NCBI GenBank assembly: GCA_046482545.1
Contig: JAWOEX010000028.1
Span: 224,001-288,000, forward strand
Length of the DNA stretch: 64,000 nucleotides
Reading direction: 5' to 3'
Source: Candidatus Thorarchaeota archaeon
GTDB lineage: Archaea; Asgardarchaeota; Thorarchaeia; Thorarchaeales; Thorarchaeaceae
Part shown: positions 1 to 64,000 of the stretch, in pieces
Layout: each line of letters begins with the position of its first letter
How positions within the stretch are numbered: the first letter of the stretch is position 1
Position numbers and translations under genes: made by a program
The notes under the pieces: model-generated
The model's input: only the letters and a program-made list of their open reading frames with translations
What the model was told of the DNA's origin: nothing
Databases searched by the model: none

Positions 1-9600: not shown

Positions 9601-10106
9601 GGCACCGGTCTTTCGGAACGTCAGTGTTCGAATATATCGTCAATCATATCGCCTCACAGGGAGAGAGCACATCCGTGTCAGTAGCCAGGGGTGCTGGTTT
9701 GGCTTGTAAGTGACATTTCCTCACCCATCTTTCAAAGGCAAAAGTATTCATCCTGTACAAGACAGTTGCGCCGAGTGCACTATCTCTCTAACAACACGAA
9801 ATTCCTTGTTGCTCTGCGTTATCACATCCTCGTAGGCCGACACGAACTCCACCGCATCAACCTCCTCTTGCTGGAACATCGCTGCAATGGCGGAATGACG
9901 AGACTAACCACGCTGTAATCAAGCACCTCGTAGCCGGGGCGTTCCGAAGCCCGGTACATAGCGTTTGGGACGTAGGCTTCGCTGATCTCGATAGGATTCC
10001 CAAGTACGTCATCGACGCTCTTCTGTTTTAGTTTCACGTAGAACGAAACGAGCGGCCTCATAACCGATGTCTGTCTTTATCTTGAGACAGCCTGAGACCA
10101 AGGTCC
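9601..10106 (-). ncRNA. Candidate large (~500 nt) structured non-coding RNA of unknown class
   Basis: TATA TTTATATA at 10144-10137. 5' GGACC-TT-GGTCT pairs with 3' AGACC-GGT-G-CC. More than 10 nested helices; their mismatches read as G-U wobbles only on the minus strand. Confidence 0.7.
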
Positions 10107-10136
10107 TAGATTATCAGAATGGTAGTCGGAATAGTA

Positions 10137-10144
10137 TATATAAA
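10137..10144 (-). promoter_or_regulatory. TATA box for the candidate ncRNA
   Basis: TTTATATA about 30 nt upstream of the RNA closing stem. Confidence 0.6.
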
Positions 10145-10207
10145 CCATCGGTCCAGACCACTTACGGGGAATGAGGGTTTAGAAAGCGATTAAGAACTCT
10201 GATAACC

Positions 10208-10302
10208 GCTCCACCATATTCATTTTATTTTAAAATTCTTAGATAACGATATAGAAGGCCCATATTGTTCATCTCCGATGTGCTTTGCCGATTTTTCCCG
10301 GT
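10208..10302 (-). promoter_or_regulatory. Two-box regulatory element (copy 2)
   Basis: On +: GCTCCACCATATTCAT (10208-10223), TTTTAAAA (10228-10235), GCTTTGCCGATTTTTCCCGGT (10282-10302). Same boxes and spacing as 5828-5922, with a diverged spacer. Confidence 0.75.
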
Positions 10303-10653
10303 TTTTGATGCAGAATGGGCTGTTTTCCCAGAAATGATGCCGCCTTGGTAGATATAATCCGTTCTGAAGATGTTCGATCTTGTTATCTGCCTTTTACAGA
10401 CAATTCTTCCACTTCTTCATTTCTTTTTTCTATTCTGCAAGTTCGAACGTTGCATCAGCTAAGTGACCTCATAAACCACATTCATCCTCCTTCAAGAGTC
10501 TCCTTATCTCCTATCGAAAGTCGAAATCCATATCCAAAAGAGAAGATAATCTCCGGTATTCTATATCTCCATTCTCAGCCAATCTCTCGACCTTTTCCGA
10601 ATACGAATAGATTTGTATTGAAGAATGTAGAATGGAAGAGTGGTTGATGTACA

Positions 10654-12240
10654 GTGGTGCGCGTAGTAACTCTGGATTGGTTAAGCAATCTAGAACTAAC
10701 TGAGCCGGAGCCATATTGGTTCAGAGATGAAAGGCTCTACGCTGGCATCAACTCTGCTCGTTTCGAAGACAATCTTAATTGGGCCGAATTCGAAAAATAC
10801 ATGGGTCTCCAACCTGCTCCAGATGAGTCGTCGAATGATGTAGTGGCGCGAAATACATCTGAATCACAGCAAGGCGTGTTAAGACTTCACAGCTCTGAAC
10901 AGTTGAATCTATCAATTGATAAAAGCGAACTGAGATACCTAATTCGTCGTCTACGGCATTTCATCCATGAAAAATCCCCGCAACAGTATCTTAATGAAGC
11001 ACCCGGGCTAGATATTCTCAGTAGGGGAATCATTGCACTACACGAGTATGCGAAGTTTTGCGGACAGAGTTTGAACTGGCAAGCTGCTCTTGAGAACGTG
11101 GCGACCCTCGACAAGTTAGCAGAGCTAGATTATACTGGATTTGCGCGAACAGACTGGTCTAGGTGTGATTTGTTACCGGACGCTGTAGCCGAGTATCGGA
11201 GCAAGCCGCTATTACACGAGCTAAGGCATTCCTTCATTTCACTTCAACATCCTGTGCTAACAAAAATATGTGAGGCCCTTTGGAGAAATGAAGAATACAT
11301 AGGCATAACAAACAACTTCGTGAGAGAAGAGACAGGATGTACTAAACGAGAGGCTAGCCGCTACTCAGAAGAGCTTTCTATGCTTATGACCGAGAGATGC
11401 ATACCTGAAATCGCCACCTTAGGCCTGAGATACAGATCTATTCTAACAGCTAACCTCAGGCCAAGAATTTGGAACGGCGGTCTTGTACGAGCCTATGAAG
11501 TGGCGAATTCAAATTATCCTGGCTTCTTTCTCTACGTTGAACCTCGAGACAGCAATGGGCCTAGGAAAGGTGTTCTCCAAGAAAATGCCTTCCATTTCAC
11601 TGCGACTCGTGGAGTGCTGTCCTTCCGGCTTGACATGTGGGACGGAAAGAATTGGGTTTTTGAGCCATGGAAACCAAAAAATCAAGCTATCGATGGTCGA
11701 AAAGAAAGGTGGCTGTTGAAGGAGTTCAATACAAAAGAGGAAAATAATGCGCTAACTCCCCGGGAAGCAGTGCTCTTAGGTATTTTGTGGTCTCATCGAG
11801 GTGATGAGTCTTCAAGAAGAGACCTGTTAGAACGTTTGGAGTTTCCTGTTCGTTCCGCAAGACACTATCGAGAAAAGCTGGAGAAGAAGGGTGCATTCCA
11901 GATTTGTCAGCATCCCAAGCTGTGCTTTAGTGGGTTAAGTGATGGCATCCTTCTCGCTGTGACAGGATATGACGATATAGAGGATTTGCGTGATTACATC
12001 CTTTCACTTGCCCCTTATTGCGTAATCTACTTCAACAAGCAAGAGGATTCTCTTTGGGCTCTAATGAGGGTACCCCGCTGGCGTTCTGATCTCTTACGAG
12101 AACTGATGATAGAATGCATTGGCAAAGACACTCCTCAGTACCAAGTTGGTAGGATTCTAGAAGAAAACCGATACGCCATGACCCTTACCAGCAGACTCCA
12201 TGACGACAGTAGTGGTTCCTTTGCCAATCCCTGGACTTGA
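10654..12240 (+). CDS. Large putative regulator with two Lrp/AsnC-like (wHTH + RAM-like) units
   Basis: Two HTH-like segments, each followed by an Lrp-type P...GL linker (ERCIPEIATLGLRY; LTPREAVLLGIL...HPKLCFSGLSDGILL). Fold assignment by eye. Confidence 0.6.
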   Translation: MVRVVTLDWLSNLELTEPEPYWFRDERLYAGINSARFEDNLNWAEFEKYMGLQPAPDESSNDVVARNTSESQQGVLRLHSSEQLNLSIDKSELRYLIRRLRHFIHEKSPQQYLNEAPGLDILSRGIIALHEYAKFCGQSLNWQAALENVATLDKLAELDYTGFARTDWSRCDLLPDAVAEYRSKPLLHELRHSFISLQHPVLTKICEALWRNEEYIGITNNFVREETGCTKREASRYSEELSMLMTERCIPEIATLGLRYRSILTANLRPRIWNGGLVRAYEVANSNYPGFFLYVEPRDSNGPRKGVLQENAFHFTATRGVLSFRLDMWDGKNWVFEPWKPKNQAIDGRKERWLLKEFNTKEENNALTPREAVLLGILWSHRGDESSRRDLLERLEFPVRSARHYREKLEKKGAFQICQHPKLCFSGLSDGILLAVTGYDDIEDLRDYILSLAPYCVIYFNKQEDSLWALMRVPRWRSDLLRELMIECIGKDTPQYQVGRILEENRYAMTLTSRLHDDSSGSFANPWT

Positions 12241-12242
12241 AT

Positions 12243-12274
12243 ACAAAAGAAGAAGAGGCCGGAATACCGGCCCC
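12243..12274 (-). terminator. Hairpin + U-rich terminator after the micropeptide gene
   Basis: Minus strand GGGGCCGG-TATT-CCGGCCTC followed by TTCTTCTTTTGT. Confidence 0.75.
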
Positions 12275-12288
12275 TGTTAATCTATTAA

Positions 12289-12321
12289 TTACCATGGTAC
12301 ATCTGGCCAATCAGGGATCAT
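12289..12321 (-). CDS. 10-aa micropeptide MIPDWPDVPW
   Basis: ATG ATC CCT GAT TGG CCA GAT GTA CCA TGG TAA. SD GAGGTG (12335-12330) lies 8 nt upstream and a terminator hairpin starts 14 nt downstream. Confidence 0.7.
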   Translation of the reverse strand: MIPDWPDVPW

Positions 12322-12634
12322 TCGTTTTTCACCTCTGTTATTGTATTCCTCATACAATCTAATTGTAGCCCAGAGGGTTTGTTATCCCCATCTCCAGATA
12401 TGGCAAGCAAATGGACCAGAATCCATGAAAATACGACCAGTATCGATGATGATAACATACGGATTGTACTATGACCTTTTATGGGATCTACAGGTACTAT
12501 CTAGATTCATCAGTGAAAAGGACTATCGAAGTCTAAGTTTTCGAAATCGGAGCACTCAAAAAAACCAAGTAAAGATATTCTGCACTTTACTCGAGAAAGA
12601 AGATTTTCTACCCGTTCTCCATTCTCTACTTTTC

Positions 12635-14554
12635 CTACAATCTTTGTTGTGTAAGAAGCTCCGAAGTATCGGTATCCCAATTTCCATCATCTTTCAGTAA
12701 TCTACGAAAGAAATCTGATCGATATGCTCTGAATGCTGTTGCTGGCACCATGCTTATTTGTGCATCAATACTCGAAATCGATTCTGAAATCTTTTCTCTG
12801 TTTTCGTGACTGATGCGTGCAAGAGCATAACCATGAGTTCTATTGCGCTCCAGAAACACCTGGCAGGTTGGCAGCGATTCCAGCAATGCCGCCAACAGAG
12901 AGCAGGTGGTCTTCTCATCGCCACGGAGTTCTAAGAATATGCTTTTGAGACCGATGATGCTCACTCTATAGCCAATGTCAATCGCTTCTTGGCTGCGAAG
13001 CGATTCAAGGCATTCCTTTATCGTTTCTTGGTTTATTTCTGTCCCTGGAATGCCTGCAGAAAGTTCCATCTCAGCAAGCCAGCCTCTTGATACAGCATAA
13101 TCAAGGATGTTAGCCTCGGTAGGACTAGGTGTTTTCATTACACCATTCATACTGTCTCCGAACCGAGCTCTCAAGTCATCCACGGAGGTCATTTCTCTAG
13201 ATTTGAATCTCTTCATATCTAGTTTCCAATGGTCTTGTTCCGGATCGTAAAGATGGTAATTCTGTTGCGATGCTGAATAGGCAATCATGCGGGTGCTCGG
13301 AATATGTCTCTTAACCTGTTGGGCTGCGATCGGCGGCATCACCATATGGTGAAAGTATAGCGGATGTTTATCGGTCCCGTCTATTCGAACTATGAACCGA
13401 AGATACTTGTGCGGCCAACGATATGCTCTCCCCAAGTAGACAATTTCCTGTAATCCGAAAGCAGCGGTCCTGACATGCGGCCATAGCCTGAGTCCCCTTG
13501 TCAATGACATCATCCGTTGGAGCCAGGACTTCCATGAATGTCGTGCTTTTGTACGACTGATAGGAAGAGAGGTTATGATTTCTTTTGTTTTGTTGAGTTT
13601 CTTAGCTATGGTAATCACATTTTCAGGTTGGTCATACGTCCTTCGCACATAGGATAGAAACCTAGTCCATGGTTGTTCCTCAACTTCTTCAGGTGGATTA
13701 GAGCCAAGAAGAGGTAATTGGCCAGCCTCAGCTTGCCACATGAATCGTACATACGGGAAATTCGGTATTTTAGAACCTAGGCGAAGATAGTAATTCTTGA
13801 GCAATGCAAGAAACAGGGGTTTGTCTTGAAATCGTGGGAAAAAATCAAGGGGATCCTCTGTGGGTCTGCCAAGACATGTATAAGCAAGAAAAGCCATGAG
13901 TTGCTCACGAATATCTTCTGGCCATTGAGGAGGAACAACTCCATTGAGACATTTCTTTAGTGTCTCCCCCACCAGGTTCACTCGCACACCATGCGTAATG
14001 CGCGCAAGACATTCCCAGTCCGGACGAGGATTATTGAGTATTGAAATCGGATTAATATCCGTTTCAATCCGTGACATTCCCTTCCGCCACAACGCAGCAT
14101 CGCTTTGATAGCGAAAAGGACCGGCCTCATAGTGCTCAATTGTATGAGCTTGGACTAGGTTCCCGTCTTGCACGACAGCAAGATAATACTTCTTTGAGCC
14201 CTCGATAGCATGCAGAAAGAAGGTAGCTGTATCATTACCGTACAGCCATCTGGGATACCATAGATTGGTATCCTCGGGATAAATCCTGGCTTCAATAGCC
14301 TCATTGAGGAGACGAGCAAATACGCCCTTGCGCGAAAGCACCGGTTCAAGGCGAATGAGAAATTCCTCGCCCTGCTGCACGACAGTATTACCTTCCTCGT
14401 CAAGAATCGCTTCTTTGGCCAGCTTGACCCGAGCACCTGAACAAATCTCCTCACCTGAATTCAACTGAACGAATGGTCCGTTTACTTTCCAAGAGATCTT
14501 CGCCTGGTGCCAATCATGGTCGAGTTGAATGAGGACATCCCAAGACTCTACCAC
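12635..14554 (-). CDS. Large putative regulator with C-terminal Lrp/AsnC-like wHTH-RAM unit(s)
   Basis: PHVRTAAFGLQEIVYL and PSPTEANILD...LESLRSQEAIDIGYRVSIIGLKSIFLEL...LPTCQVF...GYALARI parallel the C-terminal half of the convergent 528-aa protein. GGAGATGAG SD-like sequence upstream. Confidence 0.6.
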   Translation of the reverse strand: MVESWDVLIQLDHDWHQAKISWKVNGPFVQLNSGEEICSGARVKLAKEAILDEEGNTVVQQGEEFLIRLEPVLSRKGVFARLLNEAIEARIYPEDTNLWYPRWLYGNDTATFFLHAIEGSKKYYLAVVQDGNLVQAHTIEHYEAGPFRYQSDAALWRKGMSRIETDINPISILNNPRPDWECLARITHGVRVNLVGETLKKCLNGVVPPQWPEDIREQLMAFLAYTCLGRPTEDPLDFFPRFQDKPLFLALLKNYYLRLGSKIPNFPYVRFMWQAEAGQLPLLGSNPPEEVEEQPWTRFLSYVRRTYDQPENVITIAKKLNKTKEIITSLPISRTKARHSWKSWLQRMMSLTRGLRLWPHVRTAAFGLQEIVYLGRAYRWPHKYLRFIVRIDGTDKHPLYFHHMVMPPIAAQQVKRHIPSTRMIAYSASQQNYHLYDPEQDHWKLDMKRFKSREMTSVDDLRARFGDSMNGVMKTPSPTEANILDYAVSRGWLAEMELSAGIPGTEINQETIKECLESLRSQEAIDIGYRVSIIGLKSIFLELRGDEKTTCSLLAALLESLPTCQVFLERNRTHGYALARISHENREKISESISSIDAQISMVPATAFRAYRSDFFRRLLKDDGNWDTDTSELLTQQRL

Positions 14555-14634
14555 AGTAACTCATCTCCAGAAAGAGTACCTTTACCTCCTTTTCCCAGAG
14601 GAGAATACAAAGGCAATGGTACGGATTTCATCAG

Positions 14635-16248
14635 TTATACCAATCCTGTTTCGTTCCAATTAATCCTGAATACGGACATAGTGTCTCGGCCGCTTATGAC
14701 ATTATCCTCAAGATGCATACTGTAGAGTTTCTCGTACGCACCGTGCAGATGCAAAGCCCAGAAAGTGAACAGTTCGTCGAAAAAGACGAAATAGTTACAT
14801 CCTCTTTCTTTGAGATACAGAAGAGTTTCTCTTGCAGACATGTTTCCATGGATGATTTCGGGACTCACAAGCCCCGCTAAGTCGATGACGCTCCGATTCG
14901 AAAAGAATCTGAGAGCGCCAGCGTCATGAATTGCTAGAACAGCGTCTTCAGGTGTATTCTGCTCTATCCAACGCCCAATATGCACCTGTTGCTCATTTAT
15001 GTTCTTTACAGCGTTGCCATAGAACGGTGCTTGTTGAAGATATCCAGGAATTGAAGGAACAACGAAGAGCAAACAAAGCACTACGCCAATTACTACTGTG
15101 TTATCAGGTTTTTTGGGCGATTCAAACTGCCTGAATACCATCTGAAAGAAGACAGCGGTACCAGCAAACGCAGATATCAGAAGGAAAGAAAAAACTGGAA
15201 CAAGATATCGTGCATTGTTGATTAAAGCGCCGTAAGGGTTTGAGAATCTATACAGGAGCAAGAGGGACATACCAAGTAGCCACGCCAACGGGCGACGGGC
15301 TTTGATGAGAAAAGGCACAGCAATGAAAGCAATAATGATGAATGGATATTGCTGAATCCATAGTCTCCAAAAGAAATTCCATGTTTCTATTTCTGATTCA
15401 GATGGCACGTGCACCTTGGCATAGAAAGTATCAGGTAGGGGAAAACCTGTGACTGAAAGACAATGAAAGATCCACGGGCTGGCCACCAAGATGGCTGTGA
15501 AGACCATTCCTAGGAGGGATAGAATTCGTCTTTTATCCAGTACTCTGTTGGTATGCAGAAAAATGGGTCGTATCAGCAATGCGAATAGCGCCAGAAGAAT
15601 CCCTTCAGGCCGGGCCAAGTATGCTAAACCCATCACTCCGCCCAGCAATATGTCATATGTTATATCCTGTTTTGCTATCAAAGTAATTCCCAGCATCAAT
15701 AAGAACATGAAGAGTGGCGTCTCCATTCCTGATAGCATGAGCCATGTGTTGCGAGGCATAAGGACGAAAGCAATACAGCCTAGATGCCCCCAGAGATGAC
15801 TATGAGTAACTCTGGAAATGAGAAGAGCAACAAGGGAAGTTGTCAGCGCATACAGTACCGTCATGATGAAGTATGTGCCCAGAACGAGTTGGGTAGGATC
15901 CTGGGATAACAGAAAGAGGGGAACAAGAACGATGGACCACAATGGACTTGTAGACCCTGTACTAGGATATCCAGGAGAATATTGCCAAGGTCTCGCTTCG
16001 TATATCGTTTTGGCAAATTGCAAGTGAATCCAAGAGTCATCTAACGTGAATCCAGGTTCGGTCCAGATGAGCATAGTTGCCAAGTAATGGAGACAAGATA
16101 CGATAGTGACAGCTGCGCCGAACACAAACAGAAGAAGGTCAGATCTATGCTTCGAAACCCAATCAACAATAGAAGTGAGTATTCTTCTGGGATCGCCGAA
16201 ATCCGCGTCTACTTTTTCGCCCACTTTGACCAATCCTTCTGAAAACAA
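14635..16248 (-). CDS. GT-C-fold membrane glycosyltransferase-like protein
   Basis: DDSWIH after TM1, GSTSPLW, SGMETPL, LARPEG, many TMs, and a soluble C-terminal domain (DAGA, DLAGL). Confidence 0.75.
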   Translation of the reverse strand: MFSEGLVKVGEKVDADFGDPRRILTSIVDWVSKHRSDLLLFVFGAAVTIVSCLHYLATMLIWTEPGFTLDDSWIHLQFAKTIYEARPWQYSPGYPSTGSTSPLWSIVLVPLFLLSQDPTQLVLGTYFIMTVLYALTTSLVALLISRVTHSHLWGHLGCIAFVLMPRNTWLMLSGMETPLFMFLLMLGITLIAKQDITYDILLGGVMGLAYLARPEGILLALFALLIRPIFLHTNRVLDKRRILSLLGMVFTAILVASPWIFHCLSVTGFPLPDTFYAKVHVPSESEIETWNFFWRLWIQQYPFIIIAFIAVPFLIKARRPLAWLLGMSLLLLYRFSNPYGALINNARYLVPVFSFLLISAFAGTAVFFQMVFRQFESPKKPDNTVVIGVVLCLLFVVPSIPGYLQQAPFYGNAVKNINEQQVHIGRWIEQNTPEDAVLAIHDAGALRFFSNRSVIDLAGLVSPEIIHGNMSARETLLYLKERGCNYFVFFDELFTFWALHLHGAYEKLYSMHLEDNVISGRDTMSVFRINWNETGLV

Positions 16249-16276
16249 ATCAACATGTTGGACGAGCTTTCATCAT

Positions 16277-17242
16277 TCAGTTACTTTCTGCAATCAATTT
16301 TTGAAACTCTGACTCTTCAATGTTGCCGCCTGTTATTACCAGCACAATTTTCTTGTCGCGAAATCTCTCTGGATTCTCCAGTATAGCAGCGACTCCTACA
16401 GCTGCTGCGCCTTCAACACGCTGTCCTTCCGCTTCCCACAGCACTTTGAGAGCATTGATAATCGTATATTCTCTAACCAGAAGCATGTTATCAACCTTTT
16501 CTCTCATTATAGAGAGAGTTATTGAGCCCTCCTGAACTCCGCCCATCAAGCCAGAAGCGACTGACTCTTCTTCTTGTACCTGTACATACTCATTTGCTTT
16601 CCAGCATTCGTATACCATCGGGGATGATTCAGACTGCACTCCAATTGTATTGGTTCTTGGGTCTACGCCCTTAGTTGCAATGGCGATTCCAGAGATCAAA
16701 CCGCCTCCACCCACCGGGACAATAATTGCGTCTACATCGTTCAGCTCTTGCATTATTTCCAGCCCAACAGTACCCTGACCTGCTATGATATCCGGGTGGT
16801 TGTAGGGACTTATGTAAGTCAGTCCCTTTTCATCTGCCAGTTGCTTTGCAATTGATTCAACTTCTTCATAGGAACCCTTGCGAATTACAGTGACATCGAA
16901 CTTCCGTATCTTTGTCAATTTCTCTTTCGAAATATGCTCTGGAACCACAATCGTAGCGCTAATCCCTAACTCGTTGGCAGCGAGAGCAACAGCCTGACCA
17001 TGATTTCCCGAGGAGGCAGTCACCACCCCTTTGAATCGGTTCTCTTGTTTGATCTTCAATAGCGCCATGAAAGCTCCCCGCACTTTGAATGCACCCGTCT
17101 TCTGTAGATTCTCCAATTTGAGGTGAACCTCTCCGCCTGATATCTCACTGAGCAATTTCGAGTGTAGTAATGGTGTTTTTCTGATGTGACTTTTCAGAAG
17201 CTCTGCTGCATTCTGAATATCTTCAAGCGTTGGGATTTGCAT
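16277..17242 (-). CDS. PLP-dependent threonine/serine dehydratase
   Basis: KLENLQKTGAFKVRGA, ASSGNHG, VPVGGGGLISG, TGGN. Confidence 0.92.
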   Translation of the reverse strand: MQIPTLEDIQNAAELLKSHIRKTPLLHSKLLSEISGGEVHLKLENLQKTGAFKVRGAFMALLKIKQENRFKGVVTASSGNHGQAVALAANELGISATIVVPEHISKEKLTKIRKFDVTVIRKGSYEEVESIAKQLADEKGLTYISPYNHPDIIAGQGTVGLEIMQELNDVDAIIVPVGGGGLISGIAIATKGVDPRTNTIGVQSESSPMVYECWKANEYVQVQEEESVASGLMGGVQEGSITLSIMREKVDNMLLVREYTIINALKVLWEAEGQRVEGAAAVGVAAILENPERFRDKKIVLVITGGNIEESEFQKLIAESN

Positions 17243-18005
17243 TCGGTAACAACCACACAAGCCAACGTTTGAAAACGCTCTATTCAGGTTATCGTTAAGA
17301 ATGGTGGGGCTCTAGTTTCGAAAGTGAACGAGCGAAAGCCGTTCGGAGGGTTTTGCTGCAGTTTTTCATTCACCTAAATTCGTCTGTGCATTTGCATTCA
17401 AATGGCTTGGCTGATGACAAAATATGTGCTCTAGTACAGGGGAATAAATGACCCAATCTCAATTTCTCTAATCTTCACTTCATCGCGGATCTCAGTTACG
17501 TTCATCAATGTTCACCCTGTTTTCTTCTTTCGTGACAAAGTCCTCACATATTCCCTTTAGTTTCACATCAGAATTACCTGTCTTTATTCTGATAAATCTA
17601 AGAACTCGCCCAGACAAGATGAAAACAATGAAATCATACGTATTTCTTCATGAAATCGGAGAAATCAGTACGAGGGTAACCTGGGTTGGCGTTTCTTGAG
17701 GGTTTGATCGGAAAACCTGCTTGCTCAAATGCCTTTTGGACTTGCTCGAACTCTTGAAAACTGCATCCATTTGAAAGTGAAAGGCTCGAAAGATTACCAT
17801 AGCTGGACAGAGTAAGCCAATAAGGCTTGATATCAACCGAATTCTCTTCCGCATCAACCCTGCGTACTTGATAACCGCTTTGCTAGAATATATAAACAAT
17901 TAGTGATTTTATGTAGGCAAGAACACAGAGATGAACTATGGGTAATCTGAGAATGTATACAACCAGATACACAACTCATCTCTGATTTTAAGAGAGGAAT
18001 TTGTA

Positions 18006-18503
18006 ATGGGAAAACGTGGAAAAGAAATTGTTGGTTTGAATGTGGATGAACTCATTGAGAAGCTCAACAAAGCGTTCGCTGACGAGTGGCTCGCCTATTA
18101 TCAGTACTGGATAGGCTCAGAAGTCGCAGTAGGTCCCATGAGGGGAGCTGTTGTAGCTGAGCTGGTTGAGCATGCTGGAGACGAGCTTCGACATGCAGGA
18201 ATGCTTTCAGAAAGAATTTTGACGCTGGGTGGAACTCCATTGCTCAGCCCAGAAGACTGGTTTGATTACTACAATTGCGAATATGCAACTCCAGAAGAAC
18301 CTGACGTGCCAAAGCTGCTGGAACAGAATATTGAGGCAGAGCGTTGTGCTATAGATGTTTATCATGAGCTGGTGAACATGACTGAAGGAAAAGATCAGGT
18401 CACCTACAATCTGGCCCTAGAAGTCATGGAAGATGAAGTTGAGCACGAAGAAGACCTCGAAGCATTGATGGAAGACATAGAAGTAATGAAGAAAAAGGCA
18501 TAG
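18006..18503 (+). CDS. DPS-like (DpsL) ferritin-family protein
   Basis: ADEWLAYYQY, ELRHA, EAERCAI and DEVEHE di-iron ligands; TATA (TATATAAA) near 17890. Confidence 0.92.
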   Translation: MGKRGKEIVGLNVDELIEKLNKAFADEWLAYYQYWIGSEVAVGPMRGAVVAELVEHAGDELRHAGMLSERILTLGGTPLLSPEDWFDYYNCEYATPEEPDVPKLLEQNIEAERCAIDVYHELVNMTEGKDQVTYNLALEVMEDEVEHEEDLEALMEDIEVMKKKA

Positions 18504-18515
18504 AATAATTAGGGC

Positions 18516-18558
18516 TTGCTCTCTCACGCGCTGAGAGAGCAAATTATTTTCTTTTCTT
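18516..18558 (+). terminator. Hairpin + U-tract terminator
   Basis: TTGCTCTCTCA-CGCGC-TGAGAGAGCAA then ATTATTTTCTTTTCTT. Confidence 0.75.
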
Positions 18559-18649
18559 GCAGCTTATACACTAAGTGAGTCATTCATCGGGATTACCAAT
18601 TGAGATGGAAATTCTATCATTTCAGCCTTCTAGCGGGATTGGAAAGTCA

Positions 18650-19099
18650 TCAGCTGGGCTCAACTACCTCAACTGATTCGAAGTTGGTCACAACGTACAT
18701 TTTCTCTATCGAAACTCGGATGATAGCAGTGCCAGCTGAATGCAGGAATTCTTTGAGCTTAGGATGACGTTCAGCCAAAAGGTCAACATAGCTCAGCCTT
18801 TCAGACCTCTTGATGTCTTCAGCCGTTCCCACCACCGAAACCGAAATTGCCTCAGTAACATCATCAGGCTGATTCGTTGTGTTGTCGATTAGTAGTGCAA
18901 CAGAAGGATTAGCTTCCATTTGCTTATACTTCAAACGCGCTCGCTTTGTCGCGAAAACCAAGTAACGAAGGTCTTGACTAACAAGAAATGACACCAAACA
19001 GCAGTATGGCTCGTCATCTTTCGAAGTGGCAAGCGCTGCATTCAGTTGTGAATCAAACAAGTTCCTGAGTCTCTCTTTAGTTTCCTCTGAAATATCCAT
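18650..19099 (-). CDS. Pyridoxamine 5'-phosphate oxidase-family FMN-binding protein
   Basis: ALATSKDDEPY, FATKR, K..QMEANPSVALL. Confidence 0.88.
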   Translation of the reverse strand: MDISEETKERLRNLFDSQLNAALATSKDDEPYCCLVSFLVSQDLRYLVFATKRARLKYKQMEANPSVALLIDNTTNQPDDVTEAISVSVVGTAEDIKRSERLSYVDLLAERHPKLKEFLHSAGTAIIRVSIEKMYVVTNFESVEVVEPS

Positions 19100-19101
19100 A
19101 T

Positions 19102-20544
19102 CTACTCCATCTCCTCGTTCGGTGCGTCATCGCCCCTACTTTCTGGTCGTGTCATTCTTTCTGGGTCCAGCAGAACGTCCAGCCATTTCTGATCCATGAT
19201 ACCCTCCTCGAAAGCAATCTCTCGAATCGACTTCCCTGTATCCAATGCTTTCTTTGCAATTCGAGTTGCTGCCTTGTAACCAATTACAGGATTGAGTACA
19301 GTAACCAGACCTACGCTTCTGTGGACTACGTCCAATCCTTCTTGGTTCGCCTCGATTCCTTTGATACATTTCTCTGCAAGTATCGGGATTGAATTCTTGA
19401 GAACTTTCAACGCCTGAAAGAAGTTGTAGGCTATCAACGGCTCAAAGGCATTCAATTCTAGCTGCCCTTCTTGGGCGGCCATAGATATCACCATGTCATG
19501 ACCAAGCACCTGAAACGCGCATTGCATTACCATTTCAGGTACAACAGGATTCACCTTGCCAGGCATAATAGAGGAGCCGGGCTGTACAGGAGGCAGCTTG
19601 ATTTCGTGGAACCCTCCTACTGGGCCTGAAGACATGAGGATAAGATCACCACATATCTTGCTGAGGTTGGTCGCATTAACTTTCAGCAGGCCTGAAGCAT
19701 GCACGAATTCGTCACTGTTTTGTGTATCATCGATAAGATCGGTGGCCGTAGTTAATTCATCCAACCCCGTGACTTCTCGAAGATACTTTTCGGCTAAATC
19801 AATATACTTTGGGTGGGCATTCAAAGAAGTGCCAATAGCAGTAGCTCCAATGTTATGGGTCTTTAGAATATCTATCGCAGATTCGATTCTCAGTAAATCT
19901 CTTTTGAGAGCTGCAGACCAAGCTGAGAACTCTTGACCCAGCATTATTGGGACCGCATCCTGCATCTCAGTCCGTCCAAGCTTAAGCACATCTTTGAATT
20001 CCTCTGCTTTATTGTCTAGAGCAGTAATAAGGTCTCGGAGGGCGCCTGATAGTTCCCTGAATCCGTAAATCGTGGCTATCTTGATGGCTGTTGGGTAAAC
20101 GTCATTGGTTGACTGCGACATATTGGCATGGTCAATTGCAGAAACGGGACCCATGGAATTTGGAGGGTGACCAAGTAGTTCGTTGGCTCTTGAAGCAATG
20201 ACCTCATTCATGTTCATATTGGTACTGGTTCCGGCTCCTCCCTGCATCATATCCACGGTGAACTCGTCTATCATCTCACCGTCGATTATCTCTTCGCAGG
20301 CCTGAACGATAGCATCAGCATACTCCTCTTCGAGGTGACCAAGATTTTTGTTCGCCTGTGTACAAGCCTTCTTCACCATTGCTAGAGCCTTGACAAGCGT
20401 TGGGTAATTTGCAAGGGGAACACGGGATACTCCAAAGTTCTCCTGGGCACGAAGAGTTTGAATACCCCAATAAACCTCGGATGGTACCTTTCGCTCACCA
20501 ATAAGATCACTTTCAATCCGGTATTCCTGCTCTTCAGTCGCCAT
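19102..20544 (-). CDS. aspA: Aspartate ammonia-lyase
   Basis: QGGAGTSTNMN, GRTEMQDA, GSSIMPGKVNP. Confidence 0.93.
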   Translation of the reverse strand: MATEEQEYRIESDLIGERKVPSEVYWGIQTLRAQENFGVSRVPLANYPTLVKALAMVKKACTQANKNLGHLEEEYADAIVQACEEIIDGEMIDEFTVDMMQGGAGTSTNMNMNEVIASRANELLGHPPNSMGPVSAIDHANMSQSTNDVYPTAIKIATIYGFRELSGALRDLITALDNKAEEFKDVLKLGRTEMQDAVPIMLGQEFSAWSAALKRDLLRIESAIDILKTHNIGATAIGTSLNAHPKYIDLAEKYLREVTGLDELTTATDLIDDTQNSDEFVHASGLLKVNATNLSKICGDLILMSSGPVGGFHEIKLPPVQPGSSIMPGKVNPVVPEMVMQCAFQVLGHDMVISMAAQEGQLELNAFEPLIAYNFFQALKVLKNSIPILAEKCIKGIEANQEGLDVVHRSVGLVTVLNPVIGYKAATRIAKKALDTGKSIREIAFEEGIMDQKWLDVLLDPERMTRPESRGDDAPNEEME

Positions 20545-20644
20545 TCATTTCACACCGCTTAAGCTCTATTTACTCAATCCATGTTATGTCTTTTGCAGAC
20601 TGGGTCAGGCGGTTGAGTTACGCATAATTGAACTCTTGGAGTGA

Positions 20645-21520
20645 ATGGGCAAATATCGTTACTCTACGATTTTGATCCTTTGGTTTCTGCTCTCCATGTT
20701 TAGCATACCGCCCACCCAGAAAGCTTCTGCTGATATTATCGTATCATCAGAGGGGGACGGAGGACTACCGTATCCGTTGCTCACAAACGCTAGCATGCCT
20801 GAAGCGGACGTTGAGATTAACATGTCATGTACAAGAACCGCTCCCAAGCAAGTGCGATATGACATCAACATGACCGCCTCTTTTCTGGTTTTCTCTCCAT
20901 ACTCACAGAATGCCACGATAGCTTTCGTCTTGCCTTCACCTCCCTTAGGACCTTCCACTACCACAGATGAGTGTAGTGCGGACGTCTTGGTTGACGAAAA
21001 AGACTTGGATTTCGAACGTGTAGAATGGGAACAACTCAACGTGTCTTAGGGTCTAAACGAATCTGAATGGTATTGGGCAGGAAACCCCGAGTGTTTGGTT
21101 TTCAATATGAGCCTTGAAGAGAATAGCCCTTCTCAAATCAAGGTAACTACTGAAATAGTGATTTCAACAGGTACAACTGCCTTTGCCTATAGTTACCATG
21201 TTGGTACTGCAAGGACTTGGAGTGGCGATACATATGAGACTCTGACAATTTCTGTTAATGATAACGTGGGATTTGTCAATCAAGGCTTCTATCCTGAACA
21301 GAATCTCTCTACAACGAGGGATGAGCCCACCATCACAGGCTCTTGGGAATTCAATATATCTGAATTCATTTACGAATCTGTAGGTTTCAGTTGTCAACAT
21401 TGGGAAGTGTCAAGATACCGACCACATCCAGATTGGTTCCTTGTTTACTCAACATATCTTGGCCTTGGGGTTCTTGTGATAATACTTGTCTATAAGGGAA
21501 TTCAGAGATATTATAGCTAG
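20645..21520 (+). pseudogene. Secreted, C-terminally membrane-anchored protein interrupted by one in-frame TAG (21047-21049)
   Basis: ORFs 20645-21049 and 21095-21520 are in the same frame. Readthrough gives ...QLNVS*GLNESEWYWAGNPECLVFNM..., joining a signal peptide to a C-terminal TM. Confidence 0.75.
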
Positions 21521-21570
21521 AGTATATGAGATTCTAGGTCAGAGAAATTTCAGAATGGCACCAGTGATGC

Positions 21571-23163
21571 TCAAAATCCTGCAGCTTGACCATCCTTTCG
21601 AAAATCGGAACCAGCTATCCATGCATCTCTTAGACGAAATATAGCTTGCCCACCACCGAATCCAGCCATGGTTTCGTGTGCAATTGAATGACCTCGTTTT
21701 CTCAGCTCACCTTGTGCTTGTGGTGGTATGCCATTCTCCAGAGCAACAATGTTCGAGTTCTGATCATGGTGAAATCTAGGATGGTCCAACGCTTCTTGGG
21801 GCGACATCTCATAGTCCAGCATGTTACTCACAAATTGAGCGTGCGCTTGTGCCTGATGAGGACCACCCATGATACCAAACACTCCAAGCAAATCTCCATT
21901 AGAGTAAGCGGCACCGGGAATGATAGTGTGGAATGGACGCTTGCCTGGTTCATAGCAGTTAGGATGGTCATGGTCAAGGGAGAAGAGCCGCCCTCTGTTT
22001 TGAAGTTTGATTCCCCACTCCGGTACCACAAGTCCACTGCCGAATCCCATGTATAGACTATTAATGAATGATATCGCTCGGCCATCCTTGTCAGCGGCAG
22101 CAAGGTAAACTGTATCGGTTCCCACATCAATCCCGCTTTCGGGAACATCCATGGCCTTGTCTGGCTTGATGAGCTTGGAACGCTTACGAGCATTTTGCTT
22201 CGAGAGTAGTTGGCCCAAGGGTACATCGTAGAAATCAGGGTCAGCGTTATGTTGATACAAGTCAGCATAGGCCATCTTCTTTGCTTCAATCATTATATGA
22301 TATCGCCCAGCTGAAAGGTGGTCAAGTTCCGAGAACTCGAATTCCTCCATCATGTTCAGCATTTCGAGTGCTGCGAAACCCTGCCCATTAGGCCCATGCT
22401 CGTAGATATCAACACCCCTGTAAGATGTAGAAATCGGCGAGGTCTGTTCAGTCTTATGATCTGCTAGGTCTTCAGCTTTCAGGAAACCACCGTGTTCCTG
22501 TACTGTTTCAACTATGCTATCAGCAATTGCACCGGAATAGAAGGAAGAGATTCCATTCTCAGCAACTTCTCTAAAGGTCCGTGCCAGTCTAGGATTGTCC
22601 ATTCTCTCGCCCGGTTTTGGGGCTCTGCCGTCTATGGTGAAAATGGTCTCAGCAGTTTCGTTTCTGAGGGCTGAAAGCAATAGGTCCCAAACTTCCGCAA
22701 TGACGGGTGATACTGGAAAGCCGTCTTCAGCGTAGTAAATCGCTGGACTCAGAACCGTCCCAAAATCTAGAGCGCCGTAGTTGGATATCAGGAAGTGCCA
22801 TAGATGCATCGCTCCTGGAACTGTAACAGGCGCACCTCCTCTGACGGGTATCCTATCCCATCCTCGTTCTCGAAGCTCATCGAGTGTGACAAGAGAGCCT
22901 GCTCTTCCAGACCCATTGAATGCTAGAGGTTCTGACTCTCCTGGCACATGCAGCAAAGCAAAAGCATCACCACCGCAACCAGTCGAGAAAGGCTCAACAA
23001 CATCAAGAGTAGCTGCTGTTGCAACTGCTGCATCAACAGCATTGCCGCCTTGTTGCAGCATCTTCAAACCGACCTGTGTAGCAAGTGGCTGCGATGAAGC
23101 AACAATTCCTCGGTCTGCAATAACATCTGATCTGCCTGTGGGTCTACGCCAAAAGATCATCAT
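21571..23163 (-). CDS. ggt: Gamma-glutamyltransferase
   Basis: GGNAVDAAVA, catalytic Thr in DTVYL, KRPFHTIIP, GSDFRKDG. Confidence 0.93.
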   Translation of the reverse strand: MMIFWRRPTGRSDVIADRGIVASSQPLATQVGLKMLQQGGNAVDAAVATAATLDVVEPFSTGCGGDAFALLHVPGESEPLAFNGSGRAGSLVTLDELRERGWDRIPVRGGAPVTVPGAMHLWHFLISNYGALDFGTVLSPAIYYAEDGFPVSPVIAEVWDLLLSALRNETAETIFTIDGRAPKPGERMDNPRLARTFREVAENGISSFYSGAIADSIVETVQEHGGFLKAEDLADHKTEQTSPISTSYRGVDIYEHGPNGQGFAALEMLNMMEEFEFSELDHLSAGRYHIMIEAKKMAYADLYQHNADPDFYDVPLGQLLSKQNARKRSKLIKPDKAMDVPESGIDVGTDTVYLAAADKDGRAISFINSLYMGFGSGLVVPEWGIKLQNRGRLFSLDHDHPNCYEPGKRPFHTIIPGAAYSNGDLLGVFGIMGGPHQAQAHAQFVSNMLDYEMSPQEALDHPRFHHDQNSNIVALENGIPPQAQGELRKRGHSIAHETMAGFGGGQAIFRLRDAWIAGSDFRKDGQAAGF

Positions 23164-23184
23164 GTATTCCTCAATCCCTGTGAA

Positions 23185-24558
23185 CTAAACCAGGACATAG
23201 CCATTATTTGCCCAAGCGTGTGTCCCGCCTAGAGGGACAGCAACATCCTTGAAATCCGACCTCTTGAGAATAGATGCTCCAATGGTGCTTCTGAAGCCAG
23301 ACGGACAGACTGAGACTGTCTTCTTGTCCGGGTCTAAATCCCCAATATGATCACGAATCTCTGTAAGAGGTGTGAGTTTCGTTCCAGGGATGAAATTCCC
23401 ATTCGCCTCATGTTCCTCCCGCACATCGATAATCTGCAGTCCGTTGTCATTCATCCATTGTTTCAGCTCTGGAGCACTGGGGTGACCGATACTCGCAACT
23501 TGTCTTCCGCTGTGTTCCCAACCCATTAGTCCGCCAGCAAGCGCCCCAACGAAGTTGTCATATCCAAGTCTAACCATGTAGTTCCATGCAGTTTCCAGCT
23601 GAGAGGGTTTTTCTGCTACGACCAAATAGTGGTCATTGTAGTCTGATACCCAGCCCAAGAAAATTCCCATCATCTGCAGTCCCATAAACATCGAATCGGG
23701 AATATGCTTGCTGACAAATGAGCTAGGGGTGCGGATGTCGATAACAACATGATTATCCTCTTGCATCAGTTCCTCAAACGTTCGCATTTCAAGAAGGCGA
23801 GGTCGCTGAACCTCTGATAGCAGAGGAGGCCCTTCTAGGTTATACACCTCGCAGCGGGTGAAGTAGTCTGGAATCATAAGATTTGCATTGAGCCTACCTT
23901 CCACAAATTCCTCTTCGTCCTTCTGCAACCGCGGATTGTTCTCTCGTTCATAACCAATCGTTGTTACAGGACGAGCAGCCATGTCTGCACCACATACGGA
24001 ACCAGCTCCATGTGCCGGGTACACAATCACTCCGTCAGGAAGCTCAAGCACTTTGTCATGCAGACTATGATACAGTTTTCGTGATTGTTCTTCATGCTTC
24101 TTGATATCTACAAGGTCCGTTCTACCTACGTCATTCACAAAGAGTGTATCGCCCGTAAAGACCGCTAGTGGATTATCACCCGTCGATGTGTCCGTTACAA
24201 CGTAGCATATGCTATCGTTGGTGTGGCCAGGCGTATAGAGGCATTCAATTTCTAAATCTCCAACTTCGAACTTCTCGCCGTCTGCAATGTCGTGGTCTCC
24301 ATACTTGAAAGGAGCACCATGTTTGCTGTGCCCAATCTCGAGTGATGGAATTAGACTTTGAAGTTCCACCGAGCCTATTATTAGGTCCTCGTTTCTATGT
24401 GTCTCGAAGACATACTTGATTCCTGAGTTTCTCTGAATCGCCATTTCCTCATAGATCTGTGCGTCTCTTCGTGGATCGATAACCATGGCTTCGCCTTTTG
24501 ATTCGACGAAGTAGGAAAGAGCAGCCAAACCCTCGGATACAACTGTTGTGACTTCCAT
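23185..24558 (-). CDS. MBL-fold hydrolase + tandem rhodanese fusion
   Basis: ETHRNED, TPGHT, FTGDTLF, PAHGAGS, two rhodanese domains (CPSGFRS). Likely ATG at 24558 with GAGGT SD. Confidence 0.9.
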   Translation of the reverse strand: MEVTTVVSEGLAALSYFVESKGEAMVIDPRRDAQIYEEMAIQRNSGIKYVFETHRNEDLIIGSVELQSLIPSLEIGHSKHGAPFKYGDHDIADGEKFEVGDLEIECLYTPGHTNDSICYVVTDTSTGDNPLAVFTGDTLFVNDVGRTDLVDIKKHEEQSRKLYHSLHDKVLELPDGVIVYPAHGAGSVCGADMAARPVTTIGYERENNPRLQKDEEEFVEGRLNANLMIPDYFTRCEVYNLEGPPLLSEVQRPRLLEMRTFEELMQEDNHVVIDIRTPSSFVSKHIPDSMFMGLQMMGIFLGWVSDYNDHYLVVAEKPSQLETAWNYMVRLGYDNFVGALAGGLMGWEHSGRQVASIGHPSAPELKQWMNDNGLQIIDVREEHEANGNFIPGTKLTPLTEIRDHIGDLDPDKKTVSVCPSGFRSTIGASILKRSDFKDVAVPLGGTHAWANNGYVLV

Positions 24559-24986
24559 CCCGTGAACCTCTCTTGAATCTAGACGGTAGTCTAGGTCTAT
24601 TAATGTTTCACAACGGAAGAGCCAATGAAAACTTAAGCCTGGCTTAATGCGCGTACTGAGATTAAACCTACCCAAATCTGAATATGTAAGGGTGTAAAGT
24701 TCTCTGGTTTTAGGGTTTGTTAACGTGAGAACCGCCTGTGCACCTTGATAGCTCATGGGTTTGTGGGGAGGCTGAGTGTTCTGATTCTCCTCACGTACTC
24801 GATGATATGTTCCATGTCTATCATCGCCTTGGAGACCAAATCATCGACCTTGTCACTAATCCCCTTGGTCTTTCCAATCGAGATGATTTCGCCCGACGCG
24901 CATGGTAACCATAGCCTGTATGACATGTTTGTGGAGGTATATTAACTCAGATAGCCGATACTCGTCGCAAGTATTGCCCCGCGTGG

Positions 24987-26459
24987 TCAGATGTCCTTGG
25001 TCTGAATGGAGATAGTGACGGTCACTCTCAATTGGCACTGGGTTGAGTTGCTCGAGGGATTCTCAAATCGCAGCACCCAGAGGTGGACACCACTTGCATA
25101 GAGACTAGACCAGCCATAACCTGTTTCGTCGTCTCCCTTGTCGAAATGCACTGAGTAACCAGGTGTGACGTTCAGGCGTTCGGTCTCGTTCATAGCCCCG
25201 AATTCCTCAGCGTCTAGCGGAAGCACGTGGTGTCTACAGTGCAGCGGCAGAGGGCAGTCACCCCAATCGAGGATGTTGATTCTGATTTGGCGCCAGTTCT
25301 CTTGGCCAGCAGGGGGTTCTGGAACCTCGACCTCACCGTAGACCCACTCACCGATAGCAACCTGTACTCCCGAGGGGTCCGTCTCGTAGAGGACTGTGAT
25401 GTCCTCCTCCTGCCATGAGATCTCATTGAGCTGATAGAAAGGTGGGAAGACCACAATGAAGGCGAGTAGGGCCACTGCGAAGACCCGCCGACGAAACCTC
25501 AGCGCCGCACGGGCATTGTCAAGCAGCTGCAGCTTGGTGGCATCATCAACCTGTCGCTCGGTTGTCACCATTGTGTCCCGGTCCCCGCCATCGACCCAAC
25601 CGTTCTGCTCAAGCCGCCACAATCGAATATTCCTCCCGAAGAGCGATCGGGTCAGAGGTAGAAGCAGGAGGGAGATGAAAATCAGGGTCACGGTCGGGAT
25701 GAGTAGATACACCGGGTCGAAGGCGACGCCAATCAGCATCTCCATGTTGCCTCTGTCGAGAAAGCTGTGACCTGACAGCGCAATCGCAGTGAATCTATAC
25801 AGATGGTACGGTGAGTACAGCACCAGCTCGTTGTAGCTGACCATCCAGGGTGTGAAACCGGTCACAAGGGCGAAGACACCGAGAAGGACGCTTCCCCCTA
25901 GTGCGGCCAACCGCCACTCATCCAGAACGACTGCGATGAGAGAGGTCAGCGAACAGAGAACTAGGGAGAAGACCGGGGTGGGGAGAAGGGCAGCGGGCAG
26001 ATACGCAAGTACTGCTGCCGGTTCAACATCAGGGAACTGGGCGATTGCAATGCCGAAGGCAACGAATGTGAAGAGGACCATGTACAGGGATGTGATCACA
26101 AGCTGCACAATGAACCGTCTGCGCAGAGATGGTGCCTGTTGCGGTACAGAGCTAGACCGATGGGACATCACGTCGTCTGGACTGGGGGTGGTCAGGAGGA
26201 GTGCAGCACTGAGGGAGAAGGGCACTCCGGTCACCAGTATCGTGGCCACCAGATTTATGGCGACAAAGGCCGCACCAAAGGGTCCATACCAGTAGGCATT
26301 GGGCAACAACATCGTTAACAGCGTGGTCCCTGCTGAGACTGCCAGCCACAGGAGCAACCTGCGCCAAGATAGGCCTAGTTCTGAAAGCTGCCATCCAGCC
26401 CTGTTGACATCCTGCGGAGAATCTTCGCCGTCTTCTTCTGTGGCATCATCGGCGGACAT
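24987..26459 (-). CDS. Multi-pass membrane protein (ABC-2-permease-like N-terminus) with an extracellular C-terminal domain
   Basis: About 7 hydrophobic segments, YSPYH motif, C-terminal beta-rich domain; visibly GC-richer than its flanks. Confidence 0.65.
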   Translation of the reverse strand: MSADDATEEDGEDSPQDVNRAGWQLSELGLSWRRLLLWLAVSAGTTLLTMLLPNAYWYGPFGAAFVAINLVATILVTGVPFSLSAALLLTTPSPDDVMSHRSSSVPQQAPSLRRRFIVQLVITSLYMVLFTFVAFGIAIAQFPDVEPAAVLAYLPAALLPTPVFSLVLCSLTSLIAVVLDEWRLAALGGSVLLGVFALVTGFTPWMVSYNELVLYSPYHLYRFTAIALSGHSFLDRGNMEMLIGVAFDPVYLLIPTVTLIFISLLLLPLTRSLFGRNIRLWRLEQNGWVDGGDRDTMVTTERQVDDATKLQLLDNARAALRFRRRVFAVALLAFIVVFPPFYQLNEISWQEEDITVLYETDPSGVQVAIGEWVYGEVEVPEPPAGQENWRQIRINILDWGDCPLPLHCRHHVLPLDAEEFGAMNETERLNVTPGYSVHFDKGDDETGYGWSSLYASGVHLWVLRFENPSSNSTQCQLRVTVTISIQTKDI

Positions 26460-26680
26460 TCTTCATCAGAGACCCCTACGCTGTGTCTGGTGCATAGAAA
26501 CCAAGTGAGTATGTATACTTCATGGGTAATAACGGTTTCGAGAAGAGCAGTGACTGTGCTCCTGCCTGGAAACAAGGGCGAAGGCCTCCTCGGAACAAGA
26601 GAGCTGGTCATGGCGTCCACACTATCAGCATAGTTCGTAGTGCTCCCAGATCCGCAAGACTGCTATGTCCCCCACCATAT

Positions 26681-27370
26681 CTAATCTACTGTGAGCAGAG
26701 CCGGTTCAGTGTGGTCAGTGCGGGCAGTAACCTGAATATCCCGGCCCGCGACGTCGATGTAGACCTTGAGTCCAACGGCAAACTTGTAGTGGACATCGCT
26801 GCTTAAGTCCACGGTAAACCATTTTGTTTTTTGTCTATTGGAGTAAGTTTTCTCGTAATTATCCCATGACCATTGAGGCCCCTGGATGCTCCAACCGTCT
26901 GCCACCTTCTCTTGGGGCAGGTTCTCATCTGCATCATATACTCGAAAGACTACCATGAGTGTCACTTTGGCAAGGTTACCAGCTGCAATCCTAAAGTCTA
27001 TGTCATACTGGGCCTTGATGTACCAGTTTGATGTGACCGATTGTGTGGTTTCATAGTCCGCTCCAACCCACGCCGCGGACCACGTTCCCTTCCAGTATGA
27101 CAAAGGATAGTAGAGTGGAACTACCTCTATCTCGCATTCGCCAGTATTGGCGTGAGCGGCAACAGTATCAAAGTTGCTTGGTTGATCTTCACCCGAATCG
27201 CTATAGGAGGGTGTATCGGATCCTCCGAAAGCAGCTGCAACAGGTGTGACTTGATGAGCTATGACTATTGTCATGAGTACCAAGGCCGATGCTAACACGT
27301 TTCTTCTATACAATAGATGCTTCATATTTCTAAACCTCCTCTCATCCCACCAAGATGAGTCTATACTCAT
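26681..27370 (-). CDS. Hypothetical secreted protein
   Basis: Signal-peptide-like segment (RRNVLASALVLMTIVIAHQVTPVAA) followed by a beta-rich domain. Confidence 0.7.
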   Translation of the reverse strand: MSIDSSWWDERRFRNMKHLLYRRNVLASALVLMTIVIAHQVTPVAAAFGGSDTPSYSDSGEDQPSNFDTVAAHANTGECEIEVVPLYYPLSYWKGTWSAAWVGADYETTQSVTSNWYIKAQYDIDFRIAAGNLAKVTLMVVFRVYDADENLPQEKVADGWSIQGPQWSWDNYEKTYSNRQKTKWFTVDLSSDVHYKFAVGLKVYIDVAGRDIQVTARTDHTEPALLTVD

Positions 27371-27659
27371 GGTGTCGAGGCATAATAAAAGGAATAATAA
27401 TGATTTAAATATTTCGGGTTTTATTCGACGTGTGGCGGAAAAGTTGTGAAAAGTGTCTCACGTCTCGCGGATGACGCCACACCGACAGGTCATAGTACAG
27501 GAGGACAAAAAGGCTATGAGAACCAATGAAAGAGCATCTAGAGACGTGAGCCGTCATGATATTCAATTGCATATTTTCAGAGTTGTGGGAATCCACAGCC
27601 AAAATTGAAATGCCTTCGAGCTGAGAGTTTTTGCAGGTTATTGAATATGGAGCCCTCGT

Positions 27660-27950
27660 ATGGGTGAAGAATCAATCCAATACGAGGATACATCTGGCAG
27701 AAGTCGAGAATGGATTGCTTCGATAGACGTTCGAAGAATCAACATGAGAAACAAGAACATCGCATTCGTCAATCTTGCTGAGCTAGAGGAATGCGCAGAA
27801 TTGGAGGAACTGAATCTTTCTTGGAATGAAATCACGAAGTAGATATCGGAGAAACAATTCTTTTCAAGGAGAACTTCGAAGTGGGACCATTCGTTATTGC
27901 CGCTACACTGGTTGAGCCTAATATGTGGCATCTAATCAGCACATCGCAAA
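27660..27950 (+). pseudogene. Leucine-rich-repeat protein remnant
   Basis: INMRNKNIAFVNLAELEECAELEELNLSWNEIT (LxxLxLxxN) then TAG at 27840-27842. The right boundary is approximate. Confidence 0.55.
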
Positions 27951-28226
27951 TCTCTCCGCAAGCTCTACCCACAACCAAAGATGGAGTCAAGATTGCAGAA
28001 TCTGAAAGGAAAAACTCGGGATAATTGTGAACTATTTCGAAGAAACGGAGGCCGAAGATGTTGTATTTGAGCCCTGTGAGTGGAAAATTTCCTCTCCCGC
28101 GAAGGCAAAGCATTGCAAATCGTTGATCGAGCCGCAAAGCGCTGGAGAAGATAGGCACATTCACGGACTCCGAGAAGTAGCCTTTATTAGACGTGCCCGT
28201 TTTCCAACGTGAGAGAGGGTACCCTC

Positions 28227-28805
28227 ATGGAAAAGATGCAAGATGCGCTCAAATGGGAACAGCGTTCAGAACTCGTCAAGACGTTATTCCTCCTCGGGAT
28301 AGTGGTCTTGGCGACTTTTGGGGGCTATGGTATTTTCATGCTTTCCATGGGCACGACAACTCCACTTGTCGTTGTCACCAGCGAATCGATGGAGCCGACC
28401 CTCTATCCAGGAGACTTACTGGTCCTTCAGGGCCGGCCGGCTGAGGATATCGCTGTTGGAGATATTATCGTTTACGAGGATGACTGGTACGGTGACGCTC
28501 CAATAGTGCACCGCGTCATTTCTATTAATGTAGAGGGTGGTAACTACTATTACTTTACACAGGGGGACAATAATGCAGTCGCCGATCCAGGCAATCGAAC
28601 ATATGATGAAGTGGTGGGCGTAATGGTGCTTAGAATTCCGGCTTTAGGCCACGTAAGCCTGTTTCTCAGAACACCTCTTGGCATCGCCACGACGGCGGTA
28701 ATCTTTGTACTGATTCTCGTTTTACCTGAATACGTGTGCCCGGAGGACAAAGAAGATACCGATGACAACAACGCTAAGGGAGAAAAGCCATCCGTGTCCG
28801 AGTAA
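28227..28805 (+). CDS. Signal peptidase I (archaeal Sec11-type)
   Basis: SESMEPTL..GDL, IVHRV, TQGDNN; N- and C-terminal TMs. Confidence 0.92.
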   Translation: MEKMQDALKWEQRSELVKTLFLLGIVVLATFGGYGIFMLSMGTTTPLVVVTSESMEPTLYPGDLLVLQGRPAEDIAVGDIIVYEDDWYGDAPIVHRVISINVEGGNYYYFTQGDNNAVADPGNRTYDEVVGVMVLRIPALGHVSLFLRTPLGIATTAVIFVLILVLPEYVCPEDKEDTDDNNAKGEKPSVSE

Positions 28806-28807
28806 GT

Positions 28808-30412
28808 TCACACAGATTTCACAATCTCGCCGAACATTTCGGCTTCTTCCGAGGTAAGAACTCTTCCCTTAGTTGATTCAACCAGTTGTGTTGCTGTCTT
28901 TTCGGTGAATCTCAATGTAGTCAATAATTCGCCCAGATCTTCACGCATCGCTTCGAACTTGGCGCCCCCTGTTTCTTCAGGAACCGCAACAACACCATAA
29001 TCCGCTTCATCCGACTCGAGAATCTCCTTTACCCGTTTGACAGAATAGTATCCCGCTACACCACCGCTTCGGTTCCAGTCCTTAACATTGGCTACATCGA
29101 TGCAAATTTTGCTCGATTCATCGTTCTTCTTGACCTTGACAATTGCGGTTGCCTCGCGAGACGTTCCACCCTTTGCCATATGGAGCTGTACTTCTCCACC
29201 AGTCTCCTCAGCTGCAAGCTTCAATGCCTCGACAATGGCGTTGATTACTACAGAAGCGGTCAATTTGATTACATAATCTGCTTGCGGCTCTGGCTCCTCT
29301 TCAATGTCAAATAGAATCGAGTCAAGTCGAGGAATAATGAACTTTATTGCTTCCCTAGGAACTCCTTCGGAGTGATTGAAAGATTCTTCTATATCGTCCG
29401 GATCCAGCGGAAATATTGGATTGGGGGGAGGATCAATATTTTTCTCATTCCAATACTGCTTCATTGACTTTTCGACAAAAGAAGTTAGGTCATCTTTGGT
29501 GAATGGTCGAAGATTGACGGTTTCCTCCATACGGGATTGCATAGGCGCGTCCGCAATCTCATAAATACGATCCCAAACCTCCGTCAAACAAGAAGCCACC
29601 AGAACCACGTTCTTGCCTTCGTTATAGATACGCTTGAGAATCTCCAAGAATCGTCTCTCGGCTTCCTCACCATGCGTATTGTAGAGGCCTTCCGTTTCAT
29701 CAATGAAGAATACAATGGTTCGCTCGGAGCCCTCCATAAGCAGATTGAGGGTGGCGACAGTTACATCGTCTTCTTCCAGAACCGTGCGTACGCCGAGTTC
29801 CTCAAGTTCTTCATCACCGACTGCATCGCCAAACAGCCATCTTCTTGCCAAATCGCGATGACCAGGGTCGAGTCTGTACCGCATTAGTGTCTTAACAACA
29901 TCAGCTGAGATCCCGGGGTAACGGGCCAACAAGCGCTCCATGGCATAGTCGAAATCGTACTGTTCGTGGGTGACTCCCCGCACACCGCCAAATTTTGATA
30001 TCAACATATCTACAGTTTCATCGAAAATGCGCTCGCCAGCTTCATCCACAAGACACGCATGTAAATGAAGGGGTATCCTGACTGGTGCAGGTGGAGAAGG
30101 AACATAAACTGCGAGGAATTCTTTTCCCGCGAAAATACTTTCTTTATCCTTCAGCGACCAGAAGAGATGGGTTTTTCCCATCCCGGCCTCTCCTAAAATG
30201 GGTTGGAACCTTGCTGTGTTGTCCTTTATTGTGAAGCGAATGCATCGCAGAATGGCTCGATCTGCTGCTTTGTGGGGGCCAGCAATATCCACTGAATCTG
30301 GTGTGTCTCCCCGCGATACGTACCGCTTCATCGGTGGGTCGTCACGCAGTATCTCCATGTACATTTCTTCGTCAAAAGATTCGGTTTCGTTTTCTAATTC
30401 GTCCTGCGGCAA
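28808..30412 (-). CDS. AAA+-like P-loop ATPase with an uncharacterised C-terminal alpha/beta domain
   Basis: Walker A GEAGMGKT, Walker B FFIDETE, Arg-finger-like QSR, sensor-like GVPRE. Confidence 0.8.
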   Translation of the reverse strand: MPQDELENETESFDEEMYMEILRDDPPMKRYVSRGDTPDSVDIAGPHKAADRAILRCIRFTIKDNTARFQPILGEAGMGKTHLFWSLKDKESIFAGKEFLAVYVPSPPAPVRIPLHLHACLVDEAGERIFDETVDMLISKFGGVRGVTHEQYDFDYAMERLLARYPGISADVVKTLMRYRLDPGHRDLARRWLFGDAVGDEELEELGVRTVLEEDDVTVATLNLLMEGSERTIVFFIDETEGLYNTHGEEAERRFLEILKRIYNEGKNVVLVASCLTEVWDRIYEIADAPMQSRMEETVNLRPFTKDDLTSFVEKSMKQYWNEKNIDPPPNPIFPLDPDDIEESFNHSEGVPREAIKFIIPRLDSILFDIEEEPEPQADYVIKLTASVVINAIVEALKLAAEETGGEVQLHMAKGGTSREATAIVKVKKNDESSKICIDVANVKDWNRSGGVAGYYSVKRVKEILESDEADYGVVAVPEETGGAKFEAMREDLGELLTTLRFTEKTATQLVESTKGRVLTSEEAEMFGEIVKSV

Positions 30413-30555
30413 TGTATATCGCTCCCCATCGTGCAGTTCAAAGTATGGAATTATCAGTTATCAATGTATTGTGAAATGTTCGGTCAAAGGCCGCAGGCCA
30501 AGGATTTATGAGAAAGTCTAGCGAAGCCTGTTGTACATGTTGAGAGGATGGCTCA

Positions 30556-31851
30556 ATGGTCGAGGAGGAATGCGATGACGGCCTTGTCGATACTGGAACA
30601 GCCAAGGTTGCACGCTTTTCCCTTTTGTCAGCTATCTCTCGGCTTGGGCGTTCTTTTAGGGGCATCGCCCTTCCCCTGTTTGTCGTCTTCAGTGGATTCG
30701 AAGAAGCCTTCTACGGTATTATAGTAGCGGCTGCAGGTTATGCACAAGCAGTCTTCCTATTTCCTGCGGGACACCTTAGCGATAAGAAGGGTCGAGGTGT
30801 TTCCATCTTACTTGGCGGGCTCATCAGTGGAACCGCCTTGTTTCTATTACCGTTTTTCAGCAGCAGAAACATGATGCTCATTCTATATGGCATCACCGGC
30901 ATAGGCTCTGGTTTTATGAGAACATCCGTTAGTACACTCTTAGCAGACTACACCGAGCGGGGCGAGGAGCGCACGCAATCCTACGGTTATACAACAACCA
31001 TCGCAATACTGACAGGGGTCGTAGGTTCATTCGTCGCAGGCTTGATTCTCGACACTCAGTTCTTTCAATGGATTGACGCAGAAACATTCCGATACGTCAT
31101 CGTATTCGCAATAATGGGCATTTTCAGATTTGCTACAGGTATCACAGGATTCATGACAGAGCGCTGGCTGCAAAATCATGAGGAAATAGAAATCTCTGAA
31201 CCCACTGAACTTGATAATCCCTTGCCTGATTCGGCCGAAAATGATGCTAAAACCGCAACTCTGTTTGGAATTGGGCGAATCATGATGGGTTTCAGTTCCG
31301 GATTGGTTGTACCGTATCTTATTCTGTGGATTGACACAGCGTTCACTCCGGCCCCATCACTGTTAGGTAGCATCAAGTCATTATCTAGCTTAACCCTGGC
31401 AACAGGAACGCTAGCTGTAGGGCTTACCGGTGAAAAAGTAGGCAAGCTGAAAATGATAACATTTCTATACATCCTTGCACCGATTCTCATGTTTGGAATG
31501 GTAAATTCGTCCATCCTTCTTCTGTGCACTGTTTTCTACATTTCCAGAATGGCGGTGGCCAATATGGCCAGACCCGCTAGGAGCTCATTGTTGATGGAAC
31601 AGCTCTCCGCTCAGAGACGCGGAAAGAGTTTGGCCGTTACCTCAATTATGTGGAGTGTCCCTCGTCAAACCGGCACGCTCCTAGGAGCACTTGTTATGGG
31701 GCTCTTCGGTGGTATCGTAACCTTCGGCAGATTGTTCTTTCCCATCGCATTAGTGCTGTACCCACTATCCGTTATTCCAGCCTACATCGCTGTCCGAAGA
31801 AATGAGCGAATACGTCAGACGCATCAGCTGAACAGCGAAGATGTCACCTAA
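30556..31851 (+). CDS. MFS transporter
   Basis: GHLSDKKGRG and GEKVGKLK motif A; about 12 TMs. Confidence 0.9.
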   Translation: MVEEECDDGLVDTGTAKVARFSLLSAISRLGRSFRGIALPLFVVFSGFEEAFYGIIVAAAGYAQAVFLFPAGHLSDKKGRGVSILLGGLISGTALFLLPFFSSRNMMLILYGITGIGSGFMRTSVSTLLADYTERGEERTQSYGYTTTIAILTGVVGSFVAGLILDTQFFQWIDAETFRYVIVFAIMGIFRFATGITGFMTERWLQNHEEIEISEPTELDNPLPDSAENDAKTATLFGIGRIMMGFSSGLVVPYLILWIDTAFTPAPSLLGSIKSLSSLTLATGTLAVGLTGEKVGKLKMITFLYILAPILMFGMVNSSILLLCTVFYISRMAVANMARPARSSLLMEQLSAQRRGKSLAVTSIMWSVPRQTGTLLGALVMGLFGGIVTFGRLFFPIALVLYPLSVIPAYIAVRRNERIRQTHQLNSEDVT

Positions 31852-31853
31852 CC

Positions 31854-32099
31854 TCAAGTCCCGCCGCCTACTGGTGGAAAAATAACTACTAAGTCACCAT
31901 CTTCAAGTTCGTAATCGAGACTATTGATATGGTTTCCATTAACCATCACAATGCGGGTCTTTTCTTCAGAAAAGCCGATTTTATGAATCAATTCTCGGAC
32001 ATTACCGTCTTCTAGTTCTTCTGAGAAAGCCTCACCTATTTTCGTCCCTTCTGGTGTATACTTGCTCAGAGTGGCATAGAGCTTCACTTGCACTTCCAC
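31854..32099 (-). CDS. MoaD/ThiS ubiquitin-like sulfur carrier
   Basis: VKLYATL...MVNG...FPPVGGGT. Confidence 0.9.
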   Translation of the reverse strand: MEVQVKLYATLSKYTPEGTKIGEAFSEELEDGNVRELIHKIGFSEEKTRIVMVNGNHINSLDYELEDGDLVVIFPPVGGGT

Positions 32100-32109
32100 A
32101 TTCTAAACC

Positions 32110-32418
32110 TCAATAGTAGTCAACGTCAACATTGCTCTCAGTATATCCATGCCCCTTGAGATGTTGCCCGCCACAAAGAAGCCTCATATTAAAGGGAAAG
32201 AGACCTATTCGTGCGTCAGCCGGGATTTTGTCAGATGACTTTGCCAAATTACCATTGATGAAACAGTCCCCAATGTCATCTTCTTCCAAGCCTAAACGGC
32301 TTAGGAGATCTGCAAAAGTCTCTCCTTCTTTGTGCTCAAGCTCAAGCACAGTATTTTTGCTTGCACGAGAATCTTTTGCAAGACTTCTAAGCCGACCATA
32401 GAGGTGCACACGTATCAT
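32110..32418 (-). CDS. MoaD/ThiS-family protein with C-terminal extension
   Basis: VHLYGRL, FING, LFP, then CGGQHLKGHG. Confidence 0.8.
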   Translation of the reverse strand: MIRVHLYGRLRSLAKDSRASKNTVLELEHKEGETFADLLSRLGLEEDDIGDCFINGNLAKSSDKIPADARIGLFPFNMRLLCGGQHLKGHGYTESNVDVDYY

Positions 32419-32461
32419 TGTATTGTTATGGAATCGAGAATAAATAAGCCATCAGGTAGAC

Positions 32462-32496
32462 ACAAAAAAAGAAACAGAGGGGAAGAAAGTCCCCCG
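32462..32496 (-). terminator. Hairpin + U-tract terminator after aor
   Basis: Minus strand GGGGGA-CTTTCT-TCCCCT then CTGTTTC and a run of Ts. Confidence 0.55.
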
Positions 32497-32506
32497 TTTA
32501 ACTGAA

Positions 32507-34294
32507 CTACTTGTGAACTGCATCTAGCTCCTCGTCTGGCACGTCGAACTTCAAATGATGAGGCGGCAGCTCCTCTTCATAGAAGAATTCTGGCAGTCTG
32601 TCATCCTCCTTAGTAAAGCCTGCCTTCTTGTTAAACTCGCGCTCAACTTTGAGCACATTCAAACCATATTCGGTTACATCGATTTCAGTACCAAGGAAAC
32701 CATTAACCGTTTCGGTCATCCCTGCGAAGCCTTCATCATTGTCTAGAATGGCAAAAGCAATGAACAGGCAATATCCAGAGGAGTCAATATAGGCTGTCGT
32801 CGCCTGGAAAGTGCGGGATAAATCCGCTTTCTCAATCTTACGAGGGTCAGTGACTTCACCTTTGATGCCTAGAATCTCAGCAGCAATCGTATAGCCAGCG
32901 GTATGGTCGGCTCCCATGGGCGTAGTCGCATATGTCACACCGATGCCACGAATAGGGCGGGGATCATACGCAGGAACTGCTTGTCCCTTAACTACTGGAA
33001 TCCTATCCACACCAAGTGCCTCACCCGCTACCTTTGCACCCGAGCAAATCAGTGCACCTTTTCCTGAGTCGGGCTTGTAAGCTTTCTTCAGTAGTTCTAT
33101 GGCTGCTTCACCATCACCGAAATCAATCATGCCGGCTTCCATGAACATGGCAATAGTGTTGCCAGTCTCAATTGTATCAAGCCCCAAGTCATTACACAGT
33201 CTATTCAATTCAGCCACGTGCTCGAGGTTCTCGATCTCACAGTTGCTTCCAAGTGCCCAAGCGGTCTCGTATTCCAGTGGTGATACGTGAGCCTTTCCGG
33301 TATCTTCGTAAGGAACAACGTTGGAACATGCCATTATGCAGCCAGGATGACAAGGATGGGCATACTTCCCTTCTGCCTTGTCTCCGAATTTCTCGTCTGT
33401 TTCATCCACTAGCTCATGAACGGCTTCTCCGGAAATCTTTGCTGCACCATCCCATTGTCCTCTCCTGAAGTTTCGAACAGGTAGGCCACCAGCCTCATTC
33501 AAAATATTCTGCAGAATGTTTGTGCCATAGTTCTTGAGACCACCGTAAGGCTCGCCGTCTTTATCTTTCAGCCTGCCCGTTACAGGATGATCATTCAAAG
33601 CCTTCACAAGCTTCTTTTGACCCTTATCGAAGAGCTCCTCGTTTTCGGGTTCAGGGCTATCACAACCGGAATCATCACTGATTATCGCAACAATGTGTTT
33701 TGACCCAAGTACTGCTCCCAAGCCGCCTCGTCCAGCATATCTCCCTGGGTCAGAGTTCTCTATGTTGTTTCCGAAAATCCCAGAATTTAGATGCTGACGC
33801 TGACCTGCTATACCGCACCCAATGATACCCGGTACGGAATCATACTCATCCCCGATCTTGCTGATAAGCTCATAGAGACCTATGCCAGCGTAGTCGTTCG
33901 TTTTCTTGATTTCCACTTTGTCCTTCGAGATGTATATGCTGTACCAGTTGTCATCATTTTCGGGCGGTTTGCCTTCGATTATGATACCTCGTACTCCGAG
34001 CTTACCCAACCGTGTAGCAGTGAGTCCTCCCGCATTTGCCTCTTTGATACCACCAGTCAAGGGTGATTTGGCCCCGACACTTAATCGTCCAGATGATGGT
34101 GCGGAGGTACCAGCGAGAAGGCCTGGAGATATCACGAATTTGTTATACTCCCTCAGAGGGTGACAAGTTGGGTCAACCTCCTCCGCTACAACCGTAGAAG
34201 TAAAGGCCCGACCTGCAAGTGCCTCATATTTCTTGGGAACATCTTCCCATTTATGAGATAGTTTTGACATATTGATTCTAAGAATTCTACTCAT
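32507..34294 (-). CDS. aor: Tungsten-dependent aldehyde:ferredoxin oxidoreductase family
   Basis: KSPLTGGIKE, AGRGGLGAV, C.PGCIMAC, EYET, DLGLDTI, YDPR, DRLP. Confidence 0.92.
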   Translation of the reverse strand: MSRILRINMSKLSHKWEDVPKKYEALAGRAFTSTVVAEEVDPTCHPLREYNKFVISPGLLAGTSAPSSGRLSVGAKSPLTGGIKEANAGGLTATRLGKLGVRGIIIEGKPPENDDNWYSIYISKDKVEIKKTNDYAGIGLYELISKIGDEYDSVPGIIGCGIAGQRQHLNSGIFGNNIENSDPGRYAGRGGLGAVLGSKHIVAIISDDSGCDSPEPENEELFDKGQKKLVKALNDHPVTGRLKDKDGEPYGGLKNYGTNILQNILNEAGGLPVRNFRRGQWDGAAKISGEAVHELVDETDEKFGDKAEGKYAHPCHPGCIMACSNVVPYEDTGKAHVSPLEYETAWALGSNCEIENLEHVAELNRLCNDLGLDTIETGNTIAMFMEAGMIDFGDGEAAIELLKKAYKPDSGKGALICSGAKVAGEALGVDRIPVVKGQAVPAYDPRPIRGIGVTYATTPMGADHTAGYTIAAEILGIKGEVTDPRKIEKADLSRTFQATTAYIDSSGYCLFIAFAILDNDEGFAGMTETVNGFLGTEIDVTEYGLNVLKVEREFNKKAGFTKEDDRLPEFFYEEELPPHHLKFDVPDEELDAVHK

Positions 34295-34577
34295 CGTTTC
34301 TCAAACTCCTAACCTGTCTTAAGTATATGTTTTGGAGGCTTAAAAACGATATGTCATGTCATTTCATATCGATATGTTTTCTTGTGCATAACGTTTGCAT
34401 CTAAACGGGAATTGGTTAAGAAAATGATACACAATACAGTAAACAGGACATTGTAGTATATTTTATGGAACGGAATAATCCGACTAACGTTGTTCACCTA
34501 CTAATAAAACCGAAGGCATAAATATGAGACATCTTGTGAGCGGCACAAAGCTCAAGACAATTCAAATGGTGAATACC

Positions 34578-35777
34578 ATGGTAGATAGGCCAGAAAATCC
34601 GACCCTATGGATGAAACAAGAAGTAGACCGATTGAAAGAGGAAAATCTAGACTGGAAGCTGAGAGAGCTTCAAGGGCCCAGTGCGCCCAAAGCTAAAGTG
34701 GATGGTCGAAAAGTAATAATGCTCTGTAGCAATAATTACCTGAATCTCACAAATCACCCCAAGCTGGTAAAAGCTGCAAAGGACGCTGCTGAGAAATACG
34801 GTGCTGGTTCAGGTTCAGTGCGGGCAATTGCAGGAAACATGGATTTGCACATGGAGCTTGAAAAGCGTCTTGCAAATTTCAAGGGGGCCGAAGCTTCACT
34901 GACATACAGCGCTGGATTCACAACTAACGAAGGCCTAATCCCGCAGCTCATCGGAAAAGAAGATGCTGTTGTTTCTGATGAACTCAACCACGGAAGCATC
35001 ATCGACGGAATAAGGCTCACCAAGGCAACGCGTTTCATTTACAAGCATAAAGATATGGCCGACTTGGAGAGAGTCCTCAATGAAGTAGAGAAGGACAACC
35101 CTCGAAGAATCCTGATCATAACCGACGGCGTCTTTTCGATGGACGGTGATATAGCACCGCTAGATGAAATCGCTGAACTAGGTAAAGAACACAATGCGAT
35201 GATATATGTTGACGATGCTCATGGCGAAGCTGTGCTGGGCGAAGGGGGACGAGGGATTGTTTCACATTTCGGACTCACACATGATGAAGTGCACTTCGAA
35301 ATGGGTACATTCAGCAAAGCTTTCGGTGTGATGGGGGGTCACGTCTCAGGCAGTCAACACATGGTAGACTATGCTTACAATACGAGTCGTTCATGGTTGC
35401 TAAGCGCTTCACACACACCCGCAACCACTGCATCTTGCATTGCTGCAATCGATGTGTTGGAAACTGAAAAAGAGCACGTTGAAAGGTTATGGGATAACCG
35501 AGAGTACTTCGTTAAGGGTCTAGAAGAGATGGGTTTCGACACCGGAAACAGCGAGACCCCAATAGTCCCGGCTATGTGTGGTGCAAGCTCCAAAGCGGTG
35601 AAATTGAGCGATGGGCTCTACGATGAGGGTATTCTTGCTCTGCCAATTGTATATCCTATGGTTGCGAAGGACAAAGCGAGAATACGAAATATGATGAACT
35701 CTGGGTTGAGCAAAGAGCACCTGGATACAGCTCTTGCAGCTTATGAGAAAATCGGCAAGAAACTAGACATAATATAG
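34578..35777 (+). CDS. kbl: Glycine C-acetyltransferase (2-amino-3-ketobutyrate CoA ligase)/BioF family
   Basis: CSNNYLNL, SDELNHGSIIDG, DGVFSMDG, DDAH, GTFSKAFG. GGTGA SD before ATG 34578. Confidence 0.88.
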   Translation: MVDRPENPTLWMKQEVDRLKEENLDWKLRELQGPSAPKAKVDGRKVIMLCSNNYLNLTNHPKLVKAAKDAAEKYGAGSGSVRAIAGNMDLHMELEKRLANFKGAEASLTYSAGFTTNEGLIPQLIGKEDAVVSDELNHGSIIDGIRLTKATRFIYKHKDMADLERVLNEVEKDNPRRILIITDGVFSMDGDIAPLDEIAELGKEHNAMIYVDDAHGEAVLGEGGRGIVSHFGLTHDEVHFEMGTFSKAFGVMGGHVSGSQHMVDYAYNTSRSWLLSASHTPATTASCIAAIDVLETEKEHVERLWDNREYFVKGLEEMGFDTGNSETPIVPAMCGASSKAVKLSDGLYDEGILALPIVYPMVAKDKARIRNMMNSGLSKEHLDTALAAYEKIGKKLDII

Positions 35778-35791
35778 TAACCGCCGAGATT

Positions 35792-35831
35792 AGTGACCAA
35801 GAGATATCTTGGTCACTTCATTCTTTTTCTT
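35792..35831 (+). terminator. Hairpin + U-tract terminator
   Basis: AGTGACCAAGA-GATA-TCTTGGTCACT then TCATTCTTTTTCTT. Confidence 0.75.
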
Positions 35832-35927
35832 AATACACACAACCTGAAATCAGAATAGATTCTGTACCGCTGTTGTTTATAACGAATAGCCTAACCCTTA
35901 TCACAGTAGTAGTGTATTGAATATAGT

Positions 35928-36167
35928 ATGGTCACTGTTGAGCGAGATCTAACCTTTGATGATATTCTAGCTGAAACCGCTAAGTCAGCAGCAAGAATTC
36001 GAATCTATGGACATAGGATGGCGATTCTCGCTGAAGGACTGATAGCGTACGTTGGAGACAATGTAGTAGGAATAAAACACCAGGATAAAGGAACAGCCAC
36101 AGAGTTTATCCGCAAGGATCGTATCATCAAAATTCAGATACTTGGTAAGCAAGAAGTCATTTGTTGA
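35928..36167 (+). CDS. Small hypothetical protein, possibly Sm/Hfq-like barrel
   Basis: ATG downstream of a TTTATAA box; EGLIAYVGDNVV...EFIRKDRIIKI pattern. Confidence 0.6.
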   Translation: MVTVERDLTFDDILAETAKSAARIRIYGHRMAILAEGLIAYVGDNVVGIKHQDKGTATEFIRKDRIIKIQILGKQEVIC

Positions 36168-36552
36168 ATTTGCCTTTGATAGGTCGAACGCGGTTACATG
36201 AACACTCGCTCTTGAAGATCATTTTTTTTTTTCTTCTCAGAGAAGAGGTACATACAACCACCAGTTTAGTACTGATTACCAGCAAAATGTGTGTAGATCT
36301 CAATCGTGAGTGCTCTTTCGTATTCGAGCCTGAAACTATCGACATCGGTTTCGTTTTTCGATTGATAACCATAGTAAATTGTGACTAGGCCTATGGCTAA
36401 CGGATTCCAGACATTCGGTTTTTAATACATAAATATGGCAATTGTCTTGTCTGGTGTCTCCTAGAGCATGACTCGTCGTTCTCTTCACATACCTTCTTCC
36501 ATTGGTTGTCAACGACGAACTTGATGCCCAACCAGATTTCGAAGGTCCGATT

Positions 36553-37311
36553 CTATGATTCCCACAAATGGGAACAGACAGGACAGTCATTCCTATGCCT
36601 CACTTCTGTGGACATGTAGTCCATTCGTTCACCATCGAACAGTAACATTCTTCCTTCCAGTGTTTCCCCAAAACCAACGATGAGCTTCAGGGTCTCCATA
36701 ACCTGCAGCATCGCAAACAGACCAGATGTTGCTCCAACAACAGGGAACGTCGCCATTTCCTCTGGATCTTCAGACAGTATGCAGCGGAGACATGGCCCCT
36801 TTCCCGGGATTATGGTAGTGATTTGCCCGTAAAGCCCTTGAATGCCGGCGTGAACAAATGGGATTTCTTGATTGACGCATTCCTGATTGAGTAGGAACCG
36901 AATAGCCCAGTTGTCCATGGCATCAACCACCACAGTAGAGTCGTTGACAATGTCATTCACATTGTCTTCCGTAATTTCCGTTTTCAGTGCATCTACCTGG
37001 ACATGCGGATTCAGCTGGAGAAGCTTCTCGGCCACGGATTTCGCCTTGGGCTGGCCAATGTCTTGCTGCCAGGCCAGAATCTGCCGATTCAGATTGCTGA
37101 GCTCAAACTCATCTTTGTCAACTAGGACGATTTTCCCAACACCCGCTGCAGCCAAGTACAGAGCCACGGGGCATCCAAGGCCTCCCGTTCCGGCTATCAG
37201 AACTGTCGAACCGTTCAGCTTCTCCTGCCCTTTCCGTCCCCAATCATCAATTATGATTTGCCGATTGTATCTCGTTAGTTCAGACTCCGACAGCAACGAT
37301 TCGGATTCCAT
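36553..37311 (-). CDS. ThiF/MoeB (E1-like) adenylyltransferase
   Basis: RYNRQI, GTGGLG, SNLNRQ, CLRC, CPVC. Likely ATG at 37311. Confidence 0.93.
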   Translation of the reverse strand: MESESLLSESELTRYNRQIIIDDWGRKGQEKLNGSTVLIAGTGGLGCPVALYLAAAGVGKIVLVDKDEFELSNLNRQILAWQQDIGQPKAKSVAEKLLQLNPHVQVDALKTEITEDNVNDIVNDSTVVVDAMDNWAIRFLLNQECVNQEIPFVHAGIQGLYGQITTIIPGKGPCLRCILSEDPEEMATFPVVGATSGLFAMLQVMETLKLIVGFGETLEGRMLLFDGERMDYMSTEVRHRNDCPVCSHLWES

Positions 37312-37433
37312 ATTCACAACACCCTTCTGTTCATCCATGTCTCTGAGGAATATAGGGCTTGTCCCAAGGACATCGCCACAGTCAAAACGTTGAAAACGGT
37401 TTGGATTATAATACCAGATGTCGAGGTGAACCA

Positions 37434-37724
37434 ATGAGCATCGTCATTAATTACTTCGGGATTCTTGCTTCGAAGATGTCAACAACCAATGATTCAGTCG
37501 AACTGTCCAGCGGAGTCAGAATCAGAGATGTCTTTTGTCATCTCATTGAGAAGCACAGGGAGGTCTTCAAGACATACATTTACAATCCCGAGGGAGAGAA
37601 GATGAATGGAGATGTCTTGGTAAATGTCAATGATGTCCCGATTCTCCAGAAGCAGGGAATAGATACCATTTTGAATGACGGGGATCAGATTGACATCCTC
37701 CCCATCTTTGCGGGTGGCGGCTAG
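37434..37724 (+). CDS. MoaD/SAMP-like ubiquitin-like protein
   Basis: GAGGTG SD; ends LPIFAGGG; divergent from the E1-like gene. Confidence 0.9.
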   Translation: MSIVINYFGILASKMSTTNDSVELSSGVRIRDVFCHLIEKHREVFKTYIYNPEGEKMNGDVLVNVNDVPILQKQGIDTILNDGDQIDILPIFAGGG

Positions 37725-37932
37725 AATTCTATCCCACTTTTTCGGCATTTGCCACACCATTGGAAGGCACTGTGTATGAGTACAACCACTCGGAAAAGTT
37801 GAACATATTGAGTGTAGGTCTGCGGACTTGATTCAGTCAAATGCCATGTTACTCAAAGCAATTTCAAGACGCATATTTAAGAAAGCTAAATAGAGGAGTA
37901 TGTACAGCACGACAACATATGAGGCATAGGCT

Positions 37933-38469
37933 ATGGTCAATTACTTGGAAGACATTCCCGCAGGTCCCGATCCACCCTCTGAAATCTATGCAATCATCGA
38001 GCTGACACGAGCCAGCAAGAACAAATTCGAGTATGATGTAGAATACAATCTGTTCAAACTCGATCGCGTTTTATATACATTCGCGCCATTTGACTACGGC
38101 TTCATACCCCGTACCCTTGACGCTGACGGAGATCCCTTAGATGTCATTCTTCTGATAAAACAACCTACCTTTACCTCCTGCATGGTCCACGCCAGACCAA
38201 TCGGCATGATGGAGATGCACGACATGGGCGAGATAGATGACAAAATAATAGCGGTGCCCATGAGTGAACCGTATTACCGCGATGTAAAAAGTATCATCGA
38301 TATCCCACGTAGCACTATCGATGAGCTACAGTATTTTTACCAAACCTACAAAATTCAGGAAGGCGGCCACACAGAAGTCAAGCGATTCCAAGAACTGAAT
38401 GATGCGTATAAGACGATTAACCGCTGTATAGATGCCTATCAAGAAAGAGAGGATAAATCCAAAGAATAG
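37933..38469 (+). CDS. ppa: Family I inorganic pyrophosphatase
   Basis: YGFIPRT, DGDPLD, DDKIIAV. Confidence 0.95.
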   Translation: MVNYLEDIPAGPDPPSEIYAIIELTRASKNKFEYDVEYNLFKLDRVLYTFAPFDYGFIPRTLDADGDPLDVILLIKQPTFTSCMVHARPIGMMEMHDMGEIDDKIIAVPMSEPYYRDVKSIIDIPRSTIDELQYFYQTYKIQEGGHTEVKRFQELNDAYKTINRCIDAYQEREDKSKE

Positions 38470-38539
38470 GATACTAATCTCAGACCAGAGTCATGGCATC
38501 CCGGCATCCAGGAATAATAGACTAAGAGGTGTCACCAAC

Positions 38540-39193
38540 GTGAGCAAAATAGTGCGATGCAAGGCGGTCATTTTTGATTTTGACGGTACTTTGGCGGACA
38601 GCATGCCTTTCCTTCAGAAAATTGGGGTCAAACTTATGCAGGAATACTTTGATTTGAGCAAGGCCGAGGCAACCAGAAGGTATCGCTCGACAACTGGTCT
38701 CCCATACGAGCAACAGATAGAAATGAATTTTCCTGACTCGCCTCAGAACAATCAGGCGATAGAGGAATTCGAAAGGAAGAAGATTCAGAACATCTTCGAA
38801 CAGGACCTTTTTCCGGATGCATCTGATACCGTTAAGACACTTCATAAGAAAAATTTTGATTTGTTTGTCTCTTCCTCAACATTTGAGAGTACCATTGTTG
38901 AGTATTTTCAAAGGAAATCACTTCTCAAGTACTTCAAAGAGATTATGGGATACCGACGAGGGTTCGAAAAGGGTGCGGATCATTTCATGCACGTAGAGTC
39001 TCAGTATGATATTTCTCTGGATGAAATCGTGTTCATTGGGGACTCTCTGAAGGATTACGAAAGGGCAGATGGAATGGTTAGATTCATCGCCAAAGAAGGC
39101 ATGTTCACCGCTAGTGATTTCTCGAAAATCGGGCATAGTGGCCCAGTGGTGACCCATCTCAAACAGCTTCCTCCACTGGTTGAACTGAGTTAA
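38540..39193 (+). CDS. HAD-superfamily phosphatase
   Basis: FDFDGTLADS, IGDSLKD; GAGGTG SD before GTG 38540. Confidence 0.9.
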   Translation: MSKIVRCKAVIFDFDGTLADSMPFLQKIGVKLMQEYFDLSKAEATRRYRSTTGLPYEQQIEMNFPDSPQNNQAIEEFERKKIQNIFEQDLFPDASDTVKTLHKKNFDLFVSSSTFESTIVEYFQRKSLLKYFKEIMGYRRGFEKGADHFMHVESQYDISLDEIVFIGDSLKDYERADGMVRFIAKEGMFTASDFSKIGHSGPVVTHLKQLPPLVELS

Positions 39194-39254
39194 CCGGTCC
39201 ACTGTGTATCGTTTTTCAAACCGTGGATGTTTTGTCGAGCTTGTCTCACGTGAC

Positions 39255-40229
39255 CTAGTGAGTCAGGTGTTGCAAAAGTGAGATAGGTGAGTCTTCAAGT
39301 CCAACGCGATTCATGCGCTCAAGCACAAGTCTAACCTTGTCTCGCATATCTACTGGTACCGTAACCAAATTCTCCTCAGGACGTTCCTCAAGAATATGAA
39401 GAATCTTTTCTAGCGATGTTTTCTTCATGTCTTTACAGATTGCTTTCTCATTGGCTGCAACAATCACCTTATTGGGATAGTCGTCGCGAAGCTGTTCAAC
39501 CAATCCAACCTCGGTAGCAATTATGAAGGCTTTATCATCTGACTGAGAAACATATTCCGCCATCTTGCCAGTTGATCCCACAATATCTGCTATGTCCTGA
39601 ACGTCAGGTGGGCATTCAGGATGCACAAGGACAGTAGCTTCTGGATATTCCTCCCTGAGACGTTGAATGTCTTCCACATTGAATTCTTGGTGAACATAGC
39701 AGTGGCCCTCTGGAGCAATATCTATAATCTCTGTATGTGTTTGCGTTCGAGCGTATCTCGCCAGATTCACATCAGGACCAAAGAGTACTATTGGAGTCTG
39801 CAAGCTTTCAACAATATCTACCGCGTTGCTCGAAGTACAGATGACATCACATTCTGATTTTGTTTCGGCAGTGGTATTGACATATACAACCACGGGAGCA
39901 TCAGGATGTTGCTCTTTTGCCTCTCGAACTCGTTCAGCACCACAGAAACTTGCCAAAGGACATGTGGCATCCGGGTCGGGAATGTACACTGGGGTATCAT
40001 TCGCTAATACAGAAGCCATCTCAGCCATAAACCTAACACCAGCAAAAATTACCATGTCGTGACCGTTCACATCAGATGCGATTCTAGCTAGCTGCAGCGA
40101 ATCACCAACACGGTCTGCAATTTTCTGAACTTCCAATGGTTGATAATTGTGGGCGAGTATCAGTGCATTTCGCTGTTCTTTAAGGGTAAGAATTCGTTTC
40201 TTGATTGAGCTTCTCTGCTTATTCAACAC
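39255..40229 (-). CDS. nadA: Quinolinate synthase
   Basis: LAHNYQ, GVRFMAE, YVNT, CYVH, HPEC, CKDMKK. Confidence 0.95.
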   Translation of the reverse strand: MLNKQRSSIKKRILTLKEQRNALILAHNYQPLEVQKIADRVGDSLQLARIASDVNGHDMVIFAGVRFMAEMASVLANDTPVYIPDPDATCPLASFCGAERVREAKEQHPDAPVVVYVNTTAETKSECDVICTSSNAVDIVESLQTPIVLFGPDVNLARYARTQTHTEIIDIAPEGHCYVHQEFNVEDIQRLREEYPEATVLVHPECPPDVQDIADIVGSTGKMAEYVSQSDDKAFIIATEVGLVEQLRDDYPNKVIVAANEKAICKDMKKTSLEKILHILEERPEENLVTVPVDMRDKVRLVLERMNRVGLEDSPISLLQHLTH

Positions 40230-40411
40230 AATGCACCCATCTAATGAGAAGCAAACAGTATTTTAATAGAATCTCAATAGGCAAGCTTTGGCGGCGCTCA
40301 GCCATTGCGGCAAGAATTGCCACTAACTGTGAAGGTAATCCCTATTGGCGGCTCAGTTTCATTTAAGTGTGGTACTACGTAGAATAGGGTACAAATCAAG
40401 GAGGTCATACT

Positions 40412-41470
40412 ACGCGAATTGGTATCGTCGCAGGGAATGAAGCAAATATGCTGAATGATGCAAAAAGAGTGTACGAAGTACTCAAGGAGCGTCAGACCGA
40501 TATTGTTGTTGATCAAGACACAGGAAAACACATTGACGTAGAAGGCACTCCCTTGACCGAAATCGATGCTGACATTCTCACAATTGTCGGCGGTGACCGT
40601 GTTCTTCTGAGTGCTCTGCTTGAGCTCCGCGACAGTGAAATTCCCGTGTTACCACTCTCTTCAGCACGCGAGCCGGGTTTTCTTTTTGAGGCTGAGGCTT
40701 CCAGCTTTGACAGCTTGGTTTCTGATCTATTGGATGAGAAATGGACATTAGAAAAGCGAGCCAGGATACAGGCCGATATAGCAAGTGAAAGTACTCCACC
40801 AATTCTCAATGAATTGGCCATATTCGCTAGAAGAAGCGCAACCCTAGTTAGATATTCCCTCTATATCGATGGAGAGCTCTTTCTGAAAGACAGTAGTGAT
40901 GGCATTATCATGTCCACTGCGACAGGTAGTACAGCCTATTCAATGAGTGTCGGAGGTCCTGTCGTTCTAAATCCGGCTTCGGTGATATCGGTTGTGCCAG
41001 TAAACAGCGTCAACCCTGCTCAGCGACCTGTAGTTGTCCCTGACGATCAGAAAATCGAAATAAGGGACCTTAGCAGTCGAGTGACGGTAGAAGCAGTTCT
41101 TGACGGGCAGAAAAGATGCACAATAGATAGTGGGCCCGTTCTGATCCATCGTGCTGAAAAGGATGCATTGTTTGTCAAATTCTCAGAGGAGCGAGTTGCA
41201 GCCTTGAGAGGCAAGCTCAAACAGAAGACAGATTCATTTGAAGATTTAGCACAGGATCTTCCGCCAAGCGCTAAACTGGTGCTTAAGACATTGGAATACG
41301 AAGGAGAACTCACTCAGAAAGAAATCATAGAAGAAACCCTCCTTCCACCAAGAACTGTAAGGTATGCCCTTGCAATTCTCATATCCGACCGCATTGTTGA
41401 AAAACATGTTAGCTTAAGAGACAGTAGACAAAGCCTGTACAGAGTAACAGACAGAGTTGGCCTGACCTAA
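40412..41470 (+). CDS. NAD kinase fused to a C-terminal MarR-like wHTH; probable ACG start
   Basis: GGD, LNE, STATGSTAYSMSVGGP; C-terminal LPPSAKLVLKTLEYEGELTQKEI...RTVRYAL. In-frame ACG-RIGIVA lies 6 nt after GGAGGT. Confidence 0.88.
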   Translation, partial: TRIGIVAGNEANMLNDAKRVYEVLKERQTDIVVDQDTGKHIDVEGTPLTEIDADILTIVGGDRVLLSALLELRDSEIPVLPLSSAREPGFLFEAEASSFDSLVSDLLDEKWTLEKRARIQADIASESTPPILNELAIFARRSATLVRYSLYIDGELFLKDSSDGIIMSTATGSTAYSMSVGGPVVLNPASVISVVPVNSVNPAQRPVVVPDDQKIEIRDLSSRVTVEAVLDGQKRCTIDSGPVLIHRAEKDALFVKFSEERVAALRGKLKQKTDSFEDLAQDLPPSAKLVLKTLEYEGELTQKEIIEETLLPPRTVRYALAILISDRIVEKHVSLRDSRQSLYRVTDRVGLT

Positions 41471-41495
41471 TCCTTCCTTCAGTGTAGGTATAATC

Positions 41496-43634
41496 ATGAA
41501 CAAGACGACTATCCCCAAACCGGAAAACGATGTACTAGCAGCCTACTTTAACAGTGCGAAGAAGATTGCAGATTTTATCGTGGAGGAAAAAGCAATTGAC
41601 GAAACGCAGGGACCCCTTGGCAGAAGTATCCTGCTCATAGCGACCGAGATACTTGATGCAAGGGGTGATGAATATGAAACACCTCCTCATGTAGCAGATG
41701 TACGGGAGAATCTTGAACGGGTATTCAGGGATGCTAGTGATGGCATAGGAGTAGAGGAATACATTGATTGCGCTACGCTGATGCTTTACAGGCTCATTTT
41801 CGGTAAATACACGCACGAAGACTTCAGGTATCTGTACCGTTGGTCTTTATCCGAAATCCGGCAGCAGAATGCGATAGAAGAATGGCTCCGGAGGGCGCTA
41901 GTGGTCCTTCTCCTATGCTCAAAAGAAGAGAAGGAAGATCGAAATATTCTCGATAGTGTGAGGGACTGGATAGAATACCTAGGCGCTCCACTCTGGCATG
42001 CGACCCAGTTTGAGACCGTCCTTGAAGATTTCGGGCTGGACTCGTCTATCCTACAAGAAAGAGAGATGCAATTTGTTGATACCCTTCGACGGCATTCACA
42101 GTACCTCAGAGAAGCAATAGAAGGGAAATCGTATCGTGAAGTGCGAGAAGCTACCAAGAGATGGCTTCCAGGTCGTCTATCTCAGAAGGTTTTTGACATA
42201 TACAAACAGACGGTTGTGCAGGCTGCTAGTGAAAGGATCTCTCGTGGTATGAAGATAAAGGAGGTAAGAAATGAGCTTGAAGGAATCATGCGAGAGCATG
42301 GTTTCCTGTCTGAGGGAGGAACACTTCTACCAGTGAAATTAGAGATTCTTGATTCGCCACCTACTCCAAGTGCAATAGATACTAAGACGCTTGAACTTAT
42401 TCCGCAAGAACTACAGATTGATTTGCTACCCACTATTGCGTATTCAGAGCCAACCGATAAGATAGAAATCTTGTTTCTAGGAGGGCCTCATATTGGTAGA
42501 AGTGGGATTCTCATCAAAACCAAAAATGGTGGGGTTCTGTTTGATTTCGGGCTCTCCGTAGCAAATCAGCGAATCCCCCAATGGGTTCCAGAGCTGGAAA
42601 TGATTGATAACGTTCTCATTACTCACGCTCACCTAGATCACGTCGGTGGACTGCCAATTCTATATGATCGCTATGATGGAAAGTGGTGCTCAGTAGGTCC
42701 AACTGCTGCAATATCTTTGTCCCTTCTGGAGGATGCTCTGAAAGTGGGCACCCCTACACCACCGCGGGGGAATGAACCATTGGAAAGAGTTTCACGATTT
42801 ACAAAGCGCAATATCGAGAAAGTCAGACAGAACTATATCCGACTTGAATCCGGCAAGAGCTATGAAGTTGGACCCGGTATCGTCGTGACCCCGATTGAAG
42901 CCTGCCATATCCATGGCAGTGTGGCGTATCTGATAGACATAGAAGGCAAGAAAATCCTATACACAGGAGACTTCAACCTTGACAAGAGCCTGCTCTTTCG
43001 GGGAGCAAACTTGCCCACAGATGCTGATGTAACCATTTTCGACGGCACATATTGGGGCAGAGAAGACTTCGATAGAGACAAGGTGAAGGAGCAAGTATCC
43101 GCTGCTACAAGGGAGTATGGACCTGTAATTATCCCGGCCTTTGCGGTTGGTCGAAGCCAAGAGATGCTGGTGCTATTGGAAGAACTGAAAATTACCGAAT
43201 CTCGTAATGTCATGGTTGCAGGACTTGCCGAATACATAACGAAGCTGTTGGGAGTTGAAGGAAATTGGCATGGAATGAAAAAGAACAAGTTGCATCTCGA
43301 CAAAGATGATATTCTTGTAGCTGGTAATGGGATGATGGCTGGGGGGTTGGCAAAAGCACATTTCAGAGAACATCGGAGAAATGAAGATGCTGCAGTGATT
43401 CTCTGCGGGTATTTGGCTCCCCGAACACCGGGCTGGAATCTCCTAAATGGTTTTGAACCCCACGACTGTCATGTAGAATATGCTAGATTAAGTGCACACA
43501 CTTCCGCTTCAAATCTTGAGGGTTATGTTAAAGATTGCTCGGGAAAGAAAATCATGGTGCATACACCGATAGAGAAATCTCCCCATGGAGTCCTTTGTCC
43601 AGGTTACAAGGAGCGAATAACACTAGACGTGTGA
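41496..43634 (+). CDS. Beta-CASP metallo-beta-lactamase nuclease with a ~320-aa helical N-terminal extension
   Basis: IGRSG, DFG, THAHLDH, CHIHG, YTGD, PAFAVGRSQE, LSAH. Confidence 0.88.
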   Translation: MNKTTIPKPENDVLAAYFNSAKKIADFIVEEKAIDETQGPLGRSILLIATEILDARGDEYETPPHVADVRENLERVFRDASDGIGVEEYIDCATLMLYRLIFGKYTHEDFRYLYRWSLSEIRQQNAIEEWLRRALVVLLLCSKEEKEDRNILDSVRDWIEYLGAPLWHATQFETVLEDFGLDSSILQEREMQFVDTLRRHSQYLREAIEGKSYREVREATKRWLPGRLSQKVFDIYKQTVVQAASERISRGMKIKEVRNELEGIMREHGFLSEGGTLLPVKLEILDSPPTPSAIDTKTLELIPQELQIDLLPTIAYSEPTDKIEILFLGGPHIGRSGILIKTKNGGVLFDFGLSVANQRIPQWVPELEMIDNVLITHAHLDHVGGLPILYDRYDGKWCSVGPTAAISLSLLEDALKVGTPTPPRGNEPLERVSRFTKRNIEKVRQNYIRLESGKSYEVGPGIVVTPIEACHIHGSVAYLIDIEGKKILYTGDFNLDKSLLFRGANLPTDADVTIFDGTYWGREDFDRDKVKEQVSAATREYGPVIIPAFAVGRSQEMLVLLEELKITESRNVMVAGLAEYITKLLGVEGNWHGMKKNKLHLDKDDILVAGNGMMAGGLAKAHFREHRRNEDAAVILCGYLAPRTPGWNLLNGFEPHDCHVEYARLSAHTSASNLEGYVKDCSGKKIMVHTPIEKSPHGVLCPGYKERITLDV

Positions 43635-43644
43635 AAAACATCCG

Positions 43645-45612
43645 CTAGGCAATAATTTCCAGTGTGCCACTTAAAACAAGCTTCTGAGCTACGAATTTGA
43701 GCGGGCTTAAATTGACGTTCAGTCCATCCACGATTTCATTTAGTGGTGTCTTACCATCACAGCGGCTGACAAATCTCTCTATGAATTCACGACCGTACGG
43801 CGAATCCTTTGGTGGCTCTCCCGCCTTTGCGAGAATAGTATCCTCGGATATCTCTACTTTGAAGTCAATCCAATCATACGCTGCCAGTATCTGTAGAGCT
43901 CCCATAACAATCTCTCTCGGAAGATCCAGACTCCGTACTATTCCGCCAACTGTTGAGACCCCATCGATAGCCTCAGTCACTTTAACGATTGCTCTGCCAA
44001 CTTCCCGGTTATCGAATGGTATCCGTTTTCCTGCTTCTCGTGATCTGGCGATGTAATCCAAGCTGAGAGGGCGGAGGGGTAATTCAGACAATACAGTGAA
44101 TACGGACTCTTCGAAATCTTTCAAATCGATGTTCTCCGCACCCCATGCTTCTTCGAACATCTCTTCTATATCCAGTAGCACAGAAGCCATCTTCTGCCGT
44201 TGGGACGCCTCTTCTTTCTCATTGGTGACAACGGTTGCTAATAGGAAATGGTCAGATTTCTCAATGAAAACATGGTTCCCCTCATGCTCAATAGTCTCCA
44301 GAGTATCAGTTCTTCCCGACTCTTCCGCAGATGGCTGAGTAATGGAGCCAAGAGAATCGAGGGCTGATATGAGAGAACTAATGCTGGTCGAGTCGATTTC
44401 CTCCTCAGTGTATCTCAGACTATAAACTGGCTTTAGAACTCCGTGGTCTTCATATATGAGAACCGTATGCAGAATTTCTGTTTTCTTGTCTTCTGCTTCT
44501 TGTTTCTTTTCTTCGGCTGCATGTTTAGGTGTTTGTTCAGCCTCAGAAGCAACAGTCTTCCGCTTAGTATCAGCAACTGTATTTCCTGAATTGCCAGCTG
44601 GTGTTACCTCGGCGTTAGGTTCTGTGTTCATGTAGGGCTCTGATATCCATTCAGATTCAGTATCCGGCGCTACATCAGTTCCTGGACGAGACTCAAATGG
44701 ATCATCGATTTCTTCTGACCCTTTCCGAACGGTTATCATTTCACTGATTGGTCTCTCTGGCAGATTCACTCCTACGGTTTTTGCTGACACCTTGAGCATA
44801 AAGCGGATGAATTCCTCCCGCCGAGTCTTATCTGTGGCTACCATGGGGAATGTGGGTGCTCCAACCAACCTCTTGATTTTATCAGCCCGCATCGATTCAG
44901 GAAGGTCTTGCTTATTCGCAATGATGAACAAAGGAACTGCAGGAGCTTCCTTCTTGATGCTACGTAAGAGGGTTTTCGTCTGCATCACGTTTCTGAAACT
45001 GCTGTCGCTGATAAGGAATATTACGTCGGTACCCTGGAAATAGAAGCTCCAGAGATCCTGAAAAACAGCCTGTCCAGCGAAATCCCAAATGGTCACCAAG
45101 AAGGTACCGAATTGGATGGTCTCTGATGAATCAACAGCAACGTTGATGGTAGGTACATAGCCTCCTGGTGCTGGCTCCTTTCCGAACAGTAGCCTAAGCA
45201 AAGTAGTCTTGCCGACACCACCCGACCCCACAAAGGACACTTTGAAGCGAGTGAAAATCAGTTCTCCCAGCAAATCATCTAGATTATCCCTGATGTAACT
45301 GATGCGATTACCTCTGAAAGCGGTTTCAAGTCGGGCTGCACCTTCCCGTACTTTGTGTTTGATAGTACGATCTTCATCTCTTCCATCCGTAGCAAACAGC
45401 AGAAGTCGGCCGCCTTCTATCGGAGAATGGAATACCTTGTGGTCGCCCGCATAGACAGGGGTATCTTTCGCCAGACCTTCAGTCTCTTCGAGGTCATCTA
45501 GACCTGCAAGGAATTCTGAGATATGGTCATCCGTGAAGTCTATCTTCCAGAAGCGGGTGTGTGCCAACACCTCTGCTGACTCCCGGTCGATGACAAGCAC
45601 ATTATGAATCAA
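43645..45612 (-). CDS. Longin-like + Arf-like small GTPase + longin-like + tandem wHTH protein
   Basis: G1 GSGGVGKT, G2 PTI, G3 WDFAGQ, G4 ANKQDLP; acidic linker; C-terminal IDG/CDG...L..G wHTH repeats. Confidence 0.85.
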   Translation of the reverse strand: MIHNVLVIDRESAEVLAHTRFWKIDFTDDHISEFLAGLDDLEETEGLAKDTPVYAGDHKVFHSPIEGGRLLLFATDGRDEDRTIKHKVREGAARLETAFRGNRISYIRDNLDDLLGELIFTRFKVSFVGSGGVGKTTLLRLLFGKEPAPGGYVPTINVAVDSSETIQFGTFLVTIWDFAGQAVFQDLWSFYFQGTDVIFLISDSSFRNVMQTKTLLRSIKKEAPAVPLFIIANKQDLPESMRADKIKRLVGAPTFPMVATDKTRREEFIRFMLKVSAKTVGVNLPERPISEMITVRKGSEEIDDPFESRPGTDVAPDTESEWISEPYMNTEPNAEVTPAGNSGNTVADTKRKTVASEAEQTPKHAAEEKKQEAEDKKTEILHTVLIYEDHGVLKPVYSLRYTEEEIDSTSISSLISALDSLGSITQPSAEESGRTDTLETIEHEGNHVFIEKSDHFLLATVVTNEKEEASQRQKMASVLLDIEEMFEEAWGAENIDLKDFEESVFTVLSELPLRPLSLDYIARSREAGKRIPFDNREVGRAIVKVTEAIDGVSTVGGIVRSLDLPREIVMGALQILAAYDWIDFKVEISEDTILAKAGEPPKDSPYGREFIERFVSRCDGKTPLNEIVDGLNVNLSPLKFVAQKLVLSGTLEIIA

Positions 45613-45703
45613 ATATCCCAGCTCCCTATGGCATCAAAAATTTTCTTTCTTTGTGTTCAAATTGTTTATCTTCATTTATATCTATGAACGTTTTGGAGGC
45701 GCA

Positions 45704-47443
45704 TTATTCTCTGAAATCAACATAGCCTCGGGCATACATCTGCTTGAAGACATGCGTAACTATACTGATTTCAATCTTTGTAGTGTCAGCTATCGTCGAT
45801 AATGAACGCACCCCATCAATCATCTCTAATATTTCTCGCAGTTCATTGTACTGTTTCATAAAGTCATCATGAGGCTCGTGTAATAAGACTGGAATGTCTT
45901 CATCGTAAATTCTGAGCTCCGTATCAATGGCGCCCATTCTCCTGAGGAAATATAGCCCACCCAGTGTCATTTTGGACTCACTGCCCATGGTAATATCGCC
46001 CAAATCAGCTTCACTGTTGATGCTATCCCAGACAGCATGCAAGAAATCCTTCATCATCGGAAAACGAAAACGGTCCCAATCTGGTTCCTTAGATCTGATG
46101 GGGACTTCTCGCGATGGCCACGAATAGGGGGGGATAGTCGCAAGCAGCTTCAGTGTGAAAGGTGGATGGGCGTACAAATCTCCCGGATTTGGTAGTGGAG
46201 GGGGAGGGTTTTCAAGATATAACGCAGGGAGTTTTCTAAACCTAGACCTGATGTCCTCTAGGTCTTGATCCAGTCCAGTAATGAGCGTGAATAGTAGGTT
46301 CTCCTGTTCGACGATTGCGTATCCTTGCAGCCCCGTTCGAATTACAAAGGTCTCTGCTGAGTCCTGATCAAGACGAAATGTAGAAATCGCTGCTATGACG
46401 TTTGGAGCCCTTTGATGTTCTGTATTCTCTTCATAAAGGTAGGCATAGAGTGTCTCTGCCACATCTTTGTCGATAACCAAGAACTCTTGATGACCTTCCA
46501 TGTCCGAGTCAGGCACACTCGTCTCATCTGGTTTCGATTCTGGTTCTAGCGATTCTATTCTCCATCGCGCCATAGCCAATTCTGGATGCATATCAATGAA
46601 ACCAGCAATTGCCATTACGGAAAGAAGCAAAGCAAGAGGCTCCTCCGAGACTGAATCACAAAGCATGAGCTCATACTTTTCTTCAAACTCTCGGCAGGTT
46701 TGCAGTTCTTTGTCACTACCAGGAACAATCAATATCGGAACCGAAAGTTCTGAATAAATCTCCTCAGCAAGACGCTCTACTCTTTCTTCCTTTATATCAG
46801 ACGAAGAAAAAACAATTGAGACAACATCGATGCTGTTCAGTTCGGTTTGAGACAATCCACCAAGGGCATCAATAGGGTCTAGAATCTTGCATTGGACCCT
46901 ATACGGACCAATGTTAAAGGGCAGAGTGGAGATTGGCTCTTGGCATGGCTTCAGATCAATGATTTTGGAAAGTGCCGTTCCTGTTTTGTTCTGGAATGCA
47001 GGATTCTTACTGGAGAAAAAGACAAGTAGAATATCCTTCAAGAGAAATCTATCTGCCAACTGAGTAAGGATTTGCTGCGGTTCGAAACTTGTTTTCTCAT
47101 GATATCGTTTAGCGAGCTTTTTACCCAGACTCCTTATCCGCTCAAGCTCATCTTCATCTGCGGGTTCTTTTTTTGCAAGACAGACGAGTACCACGTTTTC
47201 CTTCAGTGGACTGACATAGGCTACACGAGAATCGATAGTAGTAACAAACGGAATATCAGGATTGTAGTCCTCATAGACTTCGTAGAACTGGCCTAGAATG
47301 TCATCTAGCGAATCCTTTTCGATCCTTTCTTCCACATAAGAAACCTCAGCCAGTACTTGCAGGTTTCTCAAGTCTAGAAGCTGAACGCTTTGTAACACCA
47401 CGGCTCTCCTAACTCCAGCTGGTAACACGGACAATTTAAGCAA
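45704..47443 (-). CDS. Probable paralog of the adjacent GTPase fusion with a degenerate (pseudo-)GTPase domain
   Basis: Similar domain order by eye. G-motifs are eroded (NKTGT; IGPY..CKILD). C-terminal MIDGVRSL...QMYARGYV wHTH. The real start may be GTG near 47400. Confidence 0.65.
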   Translation of the reverse strand: MLKLSVLPAGVRRAVVLQSVQLLDLRNLQVLAEVSYVEERIEKDSLDDILGQFYEVYEDYNPDIPFVTTIDSRVAYVSPLKENVVLVCLAKKEPADEDELERIRSLGKKLAKRYHEKTSFEPQQILTQLADRFLLKDILLVFFSSKNPAFQNKTGTALSKIIDLKPCQEPISTLPFNIGPYRVQCKILDPIDALGGLSQTELNSIDVVSIVFSSSDIKEERVERLAEEIYSELSVPILIVPGSDKELQTCREFEEKYELMLCDSVSEEPLALLLSVMAIAGFIDMHPELAMARWRIESLEPESKPDETSVPDSDMEGHQEFLVIDKDVAETLYAYLYEENTEHQRAPNVIAAISTFRLDQDSAETFVIRTGLQGYAIVEQENLLFTLITGLDQDLEDIRSRFRKLPALYLENPPPPLPNPGDLYAHPPFTLKLLATIPPYSWPSREVPIRSKEPDWDRFRFPMMKDFLHAVWDSINSEADLGDITMGSESKMTLGGLYFLRRMGAIDTELRIYDEDIPVLLHEPHDDFMKQYNELREILEMIDGVRSLSTIADTTKIEISIVTHVFKQMYARGYVDFRE

Positions 47444-47601
47444 TTTCTGTCTGTAGAGAGCGGATCTCCTTTCTACCTGGCATCTAAAAGTAACACTTGA
47501 AGAAAAATCTCATGCAAGGAAGTGCACGGATTATGTTCATCGAGGGTGTAAATGGGGACTCGGTTTTTTGTATTTGTATCTTAACAATTCATCTCAATCA
47601 C

Positions 47602-48258
47602 TTAGAAACTCCAACCTCTCTTTCTGTCTACTACGTTCCAAATACACTTTGCAAGCCCTTTCGACATATTCACCGGGTAGTCATCCTCATGCAGGAATTT
47701 TCCCCGTGGAGCAGATGCTTCGGATGTATCATTGCACGTATGAATATCGATACCAACTTCCTTGAGAGCCGCTTCGACCTGACCGAATTCCTCTCGTGAA
47801 CAGCGTGTTCCAAATCCAAGGGCATCCAGTACTCTGAATCCATAAGCTGTCAGCCAGAGGGTTTTGAGATTGATATCAGGACCAGCTGTGTAAACAACTA
47901 CGCGTTCCATTTCTTGTCGACGTAGGTCGAGAATGGCATCGGCATGGCGTATGATATCCGGTCTATCCAACATTCTGTCAAGGTCAAATCTGATAGTTGT
48001 GCCACCATTTGCAATCTGTTTTCTCCACCAATTTAGCACTAGCTCCTTGATTCGGTTTTGTGACTCTCCAGACTGTATTCTGTCGAAGATGATATCCGGA
48101 GGAATATCGATGAGACCTATACCACCAATTCCCAGTATCTTGGGCACATGTTGCATAAGGCGATAGTATCTCCATGCGGGCTCGTAGTACCTTATCTTGG
48201 CAACCCGCTTTCGTAGGCGGTGAAGACTATAGAATGTACTCGAAGACGCTATTCTCAT
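47602..48258 (-). CDS. Hypothetical protein
   Basis: 218-aa ORF with ATG start downstream of a TTTATTA element. Confidence 0.7.
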   Translation of the reverse strand: MRIASSSTFYSLHRLRKRVAKIRYYEPAWRYYRLMQHVPKILGIGGIGLIDIPPDIIFDRIQSGESQNRIKELVLNWWRKQIANGGTTIRFDLDRMLDRPDIIRHADAILDLRRQEMERVVVYTAGPDINLKTLWLTAYGFRVLDALGFGTRCSREEFGQVEAALKEVGIDIHTCNDTSEASAPRGKFLHEDDYPVNMSKGLAKCIWNVVDRKRGWSF

Positions 48259-48417
48259 CTAGTGGTCATTCTTCAGACCTGATAATAAATTCCGCTCATT
48301 ATTGTCATCTGTATCTTAGACACACTGCAACTATCATCTGTTATAGTCCGTGAAACATCGTAGGAAGAGATAGAAAATTCAACGAGTTGAAGCCTTTCAA
48401 AAACGGTTAGCAGGTTA

Positions 48418-48494
48418 TGGAGCCGGCGTTGGGATTTGCACCCAAGTAGAACAGCTTTGCAGGCTGTCGCGTATGACTACTCCGCCACGCCGGC
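48418..48494 (-). tRNA. tRNA-Cys(GCA), CCA encoded, no intron
   Basis: GCCGGCG acceptor stem, ACAGC-CTGCAAA-GCTGT anticodon arm, TTGGG-TGCAAAT-CCCAA T arm, U discriminator followed by CCA. Confidence 0.96.
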
Positions 48495-48626
48495 GTATCT
48501 ATTGAACACAACCTCGAAGCGGACTGTTGATACTCCGATTTTAAGGATATCGGCAAAAATCACCGACATATGCCTTCCTCTTTCGGTCTGATAGATGGTT
48601 CTGATTTTGTGATTATTAGTGATACG

Positions 48627-50684
48627 CTAAGGCAATGGACTGAACTGCAACTCACTTCTTAATCTAATATCGCGGGATGATGGACCTACGATAATCTTGA
48701 AGGTTCCAGGTTCAATCACCCATCTTCCATTCTGAATGTCATAAAAAGCCAAATCTTGAGCTTCCACCGTAAGGTTAGCTATTTCTGTTTCACCAGCAGC
48801 CAAGCTAACTTTATCAAAACTAGCAAGTTCCTTTGGTGGTCGCTGAACGCCGGCATCCAAGTTAGAATAATAGAGCTGGACCACTTCGGCCCCGGCTCTC
48901 TGGCCAGTATTCTGTATTTCTACTTTGACATGAACCCTATCTTCTATGCTTGACAGGGTCTCCTTCTCGACGCCGAGATTTCTGTAAGCGAAATCAGTGT
49001 AAGAGAGACCAAATCCAAAGGGAAACAGCGGCTCAATTGCTTTCTCATCAAACCATCTATACCCTACGAATATACCCTCATCATAGTATACTCTTCGGTC
49101 GTTATCTCCCGGGTATGTTCGACGTGAACCAGTAGCATGGGCAGGAGAATCAACCAGCTGCTTTGGGAAGGTGATTGGGAGCTTGCCAGAGGGGTTGACA
49201 TCGCCGAACAGAACGTTGGTTATTGCTCTCCCGCTTTCCATGCCTCCGTACCAGGCTTCAACCACAGCAGGCACATTCCCCAGCCACTCACTCATCGCAA
49301 GCGGGCTGCCAGATATGATAACAACTATAGTATTTGGATTTATTTCCGCAGTTTCAATAATCAAGTCAATCTGTTCATAGGGCAGCTTAATTGATACCCG
49401 ATCACTTGATTCGGAATCTCCACCAGCACTGTGATCTAAACCTGCAAATATGATAGCAACGTCGGCTTCAGCCGGGTCAGATACAATATCGATACGCTCA
49501 TCACATTTCTCTTTCATGCCTTCAAGAGGCGTTATCTCCCAAGGCGGAACGACAGCTGATGACCCGCCGTACAGAAATCGCCCAAATTCTTTGTCAAGGT
49601 TCGGACCCAGAAGGGCTATGCTGTCGATTTCGTTGGTATCAAGCGGCAGGATGTTTTTCTTATTCTTTAGAAGAACGATGGATTCCTCTGCTATTCTTCG
49701 AACCAGATTCTGATGTTGTCGAGTATTTCTCATTCCACGGGGCAGTGTTTCCTTGCTGTCGAATAGACCAGCGAGAAACATGACTCTGATAAATCGGCGT
49801 ACGAGATCATCCAAGACAGCATCTGAAAACTTTCGCTTATTGTAGGCCTTCACAAGGGCTTTCATGCTGTATGCTCTTGGCAGAGGCATCTCAAGTGATA
49901 GTCCGGCATTGACGCAAGAGGCTGCAGATTCGACATTCTCGGTCGCAAACCAATCCGACATAACAAATCCTTTAAAGTTCCAGTCTTCCATCAGCGTTTT
50001 TCGGAGCAGTTTCTCATTCTCACAGCAGTATGTACCGTTAACTTTGTTGTAGGCTGCCATGACTGCCCACGGATCTGCTTCTTTCACGACTGCTTCAAAT
50101 GCTCGCAGATAAATCTCATGCAGAGTTCGTTCATCAACTTCTGAGCTGCCGGACTGTCTGAAGGTTTCCTGGTTGTTTGCCACATAGTGCTTTATGCATG
50201 TTCCAACGCGGAGACTCTGAACAGACGTCACGAACGGAATTGCAATTTCTTTGGTGAGATAAGGATCTTCACTGAAGTATTCAAAGGTTCGACCGTTCAA
50301 TGGCGTACGGTGGATATTGATGCCGGGCGCCAATATCATGTGTTTACCTATTGAACGGACTTCGCGACCAATGGCAAGTCCGAGTTCGCTAGATAACCCA
50401 CGATTCCATGTTGCTGCAAGGGCAATGGGTGCAGGAAATCGAGTACATTTCTTGAAATTGCCAGAGTGTCGGGCCACTCCCAGAGGTCCATCGGTCATTC
50501 CGAATTGCGGTACCCCCAGACGTTTGATAGGCGTGGTTGAATAGAAAGACAGTATCGGACGGCTGGAAAGAAGACGAAGCTTCTCGTCGACTGTAAGAAG
50601 AGAAAGCAGTTCTTCTGTTCTAGTGTTGATGCTTAATTCTTCGTTCAGGTACCGAAACTCTGATGATAGGGGGTCCGACTTCAT
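48627..50684 (-). CDS. GH3 beta-glucosidase (minus strand; ORF track shows +)
   Basis: The reverse complement from 50684 reads ATG AAG TCG GAC CCC (MKSDP) and TAG is at 48627-48629 on minus. TDGPLG, KHYVANN, MSDW, FPFGFGLSYT. Confidence 0.93.
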   Translation of the reverse strand: MKSDPLSSEFRYLNEELSINTRTEELLSLLTVDEKLRLLSSRPILSFYSTTPIKRLGVPQFGMTDGPLGVARHSGNFKKCTRFPAPIALAATWNRGLSSELGLAIGREVRSIGKHMILAPGINIHRTPLNGRTFEYFSEDPYLTKEIAIPFVTSVQSLRVGTCIKHYVANNQETFRQSGSSEVDERTLHEIYLRAFEAVVKEADPWAVMAAYNKVNGTYCCENEKLLRKTLMEDWNFKGFVMSDWFATENVESAASCVNAGLSLEMPLPRAYSMKALVKAYNKRKFSDAVLDDLVRRFIRVMFLAGLFDSKETLPRGMRNTRQHQNLVRRIAEESIVLLKNKKNILPLDTNEIDSIALLGPNLDKEFGRFLYGGSSAVVPPWEITPLEGMKEKCDERIDIVSDPAEADVAIIFAGLDHSAGGDSESSDRVSIKLPYEQIDLIIETAEINPNTIVVIISGSPLAMSEWLGNVPAVVEAWYGGMESGRAITNVLFGDVNPSGKLPITFPKQLVDSPAHATGSRRTYPGDNDRRVYYDEGIFVGYRWFDEKAIEPLFPFGFGLSYTDFAYRNLGVEKETLSSIEDRVHVKVEIQNTGQRAGAEVVQLYYSNLDAGVQRPPKELASFDKVSLAAGETEIANLTVEAQDLAFYDIQNGRWVIEPGTFKIIVGPSSRDIRLRSELQFSPLP

Positions 50685-50776
50685 GCGAGGAGCATAGCCA
50701 ACTATGCGATATAAGGCACATGGATAGGATTCGGGCTATGATTAGATTTTTCATTGGTATAGTATATCCAAGTTAT

Positions 50777-51076
50777 ATGACCCAAATGAGAACCAAAACA
50801 GTCCTTCGAGACAAAAAGATTCTCAGAATGGAAGCCGGCTCCACTAAGAGAATACGTGCAACCGCGCAGAAGAACGTAGGTAGACTTGTTGACATGGGAA
50901 AACTCCTGCGGATTATGGGTCTCGATAGAGAAAACAGACTCGATATGTTGGAAGGTCTCTGGGAAACAGAATATCATATCTGGCTCTGTTACGATGGCCA
51001 TCAGCACCTTGTGTACCTGAGCGAGAATGAAAGCCGGCCCGAGGACTTGACGATTGATGCGTATCCTTGGCAGTAG
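50777..51076 (+). CDS. Hypothetical protein
   Basis: Likely ATG 50777 (ORF open from 50663); fills the gap between neighbouring genes. Confidence 0.6.
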   Translation: MTQMRTKTVLRDKKILRMEAGSTKRIRATAQKNVGRLVDMGKLLRIMGLDRENRLDMLEGLWETEYHIWLCYDGHQHLVYLSENESRPEDLTIDAYPWQ

Positions 51077-51092
51077 GAGAAAACTGGGTTTA

Positions 51093-51857
51093 TTACTTGG
51101 TTTCTTCTGTTCGTTTCTTAGCGCTGTCTACAACTGAAAGAATCTTCTGGCGAAAATCTTTCGGGAATTTCCATCCACGTCTTTCCATGGCTTCAAGCAA
51201 ATGCTCCAATTCAGCTGTGATACGCCGAATCTCATGGCGTAGCTCTTCAGTACGATTGTCACTTTCAAGAAATTCAGATGGCAGAGCCTCAAACATGGCT
51301 TCAACGTACTTCATTTGAGATAGCAGATTGTTGGCCAGTTCCTCCGAAGAGTCGATATCATAACCTGCTGCAGCAGCCTTGTGATCTAAATTGACTTCTT
51401 GAATCATCAAGACACGACGGATAGCGTCATAGGCGTGCCACTCCTGCGGGAAACGATTTGCATGACGCTCAGCGATGGCCATTCCCTCTTCATTCCGATT
51501 CTCCTCCATCAGGATTCGGCATAGGTCTTCAGCTACTCGATGGCTCTTGGGTCTTTCTCTTATCTGTTTCTTGTAGAGTTTGATAGCTTCTCTGACCTGA
51601 AGAGAACTGTCCAGAAGACGGCCAAGTGATACAACTGCTTTTTCGTGGTAGGGGTGATTTCCCAGGACCTCTCTGAGCAACCGTTCAGCCTCTTCGTCTC
51701 TGGCCTCACCCATGAGAGCCTCGGCCAGCCCGGTTTTGATATCGGCATTATCCCCGAATCGCTCTAACGCCTGTTGGAATACCTCTACTGCTTCTTCTGG
51801 GTCACCTTCTTCTATGAGCCGGTAACCTTTGTCAATGACCTCTTTTGGTGAATCCAT
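51093..51857 (-). CDS. Tetratricopeptide-repeat protein
   Basis: TPR patterns (GDPEEAVEVFQQAL, LAEAL...EAERLL, LGRLL). Confidence 0.85.
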   Translation of the reverse strand: MDSPKEVIDKGYRLIEEGDPEEAVEVFQQALERFGDNADIKTGLAEALMGEARDEEAERLLREVLGNHPYHEKAVVSLGRLLDSSLQVREAIKLYKKQIRERPKSHRVAEDLCRILMEENRNEEGMAIAERHANRFPQEWHAYDAIRRVLMIQEVNLDHKAAAAGYDIDSSEELANNLLSQMKYVEAMFEALPSEFLESDNRTEELRHEIRRITAELEHLLEAMERRGWKFPKDFRQKILSVVDSAKKRTEETK

Positions 51858-51962
51858 GTGTAATCACGTCAAACCGAGTGTTGCTATCGTCAAGAGCTTT
51901 CTAAGCAATTATTGCAGAGTCCTTTATATGACCTGTGTACTCAATACGCTCGGTTAGATGCG

Positions 51963-53399
51963 ATGCTAAAAGTCTACAATACACTTTCCAGAGATAAGGA
52001 AGCATTCGAACCACTGGAAGATAACGAAGTACGCATGTATGTATGCGGTCCAACCGTGTATGATTACCCGCATATCGGAAATGCCAGATCATTTGTGGTC
52101 TTTGACACAATCCGTCGGTACTTGGATTTCAAGGGCTACAGAGTCTTCTATGTCACAAATTTTACGGACATCGACGACAAGATGATTAATCGTGCCAACG
52201 AAGAAGGCATCGCTGTTCCGGAGTTAGCCGAACGATTCATTACGGAGTACAGGAAAATAGAACGGGAACTCAACGTAAAGCCTGCAGATAGAAATCCTCG
52301 TGCAACTGAGCACATCCAAGACATGATTGAAATGGTCGAAAACATCCTAGAGAATGGTAAAGCATACGAAGTCGATGGTGATGTGTACTTCAATGTGAGC
52401 GAATTTGAAAACTACGGAACGCTCTCGAAGATATCCCCTGAAGAGCTGGACTCGGGCGCGAGGGTTGAAATAGATGCAAAGAAGAAGGATGCTAGAGACT
52501 TCGCCTTGTGGAAAGCCCAGAAACCCGGTGAACCGGCATGGGACAGCCCGTGGGGTAAAGGCAGACCCGGTTGGCACCTTGAATGTTCCGTTATGGGAAA
52601 ACACTTCTTAGGCGTACCATTTGATATCCATGGCGGAGGGCAGGATCTTATTTTCCCTCATCACGAGAACGAAATCGCACAGACAGCAGCAGCATACGAT
52701 GTGGGGCAACCCATCAAGTACTGGCTTCATAATGGCATGCTAACGATCGATGAGGAAAAGATGAGCAAATCAGAGGGCAACTTTTTCACCAGCCGCGAGG
52801 TACTTGATGCCTACGATGCTCAAGCTGTGCGACTGTTCTTGGTCTCAGGTCACTATCGCCACCCACTTGACTACAACCAAGAAGCTCTTGAGCAGGCTAC
52901 TACATCCATTGAGAGATTGAGAAATGTCGCAGAACGATTGCGGGGAAGAATGCAAATAATCCGACAAAAAGATTTCAAACCAAGTGAAGCAGATGCCACT
53001 CTGGAAGAATCTATAGATCAGGTGAGGGAAGGCTTCGAACGAGAGATGGATGATGATTTCAATACTCCTGGTGCCCTAGCAGAGATATTCTCTTTCGTGA
53101 AGGAGATAAATACCGTCATTGACGATGTGGGCAACCCTGCGACCCTCAGGGATGCACTGGGTGTATTGAAGGAACGACTCATGGTTCTTGGAATTGATTT
53201 GGAGAGGGGTAAGACTGAACTCTCAGTCACTGGACAATCTGAATTGGTTGGAAAACTAATCGACTTTGTCCTCAGCATTAGAGAGAAAGCACGAGAAGAA
53301 CAAGACTATGAGACCGCGGACAAGATAAGGGACGGACTGGCTGATTTAGGAATCGAAGTCAAAGACACCAAAGATGGACCTACGTGGAGGATGAATTAG
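51963..53399 (+). CDS. cysS: Cysteine--tRNA ligase
   Basis: MYVCGPTVY, HIGN, GRPGWHLEC, KMSKS. ATG 51963. Confidence 0.96.
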   Translation: MLKVYNTLSRDKEAFEPLEDNEVRMYVCGPTVYDYPHIGNARSFVVFDTIRRYLDFKGYRVFYVTNFTDIDDKMINRANEEGIAVPELAERFITEYRKIERELNVKPADRNPRATEHIQDMIEMVENILENGKAYEVDGDVYFNVSEFENYGTLSKISPEELDSGARVEIDAKKKDARDFALWKAQKPGEPAWDSPWGKGRPGWHLECSVMGKHFLGVPFDIHGGGQDLIFPHHENEIAQTAAAYDVGQPIKYWLHNGMLTIDEEKMSKSEGNFFTSREVLDAYDAQAVRLFLVSGHYRHPLDYNQEALEQATTSIERLRNVAERLRGRMQIIRQKDFKPSEADATLEESIDQVREGFEREMDDDFNTPGALAEIFSFVKEINTVIDDVGNPATLRDALGVLKERLMVLGIDLERGKTELSVTGQSELVGKLIDFVLSIREKAREEQDYETADKIRDGLADLGIEVKDTKDGPTWRMN

Positions 53400-53470
53400 C
53401 CCCAAATTCTCCTGACTTCAAAGGCAAATCAAAGGAATGGTTTACCTCTGACGATAGAATCTACAGACTC

Positions 53471-54859
53471 TCAACAATCATCGTATCGGTTCTTGACATT
53501 AACCAAGAGACCTGGGTCATTGAGCACATACACTGTTGGTTCTGGATGCTCCTTCAGGAACGCGTCCATGATGTCTCTTAGAACATTTTGAGCGTCTTCG
53601 AAGCTTCTTGGATTCCGGCCATCCATCCGATAGACTTCGCTCAGGATCTCTGGGTCTAACTCGGTTACCAGTTTGATATTGCGCTCGGCCACATCTAGGA
53701 GTATTCGGAACAAATCAGGGGGTTTCTGGTTGCCTATCTTGAAGGTCTCTTCTGTGCAATAGGTTTTGATGACGTGTTTCAGGGCATCCTTCACAACCAT
53801 GTCTTTCGTTTGCTGCATTGCTTCTTCGTATCCCATACTTCCAATACCTTCTTCACATGGAGCCAGCAGCACAATCCAGCCATTGAGATCATGCCTAACA
53901 GCGTTCCAAGAAGCATGGATGCCTTTACCTGCTTGGTAGAGATTAAGTCCTAGTTCTCCCACCGAAGTGAACACGATGTCAGCAGGTTCTTCTACATCAA
54001 CCACTCTGAGCCGGCGGAGAGGTTCAGCTGCAGCCTCATGGCAGGCAATCAAATCACCAGCTTGCAGGTACACAATTTCATCATTGTGGACTATCGTGTC
54101 AATACAGAACATAGGAAGATCCTTACCCACCCGTTCGGCAATATCAATCATATCTTGAATGACAGGATTACCTTTGGTATTGCCCAGTCTACATCCATCA
54201 ACAAATCCTTTCTCAAGGTCGAACATGCGTGGATGGTTCACGCGTATGGTTTCTCGTCCAGCAACACCAGGGCAGAATAACTTGACAGTACCGGCCTGTC
54301 CGGCGAAGTAATGATATTCAGAATCACTGAGTGGGATTACAAGGCATGCATCTAAGACGCGTTCATCGATATAGATTGGAGTCCCTCTGGGGCTGTTTCC
54401 AACATGTTTGTTACCCGAATCACAATCGTGGATTAGTATGTTGTCTTTCCATTCATTGTACAATTCTGTATGGAGTATCTTCTTCTCGATGCTTTCTGGT
54501 GTTGGTTGCGTATGAGAACCACTAGCGATGATGATTTTGATATCCTTTTTCTGTACGTCATAGTCAAGCAACCTACTAGTTAGACGGCCAAGGAGTGCCC
54601 GGGTGTGAATGTTTGGGCGAGTATTGTCATCAACAATCATCATAATCGTTTCGCCATGGTCATAGACCTCATCCAAAAGGTCTTCCAGAGGCGGCGATTC
54701 TATTGGATTAGCTAGAACTTCATCCAGTTTCACAGTGAGGTCGTCAAAGGGGGGCTCGTATTCCTCCACGTCGAGCACACTGACGTTTTGAACTGATTTT
54801 GGGATAAAGCGGTCAACAACAGTAGAGCCATACTTGAGTGGAGTTTCGTAATATTTCAT
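53471..54859 (-). CDS. LarA (nickel-pincer lactate racemase) family protein
   Basis: DDNTRP, ASGSH, IHDC, HYFAG..G..K..PG, NLYQAGK, APCEEG. Confidence 0.85.
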   Translation of the reverse strand: MKYYETPLKYGSTVVDRFIPKSVQNVSVLDVEEYEPPFDDLTVKLDEVLANPIESPPLEDLLDEVYDHGETIMMIVDDNTRPNIHTRALLGRLTSRLLDYDVQKKDIKIIIASGSHTQPTPESIEKKILHTELYNEWKDNILIHDCDSGNKHVGNSPRGTPIYIDERVLDACLVIPLSDSEYHYFAGQAGTVKLFCPGVAGRETIRVNHPRMFDLEKGFVDGCRLGNTKGNPVIQDMIDIAERVGKDLPMFCIDTIVHNDEIVYLQAGDLIACHEAAAEPLRRLRVVDVEEPADIVFTSVGELGLNLYQAGKGIHASWNAVRHDLNGWIVLLAPCEEGIGSMGYEEAMQQTKDMVVKDALKHVIKTYCTEETFKIGNQKPPDLFRILLDVAERNIKLVTELDPEILSEVYRMDGRNPRSFEDAQNVLRDIMDAFLKEHPEPTVYVLNDPGLLVNVKNRYDDC

Positions 54860-55016
54860 GCTAGCCCACTGTCTTGAAAGAACGGTTTTCAATATGTAAT
54901 GATTTTGGTTGAGGACAACAGGTAATGATAGTATTTAGGTGTAAATGTCGTTAGTCAATTATAAATCTCTAATCGCCTGAGTTAGTGTATACAAGCCAAC
55001 TTACGTGATTCTCTCA

Positions 55017-55417
55017 TCACTGCCTTCCGCCCGAACTTTGACAGTTCCATCTTGAATCTACACAAACAAGCGTACGAAACCTTGGAAATGACTGTTCCAA
55101 CAAATGACAAGTACCACAAACACCAAACCAATGACAACAATGATTGGAACTAAAGTGTCCAAAGCGTAATACGGCCAAGCAATCATTCGGCAGACTTGTA
55201 TAGCCAAAAATAAGAAAACGAGTATAGCAAAACATAGAACAACATAGTGGCAGGCCGATCTCCAAACCCTTTCCAACACAATTTGCCTATCCCTCTGTTC
55301 CTTAATGTCGTATGGCCTTTCTGTTTCGTGATGTCTCCATTCACTGATGCGTTCATGAACTTCTTCCGTATCAGCGTCCTCGGGTAGCTTGATTGTGTCC
55401 TCTCCAACATACGACAC
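55017..55417 (-). pseudogene. Small membrane protein, possibly frameshifted
   Basis: Two overlapping hydrophobic ORFs (55058-55417, 55017-55265) in different frames. Confidence 0.35.
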
Positions 55418-55569
55418 TGTGCCAAACCTCTATACCTACAACAGCCCACGTATCAGTAAATCATCATAGATATGTTGGCTCTGCCATACTAATCGGATAT
55501 TGACAGCCGGATATGAATGCGAAGCACAAATGGATGATGAATCTTGGCCGACTTGATAAAGCTTATAAC

Positions 55570-55583
55570 TTAGATGCATCTAA
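55570..55583. promoter_or_regulatory. DtxR-family-like operator upstream of the feo operon
   Basis: Perfect palindrome TTAGATGCATCTAA immediately after the CTTATAA TATA-like box. Confidence 0.65.
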
Positions 55584-55651
55584 CTTTTCTCGGTCGACAT
55601 AGGTCGGGAATTTTCAATCTCAGTTGTGCCAACATTAGGTGATTTGCAGCG

Positions 55652-56005
55652 ATGCCATTAGGACCAAGTAAACAGGGGGCAACTTCACAGCCGAGACTCC
55701 TAAATAGTATGCCCGCTGGAAGCCGCTGCGTTTTTGTGGACATCATCAGCAGAAATCCGAGAAGAAGACCTATGGCTAGAGGAAAGAGACGCGGAGTTTT
55801 TGGTCGAGGTCGCCGAGGGCATCGAAGTGGACGAAGAGCATTCAGGAAAATTCAGAATCGGATCGTGGACCTGGGATTGACCCGAGGTGTTACGATGAAA
55901 GTTTTGCAAGGAGGGTGTCAAGGGCCCGTCCTCATCGAGGTAAGAGGGACCCGACTTGCATTGGGACAAGAACTTGCTAGTAGAATTCTGGTCCAGGCGG
56001 TTTGA
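55652..56005 (+). CDS. feoA: Ferrous iron transport protein A
   Basis: RIVDLGLTRG, GPVLIEVRGTRLALG; Arg/Gly-rich insert. Confidence 0.9.
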   Translation: MPLGPSKQGATSQPRLLNSMPAGSRCVFVDIISRNPRRRPMARGKRRGVFGRGRRGHRSGRRAFRKIQNRIVDLGLTRGVTMKVLQGGCQGPVLIEVRGTRLALGQELASRILVQAV

Positions 56006-56011
56006 TGAAGC

Positions 56012-56827
56012 ATGATACGAGTCGCTCTGATAGGCAACCCAAATGTCGGTAAGAGCGTTATCTTCAACAATCTGACAGGAAGCAAACAGCATACTGGAAA
56101 TTGGCCGGGAAAGACAGTCGAGCGAAAAGAGGGGTATTTCGAACACAAGGGACAGAAGTTCGAAGTAATCGACCTACCAGGCGTGTACAGTCTGAGCGCT
56201 CGGTCTGAAGACGAAAAAGTAGCTCGTCAATATCTCATCGATTACCGACCAGAAGTAGTGGTCGACATTGTAAACGCGGCTCAATTGGAGAGAAATCTCT
56301 ACCTAACGTTACTCCTTATAGAGCTGCAGCTCAATCTGGTTGTGGTTCTCAATATGGGAGATATCATTGAAGCTAGAGGAGACAGGATAGACGTTGAAGC
56401 ACTTTCTGATAGATTAGATGCTCCTGTTGTCGTAACCACTGCGACGAAAAAAACAGGAATGGAAAAGCTCAAAGATGCGATTCTGAAGGCTGTCCCCGAA
56501 GGTCTCCGTGAAGAACCAACTGCTCATCACGGAAACTCAGAGGAACACGTACCGGGTGATATCGACAGGAATGACCACCTGCACTATCATCCACGGTATC
56601 ATCATCACGGAGAGTACGAACGCCTTTCTCCACCACCTCTTAAGTATAGCACCGAAGTTGAACGGAAGCTCAAGAAGATAGTCATGCTGATAGAAGACAA
56701 ACAAGAACTGCGCGAGCGGTTCCCGCCGCGATGGCTGGCACTGAGGCTTTTCGAGCGCGATCAAGAGATTCTGGATATGATTGAAGATTCTGAACTGAGG
56801 AATAAGATTCTGGAGATAACGCCATGA
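56012..56827 (+). CDS. feoB: FeoB N-terminal GTPase domain (split gene)
   Basis: GNPNVGKS, GNWPGKT, DLPG, ERNLYL, NMGD; His-rich insert. Confidence 0.92.
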   Translation: MIRVALIGNPNVGKSVIFNNLTGSKQHTGNWPGKTVERKEGYFEHKGQKFEVIDLPGVYSLSARSEDEKVARQYLIDYRPEVVVDIVNAAQLERNLYLTLLLIELQLNLVVVLNMGDIIEARGDRIDVEALSDRLDAPVVVTTATKKTGMEKLKDAILKAVPEGLREEPTAHHGNSEEHVPGDIDRNDHLHYHPRYHHHGEYERLSPPPLKYSTEVERKLKKIVMLIEDKQELRERFPPRWLALRLFERDQEILDMIEDSELRNKILEITP

Positions 56828-58143
56828 CGGAATCAACGGAACAGCAGGAAAGCAAAGACCCCAGATACGAGGAGGAAATCAATCCCCGGGTCATTCTTGC
56901 CGATGAGCGATATGAGCTAATCTCCGACATTCTAAATGAGGTATATCAGCCCGGAGAGCAGAAGTGGATGCTCAGCGACATGCTTGACGAGGTCTTTCTC
57001 CACAAGTACCTTGGGTTACCGATCTTCTTCCTCATAATGTGGGCCATGTTCGAGTTCACTTTCCAAGCCTCCGAAGTATTCATGGCCTTGATAGAAGTCG
57101 GCTTTGCGTACCTAGGAGGTTTCACTAGTCAGATACCGATCACTTGGGTCGCTTCGCTTGTGACTGATGGAATCATCGGTGGCGTAGGATTCATCCTGGT
57201 GTTTTTGCCCCCGATACTTTTCATGTATTTCGCAATAGCTCTTCTGGAGAACAGTGGCTACCTGGCACGAGCAGCATTCGTCATGGATAGACTGATGGTT
57301 AAAATGGGCCTTCATGGAAAATCATTCATACCATTGCTACTCGGCTTTGGCTGTACTGTTCCAGCAGTAATGGCAACACGAACAATCGAGGGCAAGTCGA
57401 ACAGACTTACAACCATTCTGATTAGTCCGCTTATGTCGTGTGCAGCAAGACTGCCTGTGTATGTATTGGTAGCCGGTGTCTTCTTCCCGATGATTTCTGG
57501 TACAATTGTCTTCTCGATGTACACGATTGGTATTGCTATGGCAGTAGTTATGGCGCTCATTTTCAAGAAGACACTTTTCCAAGGGAAGGCTTCACCGCTT
57601 CTGATGGAGCTACCTATGTATCAGATGCCCACATTACGAGACACCTCCATCCAAACCTGGGAACGAACAGTTTTGTTCCTCAAGAAAGCCGGCACCTATC
57701 TCCTCACAGGATCTGTAGTCCTCTGGTTTGCATCATCTTTTGGTCCGGCTGGATTTGGAATTCCAACAACTGAATCATACGTGAGTATTCTGGGGAAATT
57801 TGCCGAACCCATCTTCAGACCATTGGGTTTCACATGGGAAATCGTAGCAGCACTGATCTTTGGACTTCTGGCAAAAGAAGTCGTCGTGGGTTTCCTAGGA
57901 GTTATATTCGCAGTCCAGGGTGAAGGCGCAATTGCAGCCGCTCTACAAGCAGTGATGAGCCCTGTATCGGCATTTGCTTTCATGATTTTCGTACTCATCT
58001 ATACTCCCTGCATAGCTACTATCGGTGTCATCAAGAAAGAAACCGGATCTACAAAGTGGGCCGCCTTCTCGGTACTCTATCAATTTCTATTGGCCTATGC
58101 CTTGGCATTCATTACGGTGTTTATTGGAGGTTTATTCTTCTGA
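56824..58143 (+). CDS. feoB: FeoB membrane domain (split gene)
   Basis: SGYLARAAF, GFGCTVPA, MSCAARLPVY, MELP, AKEVVV, YTPC; ATGA overlap with its own GGAG SD. Confidence 0.92.
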   Translation: MTESTEQQESKDPRYEEEINPRVILADERYELISDILNEVYQPGEQKWMLSDMLDEVFLHKYLGLPIFFLIMWAMFEFTFQASEVFMALIEVGFAYLGGFTSQIPITWVASLVTDGIIGGVGFILVFLPPILFMYFAIALLENSGYLARAAFVMDRLMVKMGLHGKSFIPLLLGFGCTVPAVMATRTIEGKSNRLTTILISPLMSCAARLPVYVLVAGVFFPMISGTIVFSMYTIGIAMAVVMALIFKKTLFQGKASPLLMELPMYQMPTLRDTSIQTWERTVLFLKKAGTYLLTGSVVLWFASSFGPAGFGIPTTESYVSILGKFAEPIFRPLGFTWEIVAALIFGLLAKEVVVGFLGVIFAVQGEGAIAAALQAVMSPVSAFAFMIFVLIYTPCIATIGVIKKETGSTKWAAFSVLYQFLLAYALAFITVFIGGLFF

Positions 58144-58589
58144 AAATTAACGAACAAAGACTTACCTTCATGGCGCTTTCTTCATTGTCAGGGGGGGTAT
58201 ACACAGCCGTCGGAGTACTCATACTACTCTCTACTGTGGGTATTGTGCCTTTTGCAGTTGGTTCTGGCGATATTCTAACGGGTCTGATGATACTGGTTGT
58301 GGGTGCCGTCTTCTTGGAAGGAGTGAAGAATCTGAGAGACACAGTATCTGAAGCTGCCCCCTTTCTCATAGTGGGAATATTGCTGTCCAGTATAGTTGCA
58401 GGGCTGCAGGTAGCCATTCTCCTCTCGAACGCACTTGGCTGGATTATCGGACTCGAAGAATGGACAGAATGGAACATCGCTAGTGACCTAACTCCTGCAA
58501 TTTGGCTCTTCCCAGTTGCGATTCCGTTGCTCGTTGCCATGCACCCGTTTTCAAAGCACGTAGTGAGGAAGCCAGAGGAAGTGACCTGA
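58140..58589 (+). CDS. Four-TM hypothetical membrane protein in the feo operon
   Basis: Hydrophobic ORF between feoB and feoC. Start uncertain (CTG 58140 or ATG 58170). Confidence 0.7.
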   Translation: MKINEQRLTFMALSSLSGGVYTAVGVLILLSTVGIVPFAVGSGDILTGLMILVVGAVFLEGVKNLRDTVSEAAPFLIVGILLSSIVAGLQVAILLSNALGWIIGLEEWTEWNIASDLTPAIWLFPVAIPLLVAMHPFSKHVVRKPEEVT

Positions 58590-58871
58590 GTGCTCAAACG
58601 GATACTACACATTATTCTTGAAGAGAAAATCGCTCACAAGAAAGAGATTGCCAAGGAACTAGGAGTGCAGATGTCCACTCTGGATGATATGTTGAATATA
58701 CTTTTGGAGAACGGATATCTCAGACTGGGAAAATGTGATTATGATTCTGAAGTGACTTGCCCATCATGCCCAATGGCCGACACCTGCCGAGAAAAAGCAA
58801 TGATTTCTAACGAATACTATGTCACGGATAGAGGAGCAGATTTTGTCCAACCGGCCGCCACGAAATCGTAA
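58590..58871 (+). CDS. feoC: FeoC-like wHTH protein with a Cys cluster
   Basis: EIAKELGV...LLENGYL followed by C..CPSCP...C. Confidence 0.8.
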   Translation: MLKRILHIILEEKIAHKKEIAKELGVQMSTLDDMLNILLENGYLRLGKCDYDSEVTCPSCPMADTCREKAMISNEYYVTDRGADFVQPAATKS

Positions 58872-58965
58872 ACTAGTATATTTATTGGGGTAACAGATAT
58901 CTTTCTCACAAGCTTATCTAATTCATAACACATAGTGGTTACCACACCCTGGGAGCCTATCTAAA

Positions 58966-59919
58966 ATGGGCCACAAGAAGAAGAACGGCAAGAAAAAGTC
59001 TGACAAAGATGAGGAGTTCACATGTCCGGAATGTGGAGGACATAAGCTCATAGAAGATCTAGAAAAGGGCGAGAAAATCTGTGCATCCTGTGGACTGGTA
59101 ATAAGCGAAAGGCACATGGATACTGGCCCAGAGTGGCGAGCGTTTACTTCAGAAGAACGGAAAACCCGTGCGAGAGCAGGGGCACCGGCTGATTATACAA
59201 AGCATGACAAAGGTCTCTCCACTATGATTGATTGGCGCGATCGTGATGCTCAGGGGAAAGGCTTCTCGGCGAAAAGACGTTCTGAAATCTACAGACTTCG
59301 AAGATGGCAAATTCGGACGAGAGTTCACAGCTCAGTAGAACGAAATCTAGCTCAAGCAATGAGCGAGCTCGATAGACTCGCATCCCAATTGAAGCTAAGC
59401 AAGGGTATAAAGGAACTGGCGGCTCTTCTATATAGGAAACTCATTGTGGAGAAGCTGATTCGTAGCAGGTCTATTGAGGCCATGGTAGCCGCAGCAGCCT
59501 ATGCTGCGTGTAGACTCAGAGAGGCTCCGCGATCGCTTGATGAAATTGCGAGAGAATCACGAATAAGCAGAAAGAAAATCGGACGCCATTATAGGCTCTT
59601 GGTTGAAAAACTGAACCTGCGAATGCCCATATCGGATCCTGTGAACTATGTGCCTCGATTGATAGCCGAATTGAATCTTCCAAGCACAGTTCACGAGAAG
59701 GTCATGGAAATCCTCGAGGCGGCAAAGAAGAAACACAGCCTTGTAACAGGAAAAGACCCGAGGGGGCTGGCTGCTGCAGCAATCTACATAGCTTCCATTA
59801 TTGTGGATCACAAGGCTACACAGCGAGAAATTGCTGCTGCCGCAGGAGTTACAGAGGTCACGGTCCGCAATAGATACAAAGAACTTGTAGAGAAGCTGAA
59901 TATCTCGCTGAACCCTTAG
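58966..59919 (+). CDS. tfb: Transcription initiation factor IIB (copy 1)
   Basis: CPECG/CASCG Zn ribbon, GPEWRAF, HDKGLST, GVTEVTVRNRYKE. Confidence 0.96.
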   Translation: MGHKKKNGKKKSDKDEEFTCPECGGHKLIEDLEKGEKICASCGLVISERHMDTGPEWRAFTSEERKTRARAGAPADYTKHDKGLSTMIDWRDRDAQGKGFSAKRRSEIYRLRRWQIRTRVHSSVERNLAQAMSELDRLASQLKLSKGIKELAALLYRKLIVEKLIRSRSIEAMVAAAAYAACRLREAPRSLDEIARESRISRKKIGRHYRLLVEKLNLRMPISDPVNYVPRLIAELNLPSTVHEKVMEILEAAKKKHSLVTGKDPRGLAAAAIYIASIIVDHKATQREIAAAAGVTEVTVRNRYKELVEKLNISLNP

Positions 59920-59931
59920 CAGGAACCGGAA

Positions 59932-60531
59932 CTACTCGTCATTGAGTTCGTCCAAGGTTTCAAAGAAATTGCGCGTAAGGAAGGAACGGTACTCGAAACC
60001 ACCCCATCCACTTTCCACCATCAGCTGGTCAACTGAACCAAGCATTTCTTCTCGTGACATCAGGCGTACGTTATAGATTTCGTAGTCATCGATGATTTCC
60101 ATATTGCCATCAGTGGCCTCTGCCAAGAAGACCAGAGAACGCCAAGGGATTGTCTCATCGGGGCATTTCACTTCAAGCCGGACGTCCATGACAAATCTTG
60201 TGAGATCCACCTTGAGCCCGGTTTCTTCATGCATCTCTCTCTCTGCTGCCTCTTCCAAGTCCTCATCTGGATGAGCTCCACCGGAAGGGGCACGATAGAT
60301 ACCGGTTTGGGCGTATTGATGCTTCTGAATTACAACGTATTGGTCATCTTTCTGGATGAAACACGTGATGTCATGGTTGCGTCCTTTTGCGGCACTCCGT
60401 CGTACTAGCTCGCATTCGAAATCCAGAAAATCAGCAGAGAAGACGAATACCTGTGGATTACCGTATTTCGATATCATCTCCTTGACCTGATCATCGAACG
60501 TTCGGTTGGGTAGATGTTCCATATGCATCAT
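59932..60531 (-). CDS. Nudix hydrolase
   Basis: PSGG...EDLEEAAEREMHEETGL Nudix box. Confidence 0.9.
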   Translation of the reverse strand: MMHMEHLPNRTFDDQVKEMISKYGNPQVFVFSADFLDFECELVRRSAAKGRNHDITCFIQKDDQYVVIQKHQYAQTGIYRAPSGGAHPDEDLEEAAEREMHEETGLKVDLTRFVMDVRLEVKCPDETIPWRSLVFLAEATDGNMEIIDDYEIYNVRLMSREEMLGSVDQLMVESGWGGFEYRSFLTRNFFETLDELNDE

Positions 60532-60877
60532 GTTAGAATTGATGGTACAAAGAGCTTAGGGTAAGGAAACAGAATTCATGAAGATGTTTAACCTCGTTTG
60601 CATCATTGTACTAGAGACCAGTCAGCGATAATCTTAAATTGGATTATTCGTATAATTATAGCACAGGAAAAGAAAAACTCTAGATGAGTCTCCAGATGCC
60701 TACTTTTCATCGAAAAATTTATTAGTGCAGATTCTAGACTAATAAATATAACGGAAGTCTGAGGGTCTGCTTCAACCGTTCTATCACACTGGCGCCACTA
60801 CTAACTGGATTTCTACTGTGCTGGAGCTATTTGGAGATAGGATACCGGACGTACCGACAACGGAGAGATAATAGGAG

Positions 60878-61831
60878 ATGGCAGCTAACACAAAATCGGT
60901 AGAGAAGAAAAGAAAAGGGTCAGCTGAATTCACGTGCCCAGAGTGTGGTGGGCATGATGTAGTGCAGGACCTAGAGAAAGGGGAGAAGATTTGCGCGACA
61001 TGTGGCCTTGTAGTCAGCGATCACAGAATCGACAAGGGGCCGGACTGGCGAGCTTTCACTACAGAAGAAAGAAATGCCAGAGCAAGAGCAGGAGCTCCCA
61101 CTAACTACACTATCCACGATAAGGGACTCAGTACAATGATTGACTGGAGAGATCTTGACTCCTCTGGGAAGCGATTCTCAGCTAAAAAGCGCGCACAGAT
61201 TTACAGACTTAGAAAATGGCAGATTCGAACACGGGTACATAGCTCCGTTGACCGAAACCTTGCACAGGCTATGACCGAACTAGACCGGTTAACCTCACAG
61301 CTTGGCTTGAAGAAGAGCATCAAGGAGCTTGCGGCGCTCCTATATAGAAAACTCATCGTAAAACGGCTCGTGAGGAGCAGATCCATCGATGCCATGGTTG
61401 GAGCTGCAATCTATGCAGCGTGCAGGTTGAGAGAAGCTCCGCGGTCTCTTGAAGAAATCGCAGATCATTCACGTGTCAGCAAGAAGAAGATCGGCAAGCA
61501 CTATCGTCTATTGGTACGCAAGCTTAAACTCAAGATGCCGATTTCAACGCCCTCAAATTATGTTCCGCGTTTTATCACCGAGCTTGACTTGCCCGGACAT
61601 GTGCAGGAGAAGGTTCTTGAAATCCTTGACGCGGCACAGCAGAAAAAGCGGTTGATTACTGGTCGTGACCCACGAGGGCTTGCGGCTGCTGCGATCTATA
61701 TCGCTTCGATTGTCACCGACCATCGTGTGACACAACGCGATATCGCCTCTGCTGCTGGCGTGACTGAAGTGACTGTTCGGAATAGGTACAAAGAGCTCGT
61801 TGACGAACTGAACATCAGGATGACCCCGTAA
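60878..61831 (+). CDS. tfb: Transcription initiation factor IIB (copy 2)
   Basis: CPECG/CATCG, GPDWRAF, HDKGLST, GVTEVTVRNRYKE. Confidence 0.96.
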   Translation: MAANTKSVEKKRKGSAEFTCPECGGHDVVQDLEKGEKICATCGLVVSDHRIDKGPDWRAFTTEERNARARAGAPTNYTIHDKGLSTMIDWRDLDSSGKRFSAKKRAQIYRLRKWQIRTRVHSSVDRNLAQAMTELDRLTSQLGLKKSIKELAALLYRKLIVKRLVRSRSIDAMVGAAIYAACRLREAPRSLEEIADHSRVSKKKIGKHYRLLVRKLKLKMPISTPSNYVPRFITELDLPGHVQEKVLEILDAAQQKKRLITGRDPRGLAAAAIYIASIVTDHRVTQRDIASAAGVTEVTVRNRYKELVDELNIRMTP

Positions 61832-61840
61832 TAGTATAGC

Positions 61841-61887
61841 AATTGGTTGCAGCAGCATTGCGACCAATTCCCCTCTTTCTTATTTTT
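61841..61887 (+). terminator. Hairpin + pyrimidine tract after tfb copy 2
   Basis: AATTGGTTGCA-GCAGCAT-TGCGACCAATT then CCCCTCTTTCTTATTTTT. Confidence 0.65.
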
Positions 61888-62129
61888 CGAGTAATCTCAG
61901 CATACCAATTATGTGATTTGATTCTATAGGTCTAATCTTGATGAAGAGTGTCCCGCATCGAGAGCTGATTTGTCCTCAGGCGATAGCTAGCTCCTTAGAC
62001 ACAAGCGAAATTCAAAACCGGACTAGTTGATGAGCTAAATATACGGATGAACGGCTAATTGAGTAATGTGCGTTAGAATCCCTAGAACAGTATCTTTGTT
62101 TTTCTTGAGAGTGGAATAACTCGGCAAGG

Positions 62130-62537
62130 TTACGGTTCGATTTTCTTGCAACAGTCATGATACGGGAGAAACTCTTTCAGAAGAACAACTCTATCAGTAT
62201 CGAGAATGACATCAGTTTCGAGATTCTCGCTGTTGATCTGATACATGAACTCTCGGCACCGGCCACATGGCGAAAGTATGTAGATATCGCCTTGCTCATC
62301 CTGATACACCGCCACGAATTTGTAGATTCGAGATTCGCCTGCCGTAATCATGGACCCGATGGTGTTATGTTTAGCACAGAATCCCATGCTGGAGCTGGTG
62401 TCAATGCAAACGCCGCGGTATATGGTCCCGGTCTCAGTAACGAGAGCGCTCCCCACATTTCCTATTGTGAATTCTCCACTCTGTCCAGGATTGATAACAG
62501 AAACTGCTTCTTCAATGAGCTCTGAGTTGGTTGCCAT
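62130..62537 (-). CDS. Cytidine deaminase-family protein with catalytic Glu replaced by Lys
   Basis: VGSAL, GFCAKH (normally CAEH), SPCGRCRE. Confidence 0.85.
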   Translation of the reverse strand: MATNSELIEEAVSVINPGQSGEFTIGNVGSALVTETGTIYRGVCIDTSSSMGFCAKHNTIGSMITAGESRIYKFVAVYQDEQGDIYILSPCGRCREFMYQINSENLETDVILDTDRVVLLKEFLPYHDCCKKIEP

Positions 62538-62690
62538 GAGATGATTTCCCGTCTTCATCTATTTAACAGCGTCTGTTTGCAAAGTTCAGGCATAGGTCAC
62601 CAAATCCCAGTTGCATTAGGGACTGCATGGTTTCCATACCCTTTTACGTAATAACATCCAAGTGTATCCAATGTTGTCGAGGTCATAATC

Positions 62691-63218
62691 TTGAAGAGAA
62701 TACTGGGTTCGCTCGAGATCAGCGTAGTGAAGGGAGACATCAGTGAATCTGATGCTGATGCTATTGTGAATGCTGCAAACTCACGCTTATGGATGGGTGC
62801 AGGAGTTGCCGGGGCTATCAAGCGCCGCGGTGGAACGATAATAGAAGAGGAAGCCATGGTAAAGGGGCCAATAAACCCGGGAGAAGCAGTCATAACAAGT
62901 GGGGGCAAGCTCAAAGCGAAGAATGTCGTTCACTGTGCCGGAATGGCTCCAAATAGGAAAGCAACAACGGAATATGTTGCTGATTCGGTTAAAGCAGGTT
63001 TGGAACTTGCAGACACAAAGGGAGCACAGACGATAGCAATTCCAGCAATTGGAGCAGGGGTAGGCGGACTGGACTATGAGCAATCGGCTTCTGCAATACT
63101 AGAAGGAATTTCAGAATTCGCGAGTGAAGCCGAGTCACTCAAGAAGATTATCCTAGTAGCGTACAGTGACGATGCCAAGGAAGTTTTCGAACAGCAAATC
63201 GAACATTTGGAACAATGA
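62691..63218 (+). CDS. Macrodomain (ADP-ribose-binding/hydrolase) protein
   Basis: GDI, DAIVNAAN, GAGVAGAI, PAIGAGVGG. Confidence 0.93.
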   Translation: MKRILGSLEISVVKGDISESDADAIVNAANSRLWMGAGVAGAIKRRGGTIIEEEAMVKGPINPGEAVITSGGKLKAKNVVHCAGMAPNRKATTEYVADSVKAGLELADTKGAQTIAIPAIGAGVGGLDYEQSASAILEGISEFASEAESLKKIILVAYSDDAKEVFEQQIEHLEQ

Positions 63219-63454
63219 ACAATTGGAGTCATAGAGCATCGAGTCGATAGAGGTCACTATAGGCATATCACAACCTGAAGATGCCAAATTCCACTTGGCA
63301 GTCAATGTCACAAGAAACACGCAATTGAGCATTTAGATGAGCTGACTGAAGACACAGGTGAGCTTGAAGTGCTGCCCGATTAATCTGCAGTTGCTTTACT
63401 CAGCATGGAGCGACCCCCTCCCAGCCATTGCTGCAAAAGCAAAGGGCGTTGCTT

Positions 63455-64000
63455 CTACATTCTCAATCTACGCCTAGCGACGCTAGCAGATTTGACCAGC
63501 GGATCCCAAGTATCGCAGATTGCAGGAGCATAGCAGTTCTCAAAATCAAACAGCTCCACAGCATTGATTTCCTGCTGGATTCCGAGGGTAATCACATTGA
63601 GTCTCATTGCAGCGTCTTCTAATCCGACCAGCTGGCCGCCCACAAGCTTGCCTTCCGATTTGGTGTAGTAAGTCTTGACTTTGATATCCTTGCCACCAAC
63701 ATAGTAAGGAGGTTTGGTTTCACCTTTGATAGAACCCTTCTTGACTTTCACATCGAACTCATCAGCAAGATGTTCAGTCAGACCGGTACTCGCTATCTCC
63801 ATGCCGAAAAGTTTAGTCACCTTTGCACCGACAATACCCGGAAAGATTGCATCGCCACCCGCTGCATTGATGCCAGCCACCCGACCTTGTCGAACAGCAA
63901 CGGTCCCAAGCCCACCAACCATGGGATTACCAGTAATGAATTCCTTGTGTTCAACACAATCGCCGCAAGCGTAGACATCCTCGATACTAGTCATCATCGT
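63455..64000 (-). CDS. CoA-disulfide reductase/NADH oxidase family flavoprotein, C-terminal part (runs off the right edge)
   Basis: TSIEDVYACGD, A.RQGR, dimerisation domain with YAP motif. Confidence 0.88.
   Translation of the reverse strand, partial: TMMTSIEDVYACGDCVEHKEFITGNPMVGGLGTVAVRQGRVAGINAAGGDAIFPGIVGAKVTKLFGMEIASTGLTEHLADEFDVKVKKGSIKGETKPPYYVGGKDIKVKTYYTKSEGKLVGGQLVGLEDAAMRLNVITLGIQQEINAVELFDFENCYAPAICDTWDPLVKSASVARRRLRM

Follow-up and report, generated by a model that had tools for sequence, protein, structure and literature searches.

The decapeptide MIPDWPDVPW is encoded by a mini-gene located in a stretch of Thorarchaeota DNA of 64,000 nucleotides (hereafter the window), and sequence comparison indicates that this is a real gene, selected at the level of its peptide and presumably translated. 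The peptide belongs to a Thorarchaeota family of tiny proline-rich peptides that end in Pro-Trp or Pro-Phe.

The mini-gene runs on the minus strand from the ATG at 12321 to the TAA ending at 12289, it has 10 codons before the stop, and it is preceded, with a spacer of 8 nt, by the Shine-Dalgarno (SD) sequence GAGGTG (12330-12335). It lies in the gap of 394 nt that separates the stop codons of two convergent genes, here named A and B. The first-pass annotation had reported these elements in a gap of approximately 390 bp, and the same GAGGTG is indeed found ahead of the starts near 37434 and 38540. The GC-rich, terminator-like hairpin with a T-rich tail that it placed after the mini-gene is also present (12244-12275, minus strand); the 9-bp hairpin at 12275-12254 is the sole terminator called in the gap, on the minus strand only, and its folding energy is −18.2 kcal/mol (z −3.7) as minus-strand RNA versus −14.1 kcal/mol as plus-strand RNA. 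The gene probably has its own promoter, given that a TATA-like box is located approximately 160 nt upstream on the same strand (12476-12482) and aligns with ATATAAAG of a second copy of the mini-gene. Upstream of the family peptides the word AATAAAG is enriched (12/39 observed, 1.3 expected), although this pattern was picked after inspection of the data and misses the box of the window mini-gene itself; a search for operator motifs upstream of the peptide genes brought out only the TATA-like word. Contigs from salt-lake metatranscriptome runs, which carry neither strand nor expression level and may derive from DNA, give patchy cover of this region at a depth of 2-8, and one of them corresponds to 12058-12341 and spans the mini-gene; they were given no weight as evidence.

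The second copy is unlinked, on another contig of the same genome (C12, position 45008), and encodes the identical peptide; the two genes differ by six synonymous and no replacement changes (rough p 6e-5), while their flanks have diverged. A strict pattern of SD plus 10 codons gave 7 matches in 86 genomes, all in the genus of the window, and none in the reversed control. Together, these two results place the mini-gene beyond chance. Orthologues were identified in G001, G002 and L152-L156; equivalent peptides of 10 or 11 residues occupy the same gap in relatives of the genus, the SD is conserved in all orthologues of the genus, and a hairpin follows the stop codon as well. In G001 and G002 the copy linked to B and the syntenic unlinked copy agree in residue 2, which is species-specific (D versus A). 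The expectation that homologous loci would share an SD and a short ORF was borne out by a family-wide pattern, with 29 matches versus 2 in the control; a DNA pattern for the exact peptide had no match in metagenome contigs.

Protein A (528 aa; 10654-12240, plus strand) consists of a helical N-terminal domain, two HTH-RAM units and a conserved [DN]PW tail, and protein B (639 aa; 12635-14554, minus strand) of a beta-rich N-terminal domain, a helical domain and two HTH-RAM (Lrp-like) units. In B, residues 108-174 form three strands followed by three helices, and the N-terminal 200 residues had no usable match in the Atlas, which is no sign of a new fold. A and B are distantly paralogous and share a tandem HTH-RAM fold, a kinship seen by profile comparison but not by BLASTP of A against B, which gave no match; the tandem HTH and RAM domains and the common D..G.(F/W) C-terminal ends, previously proposed from the sequence, were both verified. 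In A each Lrp unit terminates in a PW motif, and 25/30 members of the A family have a P[WF] C-terminus. The HTH helices of the A family are mostly basic (net charges of +1.2 and +2.5 in A), whereas in B the first is basic and the second is not (+2.6 and −0.5). The best structural match of both models is the siroheme decarboxylase NirDL (Z 11.0 with 261 residues aligned and rmsd 5.6, and Z 10.9 with 263 residues aligned and rmsd 5.5), followed by Lrp/AsnC proteins.

The partner of the peptide appears to be B. A proline-rich ORF ending in P[WF] was found within 900 nt of B at 20/31 genome loci and beside B at 21/31 metagenome loci (near-duplicate loci included), versus 1.7% of shuffles, and near A, outside the genus, at 1/26 loci at most; under the filter used, about one third of the B loci have no peptide. 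The first-pass annotation had tied the peptide to the convergent pair of regulators, which holds for the relatives of the same genus, but family-wide it is B that the peptide accompanies. The arrangement in most members of the family has A and B on one strand, approximately 10 kb from each other, with the peptide 100-350 nt upstream of B, and from this comparison the convergence of the two genes is a rearranged layout found chiefly in the genus of the window. Relative to B, the peptide gene is upstream on the same strand in 15 cases, downstream on the same strand in 3 and downstream on the opposite strand in 2, and this variable position, along with the unlinked copies, points to an action in trans. 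Two pattern matches (L098 and L101) were discarded, as they are located inside genes for peptide-binding proteins. In the resulting catalogue the terminal P and the W or F are present in 44/44 peptides, which is in part a product of the filter itself; 31/44 have E at residue −3, and many peptides carry 2-4 tandem cores.

Two further tandem-Lrp subfamilies, C2 and C44, are present in the same genome, each one with its own type of peptide, encoded divergently from the partner gene. A PP[DG]DPxPIPP[WF] peptide is found at 6/8 close orthologues of the C44 protein, in several genera, and short peptides of the P[ED]PxP[WFY] type at approximately 16/26 C2 loci (shuffles, approximately 4%). The suggestion that the peptide would vary with its receptor is supported in that its sequence tracks the partner subfamily; paralogous B genes within one genome have a different peptide each, and on a quick tree similar peptides group on B clades, a tracking that is confounded by shared descent.

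A and B bracket or adjoin a conserved recombination-type cluster, and this linkage is retained. Its head is in the window (1-8008, minus strand), with RadA-like genes and an XPD-like helicase, and beyond the window it continues with Hel308-like, FEN1-like and further RadA-like genes and with a surface protein of 2597 aa with Ig repeats. We propose that the mini-gene yields a dedicated proline-rich peptide that acts in trans as a ligand of B, which, probably with its paralogue A, would be a transcription regulator; that the peptide is such a ligand of B, or of B and A, we regard as an even bet. The peptide would be anchored by its invariant C-terminal Pro-[Trp/Phe], with specificity encoded by the variable residues that precede it, and given that a PW motif closes each Lrp unit of A, the free peptide may imitate the tail of A or compete against it. 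Binding to B, an A/B complex and binding to DNA are presumed in this scheme, and so is the target, most likely the adjacent RadA/FEN1/helicase/surface-protein cluster for DNA exchange or repair, a candidate operon whose regulatory link is drawn from synteny. When a cognate B (G031) was modelled in complex with its natural peptide, which has two cores and 40 aa, the score was 0.11 versus a mark of 0.32, a result that counts neither for nor against binding.

MIPDWPDVPW is acidic and has no signal peptide, hydrophobic leader or hydrophobic stretch, as is the case for the family catalogue. An intracellular ligand is for this reason no less likely than a quorum signal; that the peptide stays inside the cell is a tentative possibility, and its passage between cells is unlikely, a version left without a route since no dedicated exporter was identified either. 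Doubtful as well is an archaeal pheromone system in which released, species-specific P[WF] peptides would be read by N-terminally extended tandem-Lrp receptors, with separate channels switching on DNA exchange or recombination (window locus) and CRISPR-Cas (C44 locus). If true, peptide-partner cassettes at Asgard recombination and CRISPR loci would represent a new signalling chemistry near the eukaryote root, and a Lrp fold that reads peptides; an intracellular ligand or a RiPP would likewise reveal an unannotated gene class.

The RRNPP systems of Bacillota and their phages (Rap-Phr, PlcR-PapR, Rgg-SHP, ComR-ComS, AimR-AimP, AloR-AloP) also place a tiny peptide gene beside a large HTH protein, and ComRS controls DNA uptake. 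Their receptors have C-terminal TPRs, whereas the Thorarchaeota partner is a tandem HTH-RAM protein: no TPR was matched by Pfam in A or B, and confident models place the HTH-RAM units C-terminally. Moreover, RRNPP pro-peptides have an N-terminal hydrophobic export signal, which the Thorarchaeota peptide lacks, and they differ from the acidic proline-rich cores, the multi-core forms and the archaeal host described here. Lrp/AsnC (feast/famine) regulators share the HTH, linker and RAM fold with A and B; these are single units of 150 aa that bind free amino acids, and we know of none with a dedicated peptide gene. In RRNPP cassettes several pairs may occur in a genome, each with its own peptide, and orphans exist (PMC7425212). 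By its anatomy the cassette family is new, as it departs from the defining traits of each known family compared, and the literature surveyed, mainly open-access papers, yielded no description of it and nothing relevant on small peptides of Thorarchaeota or on RiPPs and peptide signals of Asgard archaea. A paper of 2025 (PMC12240190) lists only three earlier cases of archaeal quorum sensing; a carboxy-AHL is the signal in one, and in the other two the signal had yet to be identified. A gene-encoded peptide whose receptor is known is not among them.

Among the alternatives to a trans-acting ligand, the mini-gene could encode a minimal RiPP, whose precursor would be modified by B as a Lrp-fold enzyme, by a GH3 acyl-adenylate ligase (amide ligase) that is linked to the cluster and would act on the terminal Trp/Phe carboxylate, or by both; we consider this rather unlikely. 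The closest structural match of A and B is an enzyme, and NirDL/AhbA-AhbB (PDB 4ch7, 4czc, 4czd) combines, as they do, a pair of Lrp-like HTH-RAM units on a single chain. B has near-invariant His, Trp and Arg residues, with an A-H-R-W-P-H-x-H motif, that could be catalytic, and the tandem cores would also suit a precursor. Nevertheless, A and B share only 9-15% identity with NirDL, have extra N-terminal domains of 200-300 residues, and neighbour recombination genes instead of haem genes. The HxYxR catalytic motif of the decarboxylase (PMC4145669) is found in 0/30 A and 1/62 B proteins, its region aligning, weakly, to a His-free segment of B, and the B of the window genome has Tyr at two of the conserved His positions. 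The 10-mers have no leader peptide, and approximately 10/44 peptides extend past the PW. A search of A and B against Pfam and NCBIfam matched no RiPP maturase. In 18/28 genomes GH3 lies no more than 25 kb from A or B, and in approximately 9 it is directly adjacent, the intact gene adjoins A in G002 and L156, and the window retains an internally deleted remnant (9647-10097, minus strand); however, GH3 also occurs in other families of the phylum, where A and B are both missing, and in the window genome the intact copy has been relocated to contig C31.

It is improbable that P..P[WF] serves generally as a docking tail, with the peptide as a decoy for another protein and B merely regulating the peptide gene. 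Orphan peptides occur, CARF/Csa3-like genes adjoin similar peptides in L086 and L092, so that partners may extend beyond tandem-Lrp proteins, and the C2 loci encode a conserved protein of 45-55 aa with the same kind of terminal motif; yet subfamily-specific peptides keep their tandem-Lrp partner across genera, a better fit to direct recognition.

Quite improbable is a peptide that arrests the ribosome or serves as a leader, sensing translation (Pro-tRNA, aIF5A, Trp) and controlling the downstream gene in cis. Like TnaC and PepNL, MIPDWPDVPW comes from a short ORF with Pro and Trp near the stop; arrest at stop codons is known (PMC11890864), and the usual location, upstream of B and sharing its strand, with a hairpin in the interval, would be suitable. 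Those peptides act in cis, whereas the Thorarchaeota cassette is independent of orientation: several genera have it downstream of B or opposite to it, it is divergent in C2 and C44, and at the window locus no gene follows on its strand, which was also why the first-pass annotation doubted an attenuator. In addition, the PW-to-stop distance varies from 0 to 3 codons, internal repeats have no stop, and the species-specific identity of the unlinked copies would be unexpected for a metabolite sensor. Finally, an ORF present by chance next to a bidirectional terminator, or a non-coding RNA, which the shortness of ten codons might suggest, is largely refuted and has only a vanishing probability, as the region has no Rfam match, the copies differ by synonymous changes amid diverged flanks, the SD-ORF pattern recurs across the family, and the terminator has the polarity of the peptide strand.

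The 394-nt gap (stop to stop) between gene A (10654-12240, plus strand; 528 aa) and gene B (14554-12635, minus strand; 639 aa), put at about 390 bp in the first-pass annotation, carries on the minus strand an ORF for the peptide MIPDWPDVPW. As that annotation had described, the ORF extends from ATG 12321 to TAA 12289 and is led by the SD GAGGTG (12335-12330, minus strand), located 8 nt before the start codon; the hairpin and U tract proposed to follow the stop were recovered as a 9-bp hairpin with a T-rich tail. A merely bidirectional terminator had also been considered, but only the minus strand received a terminator call and, by folding, the minus-strand RNA is more stable than the plus-strand RNA. 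An Rfam search of the region gave 0 family matches, and no published description of the peptide family was found in a literature search.

The ORF is a real gene that has been under selection. A second, unlinked copy in the same genome (C12:45008, plus strand) encodes the same peptide with a TTG start; the two copies differ by 6 synonymous and 0 replacement changes, with diverged flanks (rough p 6e-5), and have in common a TATA-like box ~160 nt upstream. In same-genus genomes the same gap encodes (M)DPEMPDQP[WF] and (M)APEMPDQPF, while MAPEKPTQPWMY and MLDPEIPGLPW occur in further relatives; SD and hairpin are present in all of them. A strict pattern gave 7 matches, all within the genus, and 0 in the reversed control; over 86 genomes a looser pattern gave 29 matches, against 2 in the reversed control, some being out of frame. 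Another peptide gene of the window's genome (C22:114533, plus strand) encodes MIPEVPELPWIY, is flanked by a dehydrogenase E1-alpha-like gene on one side and a methyltransferase on the other, and has one syntenic unlinked copy each in the related genomes G001 and G002; both it and the C12 copy are orphan genes, each with SD, TATA-like box and hairpin. Residue 2 is D at the B-linked and the unlinked site of G001 and A at both sites of G002, hence the copies change together within species.

The partner of the peptide is B, and the linkage of the two is independent of orientation. A Pro-rich ORF ending in P..P[WF] lies at most 900 nt from 20 of the 31 B loci (15 upstream on the same strand, 3 downstream on the same strand, 2 downstream on the opposite one) and at no more than 1 of the 26 A loci outside the genus. 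In a metagenome set of 31 B genes, which includes near-duplicates and overlaps slightly with the first set, such an ORF is found upstream of 21, versus 1.7% of shuffles. The peptide had been placed between two convergent regulators: it does lie in that gap, but it pairs with B and not with A, and the convergent layout was seen in the window's genus and in genome G017. The usual order is the peptide, B, a 2600-aa surface protein and 1-2 small genes on the opposite strand, then A, and then FEN1-like and RadA-like genes. Many members of the peptide family contain 2-4 tandem cores. Gene A is present in 29/36 and B in 33/36 family genomes, and in 0/24 of the other genomes of the phylum searched; B has 175 representatives among 1.84 billion proteins, and a close relative of it is annotated Candidatus Thorarchaeota. 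In G011 and G031 (F10), B is immediately preceded by a tandem TFB-like pair.

BLASTP detected no similarity between A and B, and a profile alignment of 448 columns joined them (probability 99.2, E 2e-19) and took in the shared C-terminal motif, which bears out the similar C-termini noticed at first. The AlphaFold2 models of A and B (pLDDT 87 and 88) are confident and show a predicted tandem-Lrp fold, whose best structural match is the tandem-Lrp siroheme decarboxylase NirDL (Foldseek E 4e-7 and 8e-6; VIA Z 11.0 and 10.9), followed by single Lrp/AsnC regulators; the wHTH and RAM-like pattern recognized earlier in both proteins is thus upheld. Their Atlas neighbours are unnamed archaeal HTH_24/AsnC proteins. 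A siroheme decarboxylase identity was rejected, given that a motif search found the HxYxR motif of these enzymes (PMC4145669) in neither protein. The helices of A look DNA-compatible; in B the first HTH carries an unusual insertion, and the second is neutral to acidic. The B segment A-H-R-W-P-H-x-H is near-invariant, with Tyr at two His positions in the window's B. A ends in P[WF] in 25 of 30 members, and at least 17 of the 30 have, after the first unit, a second W..PW that resembles the EPW end of the peptide.

Roughly twelve genes of the window's genome are tandem-Lrp-like, and the three loci with N-terminally extended members (the window, C2 and C44) each have a peptide. On C2, MTDPGNPDPTPW (C2:66782, minus strand; L113/L189) is divergent from a 355-aa and 494-aa tandem-Lrp pair; on C44, MYHPPDDPHPIPPW (C44:1050, minus strand; L114/L159) has as its divergent neighbour a 551-aa tandem-Lrp protein, the first member of a type I-D-like CRISPR cluster with an HD-domain protein and Csc2. 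No SD-led peptide was found at the short 355-400-aa members elsewhere, nor at the 453-aa one on C40. Peptide types are subfamily-specific across genera, the own type being kept at 6 of 8 close C44 orthologues and at about 16 of 26 C2 loci. The C44 peptide is more like those of distant genera than like the C9 peptide of its own genome; this is the best evidence for a putative partner-specific recognition, though shared cassette descent also predicts it. Upstream of the C2 peptide (~66890-67020, minus strand; L192-L207) a strongly conserved, unannotated 45-55-aa ORF was observed at 11 loci; its product combines a hydrophobic helix with the C-terminal end QPPCEDPxP[FY] and may be either a protein with a docking tail or a precursor that bears a leader. 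The SD-led MMIPHRLTDPPW (C9:325434, minus strand) is a possible further family member, and at loci L086 and L092 peptides ending in PEWPW adjoin CARF/Csa3-like and Csa1 genes.

To the left of A, a family-wide recombination-type cluster (L112) spans window 1-8008 and the adjoining 19 kb of the contig. It codes for several RadA-like proteins (at least 4 family-wide), helicases (XPD-like and Hel308-like), a FEN1-like nuclease, membrane proteins of unknown type and a surface protein of 2597 aa with Ig-repeat and alpha-alpha-toroid parts. It is a candidate DNA-exchange system and, by synteny, the obvious candidate target of regulation. In the most likely reading, to which we give about an even chance, the peptide would bind B in trans as its ligand, A would act as the DNA-binding partner of B, and the two would control this cluster; translation, binding, heterodimer, DNA binding and target are all steps that we infer. 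Since the peptide has no signal sequence, an intracellular action, itself only tentatively proposed, is no less likely than a pheromone, which we consider doubtful and for which export is the weak point. The cassette looks as if it worked like an RRNPP system, but RRNPP pro-peptides carry a signal sequence (PMC7425212) and the window peptide does not; membership was rejected because the receptor lacks TPR and the peptide an export signal.

Among the alternatives to a ligand of B, a RiPP precursor for B or for the acyl-adenylate (amide) ligase GH3 is unlikely; this ligase is a conserved member of the A/B cluster (at most 25 kb from A or B in 18/28 genomes), and the window carries an internally deleted pseudogene of it (9647-10097, minus strand), in which the N-terminal 45 codons run directly into the last 120, the intact copy being on C31. 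Less likely still is a decoy for another protein. An arrest leader is improbable: no gene lies downstream of the mini-gene on its strand, so an attenuator was rejected at the window locus, as the first-pass annotation had anticipated. A chance ORF has next to no probability.

Elsewhere in the window, two near-tandem 317-aa paralogues (58966-59919 and 60878-61831, plus strand) look TFB-like from sequence inspection, and a 134-aa and a 141-aa ORF (20645-21520, plus strand), which match one 295-aa gene of G002 (F13), are probably a split gene.
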